NCBI GenBank assembly: GCA_902580215.1
Contig: CACHJT010000002.1
Span: 1,789-65,788 of the forward strand
DNA from: an uncultured Candidatus Actinomarina sp.
Lineage (GTDB): Bacteria; Actinomycetota; Acidimicrobiia; Actinomarinales; Actinomarinaceae
Length of the DNA stretch: 64,000 nt
Reading direction: 5' to 3'
Shown: positions 1 to 64,000 of the stretch, piece after piece
Position numbering within the stretch: the first letter of the stretch is position 1
How the letters are laid out: each line of letters begins with the position of its first letter
The notes under the pieces: model-generated
The model's database searches: none
Told to the model about the DNA's origin: nothing
Seen by the model: the letters and a program-made list of their open reading frames with translations, nothing else
Made by a program: the position numbers and the translations under genes

Positions 1-1
1 T

Positions 2-376
2 GTCTTCTTCAAGCAGTTGCTGTTCTACTCGTTTGATCCAATCGGTGCTGAAGTCAAGGGGCTAAACACAAATTTTTTGAATTATCTTTTTCTTGTAGTT
101 TTATCTGTAGCAATTGTTGCTTCTCTTCAAACAGTAGGAATTATTCTGGTCTTAAGCATGCTCTTGATACCTGCTGCTGCATCAAAACTAGTAACAAATA
201 CATTTGTCTTTTCAATATACGTAAGCATTATTTTTGGAACATTTTCTTCAGTTTCTGGACTTTACCTATCGTATTTTTACAACCTGCCCTCAGGCCCAAC
301 AATGTCTCTGGTTGCTACTGGAATTTTTATAATTTGTTTTTTTGTAAATAAATTAAAAAAAGTAAAAATTCAATAA
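2..376 (+). CDS. Metal (Zn/Mn) ABC transporter permease, ZnuB/MntB family, 5'-truncated by window edge
   Basis: Frame is open from base 2; motifs SFDP..A, VG.ILV..ML.IPAAA, GLYLSY...LPSGP are typical of ABC-3 permeases. Confidence 0.9.
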   Translation, partial: VFFKQLLFYSFDPIGAEVKGLNTNFLNYLFLVVLSVAIVASLQTVGIILVLSMLLIPAAASKLVTNTFVFSIYVSIIFGTFSSVSGLYLSYFYNLPSGPTMSLVATGIFIICFFVNKLKKVKIQ

Positions 377-379
377 CAA

Positions 380-847
380 ATGTACTCAATTTGGCTTCAG
401 AATTCTACACATAATGACAAAATTTACAACTTAATTGAACGATACGCTAGAGATGAAAAAAAAGATTCATTTTTTCCACACGTAACTTTAGTTTCAAAAA
501 TTAATTCACATGAAAAAGCTATGGGGGTGCTTCAATTGCTCTCCAATAAAAAATGTAATATTACTTTCGATAAGATATCTACTGGAGAAACTTACTTTCA
601 AAAACTGTATCTAGAATCATCAGACAACTCATACTTTTTTAATGCTGTTTCAAAAATAGAAGGTTGGCCAAGTCTTTGGGTACCCCATATGTCATTGTGT
701 TACGGGGATGAGTTACCTAAATCTTTCGACTTAGGGGAGCTTAATAAACTCATCCCTATAACACTCACTTTTGACACTATTGCTGTTTACAAAACAGGCC
801 CTAAAGTGTCAGAGTGGAAGGAGATAACCACTCTTTTTTTGGATTGA
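380..847 (+). CDS. 2H phosphoesterase / cyclic phosphodiesterase-like protein
   Basis: Two HxT/S motifs (PHVTL, PHMSL) with 2H-family spacing. Confidence 0.8.
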   Translation: MYSIWLQNSTHNDKIYNLIERYARDEKKDSFFPHVTLVSKINSHEKAMGVLQLLSNKKCNITFDKISTGETYFQKLYLESSDNSYFFNAVSKIEGWPSLWVPHMSLCYGDELPKSFDLGELNKLIPITLTFDTIAVYKTGPKVSEWKEITTLFLD

Positions 848-876
848 TTCCAAAACAACAAATATATTTTAAATAT

Positions 877-3117
877 CTAAACAATTGCAAAACTTTCATT
901 TGAAAAATCTATTGATAAGCTTTGTGATGTAGATATTATTGAAAAATTATTTTCACCAATACCAAGAATTGCTGGAATTCTATGTTCAGCACACCTTATT
1001 GCCATGTGAGAGTTGGGACCTCCATACTGGGTAATCAATGATTTGATTTTATAATTAAAAATCCAATCCCATCCTGGGTCTGCTGCTGGGATAACTACTA
1101 TCTTATTATCAAGGTCGTAAGGTTGGTTTGAATGATGGTCAAGTAGCAAAATTTCTCCAGAAACTGTTCCTTGTCCAATGTAATTCCCTTCTTTGCTCAT
1201 TTCCTCATATAAATAAAAATCATCGGATGACGAGATTAAGTCAGGCATTAATGTGTTTTTAAGATCTAAATTAATTGTATTTTCTTGGCTAAATTCAATA
1301 TTAAGTCTTTGAAAAAGTTCTTCATCACTTATATTTTGCTCCTCTATTTCATTTAAAATACCGTCAATTCCTTTTGTATAATAAAATTTTGAATTTTCTC
1401 TTGTTGCAATAGCAGTCTGAAACATTTCAATCCACGATGATGCTGTGTATGGAATATTGTTAAATTTAAAATATTTATCAATATTTGTAAATATAGCTTT
1501 TTGCAATGAAATATTTTCATCATGTATTTCACTATTTTGAATCAACAGCTCAGTGAACTCTAAATTATTTCTTAAATTAGATGAAGATAAATTATAGTTA
1601 CCTGCCCTAATGTGTCCATAAATGTCTAAAAAGCTATCAAGACTTTGTTTTCCAATTTTGACCTGATAAGCGTCCGCCTTCATTTTCGTACTTATCGACT
1701 TTACTGATAACAATAATGAGTTTTTATGTGCTTCGGTAATTACTTCTTTTCTCAAAAGATTATTTAATTGAGCAAAATACACAAACCCCAATCTTGAATG
1801 ATGTGTAAATGGCAATGCCATATTGTCTCTAATAAATTTTATATTTTCTTTTTTAGAGTATTCAAAATTCCCATCAAGCAAAGAGAACGCATTCAACATA
1901 GTCTTATTGTTTTTTTCTAGAGTTGATTTGTTAAAGCTATCAATATCAATTAAATCTTGATGCCATTTCTCAATCTCTTCTGACCTAATAATTTTTTTAT
2001 ATTCAATTGCGAACTCATCTTCAGAGTCAAACACATATGATGATCGAGAGATATTAAATTCAATTGAATCATGTAAATGCGGGTTTTCTTTCAATTTTTC
2101 TAATTGATGCTGTATTATTTTTTCACAGCTATCGACTTGTAAGCTTCGAGTTAAAAAACTATTTAAACTATGGTTAACATTTATGTAGGGCACATTATTG
2201 AAAAGCTCCATTAATTTAGCCGGTTTATATTTTCTATAACCAAATTCACCGCGCTGTATATTCCATGTTGAGTCTGTAAACATAAATTTATATAAGCCAA
2301 ATGCAACATTGTCAGGTTTTTTTCCAATCATTTCTGCTGGATTCATGTCCGACATATTGCTAAAAAGGTGATTTATGCCAAAACGATCATCCGTAGTATC
2401 TTTTAAAGCCTCAAATTTTTTTATATTCTGCTCAATTATTTTTTTCTCTGTAAAGATCAAATCCTTATCAACTTTTCTCTCCATCAGAGGCCGTACTTGC
2501 AAAAGCAGTGGAGAAGAATTGTTATTCAAAACCATTTCAATGTCCAAATGTTTGTTCCCAAATAAATCTTCTAATTTTGTCAAAATATTTAGATATATAG
2601 AATATTCATCATATTTTTTTGGTAACTTGTTTATTGATCTATGAACATAAAAATTTTTAATCTGATTGTACTTTCCAGATGTAACAGCATCAGTTTCTGG
2701 ACCACTATAAATTGAAAATGATCTGTAAAGAGAGTCTGTCCCAACCTTAAAAGATGTAAGCACAGATACGCTTCTTGCATTTTTTACATAATCTTGCAAA
2801 ATCACGGTCTGATTCACATCTTTTTCGTAGCTATTTAACACTTGATTCCATGATTCTTTAATATCATTTATTCTTTTCTTGCTGATTGGTCCGATGGAAA
2901 GATATTTACCTGCATTAGAAGAGCTCTCTAAGTCTTCATTAGAACTATTGCTTCTTATCATTATTTCTTCTGAAAAATCATTGAGAATCTCGTTAATATT
3001 TTCTAAATCTTTCAAAGAAAGCTCTCTAAAGTATGGAATTTCTATATCCGTATGGTTTGCTACAAACTCTAGGTTTTTAGCTTTATTACCATAATTTATT
3101 TGATCATCCATTCTCAC
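877..3117 (-). CDS. PEP-utilising/PPDK-superfamily ATP-dependent kinase resembling L-glutamine kinase Cj1418
   Basis: N-terminal IRSNSSNEDL..SNAG, central MSDMNPAEMIG, C-terminal phospho-His swivel ADPGWDWIF...YGGPNSHMAIRCAE; start may be GTG 3117 or ATG 3111. Confidence 0.75.
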   Translation of the reverse strand: MRMDDQINYGNKAKNLEFVANHTDIEIPYFRELSLKDLENINEILNDFSEEIMIRSNSSNEDLESSSNAGKYLSIGPISKKRINDIKESWNQVLNSYEKDVNQTVILQDYVKNARSVSVLTSFKVGTDSLYRSFSIYSGPETDAVTSGKYNQIKNFYVHRSINKLPKKYDEYSIYLNILTKLEDLFGNKHLDIEMVLNNNSSPLLLQVRPLMERKVDKDLIFTEKKIIEQNIKKFEALKDTTDDRFGINHLFSNMSDMNPAEMIGKKPDNVAFGLYKFMFTDSTWNIQRGEFGYRKYKPAKLMELFNNVPYINVNHSLNSFLTRSLQVDSCEKIIQHQLEKLKENPHLHDSIEFNISRSSYVFDSEDEFAIEYKKIIRSEEIEKWHQDLIDIDSFNKSTLEKNNKTMLNAFSLLDGNFEYSKKENIKFIRDNMALPFTHHSRLGFVYFAQLNNLLRKEVITEAHKNSLLLSVKSISTKMKADAYQVKIGKQSLDSFLDIYGHIRAGNYNLSSSNLRNNLEFTELLIQNSEIHDENISLQKAIFTNIDKYFKFNNIPYTASSWIEMFQTAIATRENSKFYYTKGIDGILNEIEEQNISDEELFQRLNIEFSQENTINLDLKNTLMPDLISSSDDFYLYEEMSKEGNYIGQGTVSGEILLLDHHSNQPYDLDNKIVVIPAADPGWDWIFNYKIKSLITQYGGPNSHMAIRCAEHRIPAILGIGENNFSIISTSQSLSIDFSNESFAIV

Positions 3118-4473
3118 CTATTTGTTTACTGACTCCAAAGCTACTTGAACTTTTTCAGACGGAAATTCGTAGTCAACCATCTGTCCACTCAAAAAGTTTT
3201 CATAAGCTTTCATATCAAAGTGACCATGTCCACACATTGCTGTCAATACAGCAATACTTTCAGAATTTTGGTCGGCATCTTTCACTGCCCTAATTGCTGA
3301 CGCAATTGCATGAGTTGCTTCAGGAGCAGGAACTATGCCTTCTGTTTTAGCAAATAGTTGACCAGCCTCGAAACACTCTTTTTGTCCTATTGCTTCTGCT
3401 TCGATTAATTTCTCTTCATACATTGCACTGACTAAAGGTGCCATTCCGTGGTATCTTAAACCTCCAGCATGAATTGGATCAGGCACAAAAGAATGACCAA
3501 GGGTATGCATTTTGACTACGGGGGCCATTCCTACTGAATCCCCAAAATCATATGCATACGTTCCCTTAGTCAAAGATGGACAAGCCTGTGGCTCAACAGC
3601 TCTAATAATCGTAGACTTGTTATTTTGTATATTTTCTCTAGCAAAAGGTGTAAAAAGACCGGCAAAGTTAGAACCACCGCCAGTACAGCCAACTATTACA
3701 TCTGGATAGTCGTCAGCCAGTGCCAATTGTTTTAGGGCTTCTTCTCCAATAATAGTTTGATGCATTAGGACGTGATTCAACACACTTCCTAGTGCGTATC
3801 TTGTTTTTTCATCTTTTGCTGCAACTTCAATAGCTTCTGAAATTGCAATACCAAGACTTCCAGGAGTTTCAGGGTCTTCCGAAAGAAACTTTTTACCAAT
3901 ATCTGTTCTTTCAGACGGGCTTGAATATACCTTTGCGCCGTATATTTCCATCATGGTCTTCCTGTAAGGTTTTGCTAAGTATGATGCAGCTACTTGAAAT
4001 ACCTCTAACTCAATTCCAAAAGCCTGACATGCAAAAGCCAAAGCAGAACCCCACTGACCAGCACCTGTTTCCGTAACCATTTTTGTAACACCTTCTTCCG
4101 CGTTATAAAACGCTTGGGGGATTGCAGTGTTAGGTTTATGCGAGCCAGACGGGGATCCACCTTCGTATTTGTAATATATTCTTGATTTTGTACCTAGAGC
4201 TTTTTCAAGTCGAACTGCTCTAAATAAAGGGGAAGGTCTATAAAGCTTATATAAATCTAAAACAGGCTTTGGTATATCTATAAAAGAATCTTGAGACACT
4301 TCTTGTAAAATCAAACCCATTGGAAATAAGGGAGCTAAATCCTCTGGACCAATTGGCTCCATTGTTTGCGGATTCAATGGTGGTGGTAGTGGATTTGGCA
4401 AGTCCGGAATGATGTTATACCACTGTGTTGGCATCTCAGATTCTGATAATAAAAATTTATATTGTTCGCTCAT
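3118..4473 (-). CDS. trpB2: Tryptophan synthase beta chain type 2 (TrpB2)
   Basis: PLP lysine motif GSHKPNTA, ETGAGQWG, GGGSNF, HAGGLRYHG; AGGAGG SD upstream. Confidence 0.95.
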   Translation of the reverse strand: MSEQYKFLLSESEMPTQWYNIIPDLPNPLPPPLNPQTMEPIGPEDLAPLFPMGLILQEVSQDSFIDIPKPVLDLYKLYRPSPLFRAVRLEKALGTKSRIYYKYEGGSPSGSHKPNTAIPQAFYNAEEGVTKMVTETGAGQWGSALAFACQAFGIELEVFQVAASYLAKPYRKTMMEIYGAKVYSSPSERTDIGKKFLSEDPETPGSLGIAISEAIEVAAKDEKTRYALGSVLNHVLMHQTIIGEEALKQLALADDYPDVIVGCTGGGSNFAGLFTPFARENIQNNKSTIIRAVEPQACPSLTKGTYAYDFGDSVGMAPVVKMHTLGHSFVPDPIHAGGLRYHGMAPLVSAMYEEKLIEAEAIGQKECFEAGQLFAKTEGIVPAPEATHAIASAIRAVKDADQNSESIAVLTAMCGHGHFDMKAYENFLSGQMVDYEFPSEKVQVALESVNK

Positions 4474-4488
4474 TGTTCCTCCTAAAAT

Positions 4489-4514
4489 AAAAAAACCGGG
4501 CTGTGCCCGGCTTT
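4489..4514 (-). terminator. Attenuator terminator hairpin upstream of trpB2
   Basis: Minus strand AAAGCCGGGC-ACA-GCCCGG-UUUUUUU. Confidence 0.9.
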
Positions 4515-4538
4515 ACAAAACAACATAGAACTAGGCAC

Positions 4539-4583
4539 CTACATATGTAGCGTCCACCAGTTCCAGTTTGTTACTTTATACAT
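4539..4583 (-). CDS. trpL: Trp attenuator leader peptide MYKVTNWNWWTLHM
   Basis: 14-aa ORF with three Trp codons (W-N-W-W) directly upstream of the terminator and trpB2; GUGCC after the stop is complementary to GGCAC in the terminator 5' arm and loop. Confidence 0.9.
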   Translation of the reverse strand: MYKVTNWNWWTLHM

Positions 4584-4695
4584 TGTTATTAATGTAGATG
4601 TTTTTTTTAAAATTTCAAAATTATAATTGTAAATTTTTTGTTAACAGAAAATGTCGAAATATCAATATATCCATTCATAACCTAGTATTGGGTTC

Positions 4696-5424
4696 ATGAA
4701 TAAAATAATTCACTCTATTGATTTAACAAAAATTTATGGAGAAAAAGAAACAAGTGTCACAGCGTTAGACAAAATCAATGTCGAGTTTAAAGAAAACGAA
4801 TTTACAGCAATCATGGGTCCATCTGGCTCTGGAAAGTCAACATTACTTCATTGTTTAGCAGGATTAGACAGACCAACATCTGGTCAGATATTTCTAAAAG
4901 AAGATGACATATCAACTTTAAATGATAAACAATTAACAAAAATTAGACGAGACAGCTTTGGCTTTGTATTTCAGGCTTTTAACCTAATCCCAACTTTAAC
5001 TGCTGAAGAAAACATCACATTACCAGCATCTATTGCTGGAAGAAAGCCAGATATGGACTGGGTAAAACAAGTAATTGAAACAGTAGATATAGGAGACAGG
5101 TTAACACATAGGCCCAATGAATTATCCGGTGGACAGCAACAGAGAGTAGCAGCTGCTAGAGCCATGGCTACAAAGCCTGAAGTAATTTTTGCAGACGAGC
5201 CATCAGGAAATTTAGATTCAAAATCAAGCAAAGAACTTTTAAGTTTCATGAAGTCCGTAGTTGAAGAGCTTAACCAGACAATCATTATGGTTACACACGA
5301 TCCCTACGCTGCTTCCTATGCCAATAGAGTAATAATGCTTAAAGATGGAAGAATTGCTAGTGACTTAGAACAACCAACACAAGAAGAAATTGTTGCAGAG
5401 GTTACAGCTTTAACTAACATCTGA
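4696..5424 (+). CDS. ABC transporter ATP-binding protein, LolD/MacB-like
   Basis: [27 protein letters not shown]. Confidence 0.95.
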   Translation: MNKIIHSIDLTKIYGEKETSVTALDKINVEFKENEFTAIMGPSGSGKSTLLHCLAGLDRPTSGQIFLKEDDISTLNDKQLTKIRRDSFGFVFQAFNLIPTLTAEENITLPASIAGRKPDMDWVKQVIETVDIGDRLTHRPNELSGGQQQRVAAARAMATKPEVIFADEPSGNLDSKSSKELLSFMKSVVEELNQTIIMVTHDPYAASYANRVIMLKDGRIASDLEQPTQEEIVAEVTALTNI

Positions 5425-8039
5425 TGTTTGGATTTACAAAGCGCCCCCTTTTTCTGATAGCCTGGAAAAACTTAAAAACCTATCCGGTAAGAATATTTTT
5501 AACAACATCATCGATCATTCTTGGTGTAGCAGTCATTATTGCTTCGAATATTTTTTCGGAAAGTAATAAATCTGCATTTGATAATTTATTCTCAGGCATT
5601 TACGAGGGAGTTGACTTAGTAGTACAGCCAATACAAGAGGATTTTGCCGAGGGATTTAGTGGTGATGGTGGTCAAGGGCCAATTTCGTTTGAAGTTAAGA
5701 AAATACCTGATGAAAGAATTGATGAGATTTCAAATCTACCAAGTGTAAAAGCGGCTTGGGGTGAAGTATTGGGTTTTGCTCAGTTCATAAAAATTGTAGA
5801 TGGCGAAACAGTATTAATTTCTAATGGATTTGCTCCAACATTTGGAGCTGCTTGGGATAGCAATCCATATGCAGCGCAATGGTCATTAGTTGAAGGAGAG
5901 GCTCCAACTAATACAAAAGAAGTAGTCATGGATGTTGTAACTGCAGAAAATCATGATTTTTCTGTTGGAGATAGAGTGACAGTTTTGGCTGGTGCAACTC
6001 CTGCATCATTTACAATTGTGGGAATTGCAGAGTTTGCTAATGTAGGTGCACCAGGTGGGGCAACCTTTGCATTGTTTGAATTTAGGACTGCTCAAAAATT
6101 ATTAGATTCAAGAGGCGAAGTAGATTTAATAAATGTAGTTATAGAAAATAATTTTGACATTAATGATGTTAAAACTGAAATAACAAACTTAGATTCAGAA
6201 AATTTAAATGTAATAAACGCTCAAGAAGCTGCAGCTGAACAAGCTGATTCTATCAAACAAGGCTTAGATTTTTTTAATACAATACTCAATGTATTTGCTG
6301 GTATCGCAATATTTGTTGGCGCCTTTATCATTCAAAATACATTTCGAATCCTTTTACTCCAAAGAACAAAAGAGCTTTCGCTACTTAGAGCTCTAGGTAC
6401 ATCAAAAAGACAAATTTATAGATTAGTAATTTCTGAATCTCTGTTTATGTCTGTAATTGGATCTGGTTTGGGTATTGCTCTTGGTATTGGTTTAGCTGTT
6501 GCAGTGAAAGAAGGATTGCAATATTTTGAGTTTGGACTACCAGACGGACCACTAGTTTTAACAACAGAAGCTGCAATAACAGGATTAATTATTGGAATAA
6601 CAGTTACAATTTTGTCCTCTTTACTTCCAGCTAGAAAAGCCTCTCAAGTAAGTCCAATGGAAGCCATTAGAGACAGTGTTTCAACACCTAGAAGGAAATC
6701 CTTACTTATTCGATTAGTTTTTGGTTCGCTCATTTCTGTTGCTGGGTTTGGAATGTTATTTGGTGTTTTGTACGATTTCTTAGATTTACCAACCTTGACC
6801 TCTCTACAACAAGTAGGTTTTGGTGCAGGCGTAATTTTTATTGGAATCTCTGTAATAACCCCATCGATTACAAAACCTTTTGTTTTTCTTTTTGATAAAG
6901 CTTATAACTTAGTTTTTGGAATTCTTGGTAAATTGGCTACTGAGAATTCAAAAAGAACACCAAGAAGAACTGCTTCAACAGCATCAGCTTTAATGATCGG
7001 GCTAACATTGATATCTTTGGCAAATGTTATAACGACTTCATTTAAGGCACAGGCTGAGTCCCTAATAAGTGAGGTAATACTTGCGGACTATCAAGTAAGT
7101 GCTTCTAATGTGTTTGTTTCACCTGGAATTCCGACAGGTTTATCGGAAGAGCTTCTAGAGCTAGATGAAGTAACAAAACTTTCCAGAACAAGAGCTACTG
7201 TTGTTGGCTACAACCAGCGACCACTTATTCTTGGTGCCGTTGACGAAACTGTCTTTGATCTTGTAAAAACAGACGATATATCCGGAAATAGAAAAGACTT
7301 TCTAAAAAAAGATGCAATAGGAATACTTAAACAAACAGCAGAAAGAGAAGAGCTCTTTGTAGGGGATGAGGTTGTATTAACAATTCCTGAAGAAGGAGAA
7401 AAAACTTTTACTGTCACCTATATATTTGACTGGACCACTCAACCACCGGCTGAATTTTTTGTACTTCTTGAAAATAACACTTTTTTTGCTGACGAATCAC
7501 TTGATACAGAATTGTATTTCAATGTAAATAAAAAAACTCCGGAACTAGAACAGAAAATAAACGCAATTGTTGATGAATACCCTGGCGTTGAAGTAAGAGA
7601 TGAAGATGGTTTAGTTGAAGAAGCTAACAATCAAATACAATTACTTCTTAACGTAATTTATGGATTCCTTTCCATATCTATTTTTGTAGCTCTATTTGGT
7701 ATCACAAACACACTCTCTTTATCAGTGTATGAAAGAACAAGAGAAATAGGGTTAATGAGGGCAATCGGAACTTATAGAAAACAAATACGAAGAATGATTT
7801 TTATTGAGTCTTCTATTATTTCAATATTTGGTGCAGCTCTAGGTACAGGATTAGGAATATTCTTTGCTTGGAGTTTGATTCAGACATTAGCCGATGAAGG
7901 ATTTACTGTATTTGCAGTTTCCATTCAGCAAACATTTTTGTGGATTGGTATTGCAATAATTGCGGGAGTAATTGCAGCAATACTTCCTGCTATTAGGGCA
8001 GCAAGACAAAACATACTCGAAGCTATCTCCTACGAGTAA
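5424..8039 (+). CDS. ABC transporter permease, duplicated FtsX/MacB-type
   Basis: Two repeats of QRTKELSLLRALG / ERTREIGLMRAIG with large extracellular loops; coupled to the ATPase. Confidence 0.9.
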   Translation: MFGFTKRPLFLIAWKNLKTYPVRIFLTTSSIILGVAVIIASNIFSESNKSAFDNLFSGIYEGVDLVVQPIQEDFAEGFSGDGGQGPISFEVKKIPDERIDEISNLPSVKAAWGEVLGFAQFIKIVDGETVLISNGFAPTFGAAWDSNPYAAQWSLVEGEAPTNTKEVVMDVVTAENHDFSVGDRVTVLAGATPASFTIVGIAEFANVGAPGGATFALFEFRTAQKLLDSRGEVDLINVVIENNFDINDVKTEITNLDSENLNVINAQEAAAEQADSIKQGLDFFNTILNVFAGIAIFVGAFIIQNTFRILLLQRTKELSLLRALGTSKRQIYRLVISESLFMSVIGSGLGIALGIGLAVAVKEGLQYFEFGLPDGPLVLTTEAAITGLIIGITVTILSSLLPARKASQVSPMEAIRDSVSTPRRKSLLIRLVFGSLISVAGFGMLFGVLYDFLDLPTLTSLQQVGFGAGVIFIGISVITPSITKPFVFLFDKAYNLVFGILGKLATENSKRTPRRTASTASALMIGLTLISLANVITTSFKAQAESLISEVILADYQVSASNVFVSPGIPTGLSEELLELDEVTKLSRTRATVVGYNQRPLILGAVDETVFDLVKTDDISGNRKDFLKKDAIGILKQTAEREELFVGDEVVLTIPEEGEKTFTVTYIFDWTTQPPAEFFVLLENNTFFADESLDTELYFNVNKKTPELEQKINAIVDEYPGVEVRDEDGLVEEANNQIQLLLNVIYGFLSISIFVALFGITNTLSLSVYERTREIGLMRAIGTYRKQIRRMIFIESSIISIFGAALGTGLGIFFAWSLIQTLADEGFTVFAVSIQQTFLWIGIAIIAGVIAAILPAIRAARQNILEAISYE

Positions 8040-8065
8040 ATATTTTTTAACCTTACAATATTCCT

Positions 8066-9364
8066 ATGGCTCAAGAAGAAATAGTTAAGTTATTATCTGA
8101 AATGGTAGAGATAAAATCTATCAGCTCTGACAAAAACCATAGAGATGATGTTGATGCTTCAGCACAATTTGTACAAAACTTATTTGCAGATCTGGGATTA
8201 AACACTCAAGTTATCAAGGTTGCAGGAGGAATGCCAGCTGTTGTAGCTCACACAGAAATTGACCCCTCTAAAAAAACCGTTCTTCTTTACGCTCACCATG
8301 ATGTACAACCAGTAGGGGATGTAGATTTGTGGGACACTGAACCATTTGACCCTGTAGTAAAAGATGGAAGACTTTATGGCAGAGGTTCAGGTGATAACAA
8401 ATCAGGAGTAGTTGTCCATTACAATGTTGTAAAACAACTCTTAAGCGATTTACCAGTAAATATCAAAATTTTTATTGAGGGAGAAGAAGAAATTGGATCT
8501 CCTACAATGTCAGACTTTATTGAACAGAATAGAGAAGCTTTAGAAGCTGACGTCATTGTTATTGCTGATTCAGGAAACGTAAAAATTGGCGTTCCAACTA
8601 TTACGACCACATTAAGAGGCCTAGTTGATGCAATTATTGAAGTTGATCAACCAATGAGACCGATACATTCTGGCGTTGGCGGAGGGGTTGTTCCCGATGC
8701 TTTTATGGTGTTAAGTAGAGTTATTGCCTCATTCCACAATGAAAAAGGAGAACTTATGATCGAAGGTTTAACTCCTACAGATATGCAGGTAACTGAGCTA
8801 GAAGAATCGTTTTTGAAAAAAATGCTTGGATCAGATGAAATAAACCTCTTTGATACAGAAAGTATCTCAAAAAGACTCTGGTTAGAGCCAGCATTAGATG
8901 TTCTAGCTATTGATGCACCTCCTGTTAAGGACGCAGTAAATTTAGTTATTCCTAAAGCAAGTGCAAAAATCAGTTTAAGACTTCCCCCTACTGAAGACCC
9001 AGAGCATGCTATGAAAATGCTTGAAGAGCATGTAATGAGAAACATTCCATGGAATGCTTCTGTTAAATTTATTCCAAACTCCAAAGGATCGGGTGTAGTT
9101 GCAGATCCTAATAAACCATTTACAACAGAATTAGTTAACAGTTTTAATTCAATCTGGGAAAATGAGACTGCTTACATTGGTGTTGGTGGCTCTATTCCTT
9201 TTGCAAATGATTTTGTTAGAGAGTTTCCTAATGCAGAATTGGTACTAGTTGGCGCTGCTGATGAAGAACTAGGAAATGCACATGCACCAAATGAAAGTGT
9301 CCAAATTGACCATATTGAAATGCTCATAGAAAGTCTCGTACAAACTTTAAAAAATATTTCTTAA
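8066..9364 (+). CDS. M20 family dipeptidase
   Basis: YAHHDVQP, GRGSGDNK, EGEEEIGS, AHAPNES. Confidence 0.9.
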   Translation: MAQEEIVKLLSEMVEIKSISSDKNHRDDVDASAQFVQNLFADLGLNTQVIKVAGGMPAVVAHTEIDPSKKTVLLYAHHDVQPVGDVDLWDTEPFDPVVKDGRLYGRGSGDNKSGVVVHYNVVKQLLSDLPVNIKIFIEGEEEIGSPTMSDFIEQNREALEADVIVIADSGNVKIGVPTITTTLRGLVDAIIEVDQPMRPIHSGVGGGVVPDAFMVLSRVIASFHNEKGELMIEGLTPTDMQVTELEESFLKKMLGSDEINLFDTESISKRLWLEPALDVLAIDAPPVKDAVNLVIPKASAKISLRLPPTEDPEHAMKMLEEHVMRNIPWNASVKFIPNSKGSGVVADPNKPFTTELVNSFNSIWENETAYIGVGGSIPFANDFVREFPNAELVLVGAADEELGNAHAPNESVQIDHIEMLIESLVQTLKNIS

Positions 9365-9369
9365 TTTTT

Positions 9370-10401
9370 ATGGAAATAGGTATAGATTCATTTGCAAAAA
9401 AAACTCAAACTAATGAAGGTGGTACTGTTCAGGACGATGCTCGTGCTATGTCTGAGCTAATTGAGAGAATAGTCCATGCAGACAAAGTAGGTTTAGATGT
9501 TTTTGGTCTCGGAGAACACCACAGAGAAGAGTTTTTAGACTCGGCTGCACATAATATTCTTGCAGCTGCAGCAGCAAAGACAGAAAACATTAGGCTAACC
9601 AGTGCAGTTGCTGTAATAAGCGCAATGGATCCAGTAAGGTTGTTTCAAAACTATGCAACATTAGATTTAATTTCAAATGGAAGAGCAGAGATTGTCGCGG
9701 GAAGAGGCTCATTCACAGAAGCGTTTCCTCTTTTTGGTTTAGATTTTAATGATTATGACGACCTCTATGCCGAAAAGCTTGACCTTCTGTTAAGAATTAG
9801 GGATGAAAACAAAGTTACTTGGTCTGGAAAATTTAGACCTCCTCTAGAAAATCAGACTGTGTATCCAAGACCATTGCAAGAAAAACTGCCCGTATGGGTT
9901 GGAGTTGGTGGAACACCAGCATCTTTTGTAAGAGCAGGAACTCTTGGTCTTCCTTTAATGGTTGCTGTTATAGGTGGAGAAACTCATAGATTTAGACCAC
10001 TAATTGATCTATATTATGAAGCTGCAGAAAAAGCAGGCCATGATAAAACCTCTCTAAAAGTTGGTCTTCATTCACTCGGATTTGTAGCAAACTCAAAAGA
10101 GGAAGCTATTGAAAGGTATTATCCAGGATATAGAATTTGGTTCAATCAAATTGGAAAAGAGCGTGGCTGGCCACCAGTTACTATGGAGAGGTTCGAGCAA
10201 CAAATCGGCGACTTGGGTGCATATGTTATTGGTGGACCAGAGGAAGTAGCAGAAAAATTAGTTAGACATAGTGAAGCTTTAGGAGGCTTATCTCGTTTTA
10301 CTTTTCAGATAGATAACGCAGGTCTCACACATGAAGATTTAATGGAAACTTATACATTAATTGGAGAAAAAGTAAAACCTTTAGTTTTAGACAGACTCTA
10401 A
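9370..10401 (+). CDS. Luciferase-like (LLM) flavin-dependent oxidoreductase
   Basis: GEHHR, IRLTSAV, DPVR, GRGSFTEAFPLFG. Confidence 0.9.
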   Translation: MEIGIDSFAKKTQTNEGGTVQDDARAMSELIERIVHADKVGLDVFGLGEHHREEFLDSAAHNILAAAAAKTENIRLTSAVAVISAMDPVRLFQNYATLDLISNGRAEIVAGRGSFTEAFPLFGLDFNDYDDLYAEKLDLLLRIRDENKVTWSGKFRPPLENQTVYPRPLQEKLPVWVGVGGTPASFVRAGTLGLPLMVAVIGGETHRFRPLIDLYYEAAEKAGHDKTSLKVGLHSLGFVANSKEEAIERYYPGYRIWFNQIGKERGWPPVTMERFEQQIGDLGAYVIGGPEEVAEKLVRHSEALGGLSRFTFQIDNAGLTHEDLMETYTLIGEKVKPLVLDRL

Positions 10402-11013
10402 ATAATCAGGTAGATCAATATCAGCAGAATGATTTTTATCAACTTCTGGTGTTACAAATTTAGTTTCTACAGGTACTACTCCTGACCAAATTGGAAGGGT
10501 TTTATCTGACTCTTCTTCTTTAGGCATACCAGTGCGCTGTTTTAGTGAAAATTCATCAATTGTAAATTCAAGCATTGCAGTTTGCAGCCATTCATTTTTT
10601 GTAGGCTTTCTTGCATCTTCAAACCTTCCTTTAAAAAATCTATCAACCATATTTTCAAAAGCAGCATACATAACTGTTTCATCACTAATTCTTTTAGTAT
10701 TACCAAACACAACTGCTGACTGATAATTCATAGAAGAATGGAAAAGACTTTTAGATAAAACTATTCCATGAACATCTGTTGCAGACAACGTTACATTTGA
10801 ATTATTTGACAATTCTTTAGTAATTCTTGAGCCAACAGCAGCATGAAGATAAATTTTTTCATTATAAATTGCATGTAGCATTGGAATAGAAAACACAGTT
10901 CCTTTCTGGTTAAACGACACAGTTACAAAATATGTTTTGTTCAAGAATGAAAAAAGTTCATTTAGGTCATATGAAGCACGTTCTTTTAATCTTCTTACTT
11001 TAGATTTATCCAC
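10387..11013 (-). CDS. Pyridoxamine 5'-phosphate oxidase-like flavin-binding protein (NimA-like)
   Basis: RASYD, HSSMNYQSAVVFG, W.GVVP motifs. Confidence 0.85.
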   Translation of the reverse strand: MDKSKVRRLKERASYDLNELFSFLNKTYFVTVSFNQKGTVFSIPMLHAIYNEKIYLHAAVGSRITKELSNNSNVTLSATDVHGIVLSKSLFHSSMNYQSAVVFGNTKRISDETVMYAAFENMVDRFFKGRFEDARKPTKNEWLQTAMLEFTIDEFSLKQRTGMPKEEESDKTLPIWSGVVPVETKFVTPEVDKNHSADIDLPDYLESV

Positions 11014-11166
11014 ACTTAAATAGTAAACAAATTGTTAACGGAAGCTATAAAATTTTGTATTTTTAATACATCGACAAAGTTTACTTATTAGAATTGCCTT
11101 GTAATTTAAGGAAGTTAAATTGCATCACAATTAAATAAAGGGAGCTTATGGAAGGTAGGTTAACTT

Positions 11167-11730
11167 ATGAAAAAATTTTTCACACAGCCAATTGGTGATT
11201 TAGCTCGACAAAATGCGCTAACTTTTTTAGTAATTAATTTGGTTGGTATCGGAGTCGAGTTATCAGGGTCAACAGCTTTAGATGCAGTTGATAATTTGTT
11301 TAGCTTTATATGGGGATTTTCACTAATCTCTATTATTATTGCTGGCTATTATCTTGCAGAAGGCTATGTTCCAGAATATTGGAAAATGGCAACAACTATA
11401 TTAGCTACAGTTATTATTTTTGGTACTTTTCTTGAAATTACTGAACTTGAAGATGGTTTTTTACCAATTTACTTTTTTTGGGCATTTAACTCATTAATTT
11501 ATGGATTAACTTTAAGAGGAAGTGGTATCTTTCGCCCAATTTATGAATACCTAACCATCTTTGGTGCGTTAATCATAACTATTGGAACTTCAGCAGATTT
11601 ATTTTTTGACTATGAGCTTCCAGAAGCAGTACAGATAGTAGGGCTTTTTGGATGGTTGTCTTTGGTAGTTGGAACAAGTGTAGGTAACTACTTTGCTTGG
11701 GGTGATAAAGCTGCCTCAAGCGCAGAATAA
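11167..11730 (+). CDS. Uncharacterised integral membrane protein (about 6 TM), paralog of 11748-12287
   Basis: Hydrophobic segments; shares WG.SL, VPE.W, FFDYELPEA with next ORF. Confidence 0.8.
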   Translation: MKKFFTQPIGDLARQNALTFLVINLVGIGVELSGSTALDAVDNLFSFIWGFSLISIIIAGYYLAEGYVPEYWKMATTILATVIIFGTFLEITELEDGFLPIYFFWAFNSLIYGLTLRGSGIFRPIYEYLTIFGALIITIGTSADLFFDYELPEAVQIVGLFGWLSLVVGTSVGNYFAWGDKAASSAE

Positions 11731-11747
11731 AAGAAAGGAAATAAATT

Positions 11748-12287
11748 ATGAAATCATTTTTTGCATCAACAGATAAAGAAAATGCACAACAGGCAGGTTA
11801 CTTATTTCTAATAGTTAATATTTTAGGATTTGTAACTACAGGATTAATGGGAATGGAAGCTCCTCCTGGAGAAAAATTAGTAAATTTCTTCTGGGGTTTA
11901 AGCCTAGCTGGTGTTTTTCTAACCATTAAACCATTGCTTGGTGACAATGTACCAGAAAATTGGAGAGAGGGAACAACCTTTCTTGCTGCAGCGATCTTTA
12001 CCGCTAACACTTTACTATTAGGAAGTGATGGAAATGAATTTGCTCCATTTTTCTTCTTTATATGTTTAAATATGATTGCTTTATATGCGGTATCAGAAGG
12101 TGTAATTGGTAATATTTATCGATACAGCCTCTTAGTGGGTGGAGCCATTGGAATGGTAATCTCAGGTGCTGGCGCATTTTTTGACTACGAGTTACCAGAA
12201 GCATTAATGCCGATTGGATTAGTCATTTGGCTTGCATTCATTTTAGGCCTAGGTGTTGGACCATTGCTAGCATGGCGAGATAGATAA
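11748..12287 (+). CDS. Uncharacterised integral membrane protein (about 6 TM), paralog of 11167-11730
   Basis: AGAAAGGA SD; shared motifs with the preceding ORF. Confidence 0.8.
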   Translation: MKSFFASTDKENAQQAGYLFLIVNILGFVTTGLMGMEAPPGEKLVNFFWGLSLAGVFLTIKPLLGDNVPENWREGTTFLAAAIFTANTLLLGSDGNEFAPFFFFICLNMIALYAVSEGVIGNIYRYSLLVGGAIGMVISGAGAFFDYELPEALMPIGLVIWLAFILGLGVGPLLAWRDR

Positions 12288-12928
12288 TGTATGTAAGACT
12301 AGGATTAGCTAACCCTAAAGAAGGGATGACAGAAGACGCCTTAAATTACTTTAGGGATGTAGCAATACCTGTATACGATCAAGTAAGTGGACTTCTTGGT
12401 GCTGCAGCTTGCATTAATAATGCTGGCCAGCTTATGGCATGGACTACTTGGGCGAACAATGAAGCAAAAGAAGCTGCAATGTCAGAGTTTCAACAAAACC
12501 TTTCAGGATTAGCCGATTTCATTACAGAGCCTCCAACAATACTTGAAGGGCCAATGGTTGCAGGACAACAATACATTATGGTTCCAAAAGATGGTGAAGA
12601 ACCATTTTTTGCAAGATTTGTATTAGGCGGTGGAACTCAAGAAGGTAAAACTTATGATGATGTTGCAGAGTTTATGACAAACACTGTTTATCCCGCATAT
12701 GAAAATGTTGATGGCATATTTGCTACTGCCGCATGCAAAGTTGACGACAACAGTGGTTTTAGTTTCAATTTTTGGATTAGTCATGATGCTGCACATGCAG
12801 CATCTGATGTAATTGCAGATGTTGTACAAGATGCAGTTACAAATCTAATTAAAGAAGCACCTCAAGAATTAACAGGAGAATGCAACGTTTGGAAAAACTA
12901 TGTTGATTTTCCTGTAGGAAAAATATAG
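12287..12928 (+). CDS. Tandem ABM-like (dimeric alpha/beta barrel) domain protein
   Basis: Two internal repeats of R.......P.Y..V.G.........W; paralog of 13560-14195. Confidence 0.6.
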   Translation: MYVRLGLANPKEGMTEDALNYFRDVAIPVYDQVSGLLGAAACINNAGQLMAWTTWANNEAKEAAMSEFQQNLSGLADFITEPPTILEGPMVAGQQYIMVPKDGEEPFFARFVLGGGTQEGKTYDDVAEFMTNTVYPAYENVDGIFATAACKVDDNSGFSFNFWISHDAAHAASDVIADVVQDAVTNLIKEAPQELTGECNVWKNYVDFPVGKI

Positions 12929-12938
12929 AAAGGAAATT

Positions 12939-13556
12939 ATGTTAACTAGTAAAGAAGCTCAACTTGGTAGTTTAATGGCAAGAATTGCTGCATTGGGAAC
13001 CATTGTTGTATTTGCAGTTCAAGCATTGCTTATTGGACCAGATCAGGTTGGCTATAGTACTCAGTACGGAGCTATTGTAGATATAGTTTCATTTGTTCAA
13101 ACTTTTGGAATTTTGTTTACAATTTCGTTAACTCAAAAATTATTTGGAGACAACAATCCATACTTTAGGATTGTCAGTGCAATACTATTTGTTGCTGCAG
13201 TAATTCAACTAACAGGATCACTGTCATCAACAGGTAATGCAAACAGTGTCTTTGACTCTGTTTTATCGCCAGACCAAGCAAATGCTGTTGCAAATAATGG
13301 ACAGCTTGTCACATTCCTCTTATATGGAATATGGGCCTTATGTTTAATAAGTGCTGATGTAAATAATCGTGTTCCATCGTGGGGAAGAATGTCAGGACAA
13401 GGCGCTGCTTACCTTGTGATAGCTGTTCAAATTGGAGCATTGTTTGGTTTGATACCACTAGCTGCTTTTGTTCCAGTATTCATACTTGGAGGAGTAGTTC
13501 TTTTCCCTGTTTTTGTATATGGAATAAGCATTGCATTTAGTGGAGCAGGTGAGTAG
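12939..13556 (+). CDS. Uncharacterised integral membrane protein (DUF4386-like pattern)
   Basis: About 6 TM segments, VPSWGRMSG motif, AGAAAGGA SD. Confidence 0.7.
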   Translation: MLTSKEAQLGSLMARIAALGTIVVFAVQALLIGPDQVGYSTQYGAIVDIVSFVQTFGILFTISLTQKLFGDNNPYFRIVSAILFVAAVIQLTGSLSSTGNANSVFDSVLSPDQANAVANNGQLVTFLLYGIWALCLISADVNNRVPSWGRMSGQGAAYLVIAVQIGALFGLIPLAAFVPVFILGGVVLFPVFVYGISIAFSGAGE

Positions 13557-13559
13557 ATC

Positions 13560-14195
13560 GTGTATTTTAGAATAACAATACCTTCTCTACAAGACGGAAA
13601 AAAAGATGAAGCAATTTCTTTTGTTAAAGAAAATGTAATGCCAGAGTTTGATGGCACACCTGGACTTCTAACAATGATGGCAGCTATTACAGGTGAGACT
13701 TCTGGTATTAATATGGCTGCTTATGAAAGTAAAGAAGCTGTAGAAGCAGTAGAAGAAAAAATACAAGGAGTATTGTCAGAAGCAGCTGGCATGATGGCAG
13801 CACCTCCTGTAGTTTACCAAGGTGATGCAGTTTACGGCAAGGTCTACCAGACCATGGCCAAAGAAAGCACAAGACCAAGCTATTTAAGGCTGGTTGTTGG
13901 TGTTGCGAAAGACACAGATGCAGTCTTAAGCTTTCTCAAAGAAAAAGTGGAACCAATCTATGAAGAGTCAGAAGGCCTTCAAGTAACAGGAGCTATTTTT
14001 GATGGAAGCAGCGCAATTAGCTGGAACTTTTGGGATTCTGAAGAGGACATGAATTCAGCTGTTGAAAAACTACAAGCAGTGTTGGACAGCGAATCAGAGA
14101 CCGAACTGTTTGATGGAAGCACTATAGCGTATATGGGACCTGTTTATGCAGGCAAGTTGTTTATAGATTTTAATGAAGGAGACACTCCAACATAA
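13560..14195 (+). CDS. Tandem ABM-like domain protein, paralog of 12287-12928
   Basis: VMPEFDGTPGL / VEPIYEESEGL repeats, WNFWDSEED; GTG start. Confidence 0.6.
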   Translation: MYFRITIPSLQDGKKDEAISFVKENVMPEFDGTPGLLTMMAAITGETSGINMAAYESKEAVEAVEEKIQGVLSEAAGMMAAPPVVYQGDAVYGKVYQTMAKESTRPSYLRLVVGVAKDTDAVLSFLKEKVEPIYEESEGLQVTGAIFDGSSAISWNFWDSEEDMNSAVEKLQAVLDSESETELFDGSTIAYMGPVYAGKLFIDFNEGDTPT

Positions 14196-14220
14196 ATCTT
14201 TGTGAATAGATAACGCATAG

Positions 14221-14256
14221 AAAAAAAGGGATTTTTAAAAAAAATCCCTTTTTTTT
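14221..14256. terminator. Intrinsic terminator closing the five-gene operon
   Basis: AAAAAAAGGGATTTTT...AAAAATCCCTTTTTTTT inverted repeat with T tail. Confidence 0.85.
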
Positions 14257-14282
14257 ATATTGAAAATATTTAGCATATTTCT

Positions 14283-14408
14283 ATGTTTAGAAAAATAACT
14301 CCAACAAGAGTGATTTTAATTTTACTGCTTTTGTACATACTTTTTTCAGAAGATGATACGGCAAGAAGATTTAAACAACTTCCTGAACTATTGTTAAATT
14401 ATTTTTAA
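14283..14408 (+). CDS. Small (41 aa) single-TM membrane protein MFRKITPTRVILILLLLYILFSEDDTARRFKQLPELLLNYF
   Basis: Open frame, hydrophobic core, TAGCAT -10 element 6 nt before the ATG (leaderless pattern). Confidence 0.55.
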   Translation: MFRKITPTRVILILLLLYILFSEDDTARRFKQLPELLLNYF

Positions 14409-14417
14409 AATGAATTT

Positions 14418-14795
14418 ATGAATCTTAAAGATTTCACTGGTGTTGAATATATAAATCTTATAACTTATAAAAGAGATAAAACACCTATCACAACTCCAGT
14501 ATGGGTTGCAGATTTTTCTAATTCACTAGTTATAACAACAAGTCAAAATGCAGGAAAAGTGAAGAGGGTTAGAAACAATGGCCAAGCAACAATTTACATT
14601 ACTAACCAAAGTGGTTCTAAAAAGCTATCAGAAAGCATAGACTTAAAAGCATCACTCATAGAGGATGTAGATCTAAAAAAGCAGGCTGCAGATTTAATTA
14701 GAAAAAAATATGGAATGATGGCAAAAATGATTATGAAAGGACCCGATGAAAATAGGGCAATTATCAGATTAGAAGAAAAGGGAGGTGAAAAATGA
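14418..14795 (+). CDS. PPOX-class F420-dependent oxidoreductase
   Basis: YINLITYKRD...TPVW, GKVKRVRNN. Confidence 0.85.
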   Translation: MNLKDFTGVEYINLITYKRDKTPITTPVWVADFSNSLVITTSQNAGKVKRVRNNGQATIYITNQSGSKKLSESIDLKASLIEDVDLKKQAADLIRKKYGMMAKMIMKGPDENRAIIRLEEKGGEK

Positions 14796-14830
14796 TGTGT
14801 CCTGAATGCGGATGTGAAGACGAAAGTTAA
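14792..14830 (+). CDS. Putative 12-aa Cys-rich micropeptide MMCPECGCEDES
   Basis: GGAGGTG SD at 14781-14787, ATGA overlap with the upstream stop, CxxCxC motif. Confidence 0.4.
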   Translation: MMCPECGCEDES

Positions 14831-16695
14831 GTTAAATTATCTTTGTGCCATTTTATGACGTGATCAAATCTTTGTTTTCTGTGATTTGGCGTTCCAGATC
14901 TAGAAAGTTCATGACTTTCACCTGGAAATCTTAGCATTGCTGTTTTCACACCTCTTCTTTTAAGGTTAGAAAATAACTGCTCCGCTTGCTCTATTGGACA
15001 CCTGTAGTCTTCTTGTGAGTGAAGAATGAGGGTAGGAGTTTTAATATTTGATGCATAAGTGATAGGACTTTTTTTTCTGTATAAATTTATATTTTTATCC
15101 ATATCATCGAGCAAATACATCTCAGGAAAACCTATTCCTATATCTGATGTTCCAACCATTGTTTCCCAATTGAGAAGCGCTCTTTCAACAATTGCAGATT
15201 TAAACATACTCGGATGATGACTAATAATCCAAGACGTCATGAAACCACCATATGAGCCGCCCATAATTCCGTCATTTTTATTTGTAATACCCATTATTTT
15301 TTTCATACTTTTAAATGAAGTAATAACATCGTGCATATCAGTTACACCCCATTTATTTCCACAAACGTCTCTTAAGAAATCGTGACCCCTTCCACTTGAC
15401 CCTCTTGGGTTACAAGCAATAACATTAAAACCAGCCGAAGCATAAGTTTGAAACTCATCAAAAAAGGTAAATGCATACTGGCTTGCAGGTCCACCGTGTA
15501 TATTTAAGATTGTTGGCTTATCTTTACCTACAAAAATTCCCCAAGTATCTATCTCAGATTTTCCAGTATCAATTCTTTGATGTTGACAATCCCAAGTTTT
15601 AACTTTTTTAGTAAAAAATTCATTAGCTTTAGAAATTTTTGTAAGTTGACCATTATTCAACTCGTATATTTCATCAGGATTTGAAAATGAATTTGCTATT
15701 ACGAACGTTTGTTCATTGTTAAAAGCAAAATCTTTAATGGTAACTTTTGAATTTATTAGATCTACATTGTTTGTTCCATCTCGTAGTAAAGTTTTTCCAG
15801 AATCTTCGTACAAGAAATAGAGGATAGCTTCATTCACTTCTGCTTTAACTATATTTCTATCAAATAAACGATACTTATAAGATACTTTTCCAGTGTTTGA
15901 AATTTTTAAAACAGTAGTATTTGTAGGCCAGTCAAATCTTTTTCTCATGCCTACTGCATGAAGTCCATCTTCGTAATAGAAAAGATTTCCCATACTGCCT
16001 TGCGAATAAATTTCTTTAATTTTTGAACCCTCTATTGCTCCAATTTTCTCTTCTAGCATGGTTCCTTTAGAGTTGTACTGGTCAAAAGAAAGCACTAAAC
16101 CTTTCTCTCCCTCCACCATTGATTCAATAGAAATAATATCTTTCGCATCACCATCAACAATTTTGGTAAATTTCTTAGTTTGAATGTTTACTTTATAGAC
16201 GTGAGATCTTTTATTGTAAATTATGCCTCTTGTATCAAATCGAAAAGGAAGGTTTTCATAGTACATAGGCTCGGAATTTTTATCTTCAATATTTTTAAAC
16301 TCCTTACTCCACTCACTTGTAATCACATACATTGACTTTCCATCTTTACTTAGTGAATAATTACTTATACCTCCTTCAACTTCAAAGATAGTATCTATAG
16401 ACCGGCCTACTTGCATATGGATTGTTGATAAGGCTTTTTTTGATCTACTTTTATCTTGAACAGACCTATTTGTTTTTATATAAAAAACGGTATTTTCTTT
16501 ATCCCCAAATTTTGGATTACTAAAGTTATTGTTACCTGTCTTAAAACTTTTCCACTGTCCATTACTTCTTTTCCATAGTTCACTTATATAGGTGTTTGTT
16601 TCAAAGTCCATTCGAGTGCTTTGTACCACTAAAGTGGTACCTTTCCCAACTAGGTTAGACAAGGTATTGAAAGAGTTTAAATCAGTAGGCTTCAT
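14827..16695 (-). CDS. S9 family (acylaminoacyl/prolyl oligo-) peptidase
   Basis: IHGGP, NPRGSSG, GGSYGG nucleophile, D.RCP, ESHEL. Confidence 0.9.
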   Translation of the reverse strand: MKPTDLNSFNTLSNLVGKGTTLVVQSTRMDFETNTYISELWKRSNGQWKSFKTGNNNFSNPKFGDKENTVFYIKTNRSVQDKSRSKKALSTIHMQVGRSIDTIFEVEGGISNYSLSKDGKSMYVITSEWSKEFKNIEDKNSEPMYYENLPFRFDTRGIIYNKRSHVYKVNIQTKKFTKIVDGDAKDIISIESMVEGEKGLVLSFDQYNSKGTMLEEKIGAIEGSKIKEIYSQGSMGNLFYYEDGLHAVGMRKRFDWPTNTTVLKISNTGKVSYKYRLFDRNIVKAEVNEAILYFLYEDSGKTLLRDGTNNVDLINSKVTIKDFAFNNEQTFVIANSFSNPDEIYELNNGQLTKISKANEFFTKKVKTWDCQHQRIDTGKSEIDTWGIFVGKDKPTILNIHGGPASQYAFTFFDEFQTYASAGFNVIACNPRGSSGRGHDFLRDVCGNKWGVTDMHDVITSFKSMKKIMGITNKNDGIMGGSYGGFMTSWIISHHPSMFKSAIVERALLNWETMVGTSDIGIGFPEMYLLDDMDKNINLYRKKSPITYASNIKTPTLILHSQEDYRCPIEQAEQLFSNLKRRGVKTAMLRFPGESHELSRSGTPNHRKQRFDHVIKWHKDNLT

Positions 16696-16707
16696 GTATA
16701 ACTAATT

Positions 16708-18072
16708 CTATTTGATTACTTTATCTGCCACAAGTGTAATAACCATTGAGGAAAGCAAACCAATAGCAAAAGTGTTTAGGTCAGCTAGGCCGTAAAGGTC
16801 TGTAGGAATAAATACTCCACCTGGGTTTACTTGGAGGTCTATAAATAAATACCTATAGACGTAAACGAAAATCAAGGATCCGATAAATGGAATTATAAGC
16901 AGAATATCCTTGCTAGATTTTTTTATTCTATAGAAAGCTGGAAACACAAGGCAAGCTGCAAACAAATCGGCTACTAAAAATACATTAAATATACTCGTTA
17001 CTTCAATTGAAATCACTAACGCAATACATACAACTAATAAAGTAATTAATTTAGCTTCTTCAGATTTTTTCTTAAGAATATCTAGAGAAATAGTTGATGC
17101 AATTGCATTTTCCAAAGTATCAATACTCGATGTTACAAGCAGCGTTGCCAGGGAAACGAGCAATATAATTGTAAAATTATTTAAATCAAGCTGTTCAATG
17201 AAGCTTAATGCAGGTGATTCTATCCCTTTTCCTGCACCAACTGCACCACCAATTCCTAAAATTAGAATAGTTAAAAATGCACCGATTCCAGAAAAAATAC
17301 TTGCTTGTTTTATCGCTTTTGAGTTTTCTGCTGAAAAAGTTCTCTGCCAATAACCCATCGAAAAAACCTCAGCTGCAGTTACAGCAATTATTACAGCTAA
17401 TGCAGATTTGAGACTAAAAGTTTCAAAAGAGCCAAGTCCTCCTGCATTTGCATAAGTGACTAATTTAGAAAGACTATTCTGACTTAACCAAATGGTAAGA
17501 ACAATGGCTAGTAGTAAAATTATTCCATAACTTTGAAGCTTATCAGTAAAATAAGAAGCTTTAAAACCATGTCTGAACAGGTATGCAAGTGTAGTTATTG
17601 CAATAAGCAAGCTTATTAAAATTCCACGTACAGACGATATAGATTCAAAAACAAAACTAATTGAGGCAAACTCAGCTATTAAAAAAGCCCCCATATATAT
17701 CACTGCTACTATTGAAACAATTTTTTGAGCAATATTGCCATATTTAGTTTCCACAAATTGTGCAAGGGTGGCTCCTTTCGGCAACAAATCTGCAATTTTA
17801 GGACCAAAGATATAAATCAATATAAAGGGTGTGGCTGCTGAAAGAGCATAACCATAAATGTCATATCCTAATCCATACCACGCAACTTCAGCTGGAGAGG
17901 TCAGAATCCAAAGACCCATTCCACTTGCGTAAAAACTTAAGCTTAAGCCGAGTACACCCTCTGACTTATTTAATACAAAATACTCATCTTCACTGGACTT
18001 CAAACTTCTTGTTTGAAAGTAGATCCAAGTCAATATCAATACAACTATTAAATAAACTACATTTGCGTTCAT
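16708..18072 (-). CDS. Sodium:solute symporter, likely thiamine/thiamine-precursor transporter (ThiV-like)
   Basis: SSS-family TM pattern (S..TD..Q, WQR.F.A, SS.DT) plus upstream TPP riboswitch. Confidence 0.8.
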   Translation of the reverse strand: MNANVVYLIVVLILTWIYFQTRSLKSSEDEYFVLNKSEGVLGLSLSFYASGMGLWILTSPAEVAWYGLGYDIYGYALSAATPFILIYIFGPKIADLLPKGATLAQFVETKYGNIAQKIVSIVAVIYMGAFLIAEFASISFVFESISSVRGILISLLIAITTLAYLFRHGFKASYFTDKLQSYGIILLLAIVLTIWLSQNSLSKLVTYANAGGLGSFETFSLKSALAVIIAVTAAEVFSMGYWQRTFSAENSKAIKQASIFSGIGAFLTILILGIGGAVGAGKGIESPALSFIEQLDLNNFTIILLVSLATLLVTSSIDTLENAIASTISLDILKKKSEEAKLITLLVVCIALVISIEVTSIFNVFLVADLFAACLVFPAFYRIKKSSKDILLIIPFIGSLIFVYVYRYLFIDLQVNPGGVFIPTDLYGLADLNTFAIGLLSSMVITLVADKVIK

Positions 18073-18109
18073 ACATACCTCATTCCTATAAAAGTAATGG
18101 GATTTGAGT

Positions 18110-18192
18110 CCGAGTTCCCTTCGTTAGCATTACCTAACAGGTTCTTACGGTCGGTCTTTTAAACCCTCTCAGCTTTTGCTCCCGTTACCCAA
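18110..18192 (-). ncRNA. TPP riboswitch
   Basis: Minus strand GGGAGC..GCUGAGAGG...GACCG..GAACCUGUUAGGUAAUGCUAACGAAGGGA matches the THI-box consensus. Confidence 0.92.
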
Positions 18193-18249
18193 ATACTACT
18201 AGCAATTGTAAGTAAAAGTTATCTTTTAAGACACATTACTATCTCAATA

Positions 18250-19164
18250 ATGAACTCAACCAAAACAACTAACTTAAAACAACCAACTTTGCTACAGGCT
18301 ACATGTGCAATATTGGTTGCTGCTGTTATGTGGGGTTCAGGAAATGTACTCTCTAGAAGCTTATTAATTGAAGGCATAAATGAAATATTCTTAGTTACAT
18401 TAAGAGTTACACTAATTGGTACAATATTATTTTTAAATTATTTTTTATTCATACGAGAAAAATTTCAAATAACGATATTTAAAGAAGCAACTATAACTGG
18501 AACTTTTTCTGTTTTTTCTGTAAGTTGGTTTTTTATTTATGCATTACAATATATTTCTTCTGGACTCGTAACTCTACTTATTAGCTCTGCTCCTATATTC
18601 ACCGCTCTATGGCTGAAAGTACTTTTAAAAGAAGAAAAAATTTCAAAACTTAGATATATTGCTATCGCAACTGGGTTTGTTGGGATTTGTTATTTATTTG
18701 TAACAGGCGAAACAGGATTGTTAAATGATGGAAATATCCTCCTTGGAGGAAGTCTCGCCTTCTGTGGGGTACAGTGTATTGCTCTAGCGACAGTACTTAA
18801 TAGAAAATATGCCCCTAAATATAAAGTTGCGACGTGGCTCACATATCAATATCCTTTAGTAATTATCTTGAGTATCGCTGCTTATCTAATTTTTGACATT
18901 TCACCACAGCAATTATCAACTTCTCAAATTATTAGAGTTGCAGCATTAGTTGTATCAAACCTAAGTGCATTTACTGCTTTCACCTGGCTCATTAGACGAG
19001 TCAGTGCATTACAAGTTGCATCTGTAGATTATTTAGTACCAATTGTTGGAGTGACAGCAGGAGTTGTTTTTTTAAATGAATCTTTTAATTCAAATGTAAT
19101 TGTGGCTGCAGTGTTTATATTTATATCTTTGTTAATAAACACTAAAGAAGAATTTTCAAACTGA
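18250..19164 (+). CDS. DMT/EamA family transporter
   Basis: About 10 TM in two repeats; MWGS, P.F..L....L.EE, YLVP.VGV..G..FLNE. Confidence 0.9.
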   Translation: MNSTKTTNLKQPTLLQATCAILVAAVMWGSGNVLSRSLLIEGINEIFLVTLRVTLIGTILFLNYFLFIREKFQITIFKEATITGTFSVFSVSWFFIYALQYISSGLVTLLISSAPIFTALWLKVLLKEEKISKLRYIAIATGFVGICYLFVTGETGLLNDGNILLGGSLAFCGVQCIALATVLNRKYAPKYKVATWLTYQYPLVIILSIAAYLIFDISPQQLSTSQIIRVAALVVSNLSAFTAFTWLIRRVSALQVASVDYLVPIVGVTAGVVFLNESFNSNVIVAAVFIFISLLINTKEEFSN

Positions 19165-19734
19165 GCTAATTTCTTTTTTGACTTTTTTTAGATCTTGCCA
19201 AGTCAACCATTTTGGTTTACCTTTTTCTTTTGAAGGATTTCGCAAAAGATATGATGGGTGAAAAATTGGCATATACTTGATATCTTCTCTAACTATCCAT
19301 GTACCTCTTAATTTAGAAATTGGCTCATCAATATTTAGGTACGATTGAACTGCTGTAGATCCAGCCAAGACTATAACCTTTGGTTTAATCAACTCAATTT
19401 GCTCATTTAACCATGGCAAACACTCTGCGACTTCATTTGCTGACGGCTTTCTATTATTTGGTGGTCGACACTTTACAATATTTGATATATAACAGTCCTC
19501 ATTAGTGTCAATTCCAACAGACTGAAAAGCACTGTCTAGCATTTTTCCAGCCCTTCCTACAAATGCTAATCCTTGCTCGTCTTCTTGCTGACCAGGTCCT
19601 TCACCTATCACAAAGAGTTTCGAGTTTGGATTACCCCTTCCAAAGACAACATTATTTCGAGTTTTAGACAAAGAACATTTAACACAGGCGCTACATTCAT
19701 TCTGTAAAATTTGGAATTTATTTTGGTTCACCAT
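19156..19734 (-). CDS. Uracil-DNA glycosylase family 4
   Basis: CxxC, GEGPG..ED..G.AFVG.AG, KCRPP.NR, FHPSYLLR. Confidence 0.95.
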   Translation of the reverse strand: MVNQNKFQILQNECSACVKCSLSKTRNNVVFGRGNPNSKLFVIGEGPGQQEDEQGLAFVGRAGKMLDSAFQSVGIDTNEDCYISNIVKCRPPNNRKPSANEVAECLPWLNEQIELIKPKVIVLAGSTAVQSYLNIDEPISKLRGTWIVREDIKYMPIFHPSYLLRNPSKEKGKPKWLTWQDLKKVKKEISSV

Positions 19735-19749
19735 TTTATAAAAATATTA

Positions 19750-19980
19750 GCGAGTTTTCTAAAATTGAACACCCCAAGAGACAAGGTTCCTGGGATTTTT
19801 GTATACCAACAAATAAGGGAGCATTTGTTTTGATAACTGAACATATTATGTATTAGAGAATTAAATACTAAGTAAACACATTTTAAACGGTAAGGAAATT
19901 CAGAAACAGTCAGTAAATGAGAAAACCCTTGAAAACTCCGCAATCTGTTTCCAGATTTCCTGTCTCAAGGGTTATCTCGT
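19750..19980. ncRNA. Candidate structured non-coding RNA
   Basis: About 335-nt gap in a very compact region containing several hairpins and long-range complementarities; no family recognised. Confidence 0.35.
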
Positions 19981-20070
19981 TATACTTCTTATAATGATCA
20001 TCTATAAAGATTTTCTTCATAAAAAGTAATTTAAATCTATCTAAAAAAGATTAAAAAATCAAAAAAAATT

Positions 20071-21006
20071 TTAGGAATTTTTCCCACTCTTTCTTCTGGA
20101 AATAATCAAATTAAACATGATTGCCAAAACAGTGACACCAAGTAAAGCACTAAGAACAGTTGATATAAAATCATTATTTATAGCACTAATTCCATAGTCA
20201 TCAAGAAGCAAAACTATTCCATCTGTTTGTGTAAAGCCAAACTCTTCCGCGACGGATTCTAAGCCATCTGGAGATGACGATGCAAAAGGTGTGACAAGGC
20301 TTAAAAGTAAAATAAGAATAATAAATAGACCATAGAAAGATACTTTGGTTGTGTTTTCATCACTTCTCTCATATGCATAAATTAAATCAGGTCTTACTCG
20401 AATTAAAAGAGTGATAATAAGAGCTGTAATTACTCCCTCACCGAAACCAATGATGAAATGTGTTGTGACCATGGCCAACAAAACTGTTCCTACCGGTATT
20501 GATATTGTTCCACCAATTGCATATTGGATTGTAAAAGCTATTGATGAAAACACAACACTCAAAATTCCTGCAAGTACACTAACAGAGACAATAGAGGTTT
20601 TATTTTTTCCAATGAACTTTATCCAGTACTTAACAATAAACCAACTAGTTGCACTAGTTACAATTGCCATATTTAAAACATTCACTCCTAAAGCACTGAG
20701 ACCCCCATCAGCAAAAAGTAGAGATTGAATAATAACTACTACTGATAGACAAATTAATCCCAATCTTGGTCCTAAAACTATAACTGCGAGCGCACCACCA
20801 AGTAAATGGCCACTTGTACCAGCGGCTATAGGGAAGTTTATCATTTGAAGAACAAATATTAATGCAGACATCATTCCTGTTAAGGCAATAAATTTATCTG
20901 CAATTAAATCTTTTGCTGATCTAATGTATGCCCACAATGTGCCAAAACTGATTACTCCAGTAGCGGCAGACATAGTTACATTCATAAATCCGTCAGGTAC
21001 GTGCAT
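20071..21006 (-). CDS. nikM: ECF-type Ni/Co transporter S component fused to PDGLE domain (NikMN/CbiMN-like)
   Basis: N-terminal MHVPDG, GTSGHLLG, DGG..ALG.N; C-terminal ASSSPDGLE. Confidence 0.88.
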   Translation of the reverse strand: MHVPDGFMNVTMSAATGVISFGTLWAYIRSAKDLIADKFIALTGMMSALIFVLQMINFPIAAGTSGHLLGGALAVIVLGPRLGLICLSVVVIIQSLLFADGGLSALGVNVLNMAIVTSATSWFIVKYWIKFIGKNKTSIVSVSVLAGILSVVFSSIAFTIQYAIGGTISIPVGTVLLAMVTTHFIIGFGEGVITALIITLLIRVRPDLIYAYERSDENTTKVSFYGLFIILILLLSLVTPFASSSPDGLESVAEEFGFTQTDGIVLLLDDYGISAINNDFISTVLSALLGVTVLAIMFNLIISRRKSGKNS

Positions 21007-21013
21007 AGGAAAA

Positions 21014-21059
21014 AGTATAAGCCCTTAGTATCCTTATTGCAAGTGTTTTGCAATAAGGA
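21014..21059 (-). promoter_or_regulatory. nikMN promoter (TTGCAA-N17-TATACT) overlapped by a Nur-type operator TTGCAA-N5-TTGCAA
   Basis: Palindrome TCCTTATTGCAA-GTGTT-TTGCAATAAGGA at 21031-21059; -10 lies 7 nt before the ATG. Confidence 0.7.
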
Positions 21060-21061
21060 AC

Positions 21062-21799
21062 TTAAATCAGATTATTTTCTTTAAACCAATAATGAATTTC
21101 ACTCAATACAAAAGTTCTTGTATCTTGATTCAAAATTTCATGTTTTGAGTTTTCGACGATTATAAATTTCACATTTTCAAGTTTAGATATATTTTCACTC
21201 GCTTTAATTGGAACAATCTTATCTTTATCTCCATGTAGAACTAATGTAGGAATCTTTAGTTTTTCTATATTTTCATTAACAAAATTTTGTTCAGTAGTTA
21301 TTTCATTACCGAATTTAAAAGTCAAACTTCTAAAAACTAGCGGATCATTAAAGTAACTATCTACGGTTTCTTTATCGGTAGACAAATTTCTCTTATTTAC
21401 TGGTGAAGGCGCACGTAATTTTGGAAAAACCTTGGCCATAGCACCAGACATATTCTTAACGAATTTTGGATAATTATCATCAAAATGAGGCGCTGACAGT
21501 ATTAGGTAATCAGGGTCAATTTTTTCTCTAAGAATTGCAGATACTGACACAAGAGAGCCATAGGAATGAGCAAAAATGATTTTTATATCTTTGTTTACAA
21601 TTTTATTGTAAGCAATAACTAACCCTTCAATATTTTCATCCCAAGTTTCTATATGACCTTTTTCATCGATGTCACCATGCCCAGGAAGATTCAATGAATA
21701 CGTTTCAATACCTAAGTTTTTTAACCACTCAACATTGTCTTTGTGACGTCCTTCATGTTCAAATAATCCATGAACTACTAATGCTCCTAAATTAGACAC
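21062..21799 (-). CDS. Alpha/beta hydrolase (lysophospholipase/monoglyceride lipase-like)
   Basis: HGLFEH, PGHG, AHSYG nucleophile, HG..D..V, HE. Confidence 0.88.
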   Translation of the reverse strand: MSNLGALVVHGLFEHEGRHKDNVEWLKNLGIETYSLNLPGHGDIDEKGHIETWDENIEGLVIAYNKIVNKDIKIIFAHSYGSLVSVSAILREKIDPDYLILSAPHFDDNYPKFVKNMSGAMAKVFPKLRAPSPVNKRNLSTDKETVDSYFNDPLVFRSLTFKFGNEITTEQNFVNENIEKLKIPTLVLHGDKDKIVPIKASENISKLENVKFIIVENSKHEILNQDTRTFVLSEIHYWFKENNLI

Positions 21800-21831
21800 A
21801 AGCTCCCCTTTTTTTTATTAAATTTATATTA

Positions 21832-22542
21832 ATGAATATTGACTTCATAAAAGTACCATTTTCAAACAATCCGTCTATGCAAAAATATGATGGTCCACTT
21901 TTTAATACATATCCAAATGAGAAATATCTGTCTGAGAAACAACTACAGCTTGAAAAATATGGAAAAGATTTATATGGACAAACAGAACAATTTGAAAATT
22001 CTGATTTAAACCAAAAAGTCAGTCAAACCTTGGGGCTAGAAGCAACCGAATCTTTATACGAAACCGCAGTGCAAATAGAAGAGGATTTAGCTGTCATGCA
22101 TAATGGAAAGCTTGAAGCTATATGTTTTTGTTTTCCAAGTGGCTGGATACCAGGAAGAGAGTTAAAAGCAGATCTTTCTAAATTACACCAACCAGTTGCA
22201 GATAACGACCTATTACTTAAATCAAGTGAGAAATTATCACAACATATGAACAAGCAAACTATACGAAGATGGGTGTGGAATGTAACTACTGTTCCTGGGC
22301 TAAGTAATCACCCTAGTGAAGGAAGACCGCTATTAAATGATTTTGAAAATTTATATTTCAGATTAGAAACACAAATTTCGACACCATTAGATGAATCTTC
22401 AAGTTTATTTTTAGTAAAGGTAGATGTGGTCCCCCTAAAAAATGTATGGGATGAAGTAATTCTAGAGAGTATAAATTCAATGAGTGAAGACGTTTTAAAT
22501 TATAAGAATTTATCTGAAATTAAAAAATTTTTAAATAGTTGA
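21832..22542 (+). CDS. DUF3445 / heme-dependent oxidative N-demethylase alpha-subunit-like protein
   Basis: EDL.VM, CFPSGW.P, LH.PV, R..W, R.E.Q motifs. Confidence 0.75.
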   Translation: MNIDFIKVPFSNNPSMQKYDGPLFNTYPNEKYLSEKQLQLEKYGKDLYGQTEQFENSDLNQKVSQTLGLEATESLYETAVQIEEDLAVMHNGKLEAICFCFPSGWIPGRELKADLSKLHQPVADNDLLLKSSEKLSQHMNKQTIRRWVWNVTTVPGLSNHPSEGRPLLNDFENLYFRLETQISTPLDESSSLFLVKVDVVPLKNVWDEVILESINSMSEDVLNYKNLSEIKKFLNS

Positions 22543-22794
22543 TCTTTTCTCTTTCACAATAAGAAAAAGAATTAGCCCAGTCAGAATCGTTGTCATCGAG
22601 TTTGTAGCCATTAATGGAATGTCGTTTAAATAATTGCCATATAGAAACCAAGATAGGGACCCTAGAAATAAAAATAGATAAGTAATTAACGACAAGTCTT
22701 CAACTCTTCTTGTTTTTAATGTTTTTATCGCTTGAGGTAAAAAAGAAACAGTAGTAAAAAAAATTGCAAGGTAACCCATTATTTGAAAACTCAT
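22531..22794 (-). CDS. SemiSWEET (PQ-loop) sugar transporter
   Basis: 87 aa, 3 TM, TT.SFLPQ..K, W..YG, N. Confidence 0.9.
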   Translation of the reverse strand: MSFQIMGYLAIFFTTVSFLPQAIKTLKTRRVEDLSLITYLFLFLGSLSWFLYGNYLNDIPLMATNSMTTILTGLILFLIVKEKRSTI

Positions 22795-22836
22795 GGCAAC
22801 AGTATATAAGAGGATTAGTTTAAATAAGGGTACTCG

Positions 22837-22911
22837 TGGGCCTAGTTAGATTTGAACTAACGACCTCATCCTTATCAGGGATGCGCTCTAACCAGGCTGA
22901 GCTATAGGCCC
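22837..22911 (-). tRNA. tRNA-Ile(GAT)
   Basis: GGGCCTATAGCTCAG...CT-GAT-AA...GTTCAAATC...TAGGCCCA cloverleaf; CCA not encoded. Confidence 0.95.
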
Positions 22912-22999
22912 ATACGTCTAATTAACAATAGTCTATCAATGGAAATATTTAAATTTTTTTTTCATTTACTGTAAGATTCAGTGCATAATATAAATGCGA

Positions 23000-23072
23000 G
23001 GGGATGTAGCTCAGCTGGAAGAGCACCTGCTTTGCAAGCAGGGGGTCGTGGGTTCAAGTCCCATCATCTCCA
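23000..23072 (+). tRNA. tRNA-Ala(TGC)
   Basis: GGGGATGTAGCTCAG...TT-TGC-AA...GTTCAAGTC...CATCTCCA; G3-U70 pair. Confidence 0.95.
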
Positions 23073-23092
23073 CAATAAGGTAACCTAAATAT

Positions 23093-23278
23093 ATGGATAA
23101 AAAAGATTTAGAAAACTTGTCTGTTAGTGAGCTATTAAAACTTAAAGAATCTATTAATGATGAAATTGAAAAAAAGCGTACCCAACAGACACTTTCTAGT
23201 GCTAATAGAAAAGGACTATCTTTAGTTTGGATAGCAGTAGCAATTGCAATTGCTGTATTTAGGTACTTTAGTTCATAA
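23093..23278 (+). CDS. Small protein with coiled-coil N-terminus and C-terminal TM anchor
   Basis: 61-aa ORF; TAACCT -10 element 6 nt upstream; coupled to next ORF. Confidence 0.65.
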   Translation: MDKKDLENLSVSELLKLKESINDEIEKKRTQQTLSSANRKGLSLVWIAVAIAIAVFRYFSS

Positions 23279-23508
23279 TGGAATATTTAATTGCTTTATT
23301 TATCGGAGTAGTAATTTTTAGATTTTTAAGAAACTCCATTTCATCATTAGCCAGCATACCTCCTGAATTAGATACAGATGATGTTGTTGAAATATCGCAA
23401 TCTTTTATATGCAACAAATGCGGCACAGAGTTAACTATAAATAGGCAGTCTGTTGTGGCAAATGAACCTCCAAAGCACTGTAAAGACCCCATGGAGCCAT
23501 TAGATTAA
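23278..23508 (+). CDS. Small membrane-anchored zinc-ribbon protein
   Basis: N-terminal TM, CxxCG...P.HC..PM motif; TAATG coupling on both sides. Confidence 0.7.
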   Translation: MEYLIALFIGVVIFRFLRNSISSLASIPPELDTDDVVEISQSFICNKCGTELTINRQSVVANEPPKHCKDPMEPLD

Positions 23509-24971
23509 TGAACTTTTCAAGACCTGAACAGTTACAGGAGCTTGAAAGTAAATCAGAATTCGATTTACTTATTATTGGAGGTGGGATTGTTGGATCAGCT
23601 GCTCTTGAAATGGCAGCTTCAAGAGGGCTAAGTTCAATTCTTTTAGAGAAAAATGATTTTGCATCAGGTGCATCCGGTCGAAGTACAAAACTTTTACACG
23701 GCGGTATTAGGTATCTTCCTCAGCTACAGTTTGGCCTAGTTAGAGAAAGCCTGCAAGAACAAAAAATATTAATCAAATTACTTGGGAGGCTTTATAAGCC
23801 CCTCAAGCTGCTTGCTCCAATTTATAAAGATGATGGTTTTTCAGACCTCCCTAAAATGCTCCAATATAATTTCATTTCTTCGTTTGCTTTCAAGCTGGGG
23901 TTAACCCTGTATGACTTACTTGGAAGCAGAAATAAAAAACAGAGACATATAAATTTTGATAAATCAAAAACAAAGGAAATGTTTCCTTTACTTAAACAAG
24001 AAAAATTAAAAAGAAGCTTTATTTTTCAAGACGCACAAACAGACGATTCAAAATTAGTAGTTACATTATTGAGGAATGCAGTGGAAATTAATAATGCTAT
24101 TGCAATAAACTACATGGAAATTACAGGCATCAAAAAACAATCTTCAAAATATCAAATAACAGCAATTAATAAATTAAATGGCAACAAACATATGTTTGTT
24201 GCAAATAAAATTATTGCGGCAACAGGGGTACACGCTTTGCCAGGTGATTATTCTGTAAAGTCTTCTCACATTAAATTTAGTGGAGGAGCTCATCTTATCC
24301 TTAAAGATGATCCTCTAAAAATTAATGGAAACGGTATCTTGCTTCCAAAAACTGAAGACAACAGAATCATGTTTGTTTTGCCTTGGTTTGGTAACACTAT
24401 AGTTGGCACAACAGATACCGAAACTTTTTCGGGAACACTAGACAGGCCATATGCAAATAATGATGACAAAGAATACATTATTAGACACGTAAAAAAATAT
24501 TTCAATGTTGATAATGTTGAATACATATCATCTTGGTCAGGCATACGTGCTCTTATAGATAATCAACTAACATCGACAAAAAATGTTTCTAGGGGTCATT
24601 TTTTTAACAATGTCGATGAAGGATTTATTCAAATTTCAGGAGGTAAACTTACAGGATTTAGACTTATAGCTAAAGAGAGTTTGGAATTATTGTTTAGTGA
24701 TAATTTTGAACTGACACCTCTAAGCTTTGTTGATGAGGTTCTAGATTTATCAAATAAATTTAATGAAAATGATTTAAAGAAATGCTTCGAACACTACTGT
24801 ATTGCTAAACCAACAGACTACATGCTTAGAAGAACTCATTTAAGTTGGTTTAGTGATAATGGCGGCAAGAGTGAAATTTCAAAAATAATAGAAAATTTTG
24901 ATATAAATGGAATTGAAAATGATACTTTTGAGGAACTAATTGATGAGGGTCTTTTAGATAAAACTTACTAG
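23508..24971 (+). CDS. glpD: FAD-dependent glycerol-3-phosphate dehydrogenase/oxidase
   Basis: IIGGGIVG, DFASGASGRSTKLLHGGIRYL, GTTD, GGKLT. Confidence 0.88.
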   Translation: MNFSRPEQLQELESKSEFDLLIIGGGIVGSAALEMAASRGLSSILLEKNDFASGASGRSTKLLHGGIRYLPQLQFGLVRESLQEQKILIKLLGRLYKPLKLLAPIYKDDGFSDLPKMLQYNFISSFAFKLGLTLYDLLGSRNKKQRHINFDKSKTKEMFPLLKQEKLKRSFIFQDAQTDDSKLVVTLLRNAVEINNAIAINYMEITGIKKQSSKYQITAINKLNGNKHMFVANKIIAATGVHALPGDYSVKSSHIKFSGGAHLILKDDPLKINGNGILLPKTEDNRIMFVLPWFGNTIVGTTDTETFSGTLDRPYANNDDKEYIIRHVKKYFNVDNVEYISSWSGIRALIDNQLTSTKNVSRGHFFNNVDEGFIQISGGKLTGFRLIAKESLELLFSDNFELTPLSFVDEVLDLSNKFNENDLKKCFEHYCIAKPTDYMLRRTHLSWFSDNGGKSEISKIIENFDINGIENDTFEELIDEGLLDKTY

Positions 24972-25222
24972 TTGTAGTTAGTAGTCATTAAAAAACCTGC
25001 ACCAATCAACCCCAGCCCACTCCACAAATACCATCTTGAAACAGATCCAGGTAGCAAAGTTAAATAGTTAAGAACTATTAAAAGAACTCCAACAATCATC
25101 AGGGTCGACATTAAAACTGTATACCATCGAGGTGAAGGAGCATTACTTGTTGACATTTGACTAGAAATCTTTTTTGACTGCGTAGGTCTGCTATTTTGTT
25201 TTCTTTTTTTTGAAACTGGCAT
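24968..25222 (-). CDS. crgA: Cell division protein CrgA
   Basis: MP.SK.RK N-terminus, SPRWY, two C-terminal TMs; near pknB. Confidence 0.88.
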   Translation of the reverse strand: MPVSKKRKQNSRPTQSKKISSQMSTSNAPSPRWYTVLMSTLMIVGVLLIVLNYLTLLPGSVSRWYLWSGLGLIGAGFLMTTNYN

Positions 25223-25244
25223 ATTTTACAAATTAGTATTAATT

Positions 25245-26072
25245 CTAATTTATTTCAATAATATTATTTTTCTTAAACTTTATTAAGTTGTCTTTTTTCA
25301 ACCCTTCTAGAGCTTTTTGGACCTTGTCAGAATCCTCATTAATTTCTTCAAAAAGTTTTTGATTTTTTATTTGGCCATTGTTTATTAAGAGTTTAATTAT
25401 TTTTCCTCGAACTTCTCTGTTTGAACCTTTGAATTTTTCTTTACCCCTTTTATTAACAGAAAAATGTTTACTACAGCTATTTTCTATTGGGCAAATGTTA
25501 CATCTCGGGTTAGAACTTTTACAAATAGAGCTCCCAAAATCCATAAATGCTTGGTTAATATCTCTTGAATCTACATTAAGTAGAAAATGTTCAAAATTTT
25601 CTTTGAAGAAATCTTTTGTATCATTTAATCCAAAATATCTTTGACAAATTCTTACTGTGTTTGTGTCAACAGCAAGAACCTTTTCCCCATAAGCAAATGA
25701 AAGAATTGCATTTTTTGTATATGGACCAACTCCAGGTAGAATCTCAAAATTTGGATAAATCTGATCAAAACCTTTCTTTTCGATAATTTTAGAAGCTTCA
25801 AAAAGCCTTTTGGCACGATTGTTATATCCTAGCCCTGACCACATTTTTAAAATTATTTTTAACGAAGAATTCGCCATAGACTTTGGCGATGGAAATTCTA
25901 TAAAGAATTTTTCAAAATATAAGTTAGCTCTTTCTAACTGGGTTTGCTGAGATAAAGTCTCAATTAATAGAATTTGCCAAGGGTCAGTTGTATTTCTCCA
26001 TGAAAAGTCTCTTTTATTTTTTTTATACCAATTAATTAAATCAATTTTTAATTTTTCAATTTTAGTTTTCAA
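25245..26072 (-). CDS. mutY: A/G-specific adenine glycosylase
   Basis: SQQT, W.GLGY..RA, LPGVG.YT, VDTN, C-X6-C-X2-C-X5-C. Confidence 0.9.
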   Translation of the reverse strand: MKTKIEKLKIDLINWYKKNKRDFSWRNTTDPWQILLIETLSQQTQLERANLYFEKFFIEFPSPKSMANSSLKIILKMWSGLGYNNRAKRLFEASKIIEKKGFDQIYPNFEILPGVGPYTKNAILSFAYGEKVLAVDTNTVRICQRYFGLNDTKDFFKENFEHFLLNVDSRDINQAFMDFGSSICKSSNPRCNICPIENSCSKHFSVNKRGKEKFKGSNREVRGKIIKLLINNGQIKNQKLFEEINEDSDKVQKALEGLKKDNLIKFKKNNIIEIN

Positions 26073-27831
26073 AAGTCAACTCTACAACACCTTCTGGTTC
26101 TAAGAATTCACCTTTTCTAGGTATTTGCTTTCTAACAATACCGTTAGTATCTCCACTTACTGTCGCAACTAAGCCAAGTTCTTCAAGAACACTTAAAGCT
26201 TCTTCATAGCCAAGCCCTTCGACTTCAGGTACTTCAATTTTTATCCCAAGAGACACCACTACTTGAATTAATTCATCTGGGGTTACAATTTCTCCAGCTT
26301 CAGGTATTGTTCCTGAAACCAATCCAATTTCTACATCCTCTGAATATTCCTCTATTAGTTCATATTCAAATCCCAAAGTTTCTAAAATTTGAATTGCGTC
26401 CTCTGGTGATTTTCTTGAAAGATCACTAATCACTATAAGACTAGGGCCCTTAGAAACAACTAGGTCAACAGTGGTACCGGGACTCATTTTTGTTCCAGCT
26501 AAGGGATTCTGAGAGATAACAAAACCTCTTGGTATGTTCTCATCATTTACTTCAAGTACTTGACCTAACGTAAAGCCACTTTCTTCTACAATATAAATTG
26601 CTCTTTCTGATTCTATATCTAATATATAGGGAATTGGAAACGCTTCAGGACCAACAGAAACAATAATTGTAACCAGTGAGTCGGGATTTACGACTGTATT
26701 GGATGGAGGTTGAGTTCTAATTACAGAACCAGCTGGCACAGAGGCGTCGGCGGAATTTTCAATACCTACTTTAAATCCTAAGTTTTGAAGGTCAGTAAGA
26801 GCTTGTGCTTGCTCGCTTCCAGTTAGATCAGGAACTTCTAAAAGAGTAGGTGCTCCACCATCTACAGGTAGACCATCAAAAACCTGTGTCAATGTCCAAA
26901 TTGTTCCAATAACAACTCCTATAGAGATAATTAGAGCAGGTAAAGTAAATCTTAATTTCACTTTTGGATTTGTAAGATCAACTAAATTTTCTCTTGTTTG
27001 TTCAGACTGCAGTGCTTTTCTTTGCTGAAGCAGTGTTGCCCTTAAGTCTTCAGCAGATTTAAATCTGTCATAAGTAGCTTTTTCAAGAAGCTTTAAAATT
27101 GCACTTTCAACACCTTTTGGCAGATCACGCCTAAACAATGATGGCTTTTCTGGCTTTTCTGTTAAGTGCTTTGTTGCAGTTGAAATTGGAGAATCACCAC
27201 TAAAAGGTGCTTTACCAGTAATTAGTTCATAAAGAACGGTTCCTAGAGAATAAAGATCGGACTCAATAGAAACTGGCTTTCCCTGTGCCTGTTCTGGCGA
27301 AATGTAACTTGCGGTACCGAGTACAGAGCCAGTTTTTGTAATATCACTTTCTTCATTTTGAAGTGAAACAATACCAAAGTCTGTAACTTTCACTTTTCCT
27401 TCCGGAGTTATCATTATATTTCCTGGCTTGATATCTCTATGAACAAGTCCTTTCTGATGAGCAGCATGCAAACCGCTAGACACCTGTGCACCAATAAATA
27501 AAATGTCACTTAAACTAATCGTTCTATTTTTCGAAATAATTGAGGTTAATGTGTTTCCCTCTATATACTCCATTACAAAGTAAGGTTCGTCTTCAATTCC
27601 CCAATCAAAAATCTGTACAATATTTGGATGATTTAAGTTAGCTGCTGTTTTTGCTTCCCTCTTAAAACGATCTACAAAAGTTTCTTGATTTACATAATTT
27701 GGTTTTAATGTTTTAATTGCAACAAATCTCTCAAGCTGCATATCACGAGCTTTATAAACAAAAGCCATTCCACCCTCTCCTAAAATTTCGAGGATTTCGT
27801 ATCGTTCTTTTACTATCTGTCCAATTTTCAT
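26062..27831 (-). CDS. pknB: PASTA-domain Ser/Thr kinase
   Basis: GEGGMA.V, HRDIKP.N, DFG, TM helix, four PASTA repeats. Confidence 0.95.
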   Translation of the reverse strand: MKIGQIVKERYEILEILGEGGMAFVYKARDMQLERFVAIKTLKPNYVNQETFVDRFKREAKTAANLNHPNIVQIFDWGIEDEPYFVMEYIEGNTLTSIISKNRTISLSDILFIGAQVSSGLHAAHQKGLVHRDIKPGNIMITPEGKVKVTDFGIVSLQNEESDITKTGSVLGTASYISPEQAQGKPVSIESDLYSLGTVLYELITGKAPFSGDSPISTATKHLTEKPEKPSLFRRDLPKGVESAILKLLEKATYDRFKSAEDLRATLLQQRKALQSEQTRENLVDLTNPKVKLRFTLPALIISIGVVIGTIWTLTQVFDGLPVDGGAPTLLEVPDLTGSEQAQALTDLQNLGFKVGIENSADASVPAGSVIRTQPPSNTVVNPDSLVTIIVSVGPEAFPIPYILDIESERAIYIVEESGFTLGQVLEVNDENIPRGFVISQNPLAGTKMSPGTTVDLVVSKGPSLIVISDLSRKSPEDAIQILETLGFEYELIEEYSEDVEIGLVSGTIPEAGEIVTPDELIQVVVSLGIKIEVPEVEGLGYEEALSVLEELGLVATVSGDTNGIVRKQIPRKGEFLEPEGVVELTFEN

Positions 27832-27833
27832 AG

Positions 27834-28487
27834 TTAAATTATATTTATAATAATGGCAGTTATGTTATCTTTAGGTTCTTGGAGTAAAACTTCACTGACT
27901 AAAGTTTCTGCACTAATGCCTTCTTGTAATTTTTTTTTCAGATATTCTTCTCCCAACTCGTTGTAAAGTCCATCTGTACACAGTAAAACCACATCTCCTT
28001 TGAATAATTTAATATCTTTAGTCTGAATTGATAGCTTCTTTTTTGTCCCCAAGGCTTGTAATAAGACGTTTTGATAACCTGGAACGTTCTCATCTTCTGT
28101 TAATTTAATTAAATTTCTTTTTGAGAGAACATAGCATCTTGAATCTCCTACGTGAGCAACATGCAAAACACCACCTTCATCAATCTTTATTGCTGTCATA
28201 GTTGTTCCCATACCCTCAGAGTCTTTATTGTTCTCTTGATATTCATAAATTGCTTTATTAGCTTTTTCTACGTAGGTAATAAGGTTTTTATAATCTTCTT
28301 CCATAACAGAAGACGCTAACTCACTAGCAACTTCGCCTTTTTTGTGTCCACCCATGCCATCAAATACACCAGCTTTAAATGGCACAAAACCACTTCCAGA
28401 TACATCTGGAAAAACGGAATCTTCATTCTTTTTTCTTATTGGTCCACATTCGCTTTTAACAGACCATACAATTTTTAATTTTTCCAC
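27834..28487 (-). CDS. PP2C-family Ser/Thr phosphatase (PstP/Stp1)
   Basis: R..NED, DGMGGH, GMGTT, HVGDSR, CTDGL, DNIT; upstream of pknB. Confidence 0.92.
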   Translation of the reverse strand: MEKLKIVWSVKSECGPIRKKNEDSVFPDVSGSGFVPFKAGVFDGMGGHKKGEVASELASSVMEEDYKNLITYVEKANKAIYEYQENNKDSEGMGTTMTAIKIDEGGVLHVAHVGDSRCYVLSKRNLIKLTEDENVPGYQNVLLQALGTKKKLSIQTKDIKLFKGDVVLLCTDGLYNELGEEYLKKKLQEGISAETLVSEVLLQEPKDNITAIIINII

Positions 28488-28585
28488 TTATCAACAATCT
28501 TAGTTGTGAAATGTAATTGTTTTCTTACACTTAATAAAGAAGTAGAATGTCTCACAAGTAGGTATTTGTTAAAAAGTGATTTTAA

Positions 28586-29566
28586 ATGAGAAATAGTTTA
28601 AAAAATGTATTATTAATAGTTTTTGCATCAATTATTTCTTTGGGGTTATATCAATACTATCAAAACTACAATGAGGCCAGATCATTTAATAATTTTTTAG
28701 ACAGTGCTGCTCTTGTGTCTTCGCTTCACCTTGAAGCTTCTGAAGAATTTAAAAATCTTTTAGATTTTTCTGAGATTAGTCGAGAAGATTTTGAAAACAA
28801 GATAGATAAAGTAGTTTCTAACTCAAAAGAAGCATATGAAATAATTAATAACACTGACGTATCTTTGACCCTTAAAGAAAAAGAACTTTTATCTTTAGCT
28901 ACATCATATTGGCTACAGGGTCTTGAGATGTTTGAAGTTTCTATAATTACTTTGATAGACAATCCTAATTCAGAAAAAATTCAAGAATCTATTGCTCAAA
29001 GTATTTCTGATTTATCAATTGGAGACAGGTCTTACTCTGAATTCTTATTTTTAACAAAGCAAAATGCAACCTCAGAAGGTACGTTTCTTCCGGTGCTTTA
29101 TGAAATTGAGTACGTAGGTCTAGAAGATAATTCATTTAGATTTGCTGATTTGCTTGTTGAAAAAGCTAAATCTAGCACAGGTGGATTATTTTTAGTAAGA
29201 AATTTATCAATTTCAGGCGCTGAGTTTCAACCCAATCCAATTGCAGTTACAGAGGAAGATTATTCTGTACTACTAAATGAAAAAATAGAACTTCAAGTAG
29301 TCCTTACAAACGAGGGAAATGTTGACGCTTATGATGTAGTTATTTTAATTTTAGTAACAGATGAATTTGGAGAAACTATTCATGAGCAGCAATCAAAAAT
29401 TGATTCGATAGGTCCTCAAGAAAGCAGAATTTTCTATAGTGATGCAATTAATATAGAAGCAGGTGTATTACATGAATGGTTTATTAAATTAGAAGAAGTA
29501 GAAAAAGAGGAAAACCTAAATGATAATTTATATAGTATCTTTGGTTTTATACCTCCAGAAGGATAA
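28586..29566 (+). CDS. Membrane-anchored hypothetical protein with C-terminal Ig-like (CARDB-like) domain
   Basis: N-terminal TM, helical region, V.L.NEGN...E.N..DN pattern. Confidence 0.6.
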   Translation: MRNSLKNVLLIVFASIISLGLYQYYQNYNEARSFNNFLDSAALVSSLHLEASEEFKNLLDFSEISREDFENKIDKVVSNSKEAYEIINNTDVSLTLKEKELLSLATSYWLQGLEMFEVSIITLIDNPNSEKIQESIAQSISDLSIGDRSYSEFLFLTKQNATSEGTFLPVLYEIEYVGLEDNSFRFADLLVEKAKSSTGGLFLVRNLSISGAEFQPNPIAVTEEDYSVLLNEKIELQVVLTNEGNVDAYDVVILILVTDEFGETIHEQQSKIDSIGPQESRIFYSDAINIEAGVLHEWFIKLEEVEKEENLNDNLYSIFGFIPPEG

Positions 29567-29569
29567 CTT

Positions 29570-30820
29570 ATGTTAGATCCCGCAATATTAAAAGATAATT
29601 TAGAAGTTTTAGAATCAAATATATCAAGAAGAAATTTAGATATAGATGTGAATCATTTAATTTCTTTAAATGAAGAAAGAAAATCTTTACGGTTTAATGC
29701 AGAACAAAAACGTTCTCAACAAAAGGAATTAGGTAAACAAATTGCAAATGCTGAAAAAAATGAAAAAGAAGAACTATTAAACAAAGCATCAGAATTAAGT
29801 GATGAAGTAAAGTTATTGTTTGAACAAGTTGATAAAAAAGACGAAGAGTTCTTAAATCAATGGGTAAAAATTCCTAATTTAATTTCCAAAACTTCTCCTG
29901 ATGGAAAATCTGACAAAGATAATTTAGAAATTAAAAAAGTTGGAAATGTTAAAGAAATATCTAATCCAAAAGATCACTTAGAAATTGCCTCGCAATTGAA
30001 CTTAATTGACGTTGAAAAAGCTTCTGAAGTCTCAGGTTCAAGGTTTGCATATTTATTTGGAGATTTGGTAAAAATTGAGTTTAATTTAGTCTCTTGGGCA
30101 TTAAATAAATTATCAGAGAAAGGATTTACTCCTACAGTTCCTCCAGTTTTGGTGAGAGAAAATGCTTTGTATGGTACTGGGTTTTTTCCTGATGACGCAG
30201 AGCAGGTTTATGAAATTCCAAATGATGATTTGTATCTAGTGGGTACTTCTGAAGTTCCCCTTGCTGCACTGCATACAAATGAAATAATCAATATGGAAGA
30301 ATTGCCAATAAGGTATGCAGGATTTTCAACATGCTTTAGACGAGAAGCTGGTACTTATGGAAAAGATACAACAGGAATATTTAGAGTTCATCAATTTGAT
30401 AAAGTTGAGATGTTTTCCTTTTGTAATCCTGAAAAATCTGAAGCCGAACATGAATTTATTCTTTCAGTAGAAGAAGAACTGTTACAGTCCTTAGAGATTC
30501 CATATAGGGTTGTAGATGTTTGCGCAGGAGATTTAGGTGCTTCTGCAGCTAAAAAATATGATATTGAAGCATGGATACCAAGTCAAAATACATATAGAGA
30601 GGTTACATCTTGCTCTAACACAACTAGCTTTCAAGCTAGAAGACTAAATATAAGAGCAAAGTCAGAAGGAGAAACTAGTATATTACACACTCTTAATGGA
30701 ACAGCTATTGCAGTTGGAAGAATTTTAATTGCTATAATTGAAAATAATCAAACTGAAGATGGAAAAGTTGAGTTCTCTGATAAAGTTGCTGAAATTATTG
30801 GTGTTAAAAACCTAGGCTAA
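29570..30820 (+). CDS. serS: Serine--tRNA ligase
   Basis: GTSEVP, FRREAG, RVHQF.KVE, EVTSCSN, HTLNGT. Confidence 0.98.
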   Translation: MLDPAILKDNLEVLESNISRRNLDIDVNHLISLNEERKSLRFNAEQKRSQQKELGKQIANAEKNEKEELLNKASELSDEVKLLFEQVDKKDEEFLNQWVKIPNLISKTSPDGKSDKDNLEIKKVGNVKEISNPKDHLEIASQLNLIDVEKASEVSGSRFAYLFGDLVKIEFNLVSWALNKLSEKGFTPTVPPVLVRENALYGTGFFPDDAEQVYEIPNDDLYLVGTSEVPLAALHTNEIINMEELPIRYAGFSTCFRREAGTYGKDTTGIFRVHQFDKVEMFSFCNPEKSEAEHEFILSVEEELLQSLEIPYRVVDVCAGDLGASAAKKYDIEAWIPSQNTYREVTSCSNTTSFQARRLNIRAKSEGETSILHTLNGTAIAVGRILIAIIENNQTEDGKVEFSDKVAEIIGVKNLG

Positions 30821-31366
30821 TAACAAACTGGCAATCATACTCAAGCCGAGCACCACGTACGTTGCACGAGCTACTCTTTTATTTTTTTCTAAACTATTTT
30901 GAAGTTGTTCTCCGAGAATCAACCATATGCCAACACAAAAAGGTAAAACTAGAAAATAAATAAAAGCACCTTGGTTGTTTGTAATATTGAAGGCAGTCAG
31001 TCCTGACACAGCCATGACAACCCCTTTTGGATTTATCCACTGGAAAAGACATGCTTGTAAGAAAGTAAAAGGTTTATCAACAGAAGAGTTTTCTTTATTC
31101 GTATCCAAAGAAGTTGTGGCAATTCTATAGGCAATATAGGTGATAACTGCGTAACCAAAGTACTGGAGGTAATCAAAAATTTGAGCAGGAACATATGAAA
31201 GTAAAAACCCACCAACAAAAAATAAAAAAGTAAATCCCAACCAGATACCAAGAAAATGGGGTATTGAAGCTTTTCTACCAAACTTTATTCCAGAGGCCAT
31301 AAGCATTGAGTTATTTGGTCCTGGTGTGATTGCAGTTACAAATGCAAAAATGAAAAACTCAAACAT
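30812..31366 (-). CDS. LysE family amino-acid exporter
   Basis: TPGPNN, FQWINPK. Confidence 0.9.
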   Translation of the reverse strand: MFEFFIFAFVTAITPGPNNSMLMASGIKFGRKASIPHFLGIWLGFTFLFFVGGFLLSYVPAQIFDYLQYFGYAVITYIAYRIATTSLDTNKENSSVDKPFTFLQACLFQWINPKGVVMAVSGLTAFNITNNQGAFIYFLVLPFCVGIWLILGEQLQNSLEKNKRVARATYVVLGLSMIASLLLA

Positions 31367-31406
31367 TTGGTTATATTAACATCAACACTTGAGATAATTA
31401 AATTAG

Positions 31407-31865
31407 ATGAAATATATATCAGACGAAGAGAAGATGAGAGTAGCTCTTAATGAAGCAAAAAAAGCTCTTGATGTTGATGAAGTACCTATTGGTGCAGCAA
31501 TATTTGATAAAGACGATAAATTAATTTGTGCAAATCACAATAGAAGAGAATTAGATCAAAACCCAACGTCTCATGCCGAGATATTAGTTTTAGAAGAGGC
31601 ATCGCAAATCCTAGGTACTTGGAGACTAGAAGAGGCAACAATAGCGGTAACTTTAGAACCAGACGCTATGTGTGCGGGAGCAATTGTAAACGCTAGAATT
31701 AGAAAACTTATTTATGCAGCTCCTAACCTTAAAGCAGGTGCTGCATATTCATTATATAATATCCCACAAGACCCTCGACTTAACCATCATGTCGAGATAA
31801 AAGATAATATTCTTTCCCATGAATCTGAAGCTATATTATCCTCTTTCTTTGACAGTAAGAGATAA
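31407..31865 (+). CDS. tadA: tRNA adenosine(34) deaminase
   Basis: EVPIGA, HAE, TLEP(D)AMCAGA, RLNH; next to tRNA-Arg(ACG). Confidence 0.9.
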   Translation: MKYISDEEKMRVALNEAKKALDVDEVPIGAAIFDKDDKLICANHNRRELDQNPTSHAEILVLEEASQILGTWRLEEATIAVTLEPDAMCAGAIVNARIRKLIYAAPNLKAGAAYSLYNIPQDPRLNHHVEIKDNILSHESEAILSSFFDSKR

Positions 31866-31892
31866 CTAAAATAGAATCTCAGGTTTTTTTTC

Positions 31893-31981
31893 GGAGGGAT
31901 CGCATAGTCTGGCCTAGTGCGCACGCTTGGAAAGCGTGTAAGGGTTTATCCCCTTCGAGGGTTCGAATCCCTCTCCCTCCG
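31893..31981 (+). tRNA. tRNA-Ser(GGA)
   Basis: CACGC-TT-GGA-AA-GCGTG anticodon arm, long variable arm, GTTCGAATCC. Confidence 0.95.
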
Positions 31982-32001
31982 CAAAAAGAAAGAAACCATC
32001 T

Positions 32002-32087
32002 GGAGGGATGGCCGAGCGGACGAAGGCGATAGTCTTGAAAACTATTGTATGTATTCCATACCGTGGGTTCGAATCCCACTCCCTCCG
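32002..32087 (+). tRNA. tRNA-Ser(TGA)
   Basis: ATAGT-CT-TGA-AA-ACTAT anticodon arm, long variable arm. Confidence 0.95.
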
Positions 32088-32094
32088 CTGACTT

Positions 32095-32181
32095 GGAGAG
32101 GTGACTGAGTGGCCTAAAGTGCTCGCCTGCTAAGCGAGTGGGGAAGAAATTCCCTCGAGGGTTCGAATCCCTCCCTCTCCG
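32095..32181 (+). tRNA. tRNA-Ser(GCT)
   Basis: CTCGC-CT-GCT-AA-GCGAG anticodon arm, long variable arm. Confidence 0.95.
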
Positions 32182-32185
32182 CAAT

Positions 32186-32259
32186 GCGCCCGTAGCTTAA
32201 CTGGATAGAGCATCTGACTACGGATCAGAAGGTTGGGGGTTCGACTCCCTCCGGGCGTG
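32186..32259 (+). tRNA. tRNA-Arg(ACG)
   Basis: TCTGA-CT-ACG-GA-TCAGA anticodon arm, GTTCGACTCC. Confidence 0.95.
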
Positions 32260-32270
32260 CATTAAAAACC

Positions 32271-32933
32271 TTAGTAACTCCAAAGAGGGTCTTCTAAGTT
32301 CCAATTAGTTTCATTACCCCAAGTATTTAGATATGTAACTTCATCCACAGGATTTCTATCAGCCACACCCCATTTTCCTAATGGATAACCAGCAGTGATT
32401 ACGGCATCAATTTTCCAGCCTCTATCATTAGGTATATTTAGAATCTCAAAAGCTTTTTCTGGTTTAAACATCCCAAGAACAGTTGTTAAACATGTACCAA
32501 TTCCGTGTGCTCTACCTGCAAGCATAATGCTCCAAATAGCAGGATAAATCGATGATCCTGTTGGATCATTTCTTGAGAGCACAACAAACATAGCTGGTAC
32601 TTTATGAAAATTTTCAGACAACCATGCAGCTGACTTACTAATTCGAACAACTTGTTCAGCTTTTTTGTCATTTGGAACATTGGACGCACCCATATCTGCA
32701 CTTCCTCCATAAAATTCTTTTACATAAAAATCCCATGCTTCTCTGTATGAATCTCCAAGTTGATTTTTAATTTCTTGATCAGTGACGACAATAAACTTCC
32801 AGCCTTGACGATTAGAACCGCTAGGAGCTCTAATTCCAGCATCAACCATTTGTTTTAATATATCTTCTGGAATGGGATCTTCGCTGACTCTGCGCATTGC
32901 CCTAGTTGTATATAAAGCTTCGAATACATCCAT
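32271..32933 (-). CDS. Nitroreductase family protein
   Basis: TTRAMRR, APSGSNRQGW.F, GIGTCLTT. Confidence 0.9.
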   Translation of the reverse strand: MDVFEALYTTRAMRRVSEDPIPEDILKQMVDAGIRAPSGSNRQGWKFIVVTDQEIKNQLGDSYREAWDFYVKEFYGGSADMGASNVPNDKKAEQVVRISKSAAWLSENFHKVPAMFVVLSRNDPTGSSIYPAIWSIMLAGRAHGIGTCLTTVLGMFKPEKAFEILNIPNDRGWKIDAVITAGYPLGKWGVADRNPVDEVTYLNTWGNETNWNLEDPLWSY

Positions 32934-32959
32934 TAGACAATCTTACTAAGATAATATAA

Positions 32960-33769
32960 ATGGAAGACAAATTATTAAAAGAAATAAAAAACAACGTTGG
33001 GTATGTTTGGATAAATCGCCCAGATAAAAAAAATGCTCTAGATGCTGATGTTTGGTTCGGGTTACCAGAAATTATAAATGAACTTGATTCTGATGATGAA
33101 GTCAGATGTATAGTAGTTGCAGGCAAAGGAGATTCATTTTCTGCTGGGATTGACATAACCATGTTTATGTCAGATTTTCAAATCAATGAAGACATGTCTT
33201 CCACTCCTAGTGACAGAAAGAAACTACAGGCTCAAATTAAAAAAATGCAAGACTCTTTTACTGCATTATCAAAAACTTCTGTACCAGTTATTGCTTTAGC
33301 CCATGGTCACTGCATTGGGGGAGCAACTGCTTTAATATCAGCATGTGATATAAGAATTTCTACTGTAGATGCAAAATTTTCAATTGGGGAAACAAAATTA
33401 GGACTAGTTGCAGATGTTGGTATTTTACAAAGAATGCCAAAAATTGTATCTAAGGGAGACGTTCGGGAACTTGCTTTCACAGGTCGAATATTTGATGGAG
33501 AGTATGCAGAAAAAATAAGGTTTGTAAGTAAAACTTATGAGAATTTTGAAGACTTATTTAAGGCTGGTGTAAAGCTAGCCGAAGAGATTGCAAGCAACGC
33601 TTCAAGTATTGTACAGGGAACTAAACAAGTTCTTGATAAAGGTGAAGATTTGACAACTGATCAAGCATTAGATTTTGTTCAATTGTGGAATACAAGTTTT
33701 TTATTAACTGAGGATTTAAGAGAGGGAGTCACTGCCTTTATGGAAAAAAGAAAGCCTAAATTTAATTAA
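32960..33769 (+). CDS. Enoyl-CoA hydratase/isomerase (dienoyl-CoA isomerase-like)
   Basis: FSAGID, HG.CIGG, ACDIR, E..LGL.ADVG.LQR.P. Confidence 0.9.
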   Translation: MEDKLLKEIKNNVGYVWINRPDKKNALDADVWFGLPEIINELDSDDEVRCIVVAGKGDSFSAGIDITMFMSDFQINEDMSSTPSDRKKLQAQIKKMQDSFTALSKTSVPVIALAHGHCIGGATALISACDIRISTVDAKFSIGETKLGLVADVGILQRMPKIVSKGDVRELAFTGRIFDGEYAEKIRFVSKTYENFEDLFKAGVKLAEEIASNASSIVQGTKQVLDKGEDLTTDQALDFVQLWNTSFLLTEDLREGVTAFMEKRKPKFN

Positions 33770-34742
33770 TTTTTTCAAAAGCAGAGATAGCAAATCTGTC
33801 AGTCATTCCTGCAACGTAGTCTACTGAGTTAGCTATGTCGCTTTGATTTTGAACATAATTTTTTGGAAGTTTATCTGGATTCTTTTCGTAATAGACAACC
33901 AAGGCTTCAACGATATTCTTTGCTTCAGACCTTTGAGATAAAGTTTCTTCTCTTAAATATACTTTATCAAACATAAACTCTCTTAATTCATTCATCACAT
34001 TTAAAATTTCTTGGTCCATTTGTAAACTACCACCCGAAGAAGCCTTGAAAACACCAGATATTAATGAATTGATCCAGGTCTTACCTGGTGAACCTAAAAC
34101 AGATGTAATGCTTTTAGGTATATCGGACTCTTTTAAAACATTTGCTCTTATTGCATCTTCTACATCATGAGAAAGATAAGCAATTCTATCAGCAAATCTA
34201 CAAATTAAACCTTCAGGAGAAAAAGGTGGTTCTTCATATCTCCAAGGATGTTTTTCAATACCATTTATAGTTTCTTTTGTTAGGTTAAGAGGTTCTATTA
34301 CAGACAACATTCTCACAGAGTTTTCAGAGTGGCTCCAGCCACCGTCTAGCATATCATTTAATACATCTTCACCAGTGTGACCAAATGGTGAGTGACCTAC
34401 ATCATGTCCTAAACAAATTGCTTCGGTCAAATCTGGATTTAAACCTAATGTTTTAGCAATAGACCTACCAATTTGGGTCACATTAAGTGTATGAGTCATT
34501 CTTGTTATAAAATGATCACCATCAGGGTTTATAAAAACTTGTGTTTTATGTTTTAATCTTCTAAAAGTTTTTGAGTGAATAATTCTATCTCGATCTCTCT
34601 CAAAACATGTTCTGAACGCATCTGGTTCTTCATCCACGTATCTCCCTAAAGAGTTGGAGGCAAAAGTAGCATTGCTGGATAGAGTAACTCGCTCATTCTG
34701 CTCTCTCCATATCCTATCTCTAAGGATAAATGAATCGTTCAT
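33762..34742 (-). CDS. dgt: dGTP triphosphohydrolase-like HD-domain protein
   Basis: RDRDRIIHS..FRRL..KTQVF, TR.THT, HDVGH.PFGH.GE, DYVAGMTD. Confidence 0.9.
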   Translation of the reverse strand: MNDSFILRDRIWREQNERVTLSSNATFASNSLGRYVDEEPDAFRTCFERDRDRIIHSKTFRRLKHKTQVFINPDGDHFITRMTHTLNVTQIGRSIAKTLGLNPDLTEAICLGHDVGHSPFGHTGEDVLNDMLDGGWSHSENSVRMLSVIEPLNLTKETINGIEKHPWRYEEPPFSPEGLICRFADRIAYLSHDVEDAIRANVLKESDIPKSITSVLGSPGKTWINSLISGVFKASSGGSLQMDQEILNVMNELREFMFDKVYLREETLSQRSEAKNIVEALVVYYEKNPDKLPKNYVQNQSDIANSVDYVAGMTDRFAISAFEKIN

Positions 34743-34751
34743 ACAACTACT

Positions 34752-35303
34752 TTACAAGTTGTAGCTCTCTAGTAAAGAGCTTAATTCCATCCAGTCGTTT
34801 AAATCTTTTGTTCCAGTAACTGGTCTATTATAAGGTCGAACAAATCTAAGAATTAATTTTTCAGGTACATGTTTAACAAAGTTTTCTAACTGATGAGGCG
34901 CATCATCAATATATACATCACAGTTTATGTTCCATTTATCTTCAATAAAATGAATTTCTTTAGAAGGAATTTTATTTTCTCCTAACCAAATAAGTGTATC
35001 GTGAATTGACCACCATGGTTTAGAGGACAAGATTACAATTTCATGACCTGCCATGGACAACTCAATTAGTACCTCAACTGCGTTGTCGTATGTTCTTAAA
35101 TTTCTAAATATAGAAGAACCATTAAAATCTTTTGCCCAATTCCAAAAATCAATTTCTTCCTCGAAGTGAGTGAGAGGTTTTGATAATCCCCATTCGGTAA
35201 TATCTTTTTCTAGAATTTCTTTACCGAAGTCTTTTTTGTATTGAGATGTCCATCCATGAGTAAAGTCTGCCACAACCCCATCTAAATCAACACCTATTCT
35301 CAT
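34752..35303 (-). CDS. 5'(3')-deoxyribonucleotidase (NT5C, HAD family)
   Basis: VDLDGVVADF, YIDD.P; start reassigned to MRIGVD (TAGACT -10 element 7 nt upstream). Confidence 0.85.
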   Translation of the reverse strand: MRIGVDLDGVVADFTHGWTSQYKKDFGKEILEKDITEWGLSKPLTHFEEEIDFWNWAKDFNGSSIFRNLRTYDNAVEVLIELSMAGHEIVILSSKPWWSIHDTLIWLGENKIPSKEIHFIEDKWNINCDVYIDDAPHQLENFVKHVPEKLILRFVRPYNRPVTGTKDLNDWMELSSLLESYNL

Positions 35304-35363
35304 TTGACTTAGTCTAATTGTATGATGCATTATGGAAAGTAAAAGATAGTAACATTTATTTAT

Positions 35364-36905
35364 ATGCAAGAAGCACTTTACAGAAAACATAGACCCAGCT
35401 CTCTAGAGGAGTTAGTAGGGCAACCTGATGCTGTACAACTTATTAGTGAACAAATAAAAAATAGTAACTTGAGTCATGCCTACTTGTTTTCAGGACCAAG
35501 AGGGGTCGGCAAAACTTCTTTAGCACGTATTATTGCAACAACAATTGGATGTGATCCAGTATTTGATATTACAGAAATAGATGCAGCTTCTCACAATAAA
35601 GTAGATGATGTTCGAGAGCTTAACGATAGTGTTAATTTTATTGCAAGTAGTCCAGGAAAGAAAAGAGTATTCATCCTAGATGAAGTGCATATGCTCTCCA
35701 ATGCTGCTTCGAATGCATTTTTAAAAACTCTTGAAGAGCCACCCGAGCATGTAATTTTTATACTTGCAACAACTGAACCAGAAAGAGTCATTGAGACAAT
35801 TAGAAGCAGAACTACACAGATAGCATTTAAAAGAATAAAAAATACTGACATTATAACTTCACTTGAAAAGATCAGTAAGGCTGAAAAGATCAAGTTATCT
35901 AGAGATGTTTTAGAGTACATTGCCAACCAGAGTGATGGTTCATTAAGAGATGCCATTAATCTTTTTGAACAGACTTTTTCAACCTTTGGCAATAAAGCTA
36001 CCATGGAACAACTTTATAGTATTTTAGGAAAGGTTACGATATCTGATTTACTTCAAATATTAGAAGCTATGGGAACTCAGGACACTGCAACTGTTCTCAA
36101 AGTGCTAAGAGCAAATTATAAAAATGGATTACAGGCAATTGATATCTTAAATTCAATAACAGATCTTTTTAGAAATTTATTTTACTTTAAGTATCTGCCT
36201 GAAGATGAAAACTTCACCTCATTAAGTGATTCTGAAAAAGAGTTAATTAAAAATTGTAATGATATTATTTCTGCAAAAGATTTATCAAGAATTTTAGATA
36301 TGCTTGATGAGATTAATCAAAGTATTAAAACTTCACCGTCACAAGAATTAAAATTGGAACTATTTTTAGTAAAACTTATTAAACCACAATTGGCGATAGA
36401 TATTAAGTCTGTGAGTAGAAGAGTTGATATGCTAGAAGAGCATGGTGTAACAGAAAAAATTTCTGAAGAGCAACAAACATCTCCAGATAAAAAAAAACTA
36501 GGTAATGAAAAAGTAGCTAAAGATAAACCTACAAAAGAAAATACCAAGAAACCAATTGTTAAAAATGATATTGAGAACTTTGATGTTTATTGGCCAAAAA
36601 TTCTAGAGGAAGCTAAGGAAATTCTTTCACCAAGAAAATACTCTTACCTAACACTTGTAAAACCGGAGGTTATAGATTCCAATAATTTAACTCTATATAT
36701 AGATAGTGAAAACGAATATTTGATATCTGAACTTCGTAAGTCAGATGAAATTATTGAATTAATTAAATCAAATGTTATCCAGAAAATGGGAGTAGAAGTA
36801 ACTGTTGCTGTACAGCCGCATGAAGGGCTTCAAAATAACAATCAAACAAGTAAAGATGTACAAAGTAACATTAGTGAAATTTTTGATGTTGAGAGTATTG
36901 ATTAA
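35364..36905 (+). CDS. dnaX: DNA polymerase III subunit gamma/tau
   Basis: LYRK.RP, GPRGVGKT, EIDAAS, DEVHMLS, LKTLEEPP, G.LRDA. Confidence 0.96.
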   Translation: MQEALYRKHRPSSLEELVGQPDAVQLISEQIKNSNLSHAYLFSGPRGVGKTSLARIIATTIGCDPVFDITEIDAASHNKVDDVRELNDSVNFIASSPGKKRVFILDEVHMLSNAASNAFLKTLEEPPEHVIFILATTEPERVIETIRSRTTQIAFKRIKNTDIITSLEKISKAEKIKLSRDVLEYIANQSDGSLRDAINLFEQTFSTFGNKATMEQLYSILGKVTISDLLQILEAMGTQDTATVLKVLRANYKNGLQAIDILNSITDLFRNLFYFKYLPEDENFTSLSDSEKELIKNCNDIISAKDLSRILDMLDEINQSIKTSPSQELKLELFLVKLIKPQLAIDIKSVSRRVDMLEEHGVTEKISEEQQTSPDKKKLGNEKVAKDKPTKENTKKPIVKNDIENFDVYWPKILEEAKEILSPRKYSYLTLVKPEVIDSNNLTLYIDSENEYLISELRKSDEIIELIKSNVIQKMGVEVTVAVQPHEGLQNNNQTSKDVQSNISEIFDVESID

Positions 36906-37243
36906 TTTTCTTTAAGATTTAATTCACTTAATGCAACTGTTATTCTTCTTGAGCCTTGATTTTGAGCACTTTTACATAATTCAATAAAGCTCCTTAACTC
37001 ACCAGTTCGAAATTTCTTTAACTCATCACCAGATTCGATTTTTGTGTTTCTTTCTCTTTCCAAAAGTTTTATTTCTATCTCTTTTGCTCTAGCCAGGTAA
37101 GTACTGCTAACCTCGAATAAAGTATCTACACCATCAGCTATTGGTGGGTTGATATGTCCCATAAGAACATCAATGTACTCCTTAATTTCATCGTGCAAAT
37201 CTTGGGCACTAGAGAGACCTTTTTTTAATGGAAATTTTTGCAT
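36902..37243 (-). CDS. Hypothetical helical protein, coupled to murJ
   Basis: 113-aa ORF with TAATG overlap; no motif recognised. Confidence 0.7.
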   Translation of the reverse strand: MQKFPLKKGLSSAQDLHDEIKEYIDVLMGHINPPIADGVDTLFEVSSTYLARAKEIEIKLLERERNTKIESGDELKKFRTGELRSFIELCKSAQNQGSRRITVALSELNLKEN

Positions 37244-38721
37244 TATCTTCTTTTAGCTATATTAATATACTCAAAGTTTAGCAAGTTTAATGAGACAAAA
37301 ATCACTACAGGTATAAGTAACAAGCTAAAAATTAAATTTAATATTCCAGAGAGTGAAACTGCGACACCAAAAACAAAATAAATTAAAAAAAGAATCAAGA
37401 TAATTTTAGAAAACTCAACTACTAAATTTTTATTAAATATTTTTTCCGAATTAAATTTAATCGATACGAGTAGCACTATGCAGTATATGTATAAGGAGAA
37501 AATTATAATCCATGCATATGTCTGAGAATTACTTGCAGCATTAAATAGTATGATTGAAGTTAAAAGAGTAATAAAGCTACCCGTTACTACAGGAAACCAA
37601 AATTTTTGCTGGACATAATACGATCTTGTAAGAATCTGGTTGATAGACCAAGGAATTGTTGCAAGAGAAATAATTACAAATACTCCGCTAACTCGAGCTG
37701 TATCTGTACTTGTAAAAGCTCCTCGTTCATAGATTATTTTTATTAAGTAATCTGCATTTATAATTGCACCAACCATCAACGACCCACCAATTAGAAACAA
37801 ATAAGATAGCTGTTTTTTTACTAGTTTAGATAATTCATCAATTTCATTTTTTTGATATAGCCTAGAAAGCAAGGGATAGCTTGCCACTCCAACTGCCTGA
37901 GCAACAATACCAACCGGAAGAAGGGCTATCCTCCTTGCGTATCTAAACGTTGCAACACTTCCAGCCGTAAGAAATGTACCAAAAATTCTAAATAGCTGCT
38001 CATCAATTACTGCAATTGATTGACCAATAATTAATGGGAATGAAATAACAATGTATTCTCTCAAGTGTTTTATTTTTGGAAAGAGAAAATAAAAATTTAA
38101 TCCTGATTTCTTTGCACCATAAATCTGAATTATAAAATGACCTATTATTGAACCAATTAATGTTCCAAGAGCAAAACCTTCAACAGTTGCTTCGGGGGAT
38201 GATGAATTTATCCATCCAAATAAAATAATTGTTGAGTTATAAATTACTGGCGCAAGTGCCGCATATTTAAAGCTGTCATGAAAATATTGATACGACATAA
38301 GTATTGCTCCAATAAAGAAAAATACCTGGCTAAAGATAATTGGAGTAAATACTTTTGTAAAAAAATCTAATGACTCGATCTCTAAAAACTCTGCAAATTG
38401 AAATCTTAAAGAGTATGTTATCACTGAAAAAAGCACAAAAACTATTGAAAGTCCGTAAAGAATCGAAAGGAAATATTTTTCTAACTCTTCATTGTCTTTT
38501 TTACTCATTATTGGTATCAATGTGATTGCTAGATAACCTCCAGCAGAGAGATAGAAAAGAAAGTCGGGAATTATAAATGCTAAGTCCAATGTATCTGTAG
38601 CTTCAGACACTCCTGCCCAATTAGCTAGGAGTATTTCCCTAAAAAATCCAAGCACTCTACTTGCTGCATAAGAAAAAGTTATTATTGAGATAGATCCAAT
38701 TAATTTTTTATAATTTTGCAT
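37243..38721 (-). CDS. murJ: Lipid II flippase
   Basis: SRVLGFFRE, AF.IP, LP.G, RGAF...DT. Confidence 0.9.
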   Translation of the reverse strand: MQNYKKLIGSISIITFSYAASRVLGFFREILLANWAGVSEATDTLDLAFIIPDFLFYLSAGGYLAITLIPIMSKKDNEELEKYFLSILYGLSIVFVLFSVITYSLRFQFAEFLEIESLDFFTKVFTPIIFSQVFFFIGAILMSYQYFHDSFKYAALAPVIYNSTIILFGWINSSSPEATVEGFALGTLIGSIIGHFIIQIYGAKKSGLNFYFLFPKIKHLREYIVISFPLIIGQSIAVIDEQLFRIFGTFLTAGSVATFRYARRIALLPVGIVAQAVGVASYPLLSRLYQKNEIDELSKLVKKQLSYLFLIGGSLMVGAIINADYLIKIIYERGAFTSTDTARVSGVFVIISLATIPWSINQILTRSYYVQQKFWFPVVTGSFITLLTSIILFNAASNSQTYAWIIIFSLYIYCIVLLVSIKFNSEKIFNKNLVVEFSKIILILFLIYFVFGVAVSLSGILNLIFSLLLIPVVIFVSLNLLNFEYINIAKRR

Positions 38722-39586
38722 GCAACTCTTTCATTTTAGATAGTAATTCATAGGGAACCTTTATTGGGGAATTTTCGTACCCTATACCTAATAGATTGTT
38801 TGGTTTCCTACTTCCATGAAAATCACTACCACCTGATACTAAAAGATTTTGATTTTCACACACTTCTAGCAATGTATTGATGGTGTTATGAGAGTATCCT
38901 GGATAATAAACTTCAATTCCGTCAATATCCATATCTTTAAGCGTCTGAATATAATTATGAAATTTATTATCTATCCAGTTGTCTGACTTGGAATATAATT
39001 TATTGCTCATAAGAGTATGAGGATGAGCAAGAAACACTAAAGATTTTGATTGCTTTGCTAAATTTATAATTTCTTTGATGCCCAACTGGTGATTATCAAT
39101 CCCATCTATTTTTCCATTACCAAGATATTTTGAAAAAGCCTCAGAAATGTTTGAAACATAATTTTTTTTAACCATAAGTTCTGCAATATGAGGCCTTCCA
39201 GGTACCTTTGTCTCTAAGCTATCAAGATCTTTTTTATCAATATAAATTTCAAATTCTTCCAAATTATTAATAATTGAATAATTTCTTTCAATTTTATTTT
39301 GCCTCAATTCAATGAGTTTTTTATCTAAGGGGGACTCTTCATTAAGAAAATATACCAACAAATGAGTACCGCCAAATTTGTTAGTATCATCAAGAAGATC
39401 CCAACTTACACTTATTTCTACACCTTGGATTATCTCTATATTGTTTTGTTGAGGAACCTTAGTGAGGTATTCATGGTCTGAAATACAAATAGCCTCTAAT
39501 TGTAGTTCGATAGAGGATTCAATAATAGCTTCAGTTGAATCAGTTCCGTCAGAATTTACTGAATGAACATGTAAATCTATACTCAT
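38708..39586 (-). CDS. PHP-domain phosphoesterase (TrpH/YciV-like)
   Basis: DLHVHS..SDG, SDHE, GRPHIA, AHP, GGSDFHG. Confidence 0.9.
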   Translation of the reverse strand: MSIDLHVHSVNSDGTDSTEAIIESSIELQLEAICISDHEYLTKVPQQNNIEIIQGVEISVSWDLLDDTNKFGGTHLLVYFLNEESPLDKKLIELRQNKIERNYSIINNLEEFEIYIDKKDLDSLETKVPGRPHIAELMVKKNYVSNISEAFSKYLGNGKIDGIDNHQLGIKEIINLAKQSKSLVFLAHPHTLMSNKLYSKSDNWIDNKFHNYIQTLKDMDIDGIEVYYPGYSHNTINTLLEVCENQNLLVSGGSDFHGSRKPNNLLGIGYENSPIKVPYELLSKMKELHAKL

Positions 39587-39641
39587 AAAACTAGAGTACT
39601 AGGGTCTTTAATTCTTTAATAAATTAATTAGAATGTTTCCA

Positions 39642-40853
39642 ATGAGTTTAATAGTACAAAAATTTGGCGGTACGAGTGTCGCAGATACAGATTCACTCAG
39701 AATTGTTGCTGAGAGAATTATCGATTGCAAGAAAAACGGTAATGAGATAGTAGTTGTTCCGTCTGCAATGGGTTCAAGTACAGATGAATTAATTCAACTT
39801 GCTAACGATCTCTCAGAAAACCCAACACCAAGGGAACTGGATATGCTCCTGTCAGCAGGTGAGAGAATCACAATGTCTTTATTGTCAATGCATCTAAACA
39901 GTCTTGGATACAGCTCTTTTTCTCTTACTGGTTCACAAGCTGGGATAATTACAACATCTAGACACGGACAAGCTGAAATAGAGGAAATAACTGGTGAAAG
40001 AGTTAAAGAAGGCTTAGAGAACGGCGACATTGTAATTGTTGCTGGGTTTCAGGGGTTTAACAGAGACACTAAAGAAATAACAACTTTAGGGAGAGGAGGT
40101 TCTGATGCGACTGCAGTTGCACTTGCTGCTGCTCTTGGAGCAGAGAGATGCGAAATATTTACTGATGTAGAAGGAGTATTTACTGCAGATCCGAGAGTAG
40201 TCAACTCTGCTGAATTAATTCCAGAAATTACCTATGAAGAAATGTTAGAAATGGCTTCTTCAGGCGCTGGAGTTTTAATGGCTAGGTCTGTAGAATTCGG
40301 CAGAAGGTATAATGTACCAATACTTGTAAAATCAACGTTTACAAATAATGAAGGTACTGAAGTAAAAGAGAAAGTTATGGAAGAAGCATTAGTTAGCGGA
40401 GTTACTCATAATACTAAAGAAGTTAAATTTACTCTTTTTGAGGTACCAGATCAACCTGGAATTGCAGGAACAGTTTTTGGTTCATTATCCGAGATAGGTA
40501 TCAATGTAGATATGATTGTTCAAAATGTGTCCAAAGACTCAATAACCGATATTTCATTTACCGCACCTACTGAACAAAAGGATGCTGTTGAAGACATGTT
40601 AAAAAATATTGCTATAGAACTTAAAGCCAAAGGTTATGATGTTGATGAAAATGTCGGAAGAGTTTCAATAATCGGTGCTGGGATGAAATCAGAATCAGGG
40701 GTCGCATCGAAAATGTTTAAAATACTAGGGGAAAACTCAATAAATATTTCAATGATTTCAACATCCCCTATCAGAGTTTCTTGTGTAATTGACAGTAAAG
40801 ATATAAACGCTGCTTTGGAAGCTTTACATAAGGAATTCATAGAAAAAGAATGA
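39642..40853 (+). CDS. lysC: Aspartate kinase
   Basis: VQKFGGTSV, TTLGRGGSD, two ACT domains; start reassigned to MSLIVQK (TAGAAT 7 nt upstream). Confidence 0.96.
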   Translation: MSLIVQKFGGTSVADTDSLRIVAERIIDCKKNGNEIVVVPSAMGSSTDELIQLANDLSENPTPRELDMLLSAGERITMSLLSMHLNSLGYSSFSLTGSQAGIITTSRHGQAEIEEITGERVKEGLENGDIVIVAGFQGFNRDTKEITTLGRGGSDATAVALAAALGAERCEIFTDVEGVFTADPRVVNSAELIPEITYEEMLEMASSGAGVLMARSVEFGRRYNVPILVKSTFTNNEGTEVKEKVMEEALVSGVTHNTKEVKFTLFEVPDQPGIAGTVFGSLSEIGINVDMIVQNVSKDSITDISFTAPTEQKDAVEDMLKNIAIELKAKGYDVDENVGRVSIIGAGMKSESGVASKMFKILGENSINISMISTSPIRVSCVIDSKDINAALEALHKEFIEKE

Positions 40854-41836
40854 AGATAGCAATTGTTGGTGCAACAGGCCTTGTTGGCACAAATATTATA
40901 AATTTATGTGAACAGTATTTCGATGTAGGTATTGAATACTCACTTTTTGCTTCAAAATCCTCAGAAGGAAAGAAAATAAAAATTAACGACAAAGAACTAA
41001 CCGTTAAAGAACTTAATAAAGAAAATATTGGAGAATACAACATTTCACTATTTTCAGCCGGTGGTGAAAGGTCTAAAGAATACGCAACTAATTTCATAGA
41101 CAATGGTTCGTTTGTTATAGACAACTCATCTGTTTTTCGAATGAACGATGAAGTTCCTCTTGTGGTGTATGGAATTAATGAAAACATAATTACAAAAGAA
41201 TCAAAACTAATATCTAATCCAAACTGTACAACAATGGGATTAGTAATGGCTTTAAAGCCCCTACATGATAGGTACACTCTATCTTCCATGACCCCTGTTG
41301 CTTATCAGGCAGTGTCTGGATCAGGGTCTGAAGCTATAAAATCATTGGAAAAAGAGAACTTATTAGGTGATAAGCTAGATGCAAATTATCAACAGGCTTA
41401 TTATACAAATCCAATAGCTCGGAACGTTATTCCTCTTGCAGGAAGCTTAACTGATAACGGATACTCTGATGAAGAAATGAAATTTGTCCATGAATCAAGA
41501 AAAATATTATCGATTCCAGATTTAGTTGTTGAACCATCTAATGCAAGGGTTGGAGTAAGAACAGGTCATGGAACTTTTTGCTCTGCAGTGTTTGAAAATG
41601 AAGTTGACCTGGAGGAATGCACTGATTTACTAAATAATTTTGAAGGTGTAGAAGTCTGGAATGATTCATTACCAACACCAATAGATGTAGAAGGCAAAGA
41701 CGAGGTCTTGGTTTCAAGACTTAGACAAGGTCTTTCATCAAAAAATATTTTAAACTTTTGGGTAGTCTCTGACAACCTTTTAAAAGGTGCTGCTTTAAAT
41801 GCAGTGCAGATAGCTAAGTTTGTGGAAAAATTATGA
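40850..41836 (+). CDS. asd: Aspartate-semialdehyde dehydrogenase
   Basis: VGATGLVG, NPNCTT, QAVSGSG, DNLLKGAALN. Confidence 0.96.
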   Translation: MKIAIVGATGLVGTNIINLCEQYFDVGIEYSLFASKSSEGKKIKINDKELTVKELNKENIGEYNISLFSAGGERSKEYATNFIDNGSFVIDNSSVFRMNDEVPLVVYGINENIITKESKLISNPNCTTMGLVMALKPLHDRYTLSSMTPVAYQAVSGSGSEAIKSLEKENLLGDKLDANYQQAYYTNPIARNVIPLAGSLTDNGYSDEEMKFVHESRKILSIPDLVVEPSNARVGVRTGHGTFCSAVFENEVDLEECTDLLNNFEGVEVWNDSLPTPIDVEGKDEVLVSRLRQGLSSKNILNFWVVSDNLLKGAALNAVQIAKFVEKL

Positions 41837-42483
41837 TTTCTACGAATGAAAAACTAGCAAAAAAACAAAGAAAAATATTAGGTCCTCTAGGAAGGTTGTT
41901 ACTAAAAGTTTTTAGATGGGAAATTAAAGGAAAAATTCCTGATTTGGAAAAAATGATACTTATAGGCATTCCTCATACAGCTATGAGAGATGCCTGGTAT
42001 GCGTTACTAGCTGTATGGGCATTAGATTTAAAAGTAAATTTTTTTGGAGCAGCTTGGGTATTTACGAGGCTTCCAAGTTTATTTACTATATCTAAAAATT
42101 TAGACAGGCAGGGTATTCCCTGGCCATTCTGGTGGTTACAAAAGTACTTGATGCTAAAGCTCGGTGGTATACCTGTTTATCGTGTTAACTCCAAAGGGCT
42201 AATTAGAGGAGCTGTTGAAGAATTTAAAACTATTAATAACTACATTTTAGTTATAGCTCCAGAAGGGGGAGTTGAACCTGTTAAGCAATTTAGAAGTGGC
42301 TTTTATTATTTAGCAAAAGGATTAAATATTCCTTACGTACCAATTGAAATTGATTTTAAAAATAGGTGTTTTGCAATTCAAGAGCCTAAATATATAACTG
42401 GAACCTTTGAACAAGAATCAGAAAAAATAGCAAGTTTGTTTAGTGGAGTTGAAGGAGCAACTAGAACTTTTAAAATGTTATAA
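41833..42483 (+). CDS. 1-acyl-sn-glycerol-3-phosphate acyltransferase-like protein
   Basis: PHT...D, GGIPV.R, APEG, SGFY. Confidence 0.82.
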   Translation: MISTNEKLAKKQRKILGPLGRLLLKVFRWEIKGKIPDLEKMILIGIPHTAMRDAWYALLAVWALDLKVNFFGAAWVFTRLPSLFTISKNLDRQGIPWPFWWLQKYLMLKLGGIPVYRVNSKGLIRGAVEEFKTINNYILVIAPEGGVEPVKQFRSGFYYLAKGLNIPYVPIEIDFKNRCFAIQEPKYITGTFEQESEKIASLFSGVEGATRTFKML

Positions 42484-43153
42484 AGAAGGGAACAAATAGA
42501 CTCAATATATAGTTACCAACTGGTATTTGCTTTAATCCCAAAAGATTAATTCCAACACCTACAAGTAAAACTCCACCAATACCTGCAATTGAATCTGCTA
42601 CAACTTGGTCTATAGAACCCCCAAGACCTAATGCGCACAACGTAAAAAACCCTTGATAGATTAGAATAGAAATTCCAGAGTATCCGGCTCCTTTTCCACC
42701 ACTTGAAGTTAGAAAAAGCACAAGAAAACAATCGAGTGCTGTTTTAATTAAAAGTAACTCTATATTCCCTTCGACTACATCTAGAAAGGGGCCAACTATA
42801 GCAAGCGGCCCAGTAACTACTATTAAAGATGCAGTTAAATAGCTTTCAATAAACTTACTTTTTTCTGAACTATCTTTTTCAAATTTATTATGTAGATATT
42901 CTCCAAAACTTTTTATTCTCTCTTCTATTCTTAAGAAAGAACCTATAATTGCACCAATTAATACTGCTACTAATGTCAGTAAAAACTCGGGACTTTTTAG
43001 CGACTCCCTTATTCCAAGTGTTAGAACAAGAAGACCAAGTGGTAATAAATTGTTTTCGAAATTTTTAATTTCTTTTTTTACGAAAAACCTTGTTAAAATT
43101 CCAACACCAATTACAGCAAAGGAATTTATTAGTGTACCTATTCCTGGAATCAT
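42470..43153 (-). CDS. DUF554 family membrane protein
   Basis: GTLIN, GPLAIVG, K..LD, GG.LL...G.NLLG. Confidence 0.85.
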   Translation of the reverse strand: MIPGIGTLINSFAVIGVGILTRFFVKKEIKNFENNLLPLGLLVLTLGIRESLKSPEFLLTLVAVLIGAIIGSFLRIEERIKSFGEYLHNKFEKDSSEKSKFIESYLTASLIVVTGPLAIVGPFLDVVEGNIELLLIKTALDCFLVLFLTSSGGKGAGYSGISILIYQGFFTLCALGLGGSIDQVVADSIAGIGGVLLVGVGINLLGLKQIPVGNYILSLFVPFFITF

Positions 43154-43716
43154 TATTTTTTAAAGTCAGTATGACTTCTACTTGGAGTGGGCCCTTCTTG
43201 CCCTTGGTACTTACTACCATAAGTTTCTGATCCATATTCAGACTCTGAAGGCGAATTCAAATAATAAAAAGAAATTTGACCAATCTTCATCTCAGGGTAA
43301 ATTTTTATCGGAAGATTTGCTACGTTTGAAAGTTCAAGTGTTAAGTATCCAGAAAATCCTGGATCAACAAAACCTGCAGTAGAGTGAATTAATAAACCAA
43401 TTCTTCCAAGTGAACTTTTTCCTTCGAGTCTGGCAACAACTTTATTTGAAAGAGAAACTTTTTCAAACGTAGTTCCAAGTACAAATTCACCAGGATGAAG
43501 TACAAATGGTTCTTCAATCGTTGCAGTTACCAGTGAAGTTAGATCATCTTGTTGAGCTTTTGGGTCAATATGTGAATATTTGTGGTTTTCAAAAACTCTA
43601 AAATCAGCTCCTACTCTTAGATCTACACTTGAAGGTTGGATATAATCCTCAATCAATGGAGATATTTCAATATCATTATTTTTAATTGAGTTTTTTATGT
43701 CTATATCTGATAACAT
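43153..43716 (-). CDS. dcd: dCTP deaminase
   Basis: [32 protein letters not shown]. Confidence 0.96.
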
Positions 43717-43759
43717 TTTTCCCCTTACTCTTTGAATATATTAATCGTTTTATAAAAAA

Positions 43760-43960
43760 TTATCTGTTTATTAAAGATGCAATAGACCAGATAGTTATTA
43801 AAAGACCAACACCAGTTAAAAAAATAGTTCTTCTTAAATACATATTTTCTCTTTTATGATTCTTGTTAAAAAAAGCTGCGAGGTTTCCTGCAACCATAGC
43901 TGCTCCAACACCTAGCAAAAGAAGAATAATTGTTAAATCAAGTGCAAATGGATCGTTCAT
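43760..43960 (-). CDS. Small 2-TM membrane protein
   Basis: 66-aa ORF with two hydrophobic helices. Confidence 0.65.
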   Translation of the reverse strand: MNDPFALDLTIILLLLGVGAAMVAGNLAAFFNKNHKRENMYLRRTIFLTGVGLLITIWSIASLINR

Positions 43961-43976
43961 AACTTATATTATGATA

Positions 43977-44828
43977 ATGAATATGATCAAAGCTAGTGAA
44001 GTGATTGAAATATTTTTAAAGTATGGCATTTCAAATTCAAAAGATGAAAGTAAATATGAGATTTCAGAACTAGACGGCATTACAAATACAAGCTATGTAG
44101 TAGATCTGGATAGTGAAAAGTATGTTTTAAGAATACCTGGTGATAACCCAGATGTAATTAATAGAAAATCTGAAAAACAAAATACATTAAAGGCACAGGA
44201 ATATGGATTGACTTTACCTTATATAATTTTTGATGAAAATACAGGTGTTAAAATTTCCAAATATTTTGATATATACACATATAAATCTTCTGATTTTAAA
44301 AACGAAAATATGAGAAAGGAAGCCTTCAAAAAGCTGTTTGATTTACACAATTCAGATTTAGTTTTTGAAAATAATTTTTCACCTCTCAATGTGTTTAGCG
44401 AAATTGCTGATATTTCTAATTCAATCGAGAGAGATGCAAAAGAAGTTGGTTTTGAGATTATTGAAAAAATTAAAGAAATTGGTATTAATAATGAACCTTG
44501 TCACCAAGATCTTTATTCAGGTAATTTTGTAGTATATGATGACCAAACATACCTAATTGACTGGGAATATTCATCGATGGGAGACAAGTATTTTGATTAC
44601 GCAGACTTATTTTGGCAAAATGAGTTCGACTTAGACAAGAATATGCGTCAACAGGCACTCAATGAAATTAATATTCAAAAAAAAGATGAAATCGAAAAGT
44701 TTGAATATTTTGAAATACTATCAATGATTACTTGGGGATTATGGGCATTAAAACGTTCTCCAGAGGACAATGATGGTAAAAACGCTTTATTAAAAGCAAT
44801 AAATCTTGGTACTGATAAAAAACTTTAA
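43977..44828 (+). CDS. Choline/ethanolamine kinase-like phosphotransferase
   Basis: G.TN..Y, VLRIPG, CHQDL..GN, LIDWEYS.MGD..FD; start at 43977 or 43983 avoids overlap with the opposite-strand gene. Confidence 0.85.
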   Translation: MNMIKASEVIEIFLKYGISNSKDESKYEISELDGITNTSYVVDLDSEKYVLRIPGDNPDVINRKSEKQNTLKAQEYGLTLPYIIFDENTGVKISKYFDIYTYKSSDFKNENMRKEAFKKLFDLHNSDLVFENNFSPLNVFSEIADISNSIERDAKEVGFEIIEKIKEIGINNEPCHQDLYSGNFVVYDDQTYLIDWEYSSMGDKYFDYADLFWQNEFDLDKNMRQQALNEINIQKKDEIEKFEYFEILSMITWGLWALKRSPEDNDGKNALLKAINLGTDKKL

Positions 44829-44899
44829 AAAGATTTTCAATTAATCATGAAAATCCGTTAGACTTTCGCAGTTAGGAAAAAAGGAAAAAAATTTAATTT

Positions 44900-44995
44900 A
44901 TGGGATCTTTGATTAAAAAAAGACGTAAAAAAATGTCAAAACATAAATATCGTAAACGTCGTAAATCAAATAGACATAAGAAGAAAAGCGTTTAG
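44900..44995 (+). CDS. Small basic ribosomal protein bS22 (AURKAIP1/COX24-domain)
   Basis: MGSLIKKRRKKMSKHKYRKRRKSNRHKKKSV matches the actinobacterial MGS.IKKRRK.M.K.K pattern; AAGGA upstream. Confidence 0.88.
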   Translation: MGSLIKKRRKKMSKHKYRKRRKSNRHKKKSV

Positions 44996-45844
44996 TTAAA
45001 TTTCTCTCTCTTCATTTAAGAAATCTTCAATTTGTTGAACAAGATTATCTTCTGAAAAATTATCTTCGATACTAACATCAGCTTCTTCTAATTTAGAAAC
45101 GTACTCTGCTAAATCTTGAGAGTTTTCCATAGCCTTGTTAATTTTTAGTTCAAACTGTTGTCCTTCACTTTGAATTCCAGAATCATCAATATCAATTTTT
45201 AAGATATCGGAAGTTTTATTTAACAGTGCACTCATTCCTTTAGGATAACCACCACTACTTAGGTAATGAGGAACAGCTGCCCAAAGTCCTGCAGTCTCGA
45301 TACCGTTATCTCTGAGTGTTTGCCCAACAACACTAGTGATGCCTGTAGGTCCAGAATAATTTGGATTTAAGACATTGTATCTTGAATGAAATGTTGGATC
45401 TCCACTAACACCAAATATTGGTACAGGAAGCGTGTGTGCAACTTGTCCAAAAAAAGCACCTAAAGTTACTGCTTTTTTTACTCCAAGCTCAAGCAGCGTA
45501 TCCGAAATGTTTCTTGAGTAATCTTTCCACTTCATTGATGGTTCTTCACCAAAAACTAATATCAAATCACTTTTTAACTTGTAGTCTTCAATTGAGTAAA
45601 AAGATGTTTGGGGCCAATGAAAGTTTCTTTCTCCAAAGTCTTTAACTTCAACAATTGGCCTTCTCATTTGGTAGTTATAATATGAATCTGAGTTTAATTC
45701 TGCAAACGGTTCAACGTCATACGTACTGCTCAAGTTCTCAACACAACCGGTGGCAGTGTTGCCAGCATCACTCCAACCTTCGAATGCAAGTATTGCAACA
45801 GGTTCTGATAAAAGTGGCTTTCTATACCAAACTACATCTTCCAT
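44996..45844 (-). CDS. PAC2 (proteasome assembly chaperone-like) family protein
   Basis: AFEGW.DAG, G.EP...W, Y.GPTGI, WAAVPHY. Confidence 0.88.
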   Translation of the reverse strand: MEDVVWYRKPLLSEPVAILAFEGWSDAGNTATGCVENLSSTYDVEPFAELNSDSYYNYQMRRPIVEVKDFGERNFHWPQTSFYSIEDYKLKSDLILVFGEEPSMKWKDYSRNISDTLLELGVKKAVTLGAFFGQVAHTLPVPIFGVSGDPTFHSRYNVLNPNYSGPTGITSVVGQTLRDNGIETAGLWAAVPHYLSSGGYPKGMSALLNKTSDILKIDIDDSGIQSEGQQFELKINKAMENSQDLAEYVSKLEEADVSIEDNFSEDNLVQQIEDFLNEEREI

Positions 45845-45887
45845 ATTTGAAGAATAATGTTGCGATAGATTTATTTAAGATTAATTT

Positions 45888-47966
45888 TTAGAGTTTTCTT
45901 GAAGAGTTTATAACAACCGAAATACTAGAAAGTGCCATTGCTAGTGCTGCCAAATTCGGTGTAATTAGGCCAACAACTGCAATAGGTATCATTAGTGTGT
46001 TGTATATAAAGGCGAGAAAAAGATTTTGATATATTCTATGTTTTGATTTTTTTGAAAGATTAAATACTTCACTAAGAGTTTCTAAACCTCCTTTGTGGAT
46101 TAATATATCTCCAGAAACTTGTGCAATCTGGCTACTAGAAGAGGTAGTTACTCCAACATCAGCTTGTTTAATTGACGGTGAATCATTAACTCCATCGCCA
46201 ACAAAAATTACCCTCTCGTCTTTTTGGATGTCTTTTATAAAATCAAGTTTTTCCTCAGGACTTTTATCAGAATAAAATTCTTTTATGTTTTGTTCTTCAG
46301 CAAATTTTTCTACATTAACTTTTTTATCACCAGAGAGAATTACGATATTCTTCTCTTCTTTAAGTTCTTTTAAAAAATTGTTAGACACGGATGATTCCTC
46401 TTCTAGGTATAAAAAATAATCCAGATCATTTATTGAAACTATAAGTGAAGAGTCATTTTTCTCTTTGTTTTTTTCAATTTTAATAAGTTGCTCTTCAACA
46501 ATGCCTTCAATTCCAACGCCGGGTTTTTCTTTTATATTTGAAGCAGGAAGAAGTGTTAAATCCTCTAACTCTGCTTGATAAACAATACTTTTTGCAATTG
46601 GGTGTTGAGAATAGTTTTCAAGACTTGCAATCAACTGCAATACAGTACTTTTTGGAATAGTTTCATTAGGCATCTGAATTTCTTTAATTTTAAAGATACC
46701 GGAGGAAAGAGTACCCGTTTTGTCGAAAACCATTGTATTTATGTCTCCAAACTTTTGAAGAATATCAAAATTCTTAAAAAGAAAGCCTTTTAGTTTGCTG
46801 ACTGTTGCAGTTTTAAATAAAACTATTGGGGTCGCTAGTCCCAGTGCACATGGACATGCAATAACTAATACAGCTATTGCATTTTTTAAGGCGTCTATCA
46901 AGGCAACATCTTGAATTAGATACTTGAAGGCAAAAGTGCTAAAACTAGTAAATAAAACAACCGGTACAAAATACTGTGTAATTGTGTCGAGTGATTTTTG
47001 AATGTCTGGCTTAGTTCCCTGAGCATTTCTGATTAAGTCTTCGATAATGTTATAAGTTGATTTTTGGTAAGATTCTTTTACTTCAATCTCTATATTTCCT
47101 TGTAAATTAATACTTCCTCCAACAACCTGATCTCCTCTTTCCTTTGTTAAAGGAATAGACTCTCCAGTAAGAAGGCTTTCATCAACAGTAGTTTCACCTT
47201 CAATAATCTCACCATCAACGGGAATAATGTCACCGACCATTACATTGAAACGATCTTTTTCTTTAACATCTTTTGTAGGTATTTCAATTCTGCCTTCATC
47301 TCTATTTACTATCAAAGTTTTTGGCATACGACTTTTTATTGACTCTGATGTTTTCACAGACTCTTCTATTACTCTATCTTCTACTGCTTTACCAATAAGC
47401 AAAAAAGACACAATAAAAGCTCCAGTATCAAGAAACATTTTATTTCCACCTGATGTAGAACTCACTGAAGAAACCAGCTCAGCAGGTAATAGAGAAATTA
47501 ACAAAGAACTCAAACTTCCAAGCGAAATCAAAGTGTCCATATTGAAATCAAGATTTTTAATTTTTTTAAATGCAGATATATGGAAATTTCTTCCAAGAAT
47601 TAAAATAACAAAAAAACCTATAAGGTAGGAAATTAAATCTAGGCCTGCTTCAAAAAAATACCTAAGAGAAACAGTCATTAATAATGAAGCTATTGGGGTA
47701 AATATTTTAAATTTGATATTTTTTTCAGTGTTATCTTCAGCAGCTTCTTTTGCTTTATAGCCAATCTTATTTACTGATTTAATAATTTCATTAAAATCAA
47801 CACCTTCATCATCTGCGATATCTACAATTGCAGATTTTAAAGGAAAGCTCACTGATGCATCTAATACATGTTCATTTTTTGTTAGTACACGCTCAACTCT
47901 TGCAGCACAAGCCGCACAAGTCATACCATCAATATCTAAATTGACAGATTTAGCTTGATTCGACAA
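45888..47966 (-). CDS. copA: Copper-translocating P1B-type ATPase
   Basis: GMTCAAC, TGES, CPC, DKTGT, HP, GDGVND, YN, MA.SS. Confidence 0.93.
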   Translation of the reverse strand: MSNQAKSVNLDIDGMTCAACAARVERVLTKNEHVLDASVSFPLKSAIVDIADDEGVDFNEIIKSVNKIGYKAKEAAEDNTEKNIKFKIFTPIASLLMTVSLRYFFEAGLDLISYLIGFFVILILGRNFHISAFKKIKNLDFNMDTLISLGSLSSLLISLLPAELVSSVSSTSGGNKMFLDTGAFIVSFLLIGKAVEDRVIEESVKTSESIKSRMPKTLIVNRDEGRIEIPTKDVKEKDRFNVMVGDIIPVDGEIIEGETTVDESLLTGESIPLTKERGDQVVGGSINLQGNIEIEVKESYQKSTYNIIEDLIRNAQGTKPDIQKSLDTITQYFVPVVLFTSFSTFAFKYLIQDVALIDALKNAIAVLVIACPCALGLATPIVLFKTATVSKLKGFLFKNFDILQKFGDINTMVFDKTGTLSSGIFKIKEIQMPNETIPKSTVLQLIASLENYSQHPIAKSIVYQAELEDLTLLPASNIKEKPGVGIEGIVEEQLIKIEKNKEKNDSSLIVSINDLDYFLYLEEESSVSNNFLKELKEEKNIVILSGDKKVNVEKFAEEQNIKEFYSDKSPEEKLDFIKDIQKDERVIFVGDGVNDSPSIKQADVGVTTSSSSQIAQVSGDILIHKGGLETLSEVFNLSKKSKHRIYQNLFLAFIYNTLMIPIAVVGLITPNLAALAMALSSISVVINSSRKL

Positions 47967-48159
47967 CCGTATAGCCTTGTTCGTCGAGCATGTTAGAAAC
48001 TAGAGACAAATCTAGATCTGAGGAAGACTTAACTTCTACTGATTTTTGATCAATATCAACATTGACAGCTTCAACATTTTCGAGACTATTTACAGTTGAC
48101 TCAATTGTTTCTTTACAGTGTCCACAACTAATTTCAGGTACAGTAAATTTTGTTTCCAT
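47950..48159 (-). CDS. copZ: Copper chaperone
   Basis: HMA domain SCGHC...GY, immediately upstream of copA. Confidence 0.9.
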   Translation of the reverse strand: METKFTVPEISCGHCKETIESTVNSLENVEAVNVDIDQKSVEVKSSSDLDLSLVSNMLDEQGYTVVESS

Positions 48160-48186
48160 AATTAAATAATAATAATGATGTGTTTA

Positions 48187-48218
48187 TAAAATAAGCCCCT
48201 ATTTTCATAGGGGCTTAT
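48187..48218 (-). terminator. Intrinsic terminator after ORF 48263-48457
   Basis: 12-bp stem ATAAGCCCCTAT/ATAGGGGCTTAT, GAAA loop and U tail on minus strand. Confidence 0.8.
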
Positions 48219-48262
48219 CGGAAATCTCATGGGGGAGATTTCATTAGGGGGGAGTTTAAAAC

Positions 48263-48457
48263 TTAAGCAGTTTCTTGGAGAATTCTGCCTCTAACTCTAG
48301 GATATTTCACTGGAGCGTGATTGAAGCAATGATCTCTTTTGTTATATATACTTAGTTGAGTACTGCAAGATTCATCTTTACATACTCTGCCCTGGTCAAA
48401 ACTTTTTGATGGCCTTATTCCGCCCTTAATTTGACTAGCTTTTAATCCGTCTGTCAT
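48263..48457 (-). CDS. Small putative zinc-binding protein (C-x4-C...C-x2-H)
   Basis: GRVCKDESCSTQLSIYNKRDHCFNH; AAAGGA SD. Confidence 0.75.
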   Translation of the reverse strand: MTDGLKASQIKGGIRPSKSFDQGRVCKDESCSTQLSIYNKRDHCFNHAPVKYPRVRGRILQETA

Positions 48458-48522
48458 TTTATTCCTTTATATACTTTGTGAATATATTCACAAGCTTAAC
48501 ACTTTTATTTTAGATGGCAACT

Positions 48523-50421
48523 TTATTTTGACAAGTTTTTTTGGGATAAAAAGGCTTCATCATTCCATTTTCTACCTAAAAAGTCCTTAACCATGTTCTC
48601 AGCAGGTACAGTTCCTCCAGGCTTTAGAATTTTATTTTTATAGTCAACACCAACAGAATTAGACAATACCCCTTCATTTTCAAATCTACTAAATAAGTCA
48701 TCACCGATTATTTCAGCCCACAAATAACCATAATAAGCCGCATCATACCCACCAAGTAAATGTCCAAAAGCTGCTAGATGATTGATATCTTTCGGATATG
48801 TTATTGTTGTAACTTTTTGAGCTGCATGCTCTATTTCTAAAAGGCTGTCTTTAAAGTTTTCACCATGTAAATGCTGATCTGCAAGACCAAATGAAACCTG
48901 CCTGAGTGTAAGTAAACTAACTCCAATATTTTTTGATTTATTTAATTTTTCACATATTTCTTCAGACAATGATTCACCAGATTCAATATGCGTTGAAATT
49001 CTTTTCATACATTCTACTTTCCATACCCAATGCTCCATAATTTGACTCGGTGCTTCGACGAAGTCCCATTCACAGTTTGCACCAACAAATCTCGTATATT
49101 TTGATTTTCCAATTCCGTTGTGTAGAACATGGCCAAATTCGTGAAAAAGAGTTTCAACTTCATCGAAAGTCATTAACCCATCTCCTGTGTTCGGGTTTGG
49201 AAAATTTGCAACCATTGAGCATATTGGCAACTCTTGTCTGCTAGATCCACCAGAAGATATATCGAATACTGCAGCATGTGTAAATTTTCCTTCTCTTGGA
49301 TAAAGGTCTAAATAAAAATATGCTAACTGTTGACCATTTTTTTCCCATAAAGACCAAAGCTCAACATCTTCATGCCATGCAGTTTCATTCGATTCAGGTT
49401 TTATATGCAAATCAAATACTTCTTCACAAACTTTAAACATTTCAGTTTTCACATCATGTATGTAAAAGAATTTTTTTAATTCACTATTTTCAATGCTGCT
49501 TACTTTACTTCTTTCTTTTGAAATAAAATAGCGTATATCCCAAGGAGTTATATCAGAAATTTCGATGTTATCTATAGCAAGTTCAATTTTTTCTACTTCA
49601 GCTGCTTTTTGTAATTTTGGAATCAAGCTCTCATACATTGAAGCTACATTTTTTGGTGACTTTGCCATCCTGTTCTGCAATCTATATTCAGCCCAAGTTT
49701 TAAATCCAAACAACAAAGCTTTTTCATTTCTTAGTTGAACAGCTTTTTCAAGAATTGGACTATTTTCTTTTACAGCTCGATTGTTAAAAGCTTTCCAAAC
49801 AATTTCTCTAGTATTTCTCACACTGCAGTTTTCCATAACAGCATTAATGTCTGGATATGCCATTGTTATAACAAAACTATCATTATTTTTCTTCAAGTTT
49901 TTAAGTTCGTTTTGACTCAGACCTTTTAGTTCTTCTTCCAAAAACATGACTTCAGTTTTGTCCTTTGCAATATTTTCTGAAAAAGAAATGCTGAGATCTA
50001 TAAGCTTTTTTTCGATTTCTGTGAGCCTATCCTTTTTTTCATCTGATAGACCATGTCCTGCATCTTTGAAGTCAATTTCTAAATCTCTATAAAATGTTTT
50101 CGATTCTACATCTAAATTTTTAGTTTCTATTTCTTTAAACTTTTCGTATAGATCTTGATCTTTAAATATTTCAAGTTCAAGATTTTGTATTTTTGAATCT
50201 GCTTCATTTCCAAAATCTCTTATTTTTTCATCTGGATGTACATCTCCCATAAACGCAATGCGTCCAGAAAGATCATAAATTGCACTCTCCAGCTCATTAA
50301 AATTCGATAAATCGATATTTTCAGAAGATTTAATATTACTAACGAAATCTTTACATTCTTCGATTGTATTTTTTAAGTCTTCTTCTAATTTTCCTAAAGA
50401 TATATCTGAATAGTTATACAC
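48523..50421 (-). CDS. M3 family metallopeptidase (thimet oligopeptidase-like)
   Basis: LDLYPR.GK, FHEFGH, DFVEAPSQ.ME, YY.YLWA; AGGAG SD with GTG start. Confidence 0.92.
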   Translation of the reverse strand: MYNYSDISLGKLEEDLKNTIEECKDFVSNIKSSENIDLSNFNELESAIYDLSGRIAFMGDVHPDEKIRDFGNEADSKIQNLELEIFKDQDLYEKFKEIETKNLDVESKTFYRDLEIDFKDAGHGLSDEKKDRLTEIEKKLIDLSISFSENIAKDKTEVMFLEEELKGLSQNELKNLKKNNDSFVITMAYPDINAVMENCSVRNTREIVWKAFNNRAVKENSPILEKAVQLRNEKALLFGFKTWAEYRLQNRMAKSPKNVASMYESLIPKLQKAAEVEKIELAIDNIEISDITPWDIRYFISKERSKVSSIENSELKKFFYIHDVKTEMFKVCEEVFDLHIKPESNETAWHEDVELWSLWEKNGQQLAYFYLDLYPREGKFTHAAVFDISSGGSSRQELPICSMVANFPNPNTGDGLMTFDEVETLFHEFGHVLHNGIGKSKYTRFVGANCEWDFVEAPSQIMEHWVWKVECMKRISTHIESGESLSEEICEKLNKSKNIGVSLLTLRQVSFGLADQHLHGENFKDSLLEIEHAAQKVTTITYPKDINHLAAFGHLLGGYDAAYYGYLWAEIIGDDLFSRFENEGVLSNSVGVDYKNKILKPGGTVPAENMVKDFLGRKWNDEAFLSQKNLSK

Positions 50422-50458
50422 TCAACTCCTTTAACTTTTTATATGATAGTATTTAGTT

Positions 50459-50695
50459 ATGGAAATCAAACTTGAATTTTGTGTAGTTTGAAACTACACA
50501 CCTCGTGCAGTTGGTACGATTGAAGATATCTTAGAAGTTTACGGTAACAAAGTTACAAACATTCAACTAATTCCAAGTGGTGGTGGAGTATTTGAATTTC
50601 ATTTAAATGAAAAATTATTATTTTCAAAAAAAGAACTTGGAAGACACTCAGAAGATGGAGAAATTCTTAAATTAATTGAAGAAGATCTTGGTTGA
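50459..50695 (+). CDS. SelW/SelT/SelH (Rdx) family selenoprotein, 78 aa, CxxU
   Basis: MEIKLEFCVV-U-NYTPRA...LIPSGGGVFEF...LFSKKELGR; in-frame TGA at 50489-50491 occupies the redox motif and the frame continues with Rdx signature motifs. Confidence 0.88.
50503..50519 (+). promoter_or_regulatory. Candidate bacterial SECIS element
   Basis: UCGUGC-AGUUG-GUACGA stem-loop beginning after an 11-nt spacer following the UGA, with GU near the start of the loop. Confidence 0.55.
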
Positions 50696-51426
50696 ATCTA
50701 CCGTTTGACTTAACGCTATTTGAAGTAATTTTTATTGCAATATTACTTTTTATTGGCTCTGCCGTTCAAGGCGTTTTGGGTTTTGGCTTTGCTGTTATTG
50801 CTTCACCAATAATTGTTCAAATTGAGCCTAGTCTGGTGCCTCAACTGCTCGCGTTACTTGGTTTGCCACTTGCTTTAAGAGTTTTTTACCGAGAAAAAGA
50901 CGAAGTTGATTTATCTAAAGTTAAGCCACTTATTCTAGGTCGATTAATAGGAGGACCAATTGGACTCTTATTATTATTAAACTTATCCGAAAAATATTTA
51001 TCAATCTCTGTAGGGCTTATTGTTTTTATAGCAGGTGCAGGCTCTTTTTTTGGTTGGGAAATTAACAGAAATACTTTGAATTCCTTTTTTGCAGGTACTT
51101 TTTCAGGTATTTTTGGGATGATTGCAGCCATTGGTGGTCCTCCTGTAGCTTTGCTTTATAGGAATACTAAATCTCAGGAATTTAGGCCATCTCTCAATAG
51201 TGTATTTAGCATAGGCATTTTGATTACATTGTCTCTTTTAATTTTTAGTGACAATCTTTATGTTGACCACCTACTTTTATTTATGTTATTTCTTCCAGTT
51301 GTTTTGGTAGGCATTAGAGTTTCTAGCTCGCTTTTCTCAAAAGTCTCTGACAGTTTTATTGCCCAGTCGGTAACTTATTTTTCCATTATTTCTGGGCTTT
51401 ATGTTATTTTGAGAAACATAAATTAG
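50692..51426 (+). CDS. TauE/SafE family sulfite/organosulfur exporter
   Basis: G..GFG.A....P, G..IG.P.G, GGPP motifs; TTG start overlaps the selenoprotein stop. Confidence 0.88.
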   Translation: MNLPFDLTLFEVIFIAILLFIGSAVQGVLGFGFAVIASPIIVQIEPSLVPQLLALLGLPLALRVFYREKDEVDLSKVKPLILGRLIGGPIGLLLLLNLSEKYLSISVGLIVFIAGAGSFFGWEINRNTLNSFFAGTFSGIFGMIAAIGGPPVALLYRNTKSQEFRPSLNSVFSIGILITLSLLIFSDNLYVDHLLLFMLFLPVVLVGIRVSSSLFSKVSDSFIAQSVTYFSIISGLYVILRNIN

Positions 51427-51463
51427 TTTATTTCAACTAGGGGGATTATTAACATATAAGCAT

Positions 51464-52951
51464 ATGTTTATGAACGCCATTATTGCCGGCTTGCTCTACT
51501 TCTTAAGTTTCCCTCCTTATGATTTTTGGTATTTAATATTTCCTGCACTTTATTTTTTTTATTATTCATTGCTTTCAAGTAAAAAATCTTTTCTGTCAGG
51601 GTTTATCTTTGGGTGCGTTGCTTACGGCGTGATTCTATTAGGAATTCAATCAATAGGACTTGAAGCCTGGATACCGTTGACATTTTTAATGGGGTTGATG
51701 TATGGAGTATTCTCAAAATTATTTTCTTATCTAAATACAAAATCTGGAAATAATTTCTATGTATTGTTGGCAGCGTTAGCAGTCTTTGATTTGATCAGAG
51801 CATATTTTCCTTTTGGAGGATTTCCTTGGGGTTTTCCATCAACAGTTTTACTGACAGGCCCTATAGATAGCCCATTATTTTTTGAAGTACCTTTGACATT
51901 CAGAAACTTTGGACCAACGGGATCTTCGCTTTTACTACAATCTCTTCCTTTAGTAATTGCACTTGGTGTTTTTTCAAAAAGCAAACCAAAAAATTACTTA
52001 AAGGATTACAGCATATTTTTATTAATAATTTTCACAATATTCATTTCAAATTATGTTGTTAATGACTATCAATACACTCAGTTAGAAACATCAGAACTTA
52101 ACATTACAATCGTTCAAGGAAACAGCCCTTGTCCTGGTGCAAAAAACAGATGCATCAATGAAAGACAAAAAATTTATGATAGCCATTTAGCTCAAACCCA
52201 ATCTCTCGAAGGGAATTTTGATTTAGTAGTTTGGCCTGAGAGCTCAACAGGATTTAACAATGATCCGGGAGTACACAGTAGAGTTCAAAATGACGTTTCT
52301 ACTCAAGCTTTGAGATTAGATTCATATTTTTTAATTGGGGGAGACAGACCTGTACAAAAAGAATATTTCGAAAACTACGGAATCTTTATTAACAGAGAGG
52401 GAGAGATTGTGGATCAATATCTAAAACAGCATCCAGTACCATTTGGAGAATATATCCCTTTTAGAAAATATTTAGATTGGATTCCCCCACTAGCACTGGT
52501 TCCTCGTGACATGATTAGGGGAGATGGTCAAAAAATATTTATGGTTAATGATACAAAAATATCAACTGTTATTTCATTTGAAGGTTCTTTTCAAAGATAC
52601 ATTAGGAACAGTGTCTTGGACGGTGCAGAGTTGGTTGTAATCCTTACTAACCAAGCAAGCTATGGAGAAAGCGGGATGTCGGACCAATTTATATTAATGT
52701 CTAGGGCAAATGCAATTTCAAACGATAGACCAATTGTACATGCAGCAATTACAGGTAAATCAGCGTTCATAGATCACAATGGAAAAGTTGTTTCTAAAAC
52801 TGAATTATTTGAAACAACAACATTAAATGAAAAACTTGAGGTAAAACAAACAAAAACTCTATACAGCAAATACGGAAATTATTTAAATTATATTTTTATA
52901 ATATTTGGAGTTCTTATCTTTGCTAGAAGATTTATTCGTCCAGTTGATTAA
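51464..52951 (+). CDS. lnt: Apolipoprotein N-acyltransferase (catalytic Cys replaced by Ser)
   Basis: PFGGFPW, VQGN, WPES, K.H.VPFGEYIP, ISFE. Confidence 0.88.
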   Translation: MFMNAIIAGLLYFLSFPPYDFWYLIFPALYFFYYSLLSSKKSFLSGFIFGCVAYGVILLGIQSIGLEAWIPLTFLMGLMYGVFSKLFSYLNTKSGNNFYVLLAALAVFDLIRAYFPFGGFPWGFPSTVLLTGPIDSPLFFEVPLTFRNFGPTGSSLLLQSLPLVIALGVFSKSKPKNYLKDYSIFLLIIFTIFISNYVVNDYQYTQLETSELNITIVQGNSPCPGAKNRCINERQKIYDSHLAQTQSLEGNFDLVVWPESSTGFNNDPGVHSRVQNDVSTQALRLDSYFLIGGDRPVQKEYFENYGIFINREGEIVDQYLKQHPVPFGEYIPFRKYLDWIPPLALVPRDMIRGDGQKIFMVNDTKISTVISFEGSFQRYIRNSVLDGAELVVILTNQASYGESGMSDQFILMSRANAISNDRPIVHAAITGKSAFIDHNGKVVSKTELFETTTLNEKLEVKQTKTLYSKYGNYLNYIFIIFGVLIFARRFIRPVD

Positions 52952-54152
52952 ATGGTAAGTTTTTCATAGCCACAGCCTCTATTACACCACTTTGGAAAAC
53001 TCGTAATCCAAATTTTGGAAGAATTGCAAATAAGTGATCAAAAATGTCTGATTGTATTTTTTCATAAGCAACCCACTCTGTTGTGTTCGTAAATGTATAT
53101 ATTTCTATAGGTACTCCTTCAGGAGAAGAGGGTAATTGACGAACTAAAAAAGTCATGGTGTCAGTGTTTAAATTTTGACTTTGCTTCAGATAGTTCTCAA
53201 CATACGCTCTATAAGTTCCGATATTTGTTAATCTCCTAGTTTCTAATTGGTTAGAAGACTCACTGTTTAATTTATTAAATTCTTCTAACTCCTTATTTTT
53301 TTCTGAAATATAGCTCTTAATTGGTGAAAGCTTTTGAAGTTCGACTGTTTCTTCTGCTGTTAAAAACTTGATACTAGAAATATCTATTAATATTGATCTT
53401 TTTATCCTCCTCCCTCCATACTCAGACATTGCCCTCCAGTTTTTCACAGAAGTATTAACAATTTTTGATGTAGGTATTGTTGTAATTGTTTTGTCCCAAT
53501 TTTGCACTTTTACAGTGTGAAGAGCTATATCTACAACATCTCCATCTGCACCAAACTCGGAAACCTCTATCCAGTCACCAATCTTAATTATGTCATTTTG
53601 ACCAATTTGGACTGATGCTACAAAAGAAAGAATTGTATCTTGAAAAACTAACAACAATACTGCAGTCAAAGCTCCAAGACCACTTATGTAATAAGCCACT
53701 GATTGACCAGTTATTATTGCAAAAATAATTATTGCAATGAATGATGCGATAATTATTTTTATTATTTGAATATATCCTTTGATAGGTTTATTTTTTAATA
53801 CATCTATATTTTCAGAAACTTTATTGAACACAGTAAGCATTTCAAGAATGGTAAGACCGACAAACAAAGTCAGTAATGAATCAAGAAGTCTTGAAATTAA
53901 TGGATTTGAAAATATTTCAAGATTAAATCTAGGAGATGAGGTCAAAAAGGTAAAAACTATAATTACTAGAACATATGAAAGTCGATTCAGAAATTTTTTT
54001 TCCAGAAATAAATCATCAATAAACGTTGATGTTCTTTTTGCTATTTTTTTTAATGTAGGAAAGAGGATGCTTCTCAATACAAAATAAGTAATGATTAAAA
54101 TCCCAAAAATTATTGCAAGAGACGAGAGTTCAGAGGTTGATAAATTATTCAT
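52932..54152 (-). CDS. Small-conductance mechanosensitive channel (YbdG/MscM-like)
   Basis: GLGA..AVL.LVFQD, GDWI, KVQNWDKTITTIP, GGRRIKRS. Confidence 0.9.
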   Translation of the reverse strand: MNNLSTSELSSLAIIFGILIITYFVLRSILFPTLKKIAKRTSTFIDDLFLEKKFLNRLSYVLVIIVFTFLTSSPRFNLEIFSNPLISRLLDSLLTLFVGLTILEMLTVFNKVSENIDVLKNKPIKGYIQIIKIIIASFIAIIIFAIITGQSVAYYISGLGALTAVLLLVFQDTILSFVASVQIGQNDIIKIGDWIEVSEFGADGDVVDIALHTVKVQNWDKTITTIPTSKIVNTSVKNWRAMSEYGGRRIKRSILIDISSIKFLTAEETVELQKLSPIKSYISEKNKELEEFNKLNSESSNQLETRRLTNIGTYRAYVENYLKQSQNLNTDTMTFLVRQLPSSPEGVPIEIYTFTNTTEWVAYEKIQSDIFDHLFAILPKFGLRVFQSGVIEAVAMKNLPFNQLDE

Positions 54153-54166
54153 AGTAAAATTTTACC

Positions 54167-54847
54167 TTAAAATCCTTTTTGTTGGCTGATCCAAGGTTCA
54201 GGTGAATCATTTACGAATTCGTCAACACTTGGACCATTTAAATTTTGTAAACTTCTTTGACCGACAATATATGAAATTACTAAAAGAATTAAGGTGCTTT
54301 GATTAGATGTTGCAAGTTTGATTACAACCAGTATTTCAGGATTGTTAAAGAAGTAAATTTGTAAACCAGCCTTTAGAGACAAATAAATGGTCCAAATAAT
54401 AGCAACTTTTGTATAAGCAGGGCGTACTTTTGGGTGAAAATACCACCCTTTAGGCCAATTCCTAAATGCTTTTGAACTATATATGGTAAATGGTTTTCTT
54501 ATTAGTATCGAAATTAATCCAAAGATTGCAATTGTTGCGTCTCTTATAATTCCAGGAATGAAAAATCCAGAAGCACTTCCTTGAAGTCTTGCCAGAAGTA
54601 GTGCAATAGCAGATCCAACAAATCCATAAAAAACAAACTTTAAATCTTGTTTTCTTAGTCTTCTGTAAATTAGAAAAACAATAAGTAATCCACCTGTACT
54701 AAAGATTGCTGTATTTAAATCAACAAAGTTAGCCAACACAACAAAAAACACTGGAGCAATTACGGCATCAATTACACCTTCATTGTTTGGAAGTAAATCT
54801 TTTACTTCTTCTCTTATTTCAAGAAATTTTGATTTGAATTTATCCAA
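54167..54847 (-). CDS. DUF3159 family membrane protein
   Basis: D....P..F, FFIPG, S.L.R.P, AY..V...W pattern. Confidence 0.7.
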   Translation of the reverse strand: MDKFKSKFLEIREEVKDLLPNNEGVIDAVIAPVFFVVLANFVDLNTAIFSTGGLLIVFLIYRRLRKQDLKFVFYGFVGSAIALLLARLQGSASGFFIPGIIRDATIAIFGLISILIRKPFTIYSSKAFRNWPKGWYFHPKVRPAYTKVAIIWTIYLSLKAGLQIYFFNNPEILVVIKLATSNQSTLILLVISYIVGQRSLQNLNGPSVDEFVNDSPEPWISQQKGF

Positions 54848-54848
54848 T

Positions 54849-56111
54849 TTATTTAAATTTGTCTTTAAACGTTTTTTCGTCGACGTTTTTATTAACTTGA
54901 TTTTTTAAATCTGGAAATTCTAGTTTAAATTCTTTTTCAAGCTCTTTTTTTAATTCTTCAGCAGATAAATTGTTAAAAATTTCTTCTTGAATTTTTCTAT
55001 AAGCTGTATCTCTATCAACCCCGTTATTCACAAGATATGAAAGATATTTTTGACTTACAGATTTATTTTTTGCATCTTCAAGGTTCAAATTTATTTGTTC
55101 ATAATTTATAACTAGGTGTTTTAGTATTGAATTCAACTCAATACTCATAAAACTAATAAGGTGAAAAGCATCTGGGAGCATAATCCTTTCAACTGAAGAA
55201 TTAGAAATGTCTCTTTCGTTCCATAAAACCATATTCTCTAAGCTAGTGCTCACATAAGATCTCATTATTCTTGCTAACCCGGTTATTCTTTCGCTACCAA
55301 TAGGATTCTTTTTGTGTGGCATTGCTGAAGAACCTTTTTGCCCATCTTTAAATGATTCGTACATTTCAGATATCTCAGAACGCTGATAGCTACGTATGTT
55401 TGTAGCAATCCTCTCAAAAGTAGATGCGAGTATTCCAAGTGAGCTAACAACCTCTGCATACCTGTCTCTACTTACAATCTGATTTGCAAACTGTTCAGGT
55501 TTTAAATTCAATTTTTTAAGTGTAAGCTTCTCCATTTCCGAAGTTACTACTGAGTGGTTTCCAACTGGGCCACTTAATTTACCAAAAGAAATATTATTTT
55601 TAGAATTTTCAAGTCGATTCAATCCTCGAGCAATTTCTAGATGCCAGTTGCCAAAGATATTTCCTAAAAAAGTTTCTTCTGCGTAAACACCATGAGTTCT
55701 TCCAATAATCAAGGTATCTTTTTCTTGCACAGCTTTTTCCTGTAAAGTTGAAAGCAAATCGTTTACTAAATCCTTAATATAATCAAGTGACTGCATAATT
55801 AAAACGCTATTTGCAGTATCTACTATGTCCGAGCTTGTTAATCCATAATGTATCCAATTAGAACCTTCACCAACTTTTTTTTGCAATATATCAACAAATG
55901 AAGCTAAGTCATGGTTTGTAATCTCCTCTTGTTTATACACTTCATTCTTTTGAACAACTGATTGATTTATTTTTTTAGCGATTCCATTTTCAGCTACGTC
56001 TAACTCCTCTAGTGTCTCAACATATTTTTCTTGAACCAATTTCCATGTATCGAATTTGTTTTGATCGTCCCAAATAGAATTAATTTCTGGATTTAAATAT
56101 CTCTCAATCAT
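54849..56111 (-). CDS. purB: Adenylosuccinate lyase
   Basis: H.GLTSSD, GRTHG, GSSAMPHKKNP, ERDIS. Confidence 0.96.
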   Translation of the reverse strand: MIERYLNPEINSIWDDQNKFDTWKLVQEKYVETLEELDVAENGIAKKINQSVVQKNEVYKQEEITNHDLASFVDILQKKVGEGSNWIHYGLTSSDIVDTANSVLIMQSLDYIKDLVNDLLSTLQEKAVQEKDTLIIGRTHGVYAEETFLGNIFGNWHLEIARGLNRLENSKNNISFGKLSGPVGNHSVVTSEMEKLTLKKLNLKPEQFANQIVSRDRYAEVVSSLGILASTFERIATNIRSYQRSEISEMYESFKDGQKGSSAMPHKKNPIGSERITGLARIMRSYVSTSLENMVLWNERDISNSSVERIMLPDAFHLISFMSIELNSILKHLVINYEQINLNLEDAKNKSVSQKYLSYLVNNGVDRDTAYRKIQEEIFNNLSAEELKKELEKEFKLEFPDLKNQVNKNVDEKTFKDKFK

Positions 56112-56112
56112 T

Positions 56113-57384
56113 TTAAATTACTATATTTTCTGTTCTCTCAGGCCCAACAGAGATGAACGTAATGGGTACTTCAATAAAGTCTTCAATTGCTTTTATATAA
56201 GTTTGTGCATTTTTTGGCAAGTCTTCAAAATTCTTTACAGAGGAAATATCTTCTGTCCAGCCATCAAAAGCTTGATAAACAGGCTCAGCTTTATAATGAA
56301 TACTCTCTTTATATGGATAATCTGTAAAAAGCTCATTTTCATATTTATATCCAATACATAAATTTATTTCTTCTAGTCCTGAGAGAACGTCAAGTTTAGT
56401 TATAAATAGCTCAGTTAAAGAATTAACTCTTACTGAATACTTCAAAGAAATTAAATCAAGCCAACCACACCTTCTTCTACGACCCGTAACTACACCAAAC
56501 TCTGCACCTTTTTCGATTAGGTAGTCACCAATCTCATTTTTTTGTTCTGTAATAAATGGTCCACTTCCAACTCGAGATATATAGGCTTTTGTTACTCCAA
56601 CAATACGGTCTATATTTTTTGGACCAACTCCGGATCCAGTAGCAGCGTTTCCTGCAGATGTATTTGAGCTAGTTACAAATGGATAAGTTCCATGATCTAT
56701 GTCGAGAAGTGTACCTTGGGCCCCTTCAAATAAAATTGTTTTATTCTCTTTAATAGCATTTTCAATTAAAAGTGAGGTGTCTTTTATATGGTTATTAACA
56801 ATATCTTTATAACCATTAAATTCTTCAATTATTTCCTCAGCTACCAAAGGAGGTCGTTCGTAGATTTTTGTAAGAGTGAGGTTTGTTTCTTCGATATTCG
56901 ATTTTACTTTTTTTTCAAATACTTCTTGGTCTAACAAGTCTTGTACCCTTATGCCACGTCTCTGTATTTTGTCCGCATAACAAGGGCCAATACCTTTTTT
57001 TGTAGTTCCTATTTTGTTTTTTCCTAAACTTTCTTCGATTAACTCATCAAGTAATTTGTGATAGGGCATTATAAGATGAGCGTTTGGTGAAATAGCTAAC
57101 TTCTCAGTATCTATGTTTTTTTCTTTTAACATTTTGAGCTCTTGTTTTAAAAAGCCCAAGTCTATTACACACCCTGAACCGATTACTGGAACACAGTCGG
57201 GATATAGAACTCCAGAAGGTGTTAAAGACAAAGCAATTTGATCTTCTCCAACTACAATTGTGTGACCAGCATTGTTTCCACCTTGAAATCTGACAACAAA
57301 ATCAGCTGTTGAAGCAAAAAAATCTGTGACTTTACCCTTACCTTCATCTCCCCACTGGGCGCCGAGAACTACGGTAGTGGTCAA
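56113..57384 (-). CDS. purA: Adenylosuccinate synthetase
   Basis: QWGDEGKGK, GGNNAGHT, EGAQG, TGRRRRCGW. Confidence 0.98.
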   Translation of the reverse strand: MTTTVVLGAQWGDEGKGKVTDFFASTADFVVRFQGGNNAGHTIVVGEDQIALSLTPSGVLYPDCVPVIGSGCVIDLGFLKQELKMLKEKNIDTEKLAISPNAHLIMPYHKLLDELIEESLGKNKIGTTKKGIGPCYADKIQRRGIRVQDLLDQEVFEKKVKSNIEETNLTLTKIYERPPLVAEEIIEEFNGYKDIVNNHIKDTSLLIENAIKENKTILFEGAQGTLLDIDHGTYPFVTSSNTSAGNAATGSGVGPKNIDRIVGVTKAYISRVGSGPFITEQKNEIGDYLIEKGAEFGVVTGRRRRCGWLDLISLKYSVRVNSLTELFITKLDVLSGLEEINLCIGYKYENELFTDYPYKESIHYKAEPVYQAFDGWTEDISSVKNFEDLPKNAQTYIKAIEDFIEVPITFISVGPERTENIVI

Positions 57385-57584
57385 TTTTTTCTCCTTAGAT
57401 ACAACATAAAATAATAATGCGGTTTTCTTCTAAACAGTAGGAGTTTCTTAGCGAATTTATATTAAATTGCAAACAGTTTGTTTATTAACATAATTTTTCG
57501 TTGATACATATATGTAACTATATTAAATTAATAACATACGGCTTCTAATGAAGCTGTCTACTTTTAATTAAAAGGAGATAAACA

Positions 57585-58664
57585 TTGAATAAAAAAGCAA
57601 TTGTTTTTCTTTTAGTATTTGCAATGGTAATCGTCGCTTGTGGAGACACAACCGAAGAAGCTGCTGTTGAAGCTACTGAAGAAGAACATGACCACGAAGG
57701 GGAATCAACTCTTGAACAAGTTCAAGAAAGAGGATTCCTTAAGTGCGGTGTTAGCACTGGTGCAACTGGATTCACTGAAGTAGGGGACGACGGTTCTTAT
57801 TCAGGATTTGACGTTGACTACTGTTATGCAGTTGCTGCTGCTGTTTTCGGCGATTACAGTAAAGTTGAGTTTAAGCAACTTACTGCTGCTGAAAGATTCA
57901 CAGCACTTAGCGCTGGTGAAATCGACGTGTTAATAAGAAACACAACATGGACTCAAAGCCGAGACACTGAGCTTGGTAATGATTTTGGACCAACAACTTA
58001 CTTTGACGGTCAACAATTAATGGGTAGAGTTTCTGATGGACTTTCTTCATCTTCAACTCTTGCTGACATTGATGGTCTAAGAGTATGTACAAATGCTGGT
58101 ACAACCACTGAAAAGAATATTACAGAAGGTGCTGGACTTGTAGGAGCTACTATTGAGCTCGTTACAGTTGAAGCATTCTCAGAAGCAATTGACAAGTTCA
58201 TTGCAGGTGAGTGTGATATTGTAACAACAGACGGTTCAGGATTAGTTGGTAGAAGAGCAGTTAATGATGCTCTTAATGACTGGGCAATTTTCCCACAATC
58301 ACCAATTTCTAAAGAACCATTAGGTCCAACATACAGATCAAATGACAGCCAATGGGCTGACATCATTAACTGGGTTGTTTATGCAACAATCATTGCTGAT
58401 GAGTATGGAGTTACAAGAGCTAACATCGACTCATTTGACTATGATGCTGCACCAGAAATGGGTAGATTATTTGGTAAGAATGACGGAGAGCTTCAAACAA
58501 AGATGGGTCTTAGTGCTGATGCGTATTACAACGTTGTTAAGCAAATCGGTAACTACGACGAAATCTTCTCACGAAACCTAAATCCATTAGGTCTCTACAG
58601 AGAAGGTGGAGCTAACGCTCGCTGGACAGAAGGCGGATTAGTTTACGCACCACCAGCAAGGTAA
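57585..58664 (+). CDS. aapJ: General L-amino-acid ABC transporter substrate-binding lipoprotein (AapJ/BztA-like)
   Basis: Lipobox IVAC; RG.L.CGV, RNTTWT.SRD, SKEPLGP, GNY.EIF.RNL, GGL.YAPP. Confidence 0.9.
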   Translation: MNKKAIVFLLVFAMVIVACGDTTEEAAVEATEEEHDHEGESTLEQVQERGFLKCGVSTGATGFTEVGDDGSYSGFDVDYCYAVAAAVFGDYSKVEFKQLTAAERFTALSAGEIDVLIRNTTWTQSRDTELGNDFGPTTYFDGQQLMGRVSDGLSSSSTLADIDGLRVCTNAGTTTEKNITEGAGLVGATIELVTVEAFSEAIDKFIAGECDIVTTDGSGLVGRRAVNDALNDWAIFPQSPISKEPLGPTYRSNDSQWADIINWVVYATIIADEYGVTRANIDSFDYDAAPEMGRLFGKNDGELQTKMGLSADAYYNVVKQIGNYDEIFSRNLNPLGLYREGGANARWTEGGLVYAPPAR

Positions 58665-58683
58665 TTTTTACCTATTTATAATT

Positions 58684-58712
58684 AGTAAAAGGGGCTTTTA
58701 GCCCCTTTTACT
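58684..58712. terminator. Hairpin after aapJ (terminator or mRNA stabiliser)
   Basis: AGTAAAAGGGGCT-TTT-AGCCCCTTTTACT. Confidence 0.8.
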
Positions 58713-58747
58713 TTGAATAACAAAACTGAATCTGATAGGATTTATTT

Positions 58748-60547
58748 ATGAAAAATGTGCTTAAGACACTCTCGTTTTTTAGGAACGTAGTATTTCTTAA
58801 GTGGGCTTCACAAATAGTATTTTTAGTAGGTCTTCTTTATATCATCTGGAGCTATATCCAAAATGCAGTTGTTAATCTTGAACAAACTAATATTGCTTTT
58901 TCATGGGGATGGTTAGGAGAAACACCAGGGGTTTCGATTGCAGAAGGAATGTACACCCTTCCTAATTCAGGTCGACAGATGATCCAAGTCGGGATGCTAA
59001 ACATGTTAAGGGTCACAGTTACAGGTATATTTGCAGCAACATTTTTGGGTACATTTCTTGGTATTGCTCGTTTATCAAAAAACTATATAGTAGAAAAGAC
59101 TTCAACAGGTTTATTAGAAGTTGTTCGTAATGTTCCTCTGTTAGTACAAATTTTCTTTTTTCAAGCTTTTGTATTAACTTTTCCTAGATTAGAAGTTTTT
59201 GATGTAGGAACTTACAATCTACATGTAAGTGCAAAAGGTATCGCATTTCCTTGGTTAAACAGACAACCTACAGCATATTTATTCTGGGTTTATTTACTAG
59301 CTATTTTTATTTTGGCCAACAAAATTTATAAGTGGAGAGTACAAATCCTTGAAAGAGAAGGTAGAGAAACTAGGCCTTTTCTTTGGTCAGTTGGAATCTT
59401 TTTTGGATTACTGGTTGCTGGCTGGTATGGAGGATATCGAGTTATGGGCGTTATCGGATTCTTAGCTGGATATATTTCAACTGGCGTTGATCTTTTACCT
59501 GCTATTTTTTATCAGATACTTTTTTCTTCGGTTGCTGTATTCATTGGTTTTAGGACTACAAAGAAGTTTATTGATAGCAAAAAATCAGAAGAAGCACAGG
59601 GAATTTATAGCGATGACGATTACTTTAAAATTATATTAAATGTAGTAGTCGTATTGCTAGTCGTTGTCTTAATGTTTTCTTCTGTAGGGTTAGGACTTTC
59701 TAACTTCTTAGTTGGTGACGAAATTGTTTTCAAAGCAGATTGGGGGGTTCCTCAATTTTTTGAAGGAGTTAATAATAAACTATATTGGAACCCAGAGGCA
59801 AAAATTGTATTAGAACCTCAGTTGGATGGTATGAAGAGAGCTGAGATCATAGATTGGATTGCTGTTCCTGGTACAGAAGTTAGAAAAGGTGATGTTGTAG
59901 CAAGAGCTACTGCAAAAGACCTGAAAGGTGATTTAAATCAAGAGATTTCAATTTATGCAAAATATACAGGTGTCATCGAAGAGGTTTTTGTATCTAATGG
60001 AGATACTGTAAAAGTAGAAGAAAAAACTTATGATATTCGAGTAACAGATAGTAAACCATTAGAACTATCAAGACCAAAAGTCGAACAAATTGGAACTACT
60101 AAGTTTAAAAGATATGCTGAAGGATTCGGCAAGAGCCTGTCTGTGGGGTATTTTGCTATTTGGCTTGGCGTCGTTCTCTATACTGCGATATTTATTTCTG
60201 AAGTAGTAAGAGCTGGAATAATGGCAGTTTCAAAAGGACAATCTGAAGCAGGTCTATCTCTTGGACTTGGACGTGGTGCCTTATTGAGGCTAGTAGTTTT
60301 ACCACAGGCAATTAGAGTAATGCTTCCTCCAATGGGCAATCAGTATCTAAACCTTGCCAAGAACACGTCTTTAGGTATAGCAGTAGCATATCCAGAAATT
60401 GTTGCAGTAGGTCAAACTTTATATAACCAAGAGGGACAGACACTACCAGTATTTTTAATCTGGATGGCGTTTTACAGTACAGTAAGCTTGACTATTTCAA
60501 CAATAATAAATTATTACAATAGAAAAATGAAGATAGTGGAGAGGTAA
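58748..60547 (+). CDS. aapQ: Amino-acid ABC permease (AapQ-like) with inserted lipoyl/biotinyl-like domain
   Basis: G.ARLS.N, RNVPLLVQ, EVVRAGI.AVSKGQ.EA..SLG; insert at about 59801-60043. Confidence 0.85.
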   Translation: MKNVLKTLSFFRNVVFLKWASQIVFLVGLLYIIWSYIQNAVVNLEQTNIAFSWGWLGETPGVSIAEGMYTLPNSGRQMIQVGMLNMLRVTVTGIFAATFLGTFLGIARLSKNYIVEKTSTGLLEVVRNVPLLVQIFFFQAFVLTFPRLEVFDVGTYNLHVSAKGIAFPWLNRQPTAYLFWVYLLAIFILANKIYKWRVQILEREGRETRPFLWSVGIFFGLLVAGWYGGYRVMGVIGFLAGYISTGVDLLPAIFYQILFSSVAVFIGFRTTKKFIDSKKSEEAQGIYSDDDYFKIILNVVVVLLVVVLMFSSVGLGLSNFLVGDEIVFKADWGVPQFFEGVNNKLYWNPEAKIVLEPQLDGMKRAEIIDWIAVPGTEVRKGDVVARATAKDLKGDLNQEISIYAKYTGVIEEVFVSNGDTVKVEEKTYDIRVTDSKPLELSRPKVEQIGTTKFKRYAEGFGKSLSVGYFAIWLGVVLYTAIFISEVVRAGIMAVSKGQSEAGLSLGLGRGALLRLVVLPQAIRVMLPPMGNQYLNLAKNTSLGIAVAYPEIVAVGQTLYNQEGQTLPVFLIWMAFYSTVSLTISTIINYYNRKMKIVER

Positions 60548-62349
60548 TGGTTGATTTAATAAAAAAGAACGCAAAGTCATTACAAGAGAGCTTGTTCTCC
60601 TCAGTTGGATCTGCAGTTTTAACTGTTGCTACAACTTATCTTGTAATTAATTTTTTCAGAGGCATGCTTGGTTTTGCATTAACATCGGATAAAGATTGGC
60701 TTGCGGTTTTAAATAATATGCAGCTCTACATGGTTCAAGCATATCCAGAGGAAGATTTCATTAGAGTTTGGCTGTCAGTTGGACTTACTTTTGTTCTTGC
60801 AGGATTATCTATTGGTATTTGGAGAAGTGATGATAGGGTAAAAAGCTCACAAGTCTTCAATTCATTTTTTAAAGGGGGATTAGGTGTATTGTTCTTTACA
60901 ATTATTGCTCCAACAAATGCAAGCTTCATGGGAAATGACGGATCGGTCATAACAGAAGAAGTCTTTTCTATGGATACAAGGTTAGGAATCTTAATTCCGG
61001 TTGCTGTTTTCTGTGTAATATTTTTTAGTATTCGCTTTACAAATATTAAGTTTACTGTAAACAGCTCTGACATGGTTTTCTTTTATTTATTTATTCCAGT
61101 AGCACTTCTTTGGTTTGTAAAACTTCCTACTATTCAACTTGATCAAAATAATGAAAGAATTATTCCTGACCCTGTTATGCCTATAGCTGATACTACAAAA
61201 ATTCCTTGGACAGTTATTTTTGTATCATTTTTACTTAGTTATTTTATTGGGATGTATCTTAAAAATATAAAAAGTATTAAGTCAATCATGTCTTTGTCTT
61301 GGTTTCTATTACCTCTTTTAATTTTTTCTTGGATTTTTAAAAAACCACAAATTGATATGTCAGTTGTGCTTGGCAGTGACCTTCCTATTTTTGGCGTTTT
61401 CTTACTTTGGGGCTTTCTAGTGATTACTTTTGTAAACAACTCTATATTTAAAAAATATTACTCAACCTACTTAGGAGTAACTTTCCTTCTAACACTTGTT
61501 GGAGTGTTCTCTGGTTTACCAATGTTGGCTAAAACTTGCTTACTCTTGATTGCGTTATTCTCAGTTGTGGTTCCAGCTGTATCAACCTCGTCACAGGGTA
61601 AAAGAAGTCTTTTGATCGTGTGGGCGGTTGCATTGGTTACTCTTACCTTCTTACTTAGAGGAGGAGCATCAGATACTGGTATAGTTGTTCCCGGTTCAAG
61701 TATTTTCGGAGGCTTCTCATTAACATGGCTTCTTGCCATATTTGGAACATATGTCTCATTCCCGCTTGGAGTTTTATTGGCTCTGGGAAGAAACTCAAAA
61801 CTACCAATAATTAGAATTGTTTGTACTGGAATTATTGAATTAACTAGGTCTGTGCCTTACATCACCTGGTTATTTTTTGCAAGCGTTACGTTAGCAGTGT
61901 TTTTACCTGCAGGAGTTGAGTTCAACTTAATAGTTAGAGTCTTGATGGTGACAGCTTTTTTCAGTGGAGCATACTTTGCAGAAAATATTAGAGGAGGTTT
62001 GCAATCCATTCCTAAAGGACAATATGAAGCTGCTGATGCAATAGGAATGAGTCCATTTCAAAAGATTTCTTTAATTATTATGCCTCAGGCCCTAAGAGCA
62101 GTTATACCTACTCTTGTTAGTAGTGCTATAACAGCTTTTAAAGATTCAAGCCTTGTAACAATTATTGGATTATTTGACTTTCTTACTATAGGAAAAACTG
62201 TTATCGGAAATCAATCTATACCAGTAAACTTTGTTGGTCATGATAGAGAGAATTTAATATTTGTTGCAATTGTATATTGGATATTTACATTTACGCTTTC
62301 AAGAAGAAGCATGAAAGTTGAAAAGAAGTTAGGATTAGGAGAGAGGTAA
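60547..62349 (+). CDS. aapM: Amino-acid ABC permease (AapM-like), enlarged TM region
   Basis: LALGR.S.LP, AENIRGGLQSIPKGQYEAA, FKD.SL. Confidence 0.88.
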   Translation: MVDLIKKNAKSLQESLFSSVGSAVLTVATTYLVINFFRGMLGFALTSDKDWLAVLNNMQLYMVQAYPEEDFIRVWLSVGLTFVLAGLSIGIWRSDDRVKSSQVFNSFFKGGLGVLFFTIIAPTNASFMGNDGSVITEEVFSMDTRLGILIPVAVFCVIFFSIRFTNIKFTVNSSDMVFFYLFIPVALLWFVKLPTIQLDQNNERIIPDPVMPIADTTKIPWTVIFVSFLLSYFIGMYLKNIKSIKSIMSLSWFLLPLLIFSWIFKKPQIDMSVVLGSDLPIFGVFLLWGFLVITFVNNSIFKKYYSTYLGVTFLLTLVGVFSGLPMLAKTCLLLIALFSVVVPAVSTSSQGKRSLLIVWAVALVTLTFLLRGGASDTGIVVPGSSIFGGFSLTWLLAIFGTYVSFPLGVLLALGRNSKLPIIRIVCTGIIELTRSVPYITWLFFASVTLAVFLPAGVEFNLIVRVLMVTAFFSGAYFAENIRGGLQSIPKGQYEAADAIGMSPFQKISLIIMPQALRAVIPTLVSSAITAFKDSSLVTIIGLFDFLTIGKTVIGNQSIPVNFVGHDRENLIFVAIVYWIFTFTLSRRSMKVEKKLGLGER

Positions 62350-62355
62350 TCAGTT

Positions 62356-63084
62356 ATGAGCATAATTCAAACAAAAGATGTTAAAAAATGGTTTGGAGAT
62401 TTCCAAGCACTAAAAGGCATCAGTATGGATGTAGCAGAAGGAGAAGTTCTTGTTATTGCGGGACCTTCAGGTTCAGGTAAATCTACATTTATTCGATGCA
62501 TTAACAGACTTGAACAACATCAAGAAGGACAAATAATTGTTGATGGAATTGAGCTTACAAATGATTTAAAGAACATCGAAGCAATCAGGTCTGAAGTTGG
62601 AATGGTGTTTCAAAGCTTCAATCTTTTTCCACACTTGACTGTGATGCAGAATATTACACTTGCACAGATTTGGGTAAGAAAAAAGAATCGTGCCGAAGCA
62701 GAAGAGAAGGCAATGGAATTATTAGAGCGAGTTGGAATTCCTGAGCAAGCACAAAAATTTCCAGGACAATTATCTGGTGGTCAGCAACAAAGAGTTGCAA
62801 TTGCAAGAGCTCTTGCAATGGAACCAAAAATCATGCTTTTTGATGAGCCAACATCAGCGCTAGACCCTGAGATGATTAAAGAAGTGTTAGACGTTATGAA
62901 AGAGCTTGCTAAATCAGGCATGACTATGATTGTTGTTACTCATGAAATGGGATTTGCTAAAGAGGTAGCTGACAGAGTGATGTTATTTGATGATGGTATG
63001 CTCGTTGAAGAAAACACTCCAGAAGAATTCTTTAATAATCCAAAGAGTGATAGAACTAAACTATTCCTAAGCCAAATACTTTAA
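62356..63084 (+). CDS. aapP: Amino-acid ABC transporter ATP-binding protein (AapP/GlnQ-like)
   Basis: [35 protein letters not shown]. Confidence 0.95.
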
Positions 63085-64000
63085 AGCTGATCCCAAAGAT
63101 TTTTTTCAGCTAAATCAATGATGGAAGCACCCATTGCATATGCACCATCATATATGGCTTTATGACCACCTTCAGTTAATGTTGCTGCAGCATATTCAGG
63201 TTGGTGATTAACAGCTTCTATTTCTCCAATTCCAAGCATTGGGTGTATTGATGGAAAGATTTGGGATACATTTCCCATATCAGTAGAACCCAAACCTGGT
63301 CTAGTGGCATCTTTTTGCAATATCATTTCTCTACCTACTTCTTGTGCATTTTCCATGAAGAGCTTATACATTGTTTCATTGTTATTAATTTCTTCATATC
63401 TGTAATCAGGTGATGTAATTTTTACTTCACACTTTGTTGATAATGCAGCAGCATTAGCAAAATTATAAAAGTCTTGCTCCAACTGGTTTAACCCTTCTTC
63501 ATTTAGCGATCTTAAATACCATTCTGATTTTGTATATGATGGAATTATATTTGGTTTAAAACCCCCATCTCTTATTACACCGTGCATTCTGTTGCTTTGT
63601 ACCATTTGCTGTCGATAGGTTGATGTATTAACGAACAGTTGTATTTGTGCATCTAGGGCATTAATTCCTTGATCAGGGGCTCCAGCAGCATGTGCGTCTT
63701 TACCAAAATACTCGACTGTGTATTGTTGAATAGTCGTAAACGTAGGATTCACCACATCTTCATATCCAGGATGAATCATCATTGAGCATGAAGCGTCTTC
63801 AAACGCTCCTTCGTTAATAAGAATAATTTTTCCACCCCCACCTTCTTCAGCAGGAGTTCCTAGGAGCTTTACTCTAATCCCTAATTTTGAAGCTATGTCC
63901 TTTAAACCCAACCCAGCCCCTATAGAAGCTGTTGCAATAATGTTATGTCCACATGCATGGCCAATTTCAGGCAAGGCATCATATTCAACACATATAACTG
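63081..64000 (-). CDS. M20 amidohydrolase (ACY1L2/AbgB-like), 5'-truncated by window edge
   Basis: [35 protein letters not shown]; frame runs off the window end. Confidence 0.9.

Follow-up and report, generated by a model that had tools for sequence, protein, structure and literature searches.

The five genes at positions 11167 to 14195 of the window, the 64,000-nucleotide stretch of Candidatus Actinomarina DNA that was analyzed, represent the A-A-C-B-C form of a lineage-specific array that is fixed in position and variable in content (A denotes genes of the O1/O2 type, B of the O4 type, and C of the O3/O5 type). We tentatively propose that B and C form a two-part module for a small hydrophobic or amphipathic molecule, a reading in which we place real but less than even confidence. 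The features of the locus are as follows.

11089-11094, forward strand: -10-like box TAGAAT, 5 nt upstream of leader hairpin 1; putative promoter
11100-11124, forward strand: leader hairpin 1, a 10-bp stem with a GGAAG loop at 11110-11114
11143-11161, forward strand: leader hairpin 2, a 7-bp stem with the Shine-Dalgarno sequence GGAAG(G) (11150-11154) in its loop
11167-11730, forward strand: O1, family A, subfamily A1; six-helix membrane protein, 187 aa
11748-12287, forward strand: O2, family A, subfamily A2; paralog of O1, 179 aa; AGAAAGGA upstream
12287-12928, forward strand: O3, family C, subfamily C2; cytoplasmic fused double ABM-like barrel, 213 aa
12939-13556, forward strand: O4, family B, subfamily B1; six-segment membrane protein, 205 aa; AGAAAGGA upstream
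13560-14195, forward strand: O5, family C, subfamily C1; paralog of O3, 211 aa; GTG start
14220-14256, forward strand: intrinsic-terminator-like hairpin, symmetric, with an A run before and a T run after

All five genes are co-oriented and separated by gaps of 17, -1, 10, and 3 nt, with the ATG of O3 overlapping the stop codon of O2. The array ends in a perfect 16-nt inverted repeat (14221-14236/14240-14255) that folds into a 17-bp stem (-17.1 kcal/mol), with a T run behind it. The genes thus form one tightly packed unit that extends from a structured leader to a terminator, much as the initial annotation had described it: five packed, co-oriented open reading frames closed by a strong terminator, with two Shine-Dalgarno sites of the AGAAAGGA type, which are located 5' of O2 and O4. 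The dN/dS ratios, which are rough because dS was mostly above 1, amounted to 0.06 to 0.25 for O1-O5 and to 0.035 to 0.17 for two flanking genes; judged from these comparisons, O1-O5 are real genes under purifying selection. The array had also been placed among flavin/F420 oxidoreductase genes. In the window, an LLM gene (TIGR03858, 485 bits), a Pyridox_ox_2/Nim-like gene (E 2.7e-27), and a PPOX gene of the F420 class (TIGR03666, E 4e-21, under the cut-off of that model) do flank it, but this context is not constant, as the Nim-like gene is absent beside the array in some relatives and the LLM gene in some genomes.

The leader is a new feature reported here and contains two hairpins with GGAAG loops: the 5' one covaries, and the other carries the Shine-Dalgarno sequence. 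The stem of hairpin 1 was the same in the MFE fold and in RNAalifold. In an alignment of 18 leaders, 94.4% of its cells were paired, compared to 80.6% in shuffles (0 of 500 reached the observed value), and pairing fell to 30-40% when the alignment was slid. Six of the 10 pairs change on both sides, and the hairpin is unique within the genome even when up to 3 mismatches are allowed. Hairpin 2, which sits 6 nt before the start of O1, has core columns that are invariant in the 18 leaders. The leader at 11098-11169 folds with -15.5 kcal/mol (z -3.45), a value matched by none of 200 shuffles, and an Rfam search of 10900-14500 at E<=1 gave no match to the leader and only two chance-level rows on the terminator. 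The -10-like box is a putative promoter element that is conserved across the alignment and appears TG-extended or as TATAAT in relatives. It was not among the sites of a generic promoter scan, which provides no promoter evidence because it returned fewer sites than were found in shuffles (7 versus 16.5). Hairpin 1 is probably located at the 5' end of the mRNA, and a leader with a 5'-terminal hairpin and a loop-presented Shine-Dalgarno sequence may give rise to a stable, well-translated mRNA.

Expression was assessed using contigs of four marine RNA libraries from four studies, which cover 11070-14300. The O1/O2 junction was bridged by X3 record 19, the O2/O3 junction by X1 record 3, the O3/O4 junction by X1 record 5 and X8 record 28, and the O4/O5 junction by X1 record 5, X3 record 21, X8 record 30, and X10 record 11; such contigs bridge junctions but do not prove a single transcript, and RNA libraries can contain DNA. 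Cover was near zero on both flanks of the array. The bins at 10608-11069 were without cover in any of the four runs, cover dropped after 14150-14303 in all four, and the bins beyond 14304 were empty; these gaps are suggestive of transcript ends. Co-orientation, short gaps, a conserved leader, a terminator, and contigs over the four junctions agree with the earlier designation of the genes as an operon, for which marine metatranscriptomes had been named as a source of evidence.

The content of the array varies largely among relatives, and even close relatives differ in copy number and gene order. We analyzed 20 related loci at the site from the genomes that carry G handles and 48 named loci from an alignment of subfamily C1, which reaches close relatives only. 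The 16 fully bounded arrays, window included, displayed 8 architectures, ranging from B-C alone to seven genes, with 0 to 3 A, 1 to 2 B, and 1 to 4 C copies per array. An adjacent B-C or C-B pair was present in 44 of the 48 named loci, and arrays composed only of B-C were found at L081, L082, and L087. A second site, between panB and msrA, has C-B at 12 loci, B-C-B at one locus, and only C at two. One B beside one C is thus the minimal recurring unit. Of 34 C genes counted by hand, 29 are immediate neighbors of a B gene, and 26 of the 34 have an A or B gene directly in front of them. C1 is the most widely kept family C copy, with 48 related loci across species records. The pairing of subfamilies is loose (B2 precedes C1, C3, and C5, whereas C1 follows B1, B2, B6, and B8), unlike the pattern expected of strictly cognate partners.

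The initial annotation had interpreted the retained paralog pairs as a fixed heteromeric complex, in which O1-O2, O3-O5, and O4 would be obligate subunits. Both pairs are indeed kept in this genome, where they evolve under purifying selection, and A-A-C-B-C recurs in 4 of the 16 bounded arrays. However, the other 12 differ in stoichiometry and include B-C arrays without A, subfamilies are replaced one gene at a time between arrays, and environmental RNA contigs have loose ends exactly at the borders 12287 and 12927 that lead into alternative upstream genes. Furthermore, the single-contig genome G009 of the genus lacks A, B, and C altogether. This interpretation is not supported, and we consider it very improbable.

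The site has the properties of a flexible island, with the same flanks and different content in close relatives. This is illustrated by five records assigned to genomospecies G2.6 in Table S1 of PMC7771536, which showed three architectures, by one relative with a left flank of 97% and a right flank of 66% identity, and by G009 and G017, in which the site holds other genes (PutA and an acyltransferase). Such turnover, along with the acidic outer loops predicted from the sequences of the A and B proteins, could reflect frequency-dependent selection on exposed membrane proteins, acting as phage targets or as exclusion or immunity factors and partnered by the C proteins in the cytoplasm. We regard this explanation as distinctly unlikely. 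The PADLOC defense models gave no match at E<=0.001; the best was O4 with PDC-M39A, a candidate family (E 0.0043), followed by O1 with ZorA (E 0.042), and nothing was obtained for O2, O3, and O5. Among 129 pattern matches in viral contigs, none was a family C relative, and annotation of the ORFs next to the array revealed no toxin, integrase, or tRNA. In addition, the ortholog dN/dS values are near those of the flanking genes, and the cytoplasmic C genes are as variable as the membrane genes.

The uptake of unrelated genes at the site could also mean that orphan membrane and ABM genes without joint function pile up at a recombination hotspot, and C was indeed found alone at L079, L092, L093, and L096, whereas A, B, and C are dispersed over three different contigs in G017. 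Against this very unlikely scenario stand the recurrence of the same families at the second site, the B-C pair kept in most named loci, and start and stop codons that overlap or nearly touch. A, B, and C also share the same narrow lineage range: among the records searched, they were found only in those of the Actinomarina lineage, and the A and B profiles had no match in 300 other genomes of the phylum. Their joint absence from G009 points in the same direction and counts in favor of a B-C module. With respect to array size, the named records include 2-gene arrays in G3.1, a genomospecies of high latitudes according to PMC7771536, and arrays of at least seven genes in records of the surface genera G1/G2. 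A link to depth or latitude clade was considered and set aside, since G3.1 contains B-C only but one G4.1 record has six genes; because the sample is small and phylogenetically confounded, array size versus clade serves as a lead only.

O1 and O2 are paralogs, as initially annotated (BLASTP, 34% identity, E 3e-28). O4 gave no significant BLASTP match to either, but the profiles of families A and B aligned with 68-71% probability (E about 4e-5), so that O4 is possibly a distant relative of O1/O2. A hydropathy scan revealed approximately six membrane segments each in O1, O2, and O4, in agreement with the annotation of O4 as a third six-TM protein, and none in O3 or O5. The AF2 model of O1 contains six long helices (pLDDT 90.4), and A and B are predicted to be small six-helix inner-membrane proteins whose N and C termini would both lie inside according to the positive-inside rule. 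Only scattered, inconsistent weak Pfam matches were obtained at E<=10 for 21 A and 18 B members, and an NCBIfam scan of the O1-O5 proteins returned no match. Neither A nor B is explained by any match in Pfam, NCBIfam, PADLOC, or solved structures, and the earlier statement that no described system has this architecture holds for these collections. DUF4386 (PF14329), which a protein atlas had suggested for A/B, was rejected: nothing in the entire genome matched it at E<=10, and hhalign against 16 true DUF4386 members resulted in probabilities of 9.3% (B) and 4.9% (A). The O1 model had no Foldseek match at E<=1e-3. The best was SatP (E 0.12, TM 0.46-0.53), and the rows for SatP/UreI channels spanned E 0.12-0.85 and TM 0.41-0.54, with UreI at about 0.5. 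A VIA wide search with O1 retrieved generic helical bundles only, with Z scores of 8.6-11.3, below the caution line of about 13. Because these structural matches are non-significant, a role of O1 as a conduit is a guess.

O3 and O5, described as paralogs with two internal ABM-like repeats each, did prove to be related (27% identity, E 6e-25), and the profiles of the N- and C-terminal halves of family C aligned over 101 columns with 99.5% probability (E 1.2e-22). The AF2 model of O3 (pLDDT 92.5) consists of two beta-alpha-beta-beta-alpha-beta halves, ferredoxin-like domains that form an alpha+beta barrel as is characteristic of the ABM fold. It retrieved 157 Foldseek matches at E<=0.001 with tandem ABM-type entries at the top; the rows listed comprise monooxygenase-like, sulfur oxygenase reductase, and chlorite-dismutase-type proteins and no PII. 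At the sequence level, O3 reached 13.7 bits (E 0.073) with the Pfam ABM model PF03992, whose cut-off is 23.1 bits, and O5 had no match at E<=1. A family C profile search yielded 686 representatives at E<=1e-3, and PF03992 was listed by 29 of the 47 distant ones scanned, so that the predicted sequence link to ABM proteins is a transitive one only. We conclude that family C is a divergent branch of the ABM superfamily. Searched against PDB sequences, the family C profile found ABM entries at E 0.13-0.9 only, besides designed TPR proteins, which we dismissed as a short-motif artefact. Searches for homologous proteins returned close marine relatives only, none with an informative name. Long secreted multi-ABM proteins (P0197 and others) were also seen. 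Asn, Trp, and His serve as catalytic or ligand-binding residues in proteins of the IsdG type. Across 30 members of family C, the only invariant residues were G35, P83, G88, G143, W163, and G197, with no invariant His, Asn, or Tyr, and no conserved catalytic residue is evident from the alignment.

The lack of evident conserved catalytic residues, the tight packing of adjacent membrane and soluble genes, and the six-helix channels that top the weak structural matches of O1 would all be in line with C barrels acting as cytoplasmic sensors that gate A/B small-solute channels. Precedents are the PII-like ferredoxin-fold plugs GlnK on AmtB and SbtB on SbtA, which are encoded beside their channel genes. 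By analogy to these, such a regulatory plug is conceivable but unlikely: the channel matches are non-significant (E 0.12 or worse), C is a fused ABM barrel with no PII among its listed Foldseek rows, and the loose pairing of B and C subfamilies suits a specific gate poorly.

In the module that we favor, B would act together with C, and A would serve as an accessory membrane partner or as an alternative one. The membrane protein would conduct, anchor, or present a small hydrophobic or amphipathic molecule, which the C barrel may bind or modify without a cofactor on the cytoplasmic side, and extra paralogs might widen or tune the range of molecules. A contact between the B and C proteins is suggested by the adjacency of their genes. 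A more specific version, which we consider quite improbable, is a hitherto unseen two-component membrane system, confined to one of the most abundant bacteria of the surface ocean, in which the orphan six-helix protein hands a light- or oxygen-damaged lipophile (quinone, carotenoid, or lipid) to a cofactor-free ABM oxygenase or binder, the module being expanded and reshuffled as a tunable toolkit. If true, this would be ABM chemistry of a new, membrane-coupled class, served by a structured leader RNA of its own.

Candidatus Actinomarina ranks with the smallest and most abundant free-living bacteria of the ocean. PMC7771536 emphasizes that it keeps few paralogs, about 44 per genome. It is therefore very improbable that a locus consisting entirely of paralogs from three lineage-specific families is idle, all the more so since it is transcribed at sea and reshuffled within one genomospecies. 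The B-C pairing, the defined leader RNA, and natural variants with and without the array, G009 among the latter, place the two orphan membrane families and the divergent ABM branch in a testable context. The array is also a small, well-bounded case in which cassettes are exchanged gene by gene within a genome that is said to be without mobile elements.

As far as the accessible parts of the sources reveal, the flexible genomic islands described previously (fGI1 of Actinomarinales, PMC7771536; a hypervariable region, bioRxiv 10.64898/2026.04.03.716425) resemble the array in their fixed position and in content that differs between close relatives; those parts do not mention the array. In contrast to these islands, the array is tiny (1-5 kb), has no bounding tRNA genes in the ORFs seen, and carries three recurring families instead of glycosylation genes. 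The SatP/AceTr and UreI channels are similar to O1 in size (about 180-190 aa) and in having six helices, and they provided its best, though weak, Foldseek rows; however, these rows are non-significant, the A and B members scanned have no corresponding Pfam match, and the channels are absent from the VIA top 50. The full-length fused double ferredoxin-like barrel of O3 has counterparts in two single-chain tandem ABM "putative monooxygenases" from structural genomics, 3mcs (FN1347 of Fusobacterium nucleatum; 3mcs_B, E 4.4e-10, TM 0.78) and 3f44 (Lactobacillus acidophilus, TM 0.74), and in 5f9p (anthrone-oxidase-like, TM 0.68), although identities are only 7-13% and these proteins are "putative" by their entry titles. 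We know of no tandem ABM protein of this type that is paired with membrane proteins. The enzymes of the ABM family (PF03992), which include ActVA-Orf6, YgiN, and IsdG/MhuD, are mostly single domains that form homodimers and have defined catalytic residues. Family C shares their domain fold but differs from them in that its two domains are fused, only Gly, Pro, and Trp are invariant, and its members are encoded in arrays with membrane proteins.

Family profiles and BLASTP divide the five genes, called from a translation table 11 ORF listing, into family A (O1 and O2), family B (O4) and family C (O3 and O5). Together with their signals, they are arranged as follows.

Array genes (all five co-oriented) and associated signals, in window coordinates
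11089-11094, putative -10-like TAGAAT in the O1 leader
11100-11124, leader hairpin 1, 10-bp stem with a GGAAG loop
11143-11161, leader hairpin 2, whose loop displays the Shine-Dalgarno GGAAG(G)
11167-11730, O1, family A
11748-12287, O2, family A
12287-12928, O3, family C
12939-13556, O4, family B
13560-14195, O5, family C, GTG start
14221-14255, terminator-type hairpin, formed by a perfect inverted repeat of 16 nt with a T run after it

The intergenic distances from O1 to O5 are 17, -1, 10 and 3 nt, the O2 stop overlapping the O3 start; AGAAAGGA lies upstream of O2 and of O4, and the 17-bp terminator stem has an energy of -17.1 kcal/mol. The tight packing, strong terminator and two Shine-Dalgarno-type sites of the initial annotation were thus all recovered. 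The dN/dS ratios against orthologs, which are rough because dS was mostly saturated, were 0.06-0.25 for O1-O5 and 0.035-0.17 for two flank genes.

Parts of the stretch were present in 20 public sequencing runs, 10 of them recorded as RNA. Contigs from four RNA libraries (four studies) spanned 11070-14300 and bridged the junctions O1/O2 (run X3, record 19), O2/O3 (X1, record 3), O3/O4 (X1, record 5; X8, record 28) and O4/O5 (X1, record 5; X3, record 21; X8, record 30; X10, record 11). Bins 10608-11069 were empty in all four RNA runs, and cover was near zero past 14304. The metatranscriptome check proposed earlier thus yielded four bridged junctions; proof of one continuous transcript, of transcript ends or of expression levels is beyond what contigs can give, and such libraries may contain DNA. 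Loose contig ends fell exactly at the gene borders 12287 and 12927, leading into alternative upstream genes that, in our reading, resemble at their ends the family-A and family-B variants of genome G007. Taken together, O1-O5 are a real operon that is under selection and expressed.

The spacer before O1 (153 nt) is long for this genome, whose median spacer according to PMC7771536 measures 2-3 bp. Positions 11098-11169 fold with -15.5 kcal/mol (z -3.45; 0 of 200 shuffles as good), and RNAalifold on 18 aligned leaders predicted the same hairpin 1. In this structure 94.4% of cells were paired, versus 80.6% in shuffles (0 of 500 reached 94.4%) and 30-40% when it was slid. Both sides had changed in 6 of 10 pairs with the loop retained, most double changes coming from three related sequences and hence reflecting few independent events. 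The G-U pairs make an RNA element on this strand the likelier reading and a DNA operator the less likely one. No second copy occurs in the genome when up to 3 mismatches are allowed, and Rfam gave no match. In our reading, hairpin 1 would stabilise the 5' end of the mRNA and hairpin 2 would expose the ribosome-binding site.

The flavin/F420 surroundings noted initially were also present: an LLM monooxygenase gene matching TIGR03858 and, on the strand opposite to the array, a Pyridox_ox_2/Nim-like gene lie before O1, and a gene for a PPOX-class F420 protein is the downstream neighbour. The Nim-like gene (10387-11013, minus strand) overlaps the LLM stop tail to tail by 15 nt; it adjoins the array in some relatives only (loci L018, L053 and L101) and is therefore itself variable. 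An AT-rich spacer of ~160 nt (14256-14417) separates the terminator from the PPOX gene. Two weak promoter-like sites occur in this region (14234-14261 and 14260-14287); PPOX is probably transcribed on its own.

Both proposed paralog pairs held, with 34% identity between O1 and O2 (BLASTP, E 3e-28) and 27% between O3 and O5 (E 6e-25). BLASTP related O4 to neither O1 nor O2 at a significant level. Profile-profile comparison of the two membrane families (68-71% probability, E about 4e-5, 133-166 columns) is suggestive, not proof, of a distant homology between B and A. Hydropathy indicated about six membrane segments each in O1, O2 and O4, in agreement with the description of O4 as a third six-TM protein, and none in O3 and O5. 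No Pfam or NCBIfam cut-off was reached by any of the five. The O1 model (96-sequence alignment, pLDDT 90.4) consists of six long helices and had no Foldseek match at E≤0.001; its best, non-significant rows were the six-helix channels SatP (E 0.12, TM 0.46-0.53) and UreI. The VIA search, which is independent of Foldseek, produced nothing but generic bundles of helices, GPCRs for the most part, with Z 8.6-11.3, below the caution line for such bundles (Z about 13). That A/B proteins form a channel gated by C barrels in a PII-like role is, in our view, unlikely. According to the positive-inside rule, the N and C termini of A and B would lie inside, with strongly acidic outer loops; the family A motifs VPE.W, RG.G and AW.DK would face the cytoplasm and FFDYE.PE outward. 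Families A and B are orphan six-helix membrane proteins.

Assignment of O1 (atlas score 0.86) and O4 (0.90) to DUF4386 was rejected because the DUF4386 model gave no match in this genome at E≤10 and hhalign of the two membrane families against 16 genuine DUF4386 proteins reached probabilities of only 9% (family B) and 5% (family A). NCBI labels protein P0094, which shares 83% identity with O1, as 'MAG: ... Hellea sp.', an alphaproteobacterium; this is probably a binning error, since the families are otherwise lineage-restricted.

O3 scored 13.7 bits against the Pfam antibiotic biosynthesis monooxygenase (ABM) model, below the cut-off of 23.1. Its AlphaFold2 model (30 family members, pLDDT 92.5, pTM 0.88) is a double barrel of two beta-alpha-beta-beta-alpha-beta halves, and the N- and C-halves of family C are homologous (hhalign 99.5%, E 1.2e-22), which substantiates the two internal ABM-like repeats suspected initially. 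Among 157 Foldseek matches in the PDB (E≤0.001), 3mcs (E 4.4e-10, TM 0.78) and 3f44, both single-chain tandem 'putative monooxygenases', ranked first, followed by an anthrone-oxidase-like protein, PenE, sulfur oxygenase reductases and chlorite-dismutase/coproheme-decarboxylase proteins, all with identities of 7-13%. The family C profile retrieved 686 proteins at E≤1e-3 (15 at E≤1e-30) from 1.84 billion representatives, and 29 of 47 scanned distant matches list PF03992. From the fold, the homologous halves and these distant matches, we place O3 and O5 in the ABM superfamily as a divergent branch with fused domains; family C is a cytoplasmic fused ABM barrel. Only G35, P83, G88, G143, W163 and G197 are invariant in the 30-member alignment, with no evident catalytic residue among them. 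Some relatives of 350-934 aa carry 3-7 repeats behind a hydrophobic N-terminal segment; P0197 (934 aa), P0229, P0205, P0207 and others (E 1e-41 to 1e-15 to the family C profile) have signal-peptide-like N-termini and look like secreted multi-barrel proteins.

Within the genus, 19 of 23 further genomes contain a match to O3, and of 16 genomes from other genera of the class none does. Scanning 185,579 species, each represented by one genome, with the C1-subfamily alignment yielded 48 loci, all titled Candidatus Actinomarina, OCS155, Actinomarinales or unclassified marine Acidimicrobiia/Actinomycetota. In 300 further genomes of the phylum (199 genera), neither the A nor the B profile had a match. 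When ORFs of the fetched loci were assigned with family HMMs, the numbers and order of A, B and C genes at the M20 peptidase/LLM..PPOX site differed among genomes.

Architectures of the 16 fully bounded arrays (15 loci with both flanks in view, plus the window)
A-A-C-B-C, 4 arrays, including the window
A-B-C-B-C, 3 arrays
B-C, 3 arrays
A-A-C-B-B-C, 2 arrays
A-A-A-C-B-B-C, 1 array
A-B-C-B-C-C, 1 array
A-C-B-B-C-C, 1 array
A-A-A-B-C, 1 array

These eight architectures speak against a fixed heteromeric complex of retained paralog pairs, as first proposed, which we now regard as very improbable. A genes, where present, open the arrays, and a C gene beside PPOX closes them. A second site, panB..msrA, holds C-B in 12 loci (both flanks seen in 10), B-C-B in one and C alone in two. 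By hand count, a B and a C gene stand side by side, in either order, in 44 of 48 loci, and, among 34 C genes in 25 loci, 29 abut a B gene and 26 have an A or B gene directly before them. The synteny survey proposed initially shows this pair as recurrent, but no constant five-gene set. That the families have no joint function is improbable. Clustering at 50% identity gave 8 A, 8 B and 5 C subfamilies (window order A1-A2-C2-B1-C1), loosely paired: B2 precedes C1, C3 and C5, and C1 follows B1, B2, B6 and B8. The array is lineage-restricted and reshuffled gene by gene around a recurring B + C core.

Variation extends into a single genomospecies, with genomospecies as listed in Table S1 of PMC7771536. 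Five G2.6 records show three architectures (L058 and L063; L062; L066 and L068), the panB..msrA pair occurs in G1 records, the G3.1 record L087 has B-C only, and G4 records have 3-6 array genes. The single-contig genome G009 has none of families A, B and C and carries a PutA gene at the site (L053, 1411-4704); genome G017 reads M20-PutA-B-acyltransferase-PPOX, with A and C elsewhere. The site, where PutA (with Acyl_transf_3 in G017) stands in for most or all of the array, is thus a small, general hotspot at which genes are gained and lost. The PutA proteins have 1097-1109 aa (Pro_dh + Aldedh); in G017 (L054) the features at 1643-4972 and 5680-6771 are PutA and the Acyl_transf_3 gene. Comparison of window 5424-14795 with L018 (genome G023) showed 95-97% identity for FtsX, M20 (97%), LLM and the Nim-like gene, 82% for O1 and 66-67% for O3 and PPOX, a drop that places a recombination break point inside the array or at its start. 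A variable locus under frequency-dependent selection, driven by phage or competition, is a quite unlikely explanation.

In L052 (G010:C4:32000-42000), ~4 kb without an ORF of ≥70 aa (~2600-6800) directly follow a truncated, 99% identical LLM gene and contain a relic of family B, interrupted by 8-10 stop codons, together with PPOX and S9 peptidase fragments (only 35-38% identical); this could be a decayed locus or poor assembly. A ~550-nt gap without a family gene between B and the last C in L023 (~5165-5724, genome G016) may be a decayed cassette.

We tentatively favour a putative membrane/cytosol module in which B, with A as accessory, would act with C on a small molecule, hydrophobic or amphipathic in nature; paralogs would broaden the range of molecules handled.

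Full-text searches found no paper combining 'Actinomarina' with 'antibiotic biosynthesis monooxygenase', and a literature query on tandem ABM retrieved nothing of relevance. The accessible parts of PMC7771536 describe a large glycotype island, and those of the 2026 preprint 'Actinomarina, resolved' (bioRxiv 10.64898/2026.04.03.716425) a hypervariable region, neither including the array locus. Our analysis adds the B-C minimal unit over 48 named loci, the within-genomospecies variation, the rejection of DUF4386 and the covarying leader. As first supposed, the array as a system fits no described kind in the literature, Pfam, NCBIfam or structure searches, and its soluble part is a new branch within a known superfamily.

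Follow-up and report, generated by a model that had tools for sequence, protein, structure and literature searches.

Two questions are raised by this locus of Candidatus Actinomarina: whether an in-frame TGA in a short gene is read as selenocysteine (Sec), and whether the gene for a membrane protein, whose start codon overlaps the stop codon of the short gene, is tied to it in translation. The features of the window (the whole 64,000-nt stretch of DNA that was analysed) that bear on these questions are the following:

50459..50695, + strand: predicted selenoprotein gene of SelW-like type (Rdx family), with 78 codons followed by a TGA stop
50480..50491, + strand: C-V-V-U redox motif, codons 8-11, with the predicted Sec codon TGA at 50489-50491
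50503..50519, + strand: candidate bacterial SECIS located 11 nt past the UGA, with a 6-bp stem and a 5-nt loop (AGUUG)
50692..50695, + strand: TTGA stop/start overlap, in which the TTG start of TauE overlaps the TGA stop of SelW
50692..51426, + strand: TauE/SafE-family membrane protein gene (Pfam PF01925), 244 aa, no cysteine
51464..52951, + strand: apolipoprotein N-acyltransferase (Lnt)-like gene (Pfam LNT_N, CN_hydrolase), 37 nt after TauE
48523..50421, - strand: divergent M3 peptidase gene (Pfam Peptidase_M3, E 3.4e-114)
50444..50452, + strand: extended -10-like box, made up of TG at -15/-14 and, at -12..-7, TAGTAT (positions counted from the A of the ATG)

The short gene begins with an ATG at 50459, carries a TGA as codon 11 and ends with a second TGA at 50693-50695 (codon 79). 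With the first TGA translated as U, the product reads MEIKLEFCVVUNY...GGVFEF...LFSKKELGR...LG. Under table 11, no ORF of at least 40 aa is listed on the + strand between 50459 and 50691, and the gene is therefore invisible to the ORF track. An earlier note, made from the letters alone, had proposed exactly this, i.e. a 78-codon frame missing from the ORF track with a TGA at a CxxU motif and with Rdx motifs after it; translation and the table-11 ORF listing confirmed the frame, and both motifs (GGVFEF and LFSKKELGR) are present. The protein scores above the cut-offs of the Pfam Rdx model PF10262 (E 6.8e-16; 58.7 bits, cut-off 22.6; residues 3-74 aligned to 2-73 of the 74 profile positions) and of NCBIfam TIGR02174 (44.2 bits, cut-off 34.2); with 79.9 bits, it falls below the cut-off of 88 of NF041051 (SelTWH_Campy equivalog), to which it is related without being filed there. 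By profile search, it matches the solved bacterial Rdx proteins 2fa8 (E 5.7e-15), 3dex, 2ojl, 2p0g, 2oka, and 2obk, and U11 aligns with the second Cys of the CxxC motif in 2fa8 and 3dex. C8 and position 11 are invariant in both of our alignments (A2 and A3; 23 and 27 sequences). The product is a predicted redox protein of 78 residues, cytoplasmic and thioredoxin-like, with C8-x-x-U11 as its predicted active site.

The UGA could be something other than a Sec codon, namely a sequencing error, a relic in a decayed gene, the stop codon of a 10-residue peptide, or a reassigned codon. The thermodynamic weakness of the hairpin that follows it (see below) speaks for such a reading, which we nevertheless regard as hardly credible given the conservation of the codon. 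The UGA is kept in the SelW-like gene of 56 of the 62 other Actinomarina species genomes; all 58 match rows, which come from 57 of the 64 Actinomarinales genomes, have a single TGA at the same codon, and TGA stands at both codon 11 and codon 79 in each of the 34 unique Actinomarina nucleotide sequences. Five class-level relatives have TGA at this position, as do the 80/80 best relatives in the named genome collection (other phyla), while the contigs from RNA libraries that span codon 11 (two studies) have it unchanged. The median dN/dS over codons 12-78 is 0.17, which indicates that the frame downstream of the UGA is under purifying selection. Sequencing error and decay, which the earlier note had named among the grounds that would refute its own reading, thus find no support in these sequences. 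The alternation between Cys and UGA that an alignment of orthologues was to look for amounts to a conserved UGA with a Cys form in one class-level relative (L045). Finally, reading of TGA as Trp or Gly was rejected because TGA terminates the SelW-like gene as well as neighboring genes under table 11.

The presence of tRNA-Sec, selA, selB, and selD in the same genome likewise stands against a meaning of the UGA other than Sec. This genome (996 kb, 33% GC) contains selA (381.5 bits) and selD (372.9 bits), both above cut-off, with selD carrying an in-frame TGA of its own; a tRNA-Sec with a TCA anticodon (75.4 bits); and, directly after selA, a full-length selB-like gene (2-566 of 581) that at 184.8 bits remains below the curated cut-off of 242.25. 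Divergence of selB in Actinomarina is likewise described in the available text of the preprint "Actinomarina, resolved" (bioRxiv 10.64898/2026.04.03.716425). A search of the genome for selA, selB, selC, and selD had been set beforehand, and all four were found, selB with the reservation just given; the genome, to judge from these matches, has the full Sec machinery, in line with the inference of the earlier note that this streamlined actinobacterium uses selenocysteine. Recognizable selenoproteins in this 1-Mb genome are of four kinds (SelW-like, SelD, Trx-like UxxC, and AhpD-like CxxU), and these are the four most numerous families of the GOS data. This match suggests that picoplankton like Actinomarina supplied much of the metagenomic signal.

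The candidate SECIS is a 17-nt hairpin (UCGUGC-AGUUG-GUACGA) that starts exactly 11 nt 3' of the UGA and has the features listed for bacterial SECIS elements, i.e. a stem-loop that closely follows the UGA on its 3' side and whose small apical loop contains a G (PMC1088965). By energy alone, it is no better than chance: the minimum free energy of the 60 nt at the hairpin is -6.6 kcal/mol compared with a mean of -9.9 in shuffled sequences (z +1.40), with folds as good or better in 191 of 200 shuffles. Rather, its support is comparative. The hairpin is found at the same place in all 26 aligned sequences, and 98.1% of the stem cells are paired, compared with 91.0% in shuffles (0/500 reach the observed value) and 11-48% when the position is slid. 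Two stem pairs have changed on both sides in a compensatory manner (the outer pair, U-A/C-G/G-C; the fourth pair, U-A/C-G), and these are few independent events among related genomes. In addition, a T>C change at 50515 in contigs of three RNA libraries replaces a G.U pair by G-C. Codons 16-20 within the hairpin (CGT GCA GTT AGT ACG) have no synonymous variation in the 34 unique sequences, whereas four- to six-fold codons elsewhere in the gene use 3-5 synonyms; because the hairpin sits inside coding sequence, part of its conservation reflects protein constraint. In another selenoprotein candidate of the genome, the UGA is followed after 10 nt by a 6-bp hairpin whose loop reads AGUUA. In its behavior, the hairpin of the SelW-like gene resembles a bacterial SECIS, and we infer that it directs Sec insertion. 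The earlier claim of a SECIS-like hairpin beginning 11 nt past the UGA held as to position and gained covariation and frozen synonymous sites, while the folding energy did not favor it.

In the available descriptions of the SECIS of Escherichia coli fdhF, the hairpin is immediately 3' of the UGA, lies in frame and has G/U in its apical loop, as is the case here. It differs in that the Actinomarina hairpin comprises only 17 nt, lacks a bulged U and is much weaker, with -6.6 kcal/mol for the 60-nt fold. A minimal fdhF hairpin of 17 nt works at a spacing of 11 nt. The earlier note had likened the 11-nt spacing to that of fdhF, and the papers searched yielded no source for this figure. An Rfam scan of 50380-50760 with E values up to 10 returned only chance-level matches to eukaryotic families. 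For such hairpins, a 6-bp stem with an AGUUR loop 10-11 nt after the UGA provides a usable SECIS pattern where the Rfam models failed.

SelW-like proteins are the commonest marine selenoprotein family (PMC1088965, PMC2398784). The Actinomarina gene shares with the prokaryotic SelW-like family (PF10262, formerly PF05169; TIGR02174, CXXU_selWTH) its size and N-terminal CxxU motif, and with the prokaryotic SelW-like selenoproteins described in these two papers a small SECIS hairpin whose apical loop has a G and the marine origin; at the protein level, there is no difference from the known family. Based on the evidence from sequence, we conclude that Candidatus Actinomarina has here a genuine selenoprotein gene of the SelW-like (Rdx) family. 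In the literature searched, we found neither the assignment to Actinomarina nor the covarying hairpin nor the fixed TTGA junction to TauE. The preprint cited above reports an "uncharacterized" selenoprotein of 78 aa that has the organism, the length, and a single U in common with the product described here. It is the most common predicted selenoprotein in that work (59 genomes, with a close variant in 35 more), and this split fits the G19/S19 variants in our sequences because the preprint groups proteins by their first 20 residues. According to the available text, the family remained unnamed, with no UniRef90 or KofamScan match and with no SECIS from Rfam models; unlike in the present assignment, SelW, Rdx, and TauE are not mentioned in that text. 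The 78-aa family is probably the SelW-like gene analyzed here.

The gene that follows matches PF01925 over almost its full length (E 9.7e-22; 78.2 bits, cut-off 32.6; residues 16-237 aligned to 2-236 of the 237 profile positions), while none of the NCBIfam models match its product. The product is hydrophobic with multiple spans, as expected for the TauE/SafE (TSUP) anion transporter family; it contains no Cys, and Cys is also absent from the invariant columns of TauE. The nearest homologues outside Actinomarina are at most 36% identical, and the three TauE paralogues in the genome have no TGA. The overlap of the SelW stop with the TTG start of a TauE/SafE gene, already claimed in the earlier note, is borne out at 50692-50695, and the TTGA is conserved in 22/22 genus loci and in the 20/20 Actinomarina-like loci of the named collection (42/42 sequenced junctions). 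The two SelW codons just before the stop, L77 and S78, are invariant. No in-frame TauE start is present upstream of the TTG or in the next 28 codons, which makes the TTG at 50692 the only plausible start as far as the sequence tells. We found neither a Shine-Dalgarno (SD)-like, GGAG-type motif in the 70 nt before this start nor, using RNAalifold on 31 unique SelW/TauE junctions, a consensus structure. With no conserved structure hiding its start, TauE may also initiate independently. Contigs from three RNA-library studies bridge the junction. We infer that translation of SelW and TauE is coupled. K07090 is a TauE-type entry. The "K07090" group of the preprint (49 genomes) may be the same SelW ORF mapped onto the overlapped TauE gene.

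TauE lies directly downstream of the SelW-like gene in 22/22 genus loci and in 20/20 loci of the named collection. The same 56 of 62 congeners carry both SelW and the TauE orthologue, always side by side, and none of the 58 loci, which come from 57 genomes, has the two genes apart. The pair behaves as a two-gene cassette. The pair is missing in four congeners (G010, G021, G053, and G072); because lnt is missing there too and these genomes are only 77-87% complete, their absence is uninformative for the pair. In the sister genus, which has neither SelW nor TauE and in which selA and selD are also lacking at the thresholds used, one genome (G079) has the M3 peptidase gene and lnt in divergent orientation 19 nt apart with neither SelW nor TauE between them. 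A tRNA-Sec match in that genome, at 50.2 bits, is one of three long-arm tRNA hits clustered together and probably represents a tRNA-Ser. Within the genus, lnt is downstream of the pair in 22/22 loci, while the upstream neighbor is the M3 peptidase gene in 13/22 and another gene in 9/22.

The linkage to TauE, which the earlier note had wanted checked for conservation, holds for every Actinomarina locus and for no relative outside Actinomarina. We found a TauE partner at 0/6 class-level SelW loci and, using Pfam in other phyla (an HMM built from Actinomarina TauE alone missed the paralogues in the genome itself and was dropped), among 0/45 ORFs downstream of SelW and 0/54 hydrophobic ORFs near SelW; conversely, 0/12 of the nearest TauE homologues have a SelW partner beside them. 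Unlike TauE of Actinomarina, none of the TauE/SafE members examined elsewhere are paired with an Rdx gene. The neighbors of SelW-like genes elsewhere are unrelated and include Trp/Tyr-tRNA synthetase (4), phosphofructokinase (5), and helicase (3).

The gap between the start of the M3 peptidase gene and the SelW ATG is 37 nt. The -10-like box lies within this gap, and, as read by eye, TAnnnT is present at -12..-7 in most of the 22 genus loci and is one base off in L027 and L029. Genome-wide, TANNNT at -12 precedes 59 of the 356 genes with an upstream gap of at least 40 nt, compared with ~15 at other offsets. The position of the box suggests a leaderless transcript starting at the SelW ATG. An SD-like motif precedes only 96 of the 356 genes, and therefore SD-independent initiation must be common in this genome. 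A scan of 50300-51600 for two-hexamer sigma-70 promoters and terminators gave three promoter-like sites (5.4 expected), none of them upstream of the ATG, and no terminator. Contigs of four RNA libraries cover the SelW-like gene, and bins with no coverage are uninformative; such contigs cannot prove transcription, strand, 5' end, or a single transcript, and one of them (X17) begins 51 nt upstream of the ATG.

We consider it highly probable that the locus encodes a Sec-decoded SelW-like protein as first cistron, with TauE coupled to it stop-to-start. According to this model, the UGA at codon 11 would be read as selenocysteine by SelB and Sec-tRNA(Sec), recruited by the 6-bp, AGUUR-loop hairpin 11 nt downstream. 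In E. coli, according to the available text of PMC4513850, the ribosome occludes ~11 nt, and with UGA in the A site, only the upper stem-loop of the SECIS is exposed; the Actinomarina hairpin would similarly be about at the edge of the ribosome. At codon 79, the UGA has no such hairpin and would lead to termination. The SelW-like gene probably opens a leaderless transcript as its first cistron, and ribosomes completing SelW most likely go straight on to translate TauE because of the TTGA fusion, the lack of a Shine-Dalgarno sequence and the weak TTG start. If selenium is scarce, the UGA would not be decoded and TauE output would fall as a by-product.

It is possible, though on balance doubtful, that the arrangement is plain gene packing, in which TauE initiates alone and the adjacency reflects streamlining and shared history with no tie to SelW. 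Overlaps of this kind are ordinary in the genome (among 678 co-directional ORF pairs, 110 share 4 nt, with a TTG start in 14 of the 110, and 56 share 1 nt), the scarcity of SD-like motifs fits initiation of this sort, and lnt is just as conserved downstream and is missing along with the pair in the four congeners. However, the pair has stayed intact in all its loci even though the upstream neighbor has changed in nine, and the available text of the preprint reports rapid turnover of gene order between Actinomarina species (bioRxiv 10.64898/2026.04.03.716425). Moreover, the sister genus misses exactly SelW and TauE between conserved flanks, and SelW codons 77-78 are frozen.

An evolved selenium switch, the idea of the earlier note, in which TauE moves a Se/S oxyanion and its synthesis, gated by decoding of UGA-11, tracks selenium status, we regard as unlikely. 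The geometry of the junction fits, with its overlap, TTG start, no SD and a probably leaderless first cistron; the synonymous sites just before the TTGA are frozen, and gain or loss affects SelW and TauE jointly, both being absent from the sister genus that lacks selA and selD at the thresholds used. According to the available text of PMC4513850, E. coli recodes UGA with an efficiency of 30-40%, provided that selenium is sufficient. Similarly, in fdhF(Sec) of Treponema primitia, selenium controls, in a translation-coupled manner, what is expressed beyond the Sec codon (Matson et al. 2013, PMC3892789), and in what is available of that work the mechanism is transcription elongation in the same gene, whereas reinitiation on a second, overlapping cistron is proposed here. 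Against a switch, our literature search gave no link between TauE and selenium, the 4-nt overlap is commonplace, no conserved structure occludes the junction, and the pairing is limited to one genus. In addition, the co-absence goes back to a single evolutionary event, seen in a genome that is 71% complete, and we reason that an importer that depends on selenium for its synthesis would be a poor design in seawater with nanomolar selenium. A physical partnership, in which SelW binds TauE on its cytoplasmic side and handles (e.g. reduces) the anion while coupling matches the amounts of the two proteins, is very unlikely in our view. The stop-start overlap, the strict co-occurrence and the cassette-like presence and absence are consistent with it; however, TauE is Cys-free, which excludes thiol-selenol exchange between SelW and TauE itself, and SelW-like genes elsewhere have unrelated neighbors. 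We return to a Sec-decoded first cistron with coupled TauE as the preferred reading. To extend it to a mobile, Actinomarina-only selenium module, in which TauE carries a Se/S oxyanion, SelW processes it in the cytoplasm, and the TTGA, placed behind an early Sec-UGA on a leaderless mRNA, makes transporter synthesis read out Sec-tRNA capacity, is a speculation that we think quite unlikely to hold.

The SelW-like family has long been known; the new part is its constant stop-to-start fusion with one membrane transporter gene. Actinomarina is among the most abundant surface-ocean bacteria. If the 78-aa family of the preprint is the same gene, its most widespread "uncharacterized" selenoprotein receives a family name, SelW-like. 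The invariant TTGA junction is a testable lead, and so far a lead only, to a partner or role of SelW-like proteins and to selenium-dependent polarity. Were the selenium-module reading true, bacterial SelW-like proteins would gain their first physiological role and their first partner, and the module would be a selenium sensor that works with no riboswitch.

The observation of an unannotated gene for a SelW-like (Rdx family) selenoprotein, here SelW, at 50459-50695 is confirmed, and its interpretation in terms of a selenoprotein, a SECIS element and Sec usage is supported. The locus has the following features.

48523-50421, - strand: M3 peptidase gene, the divergent flank of SelW
-12 to -7 relative to the SelW ATG, + strand: -10-like box TAGTAT, with TG at -15/-14
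50459-50695, + strand: SelW-like selenoprotein gene; ten sense codons beginning with ATG, TGA at codon 11, 67 sense codons, TGA
50489-50491, + strand: in-frame TGA, codon 11, Sec codon
50503-50519, + strand: candidate SECIS hairpin UCGUGC-AGUUG-GUACGA, 11 nt after the UGA
From TTG at 50692, + strand: TauE/SafE-family gene (TauE), flank of SelW
50693-50695, + strand: terminal TGA, the second TGA of the frame
From 51464: Lnt-like (apolipoprotein N-acyltransferase) gene (lnt), flank of SelW

With the first TGA read as U in a C-x-x-U motif, the translation is MEIKLEFCVVUNYTPRAV...GGVFEF...LFSKKELGRH...LG. Its match to Pfam Rdx (PF10262) spans the full length (E 6.8e-16; 58.7 bits, where 22.6 is the cut-off), and it exceeds the cut-off of NCBIfam TIGR02174 (CXXU_selWTH); on the Campylobacter-type equivalog NF041051, it scores 79.9, under the cut-off of 88. 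A profile of SelW orthologues matches the solved bacterial Rdx proteins 2fa8, 3dex, 2ojl, 2p0g (labeled "selenoprotein W-related"), 2oka, and 2obk, and also human C17orf37 (2ljk); in the profile alignment, U pairs with the second Cys of the CxxC of the matched solved Rdx proteins. No + strand ORF of at least 40 aa is listed under table 11 in the SelW interval, so the ORF track would be blank there, as the earlier note had remarked.

SelW is present in 57 of 64 Actinomarinales species genomes, including the Candidatus Actinomarina genome that holds the window (the own genome), and in 12/12 of those with a completeness of at least 90%. All 58 match rows contain exactly one TGA, and TGA stands at both codon 11 and codon 79 in every one of the 34 unique Actinomarina nucleotide sequences. 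As to alternation of Cys and UGA, which the earlier note proposed to look for, the TGA is retained in five class-level relatives, and a further one is a Cys form. The 600 candidate stretches taken from an outside collection of named genomes include 395 that encode a relative; the 80 relatives kept, from Chloroflexota, Gemmatimonadota, Actinomycetota, and others, all have TGA at the aligned codon. Downstream of the UGA, the frame is under selection (median dN/dS over codons 12-78, 0.17), and RNA-library contigs from two studies cross codon 11 without any difference. For practical purposes, these results exclude a sequencing error, a decaying gene, and a reassigned codon.

The hairpin is supported by comparison, though not by folding energy, which is unremarkable (z +1.40; 191 of 200 shuffles fold as well or better). 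A 6-bp stem with a 5-nt loop occurs at the identical place in the 26 aligned SelW sequences; 98.1% of cells pair versus 91.0% in shuffles (0/500 attain 98.1%), and sliding the partner leaves 11-48% paired. Three forms of the outer pair occur (U-A, C-G, and G-C) and two of the fourth (U-A and C-G); the outer pair joins the third, synonymous position of a Pro codon to position 1 of codon 21, which encodes Ile, Val, or Leu. T>C at 50515, a form found in contigs of three RNA libraries, turns G.U into G-C. Codons 16-20 (CGT GCA GTT AGT ACG) show zero synonymous variation across the 34 unique sequences, while other four- to six-fold codons use 3-5 synonyms. This covariation, comprising few independent events in related genomes and within coding sequence, supports a SECIS element rather than proving it. 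The earlier note likens the 11-nt distance from the UGA to that in E. coli fdhF. The hairpin shares with bacterial SECIS elements, as characterized in PMC1088965, a small apical loop holding a G. According to PMC4513850, the E. coli ribosome covers about 11 nt, and the upper stem-loop alone is exposed with the UGA in the A site.

The own genome (996 kb, 23 contigs, 87% complete, 33% GC) encodes selA, selD, a tRNA-Sec with anticodon TCA, and, immediately 3' of selA, a full-length selB-like gene scoring under the curated cut-off. These four genes, whose search the earlier note had suggested, support its idea that this streamlined actinobacterium uses Sec; none of the grounds it had named against a selenoprotein (sequencing error, decay after the TGA, and missing Sec machinery) was found. 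A crude scan of the own genome for selenoproteins (frames split by a TGA, with a hairpin 3' of it) listed 8 candidates, of which four look real: SelW and three genes outside the window.

C2:81736, 15.9 kb past the window end: TGA within selD, context ...GSG-U-ACKL
C3:90947-91507 (L193:304-861), - strand: AhpD-like, peroxidase-related gene, in-frame TGA in C-E-Y-U
C9:33622-34104 (L194:304-783), - strand: ResA/TlpA-like thioredoxin-fold protein, W-A-D-Y-U-G-V-C

The selD gene has this one in-frame TGA and, 9 nt past it, a hairpin (CUCUCC-CAA-GGAGAG) unlike that of SelW. The AhpD-like gene, with 135.7 bits on TIGR01926 (cut-off 81.8), a Pfam CMD match, and a hairpin (UCUCC-GGUC-GGAGA) 20 nt past the UGA, is probably another selenoprotein split by gene callers. 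The ResA/TlpA-like protein has a signal-peptide-like N-terminus, and its gene has a hairpin (GGCGGG-AGUUA-CCUGUC) 10 nt past the UGA. Its AGUUA loop is that of most Actinomarina SelW genes, which may point to a SelB recognition loop particular to the genus. These four kinds are those of the four most numerous GOS selenoprotein families (SelW-like, 427; SelD, 357; Trx-like 1, 321; AhpD-like 1, 299).

The SelW ATG and the divergent peptidase start are 37 nt apart. Read by eye, TAnnnT occupies -12 to -7 in most of the 22 genus loci and is off by one base in two; a two-hexamer promoter scan upstream of the ATG returned no site, and the RNA-library contigs are unable to map a 5' end. From this sequence context, we infer a leaderless SelW mRNA. 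In the own genome, 356 genes have an upstream gap; 59 of them have a TANNNT beginning at -12 (about 15 at neighboring offsets), and only 96 have an SD-like motif. Actinomarina therefore seems to rely heavily on leaderless and SD-less initiation. With the longest ORF called, 46% of own-genome co-directional ORF pairs overlap.

The overlap of the SelW stop with the TTG start of TauE, described in the earlier note, recurs as a TTGA junction in 22/22 genus loci and in 20/20 Actinomarina-like loci from the named collection. Of these 20, two (L064 and L065), titled Methanobacteriota archaeon and Marinoscillum sp., have the Actinomarina-type SelW-TTGA-TauE locus with a SelW identity of 58-64% and are probably Actinomarina contigs binned into wrong MAGs. 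No start codon precedes TTG 50692 in the TauE frame, and the next one lies 28 codons in, within the Pfam-matched region. SelW and TauE coordinates abut in 57/57 genomes, TauE orthologues have exactly the distribution of SelW (56 of 62 congeners), and SelW codons 77-78 are frozen in the 34 unique sequences. Neither an SD-like motif nor a conserved RNA structure was found at the junction. In one congener (G064:C5:9841-10567), SelW is intact but the TauE orthologue downstream matches as two overlapping pieces and contains a TAA; either TauE is broken there or the assembly is wrong.

Among the loci compared, the pairing does not occur outside Actinomarina; conserved linkage to TauE, which the earlier note had proposed to check, is invariant within the genus. 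It is found in 0/6 class-level SelW loci. Of 65 co-directional downstream ORFs, 50 were run against Pfam; TauE accounted for 5/5 of the Actinomarina-like ORFs run (of 20) and 0/45 of the non-Actinomarina ORFs. Likewise, TauE was found among 0/54 hydrophobic ORFs within 2.5 kb of SelW outside Actinomarina, and an Rdx gene near 0/12 of the nearest class-level TauE homologues (32-36% identity) within the stretches fetched (positive control, 6/6). In the sole sister-genus genome (G079, 71% complete), selA and selD are absent at the thresholds used. Its one borderline tRNA-Sec match resembles tRNA-Ser and is explained by the 34-44 bits that the long-arm tRNAs at window 31893-32182 (three consecutive tRNA-Ser genes, then tRNA-Arg) reach on the tRNA-Sec model. 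In G079, M3 peptidase and lnt are divergent neighbors with starts 19 nt apart (L150, G079:C45:1-2340), an interval corresponding to the site of SelW-TauE in Actinomarina; hence, exactly SelW and TauE are missing. Elsewhere, a Trp/Tyr-tRNA synthetase gene follows a SelW-like gene within 5 nt in four Anaerolineae-type loci (L085, L086, L105, and L115), and in five Gemmatimonadota loci (L106, L107, L110, L124, and L125) the gene that follows encodes phosphofructokinase, some with stop/start overlaps; SelW-like genes may more widely head tight pairs.

SelW and TauE are likely translationally coupled, and TauE could plausibly depend on selenium in a passive way, as a by-product. A dependence that is designed or at least real is favored by the TTGA geometry, by the unbroken linkage, and by the pair being present or absent as a cassette, as well as by the need of recoding for selenium (PMC4513850) and the precedent of selenium-controlled expression 3' of a Sec codon (PMC3892789). 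However, 4-nt overlaps are ordinary (110 of 678 own-genome co-directional ORF pairs, 14 of the 110 with TTG), lnt downstream is conserved equally with TauE, and the linkage is the history of one lineage. Moreover, no indication of a TauE substrate was found and, because TauE lacks cysteine, SelW is unable to act on it by thiol exchange. We consider it unlikely that the pair is an evolved selenium switch or that TauE has a role with Se/S oxyanions.

Both the SelW-like family and its abundance in the sea are textbook knowledge in the field. On Actinomarina selenoproteins, we found a single source, the preprint "Actinomarina, resolved" (bioRxiv 10.64898/2026.04.03.716425), which already reports Sec use by Actinomarina, with the same machinery in 84/84 complete genomes, around 5 selenoproteins predicted in each, and, in 59 + 35 of 113 genomes, a 78-aa "uncharacterized" selenoprotein. 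SelW, Rdx, and TauE go unmentioned in the preprint, which found no SECIS elements; we infer that its 78-aa family is the SelW gene at 50459. The new, testable feature of the locus is the invariant SelW-TauE cassette.
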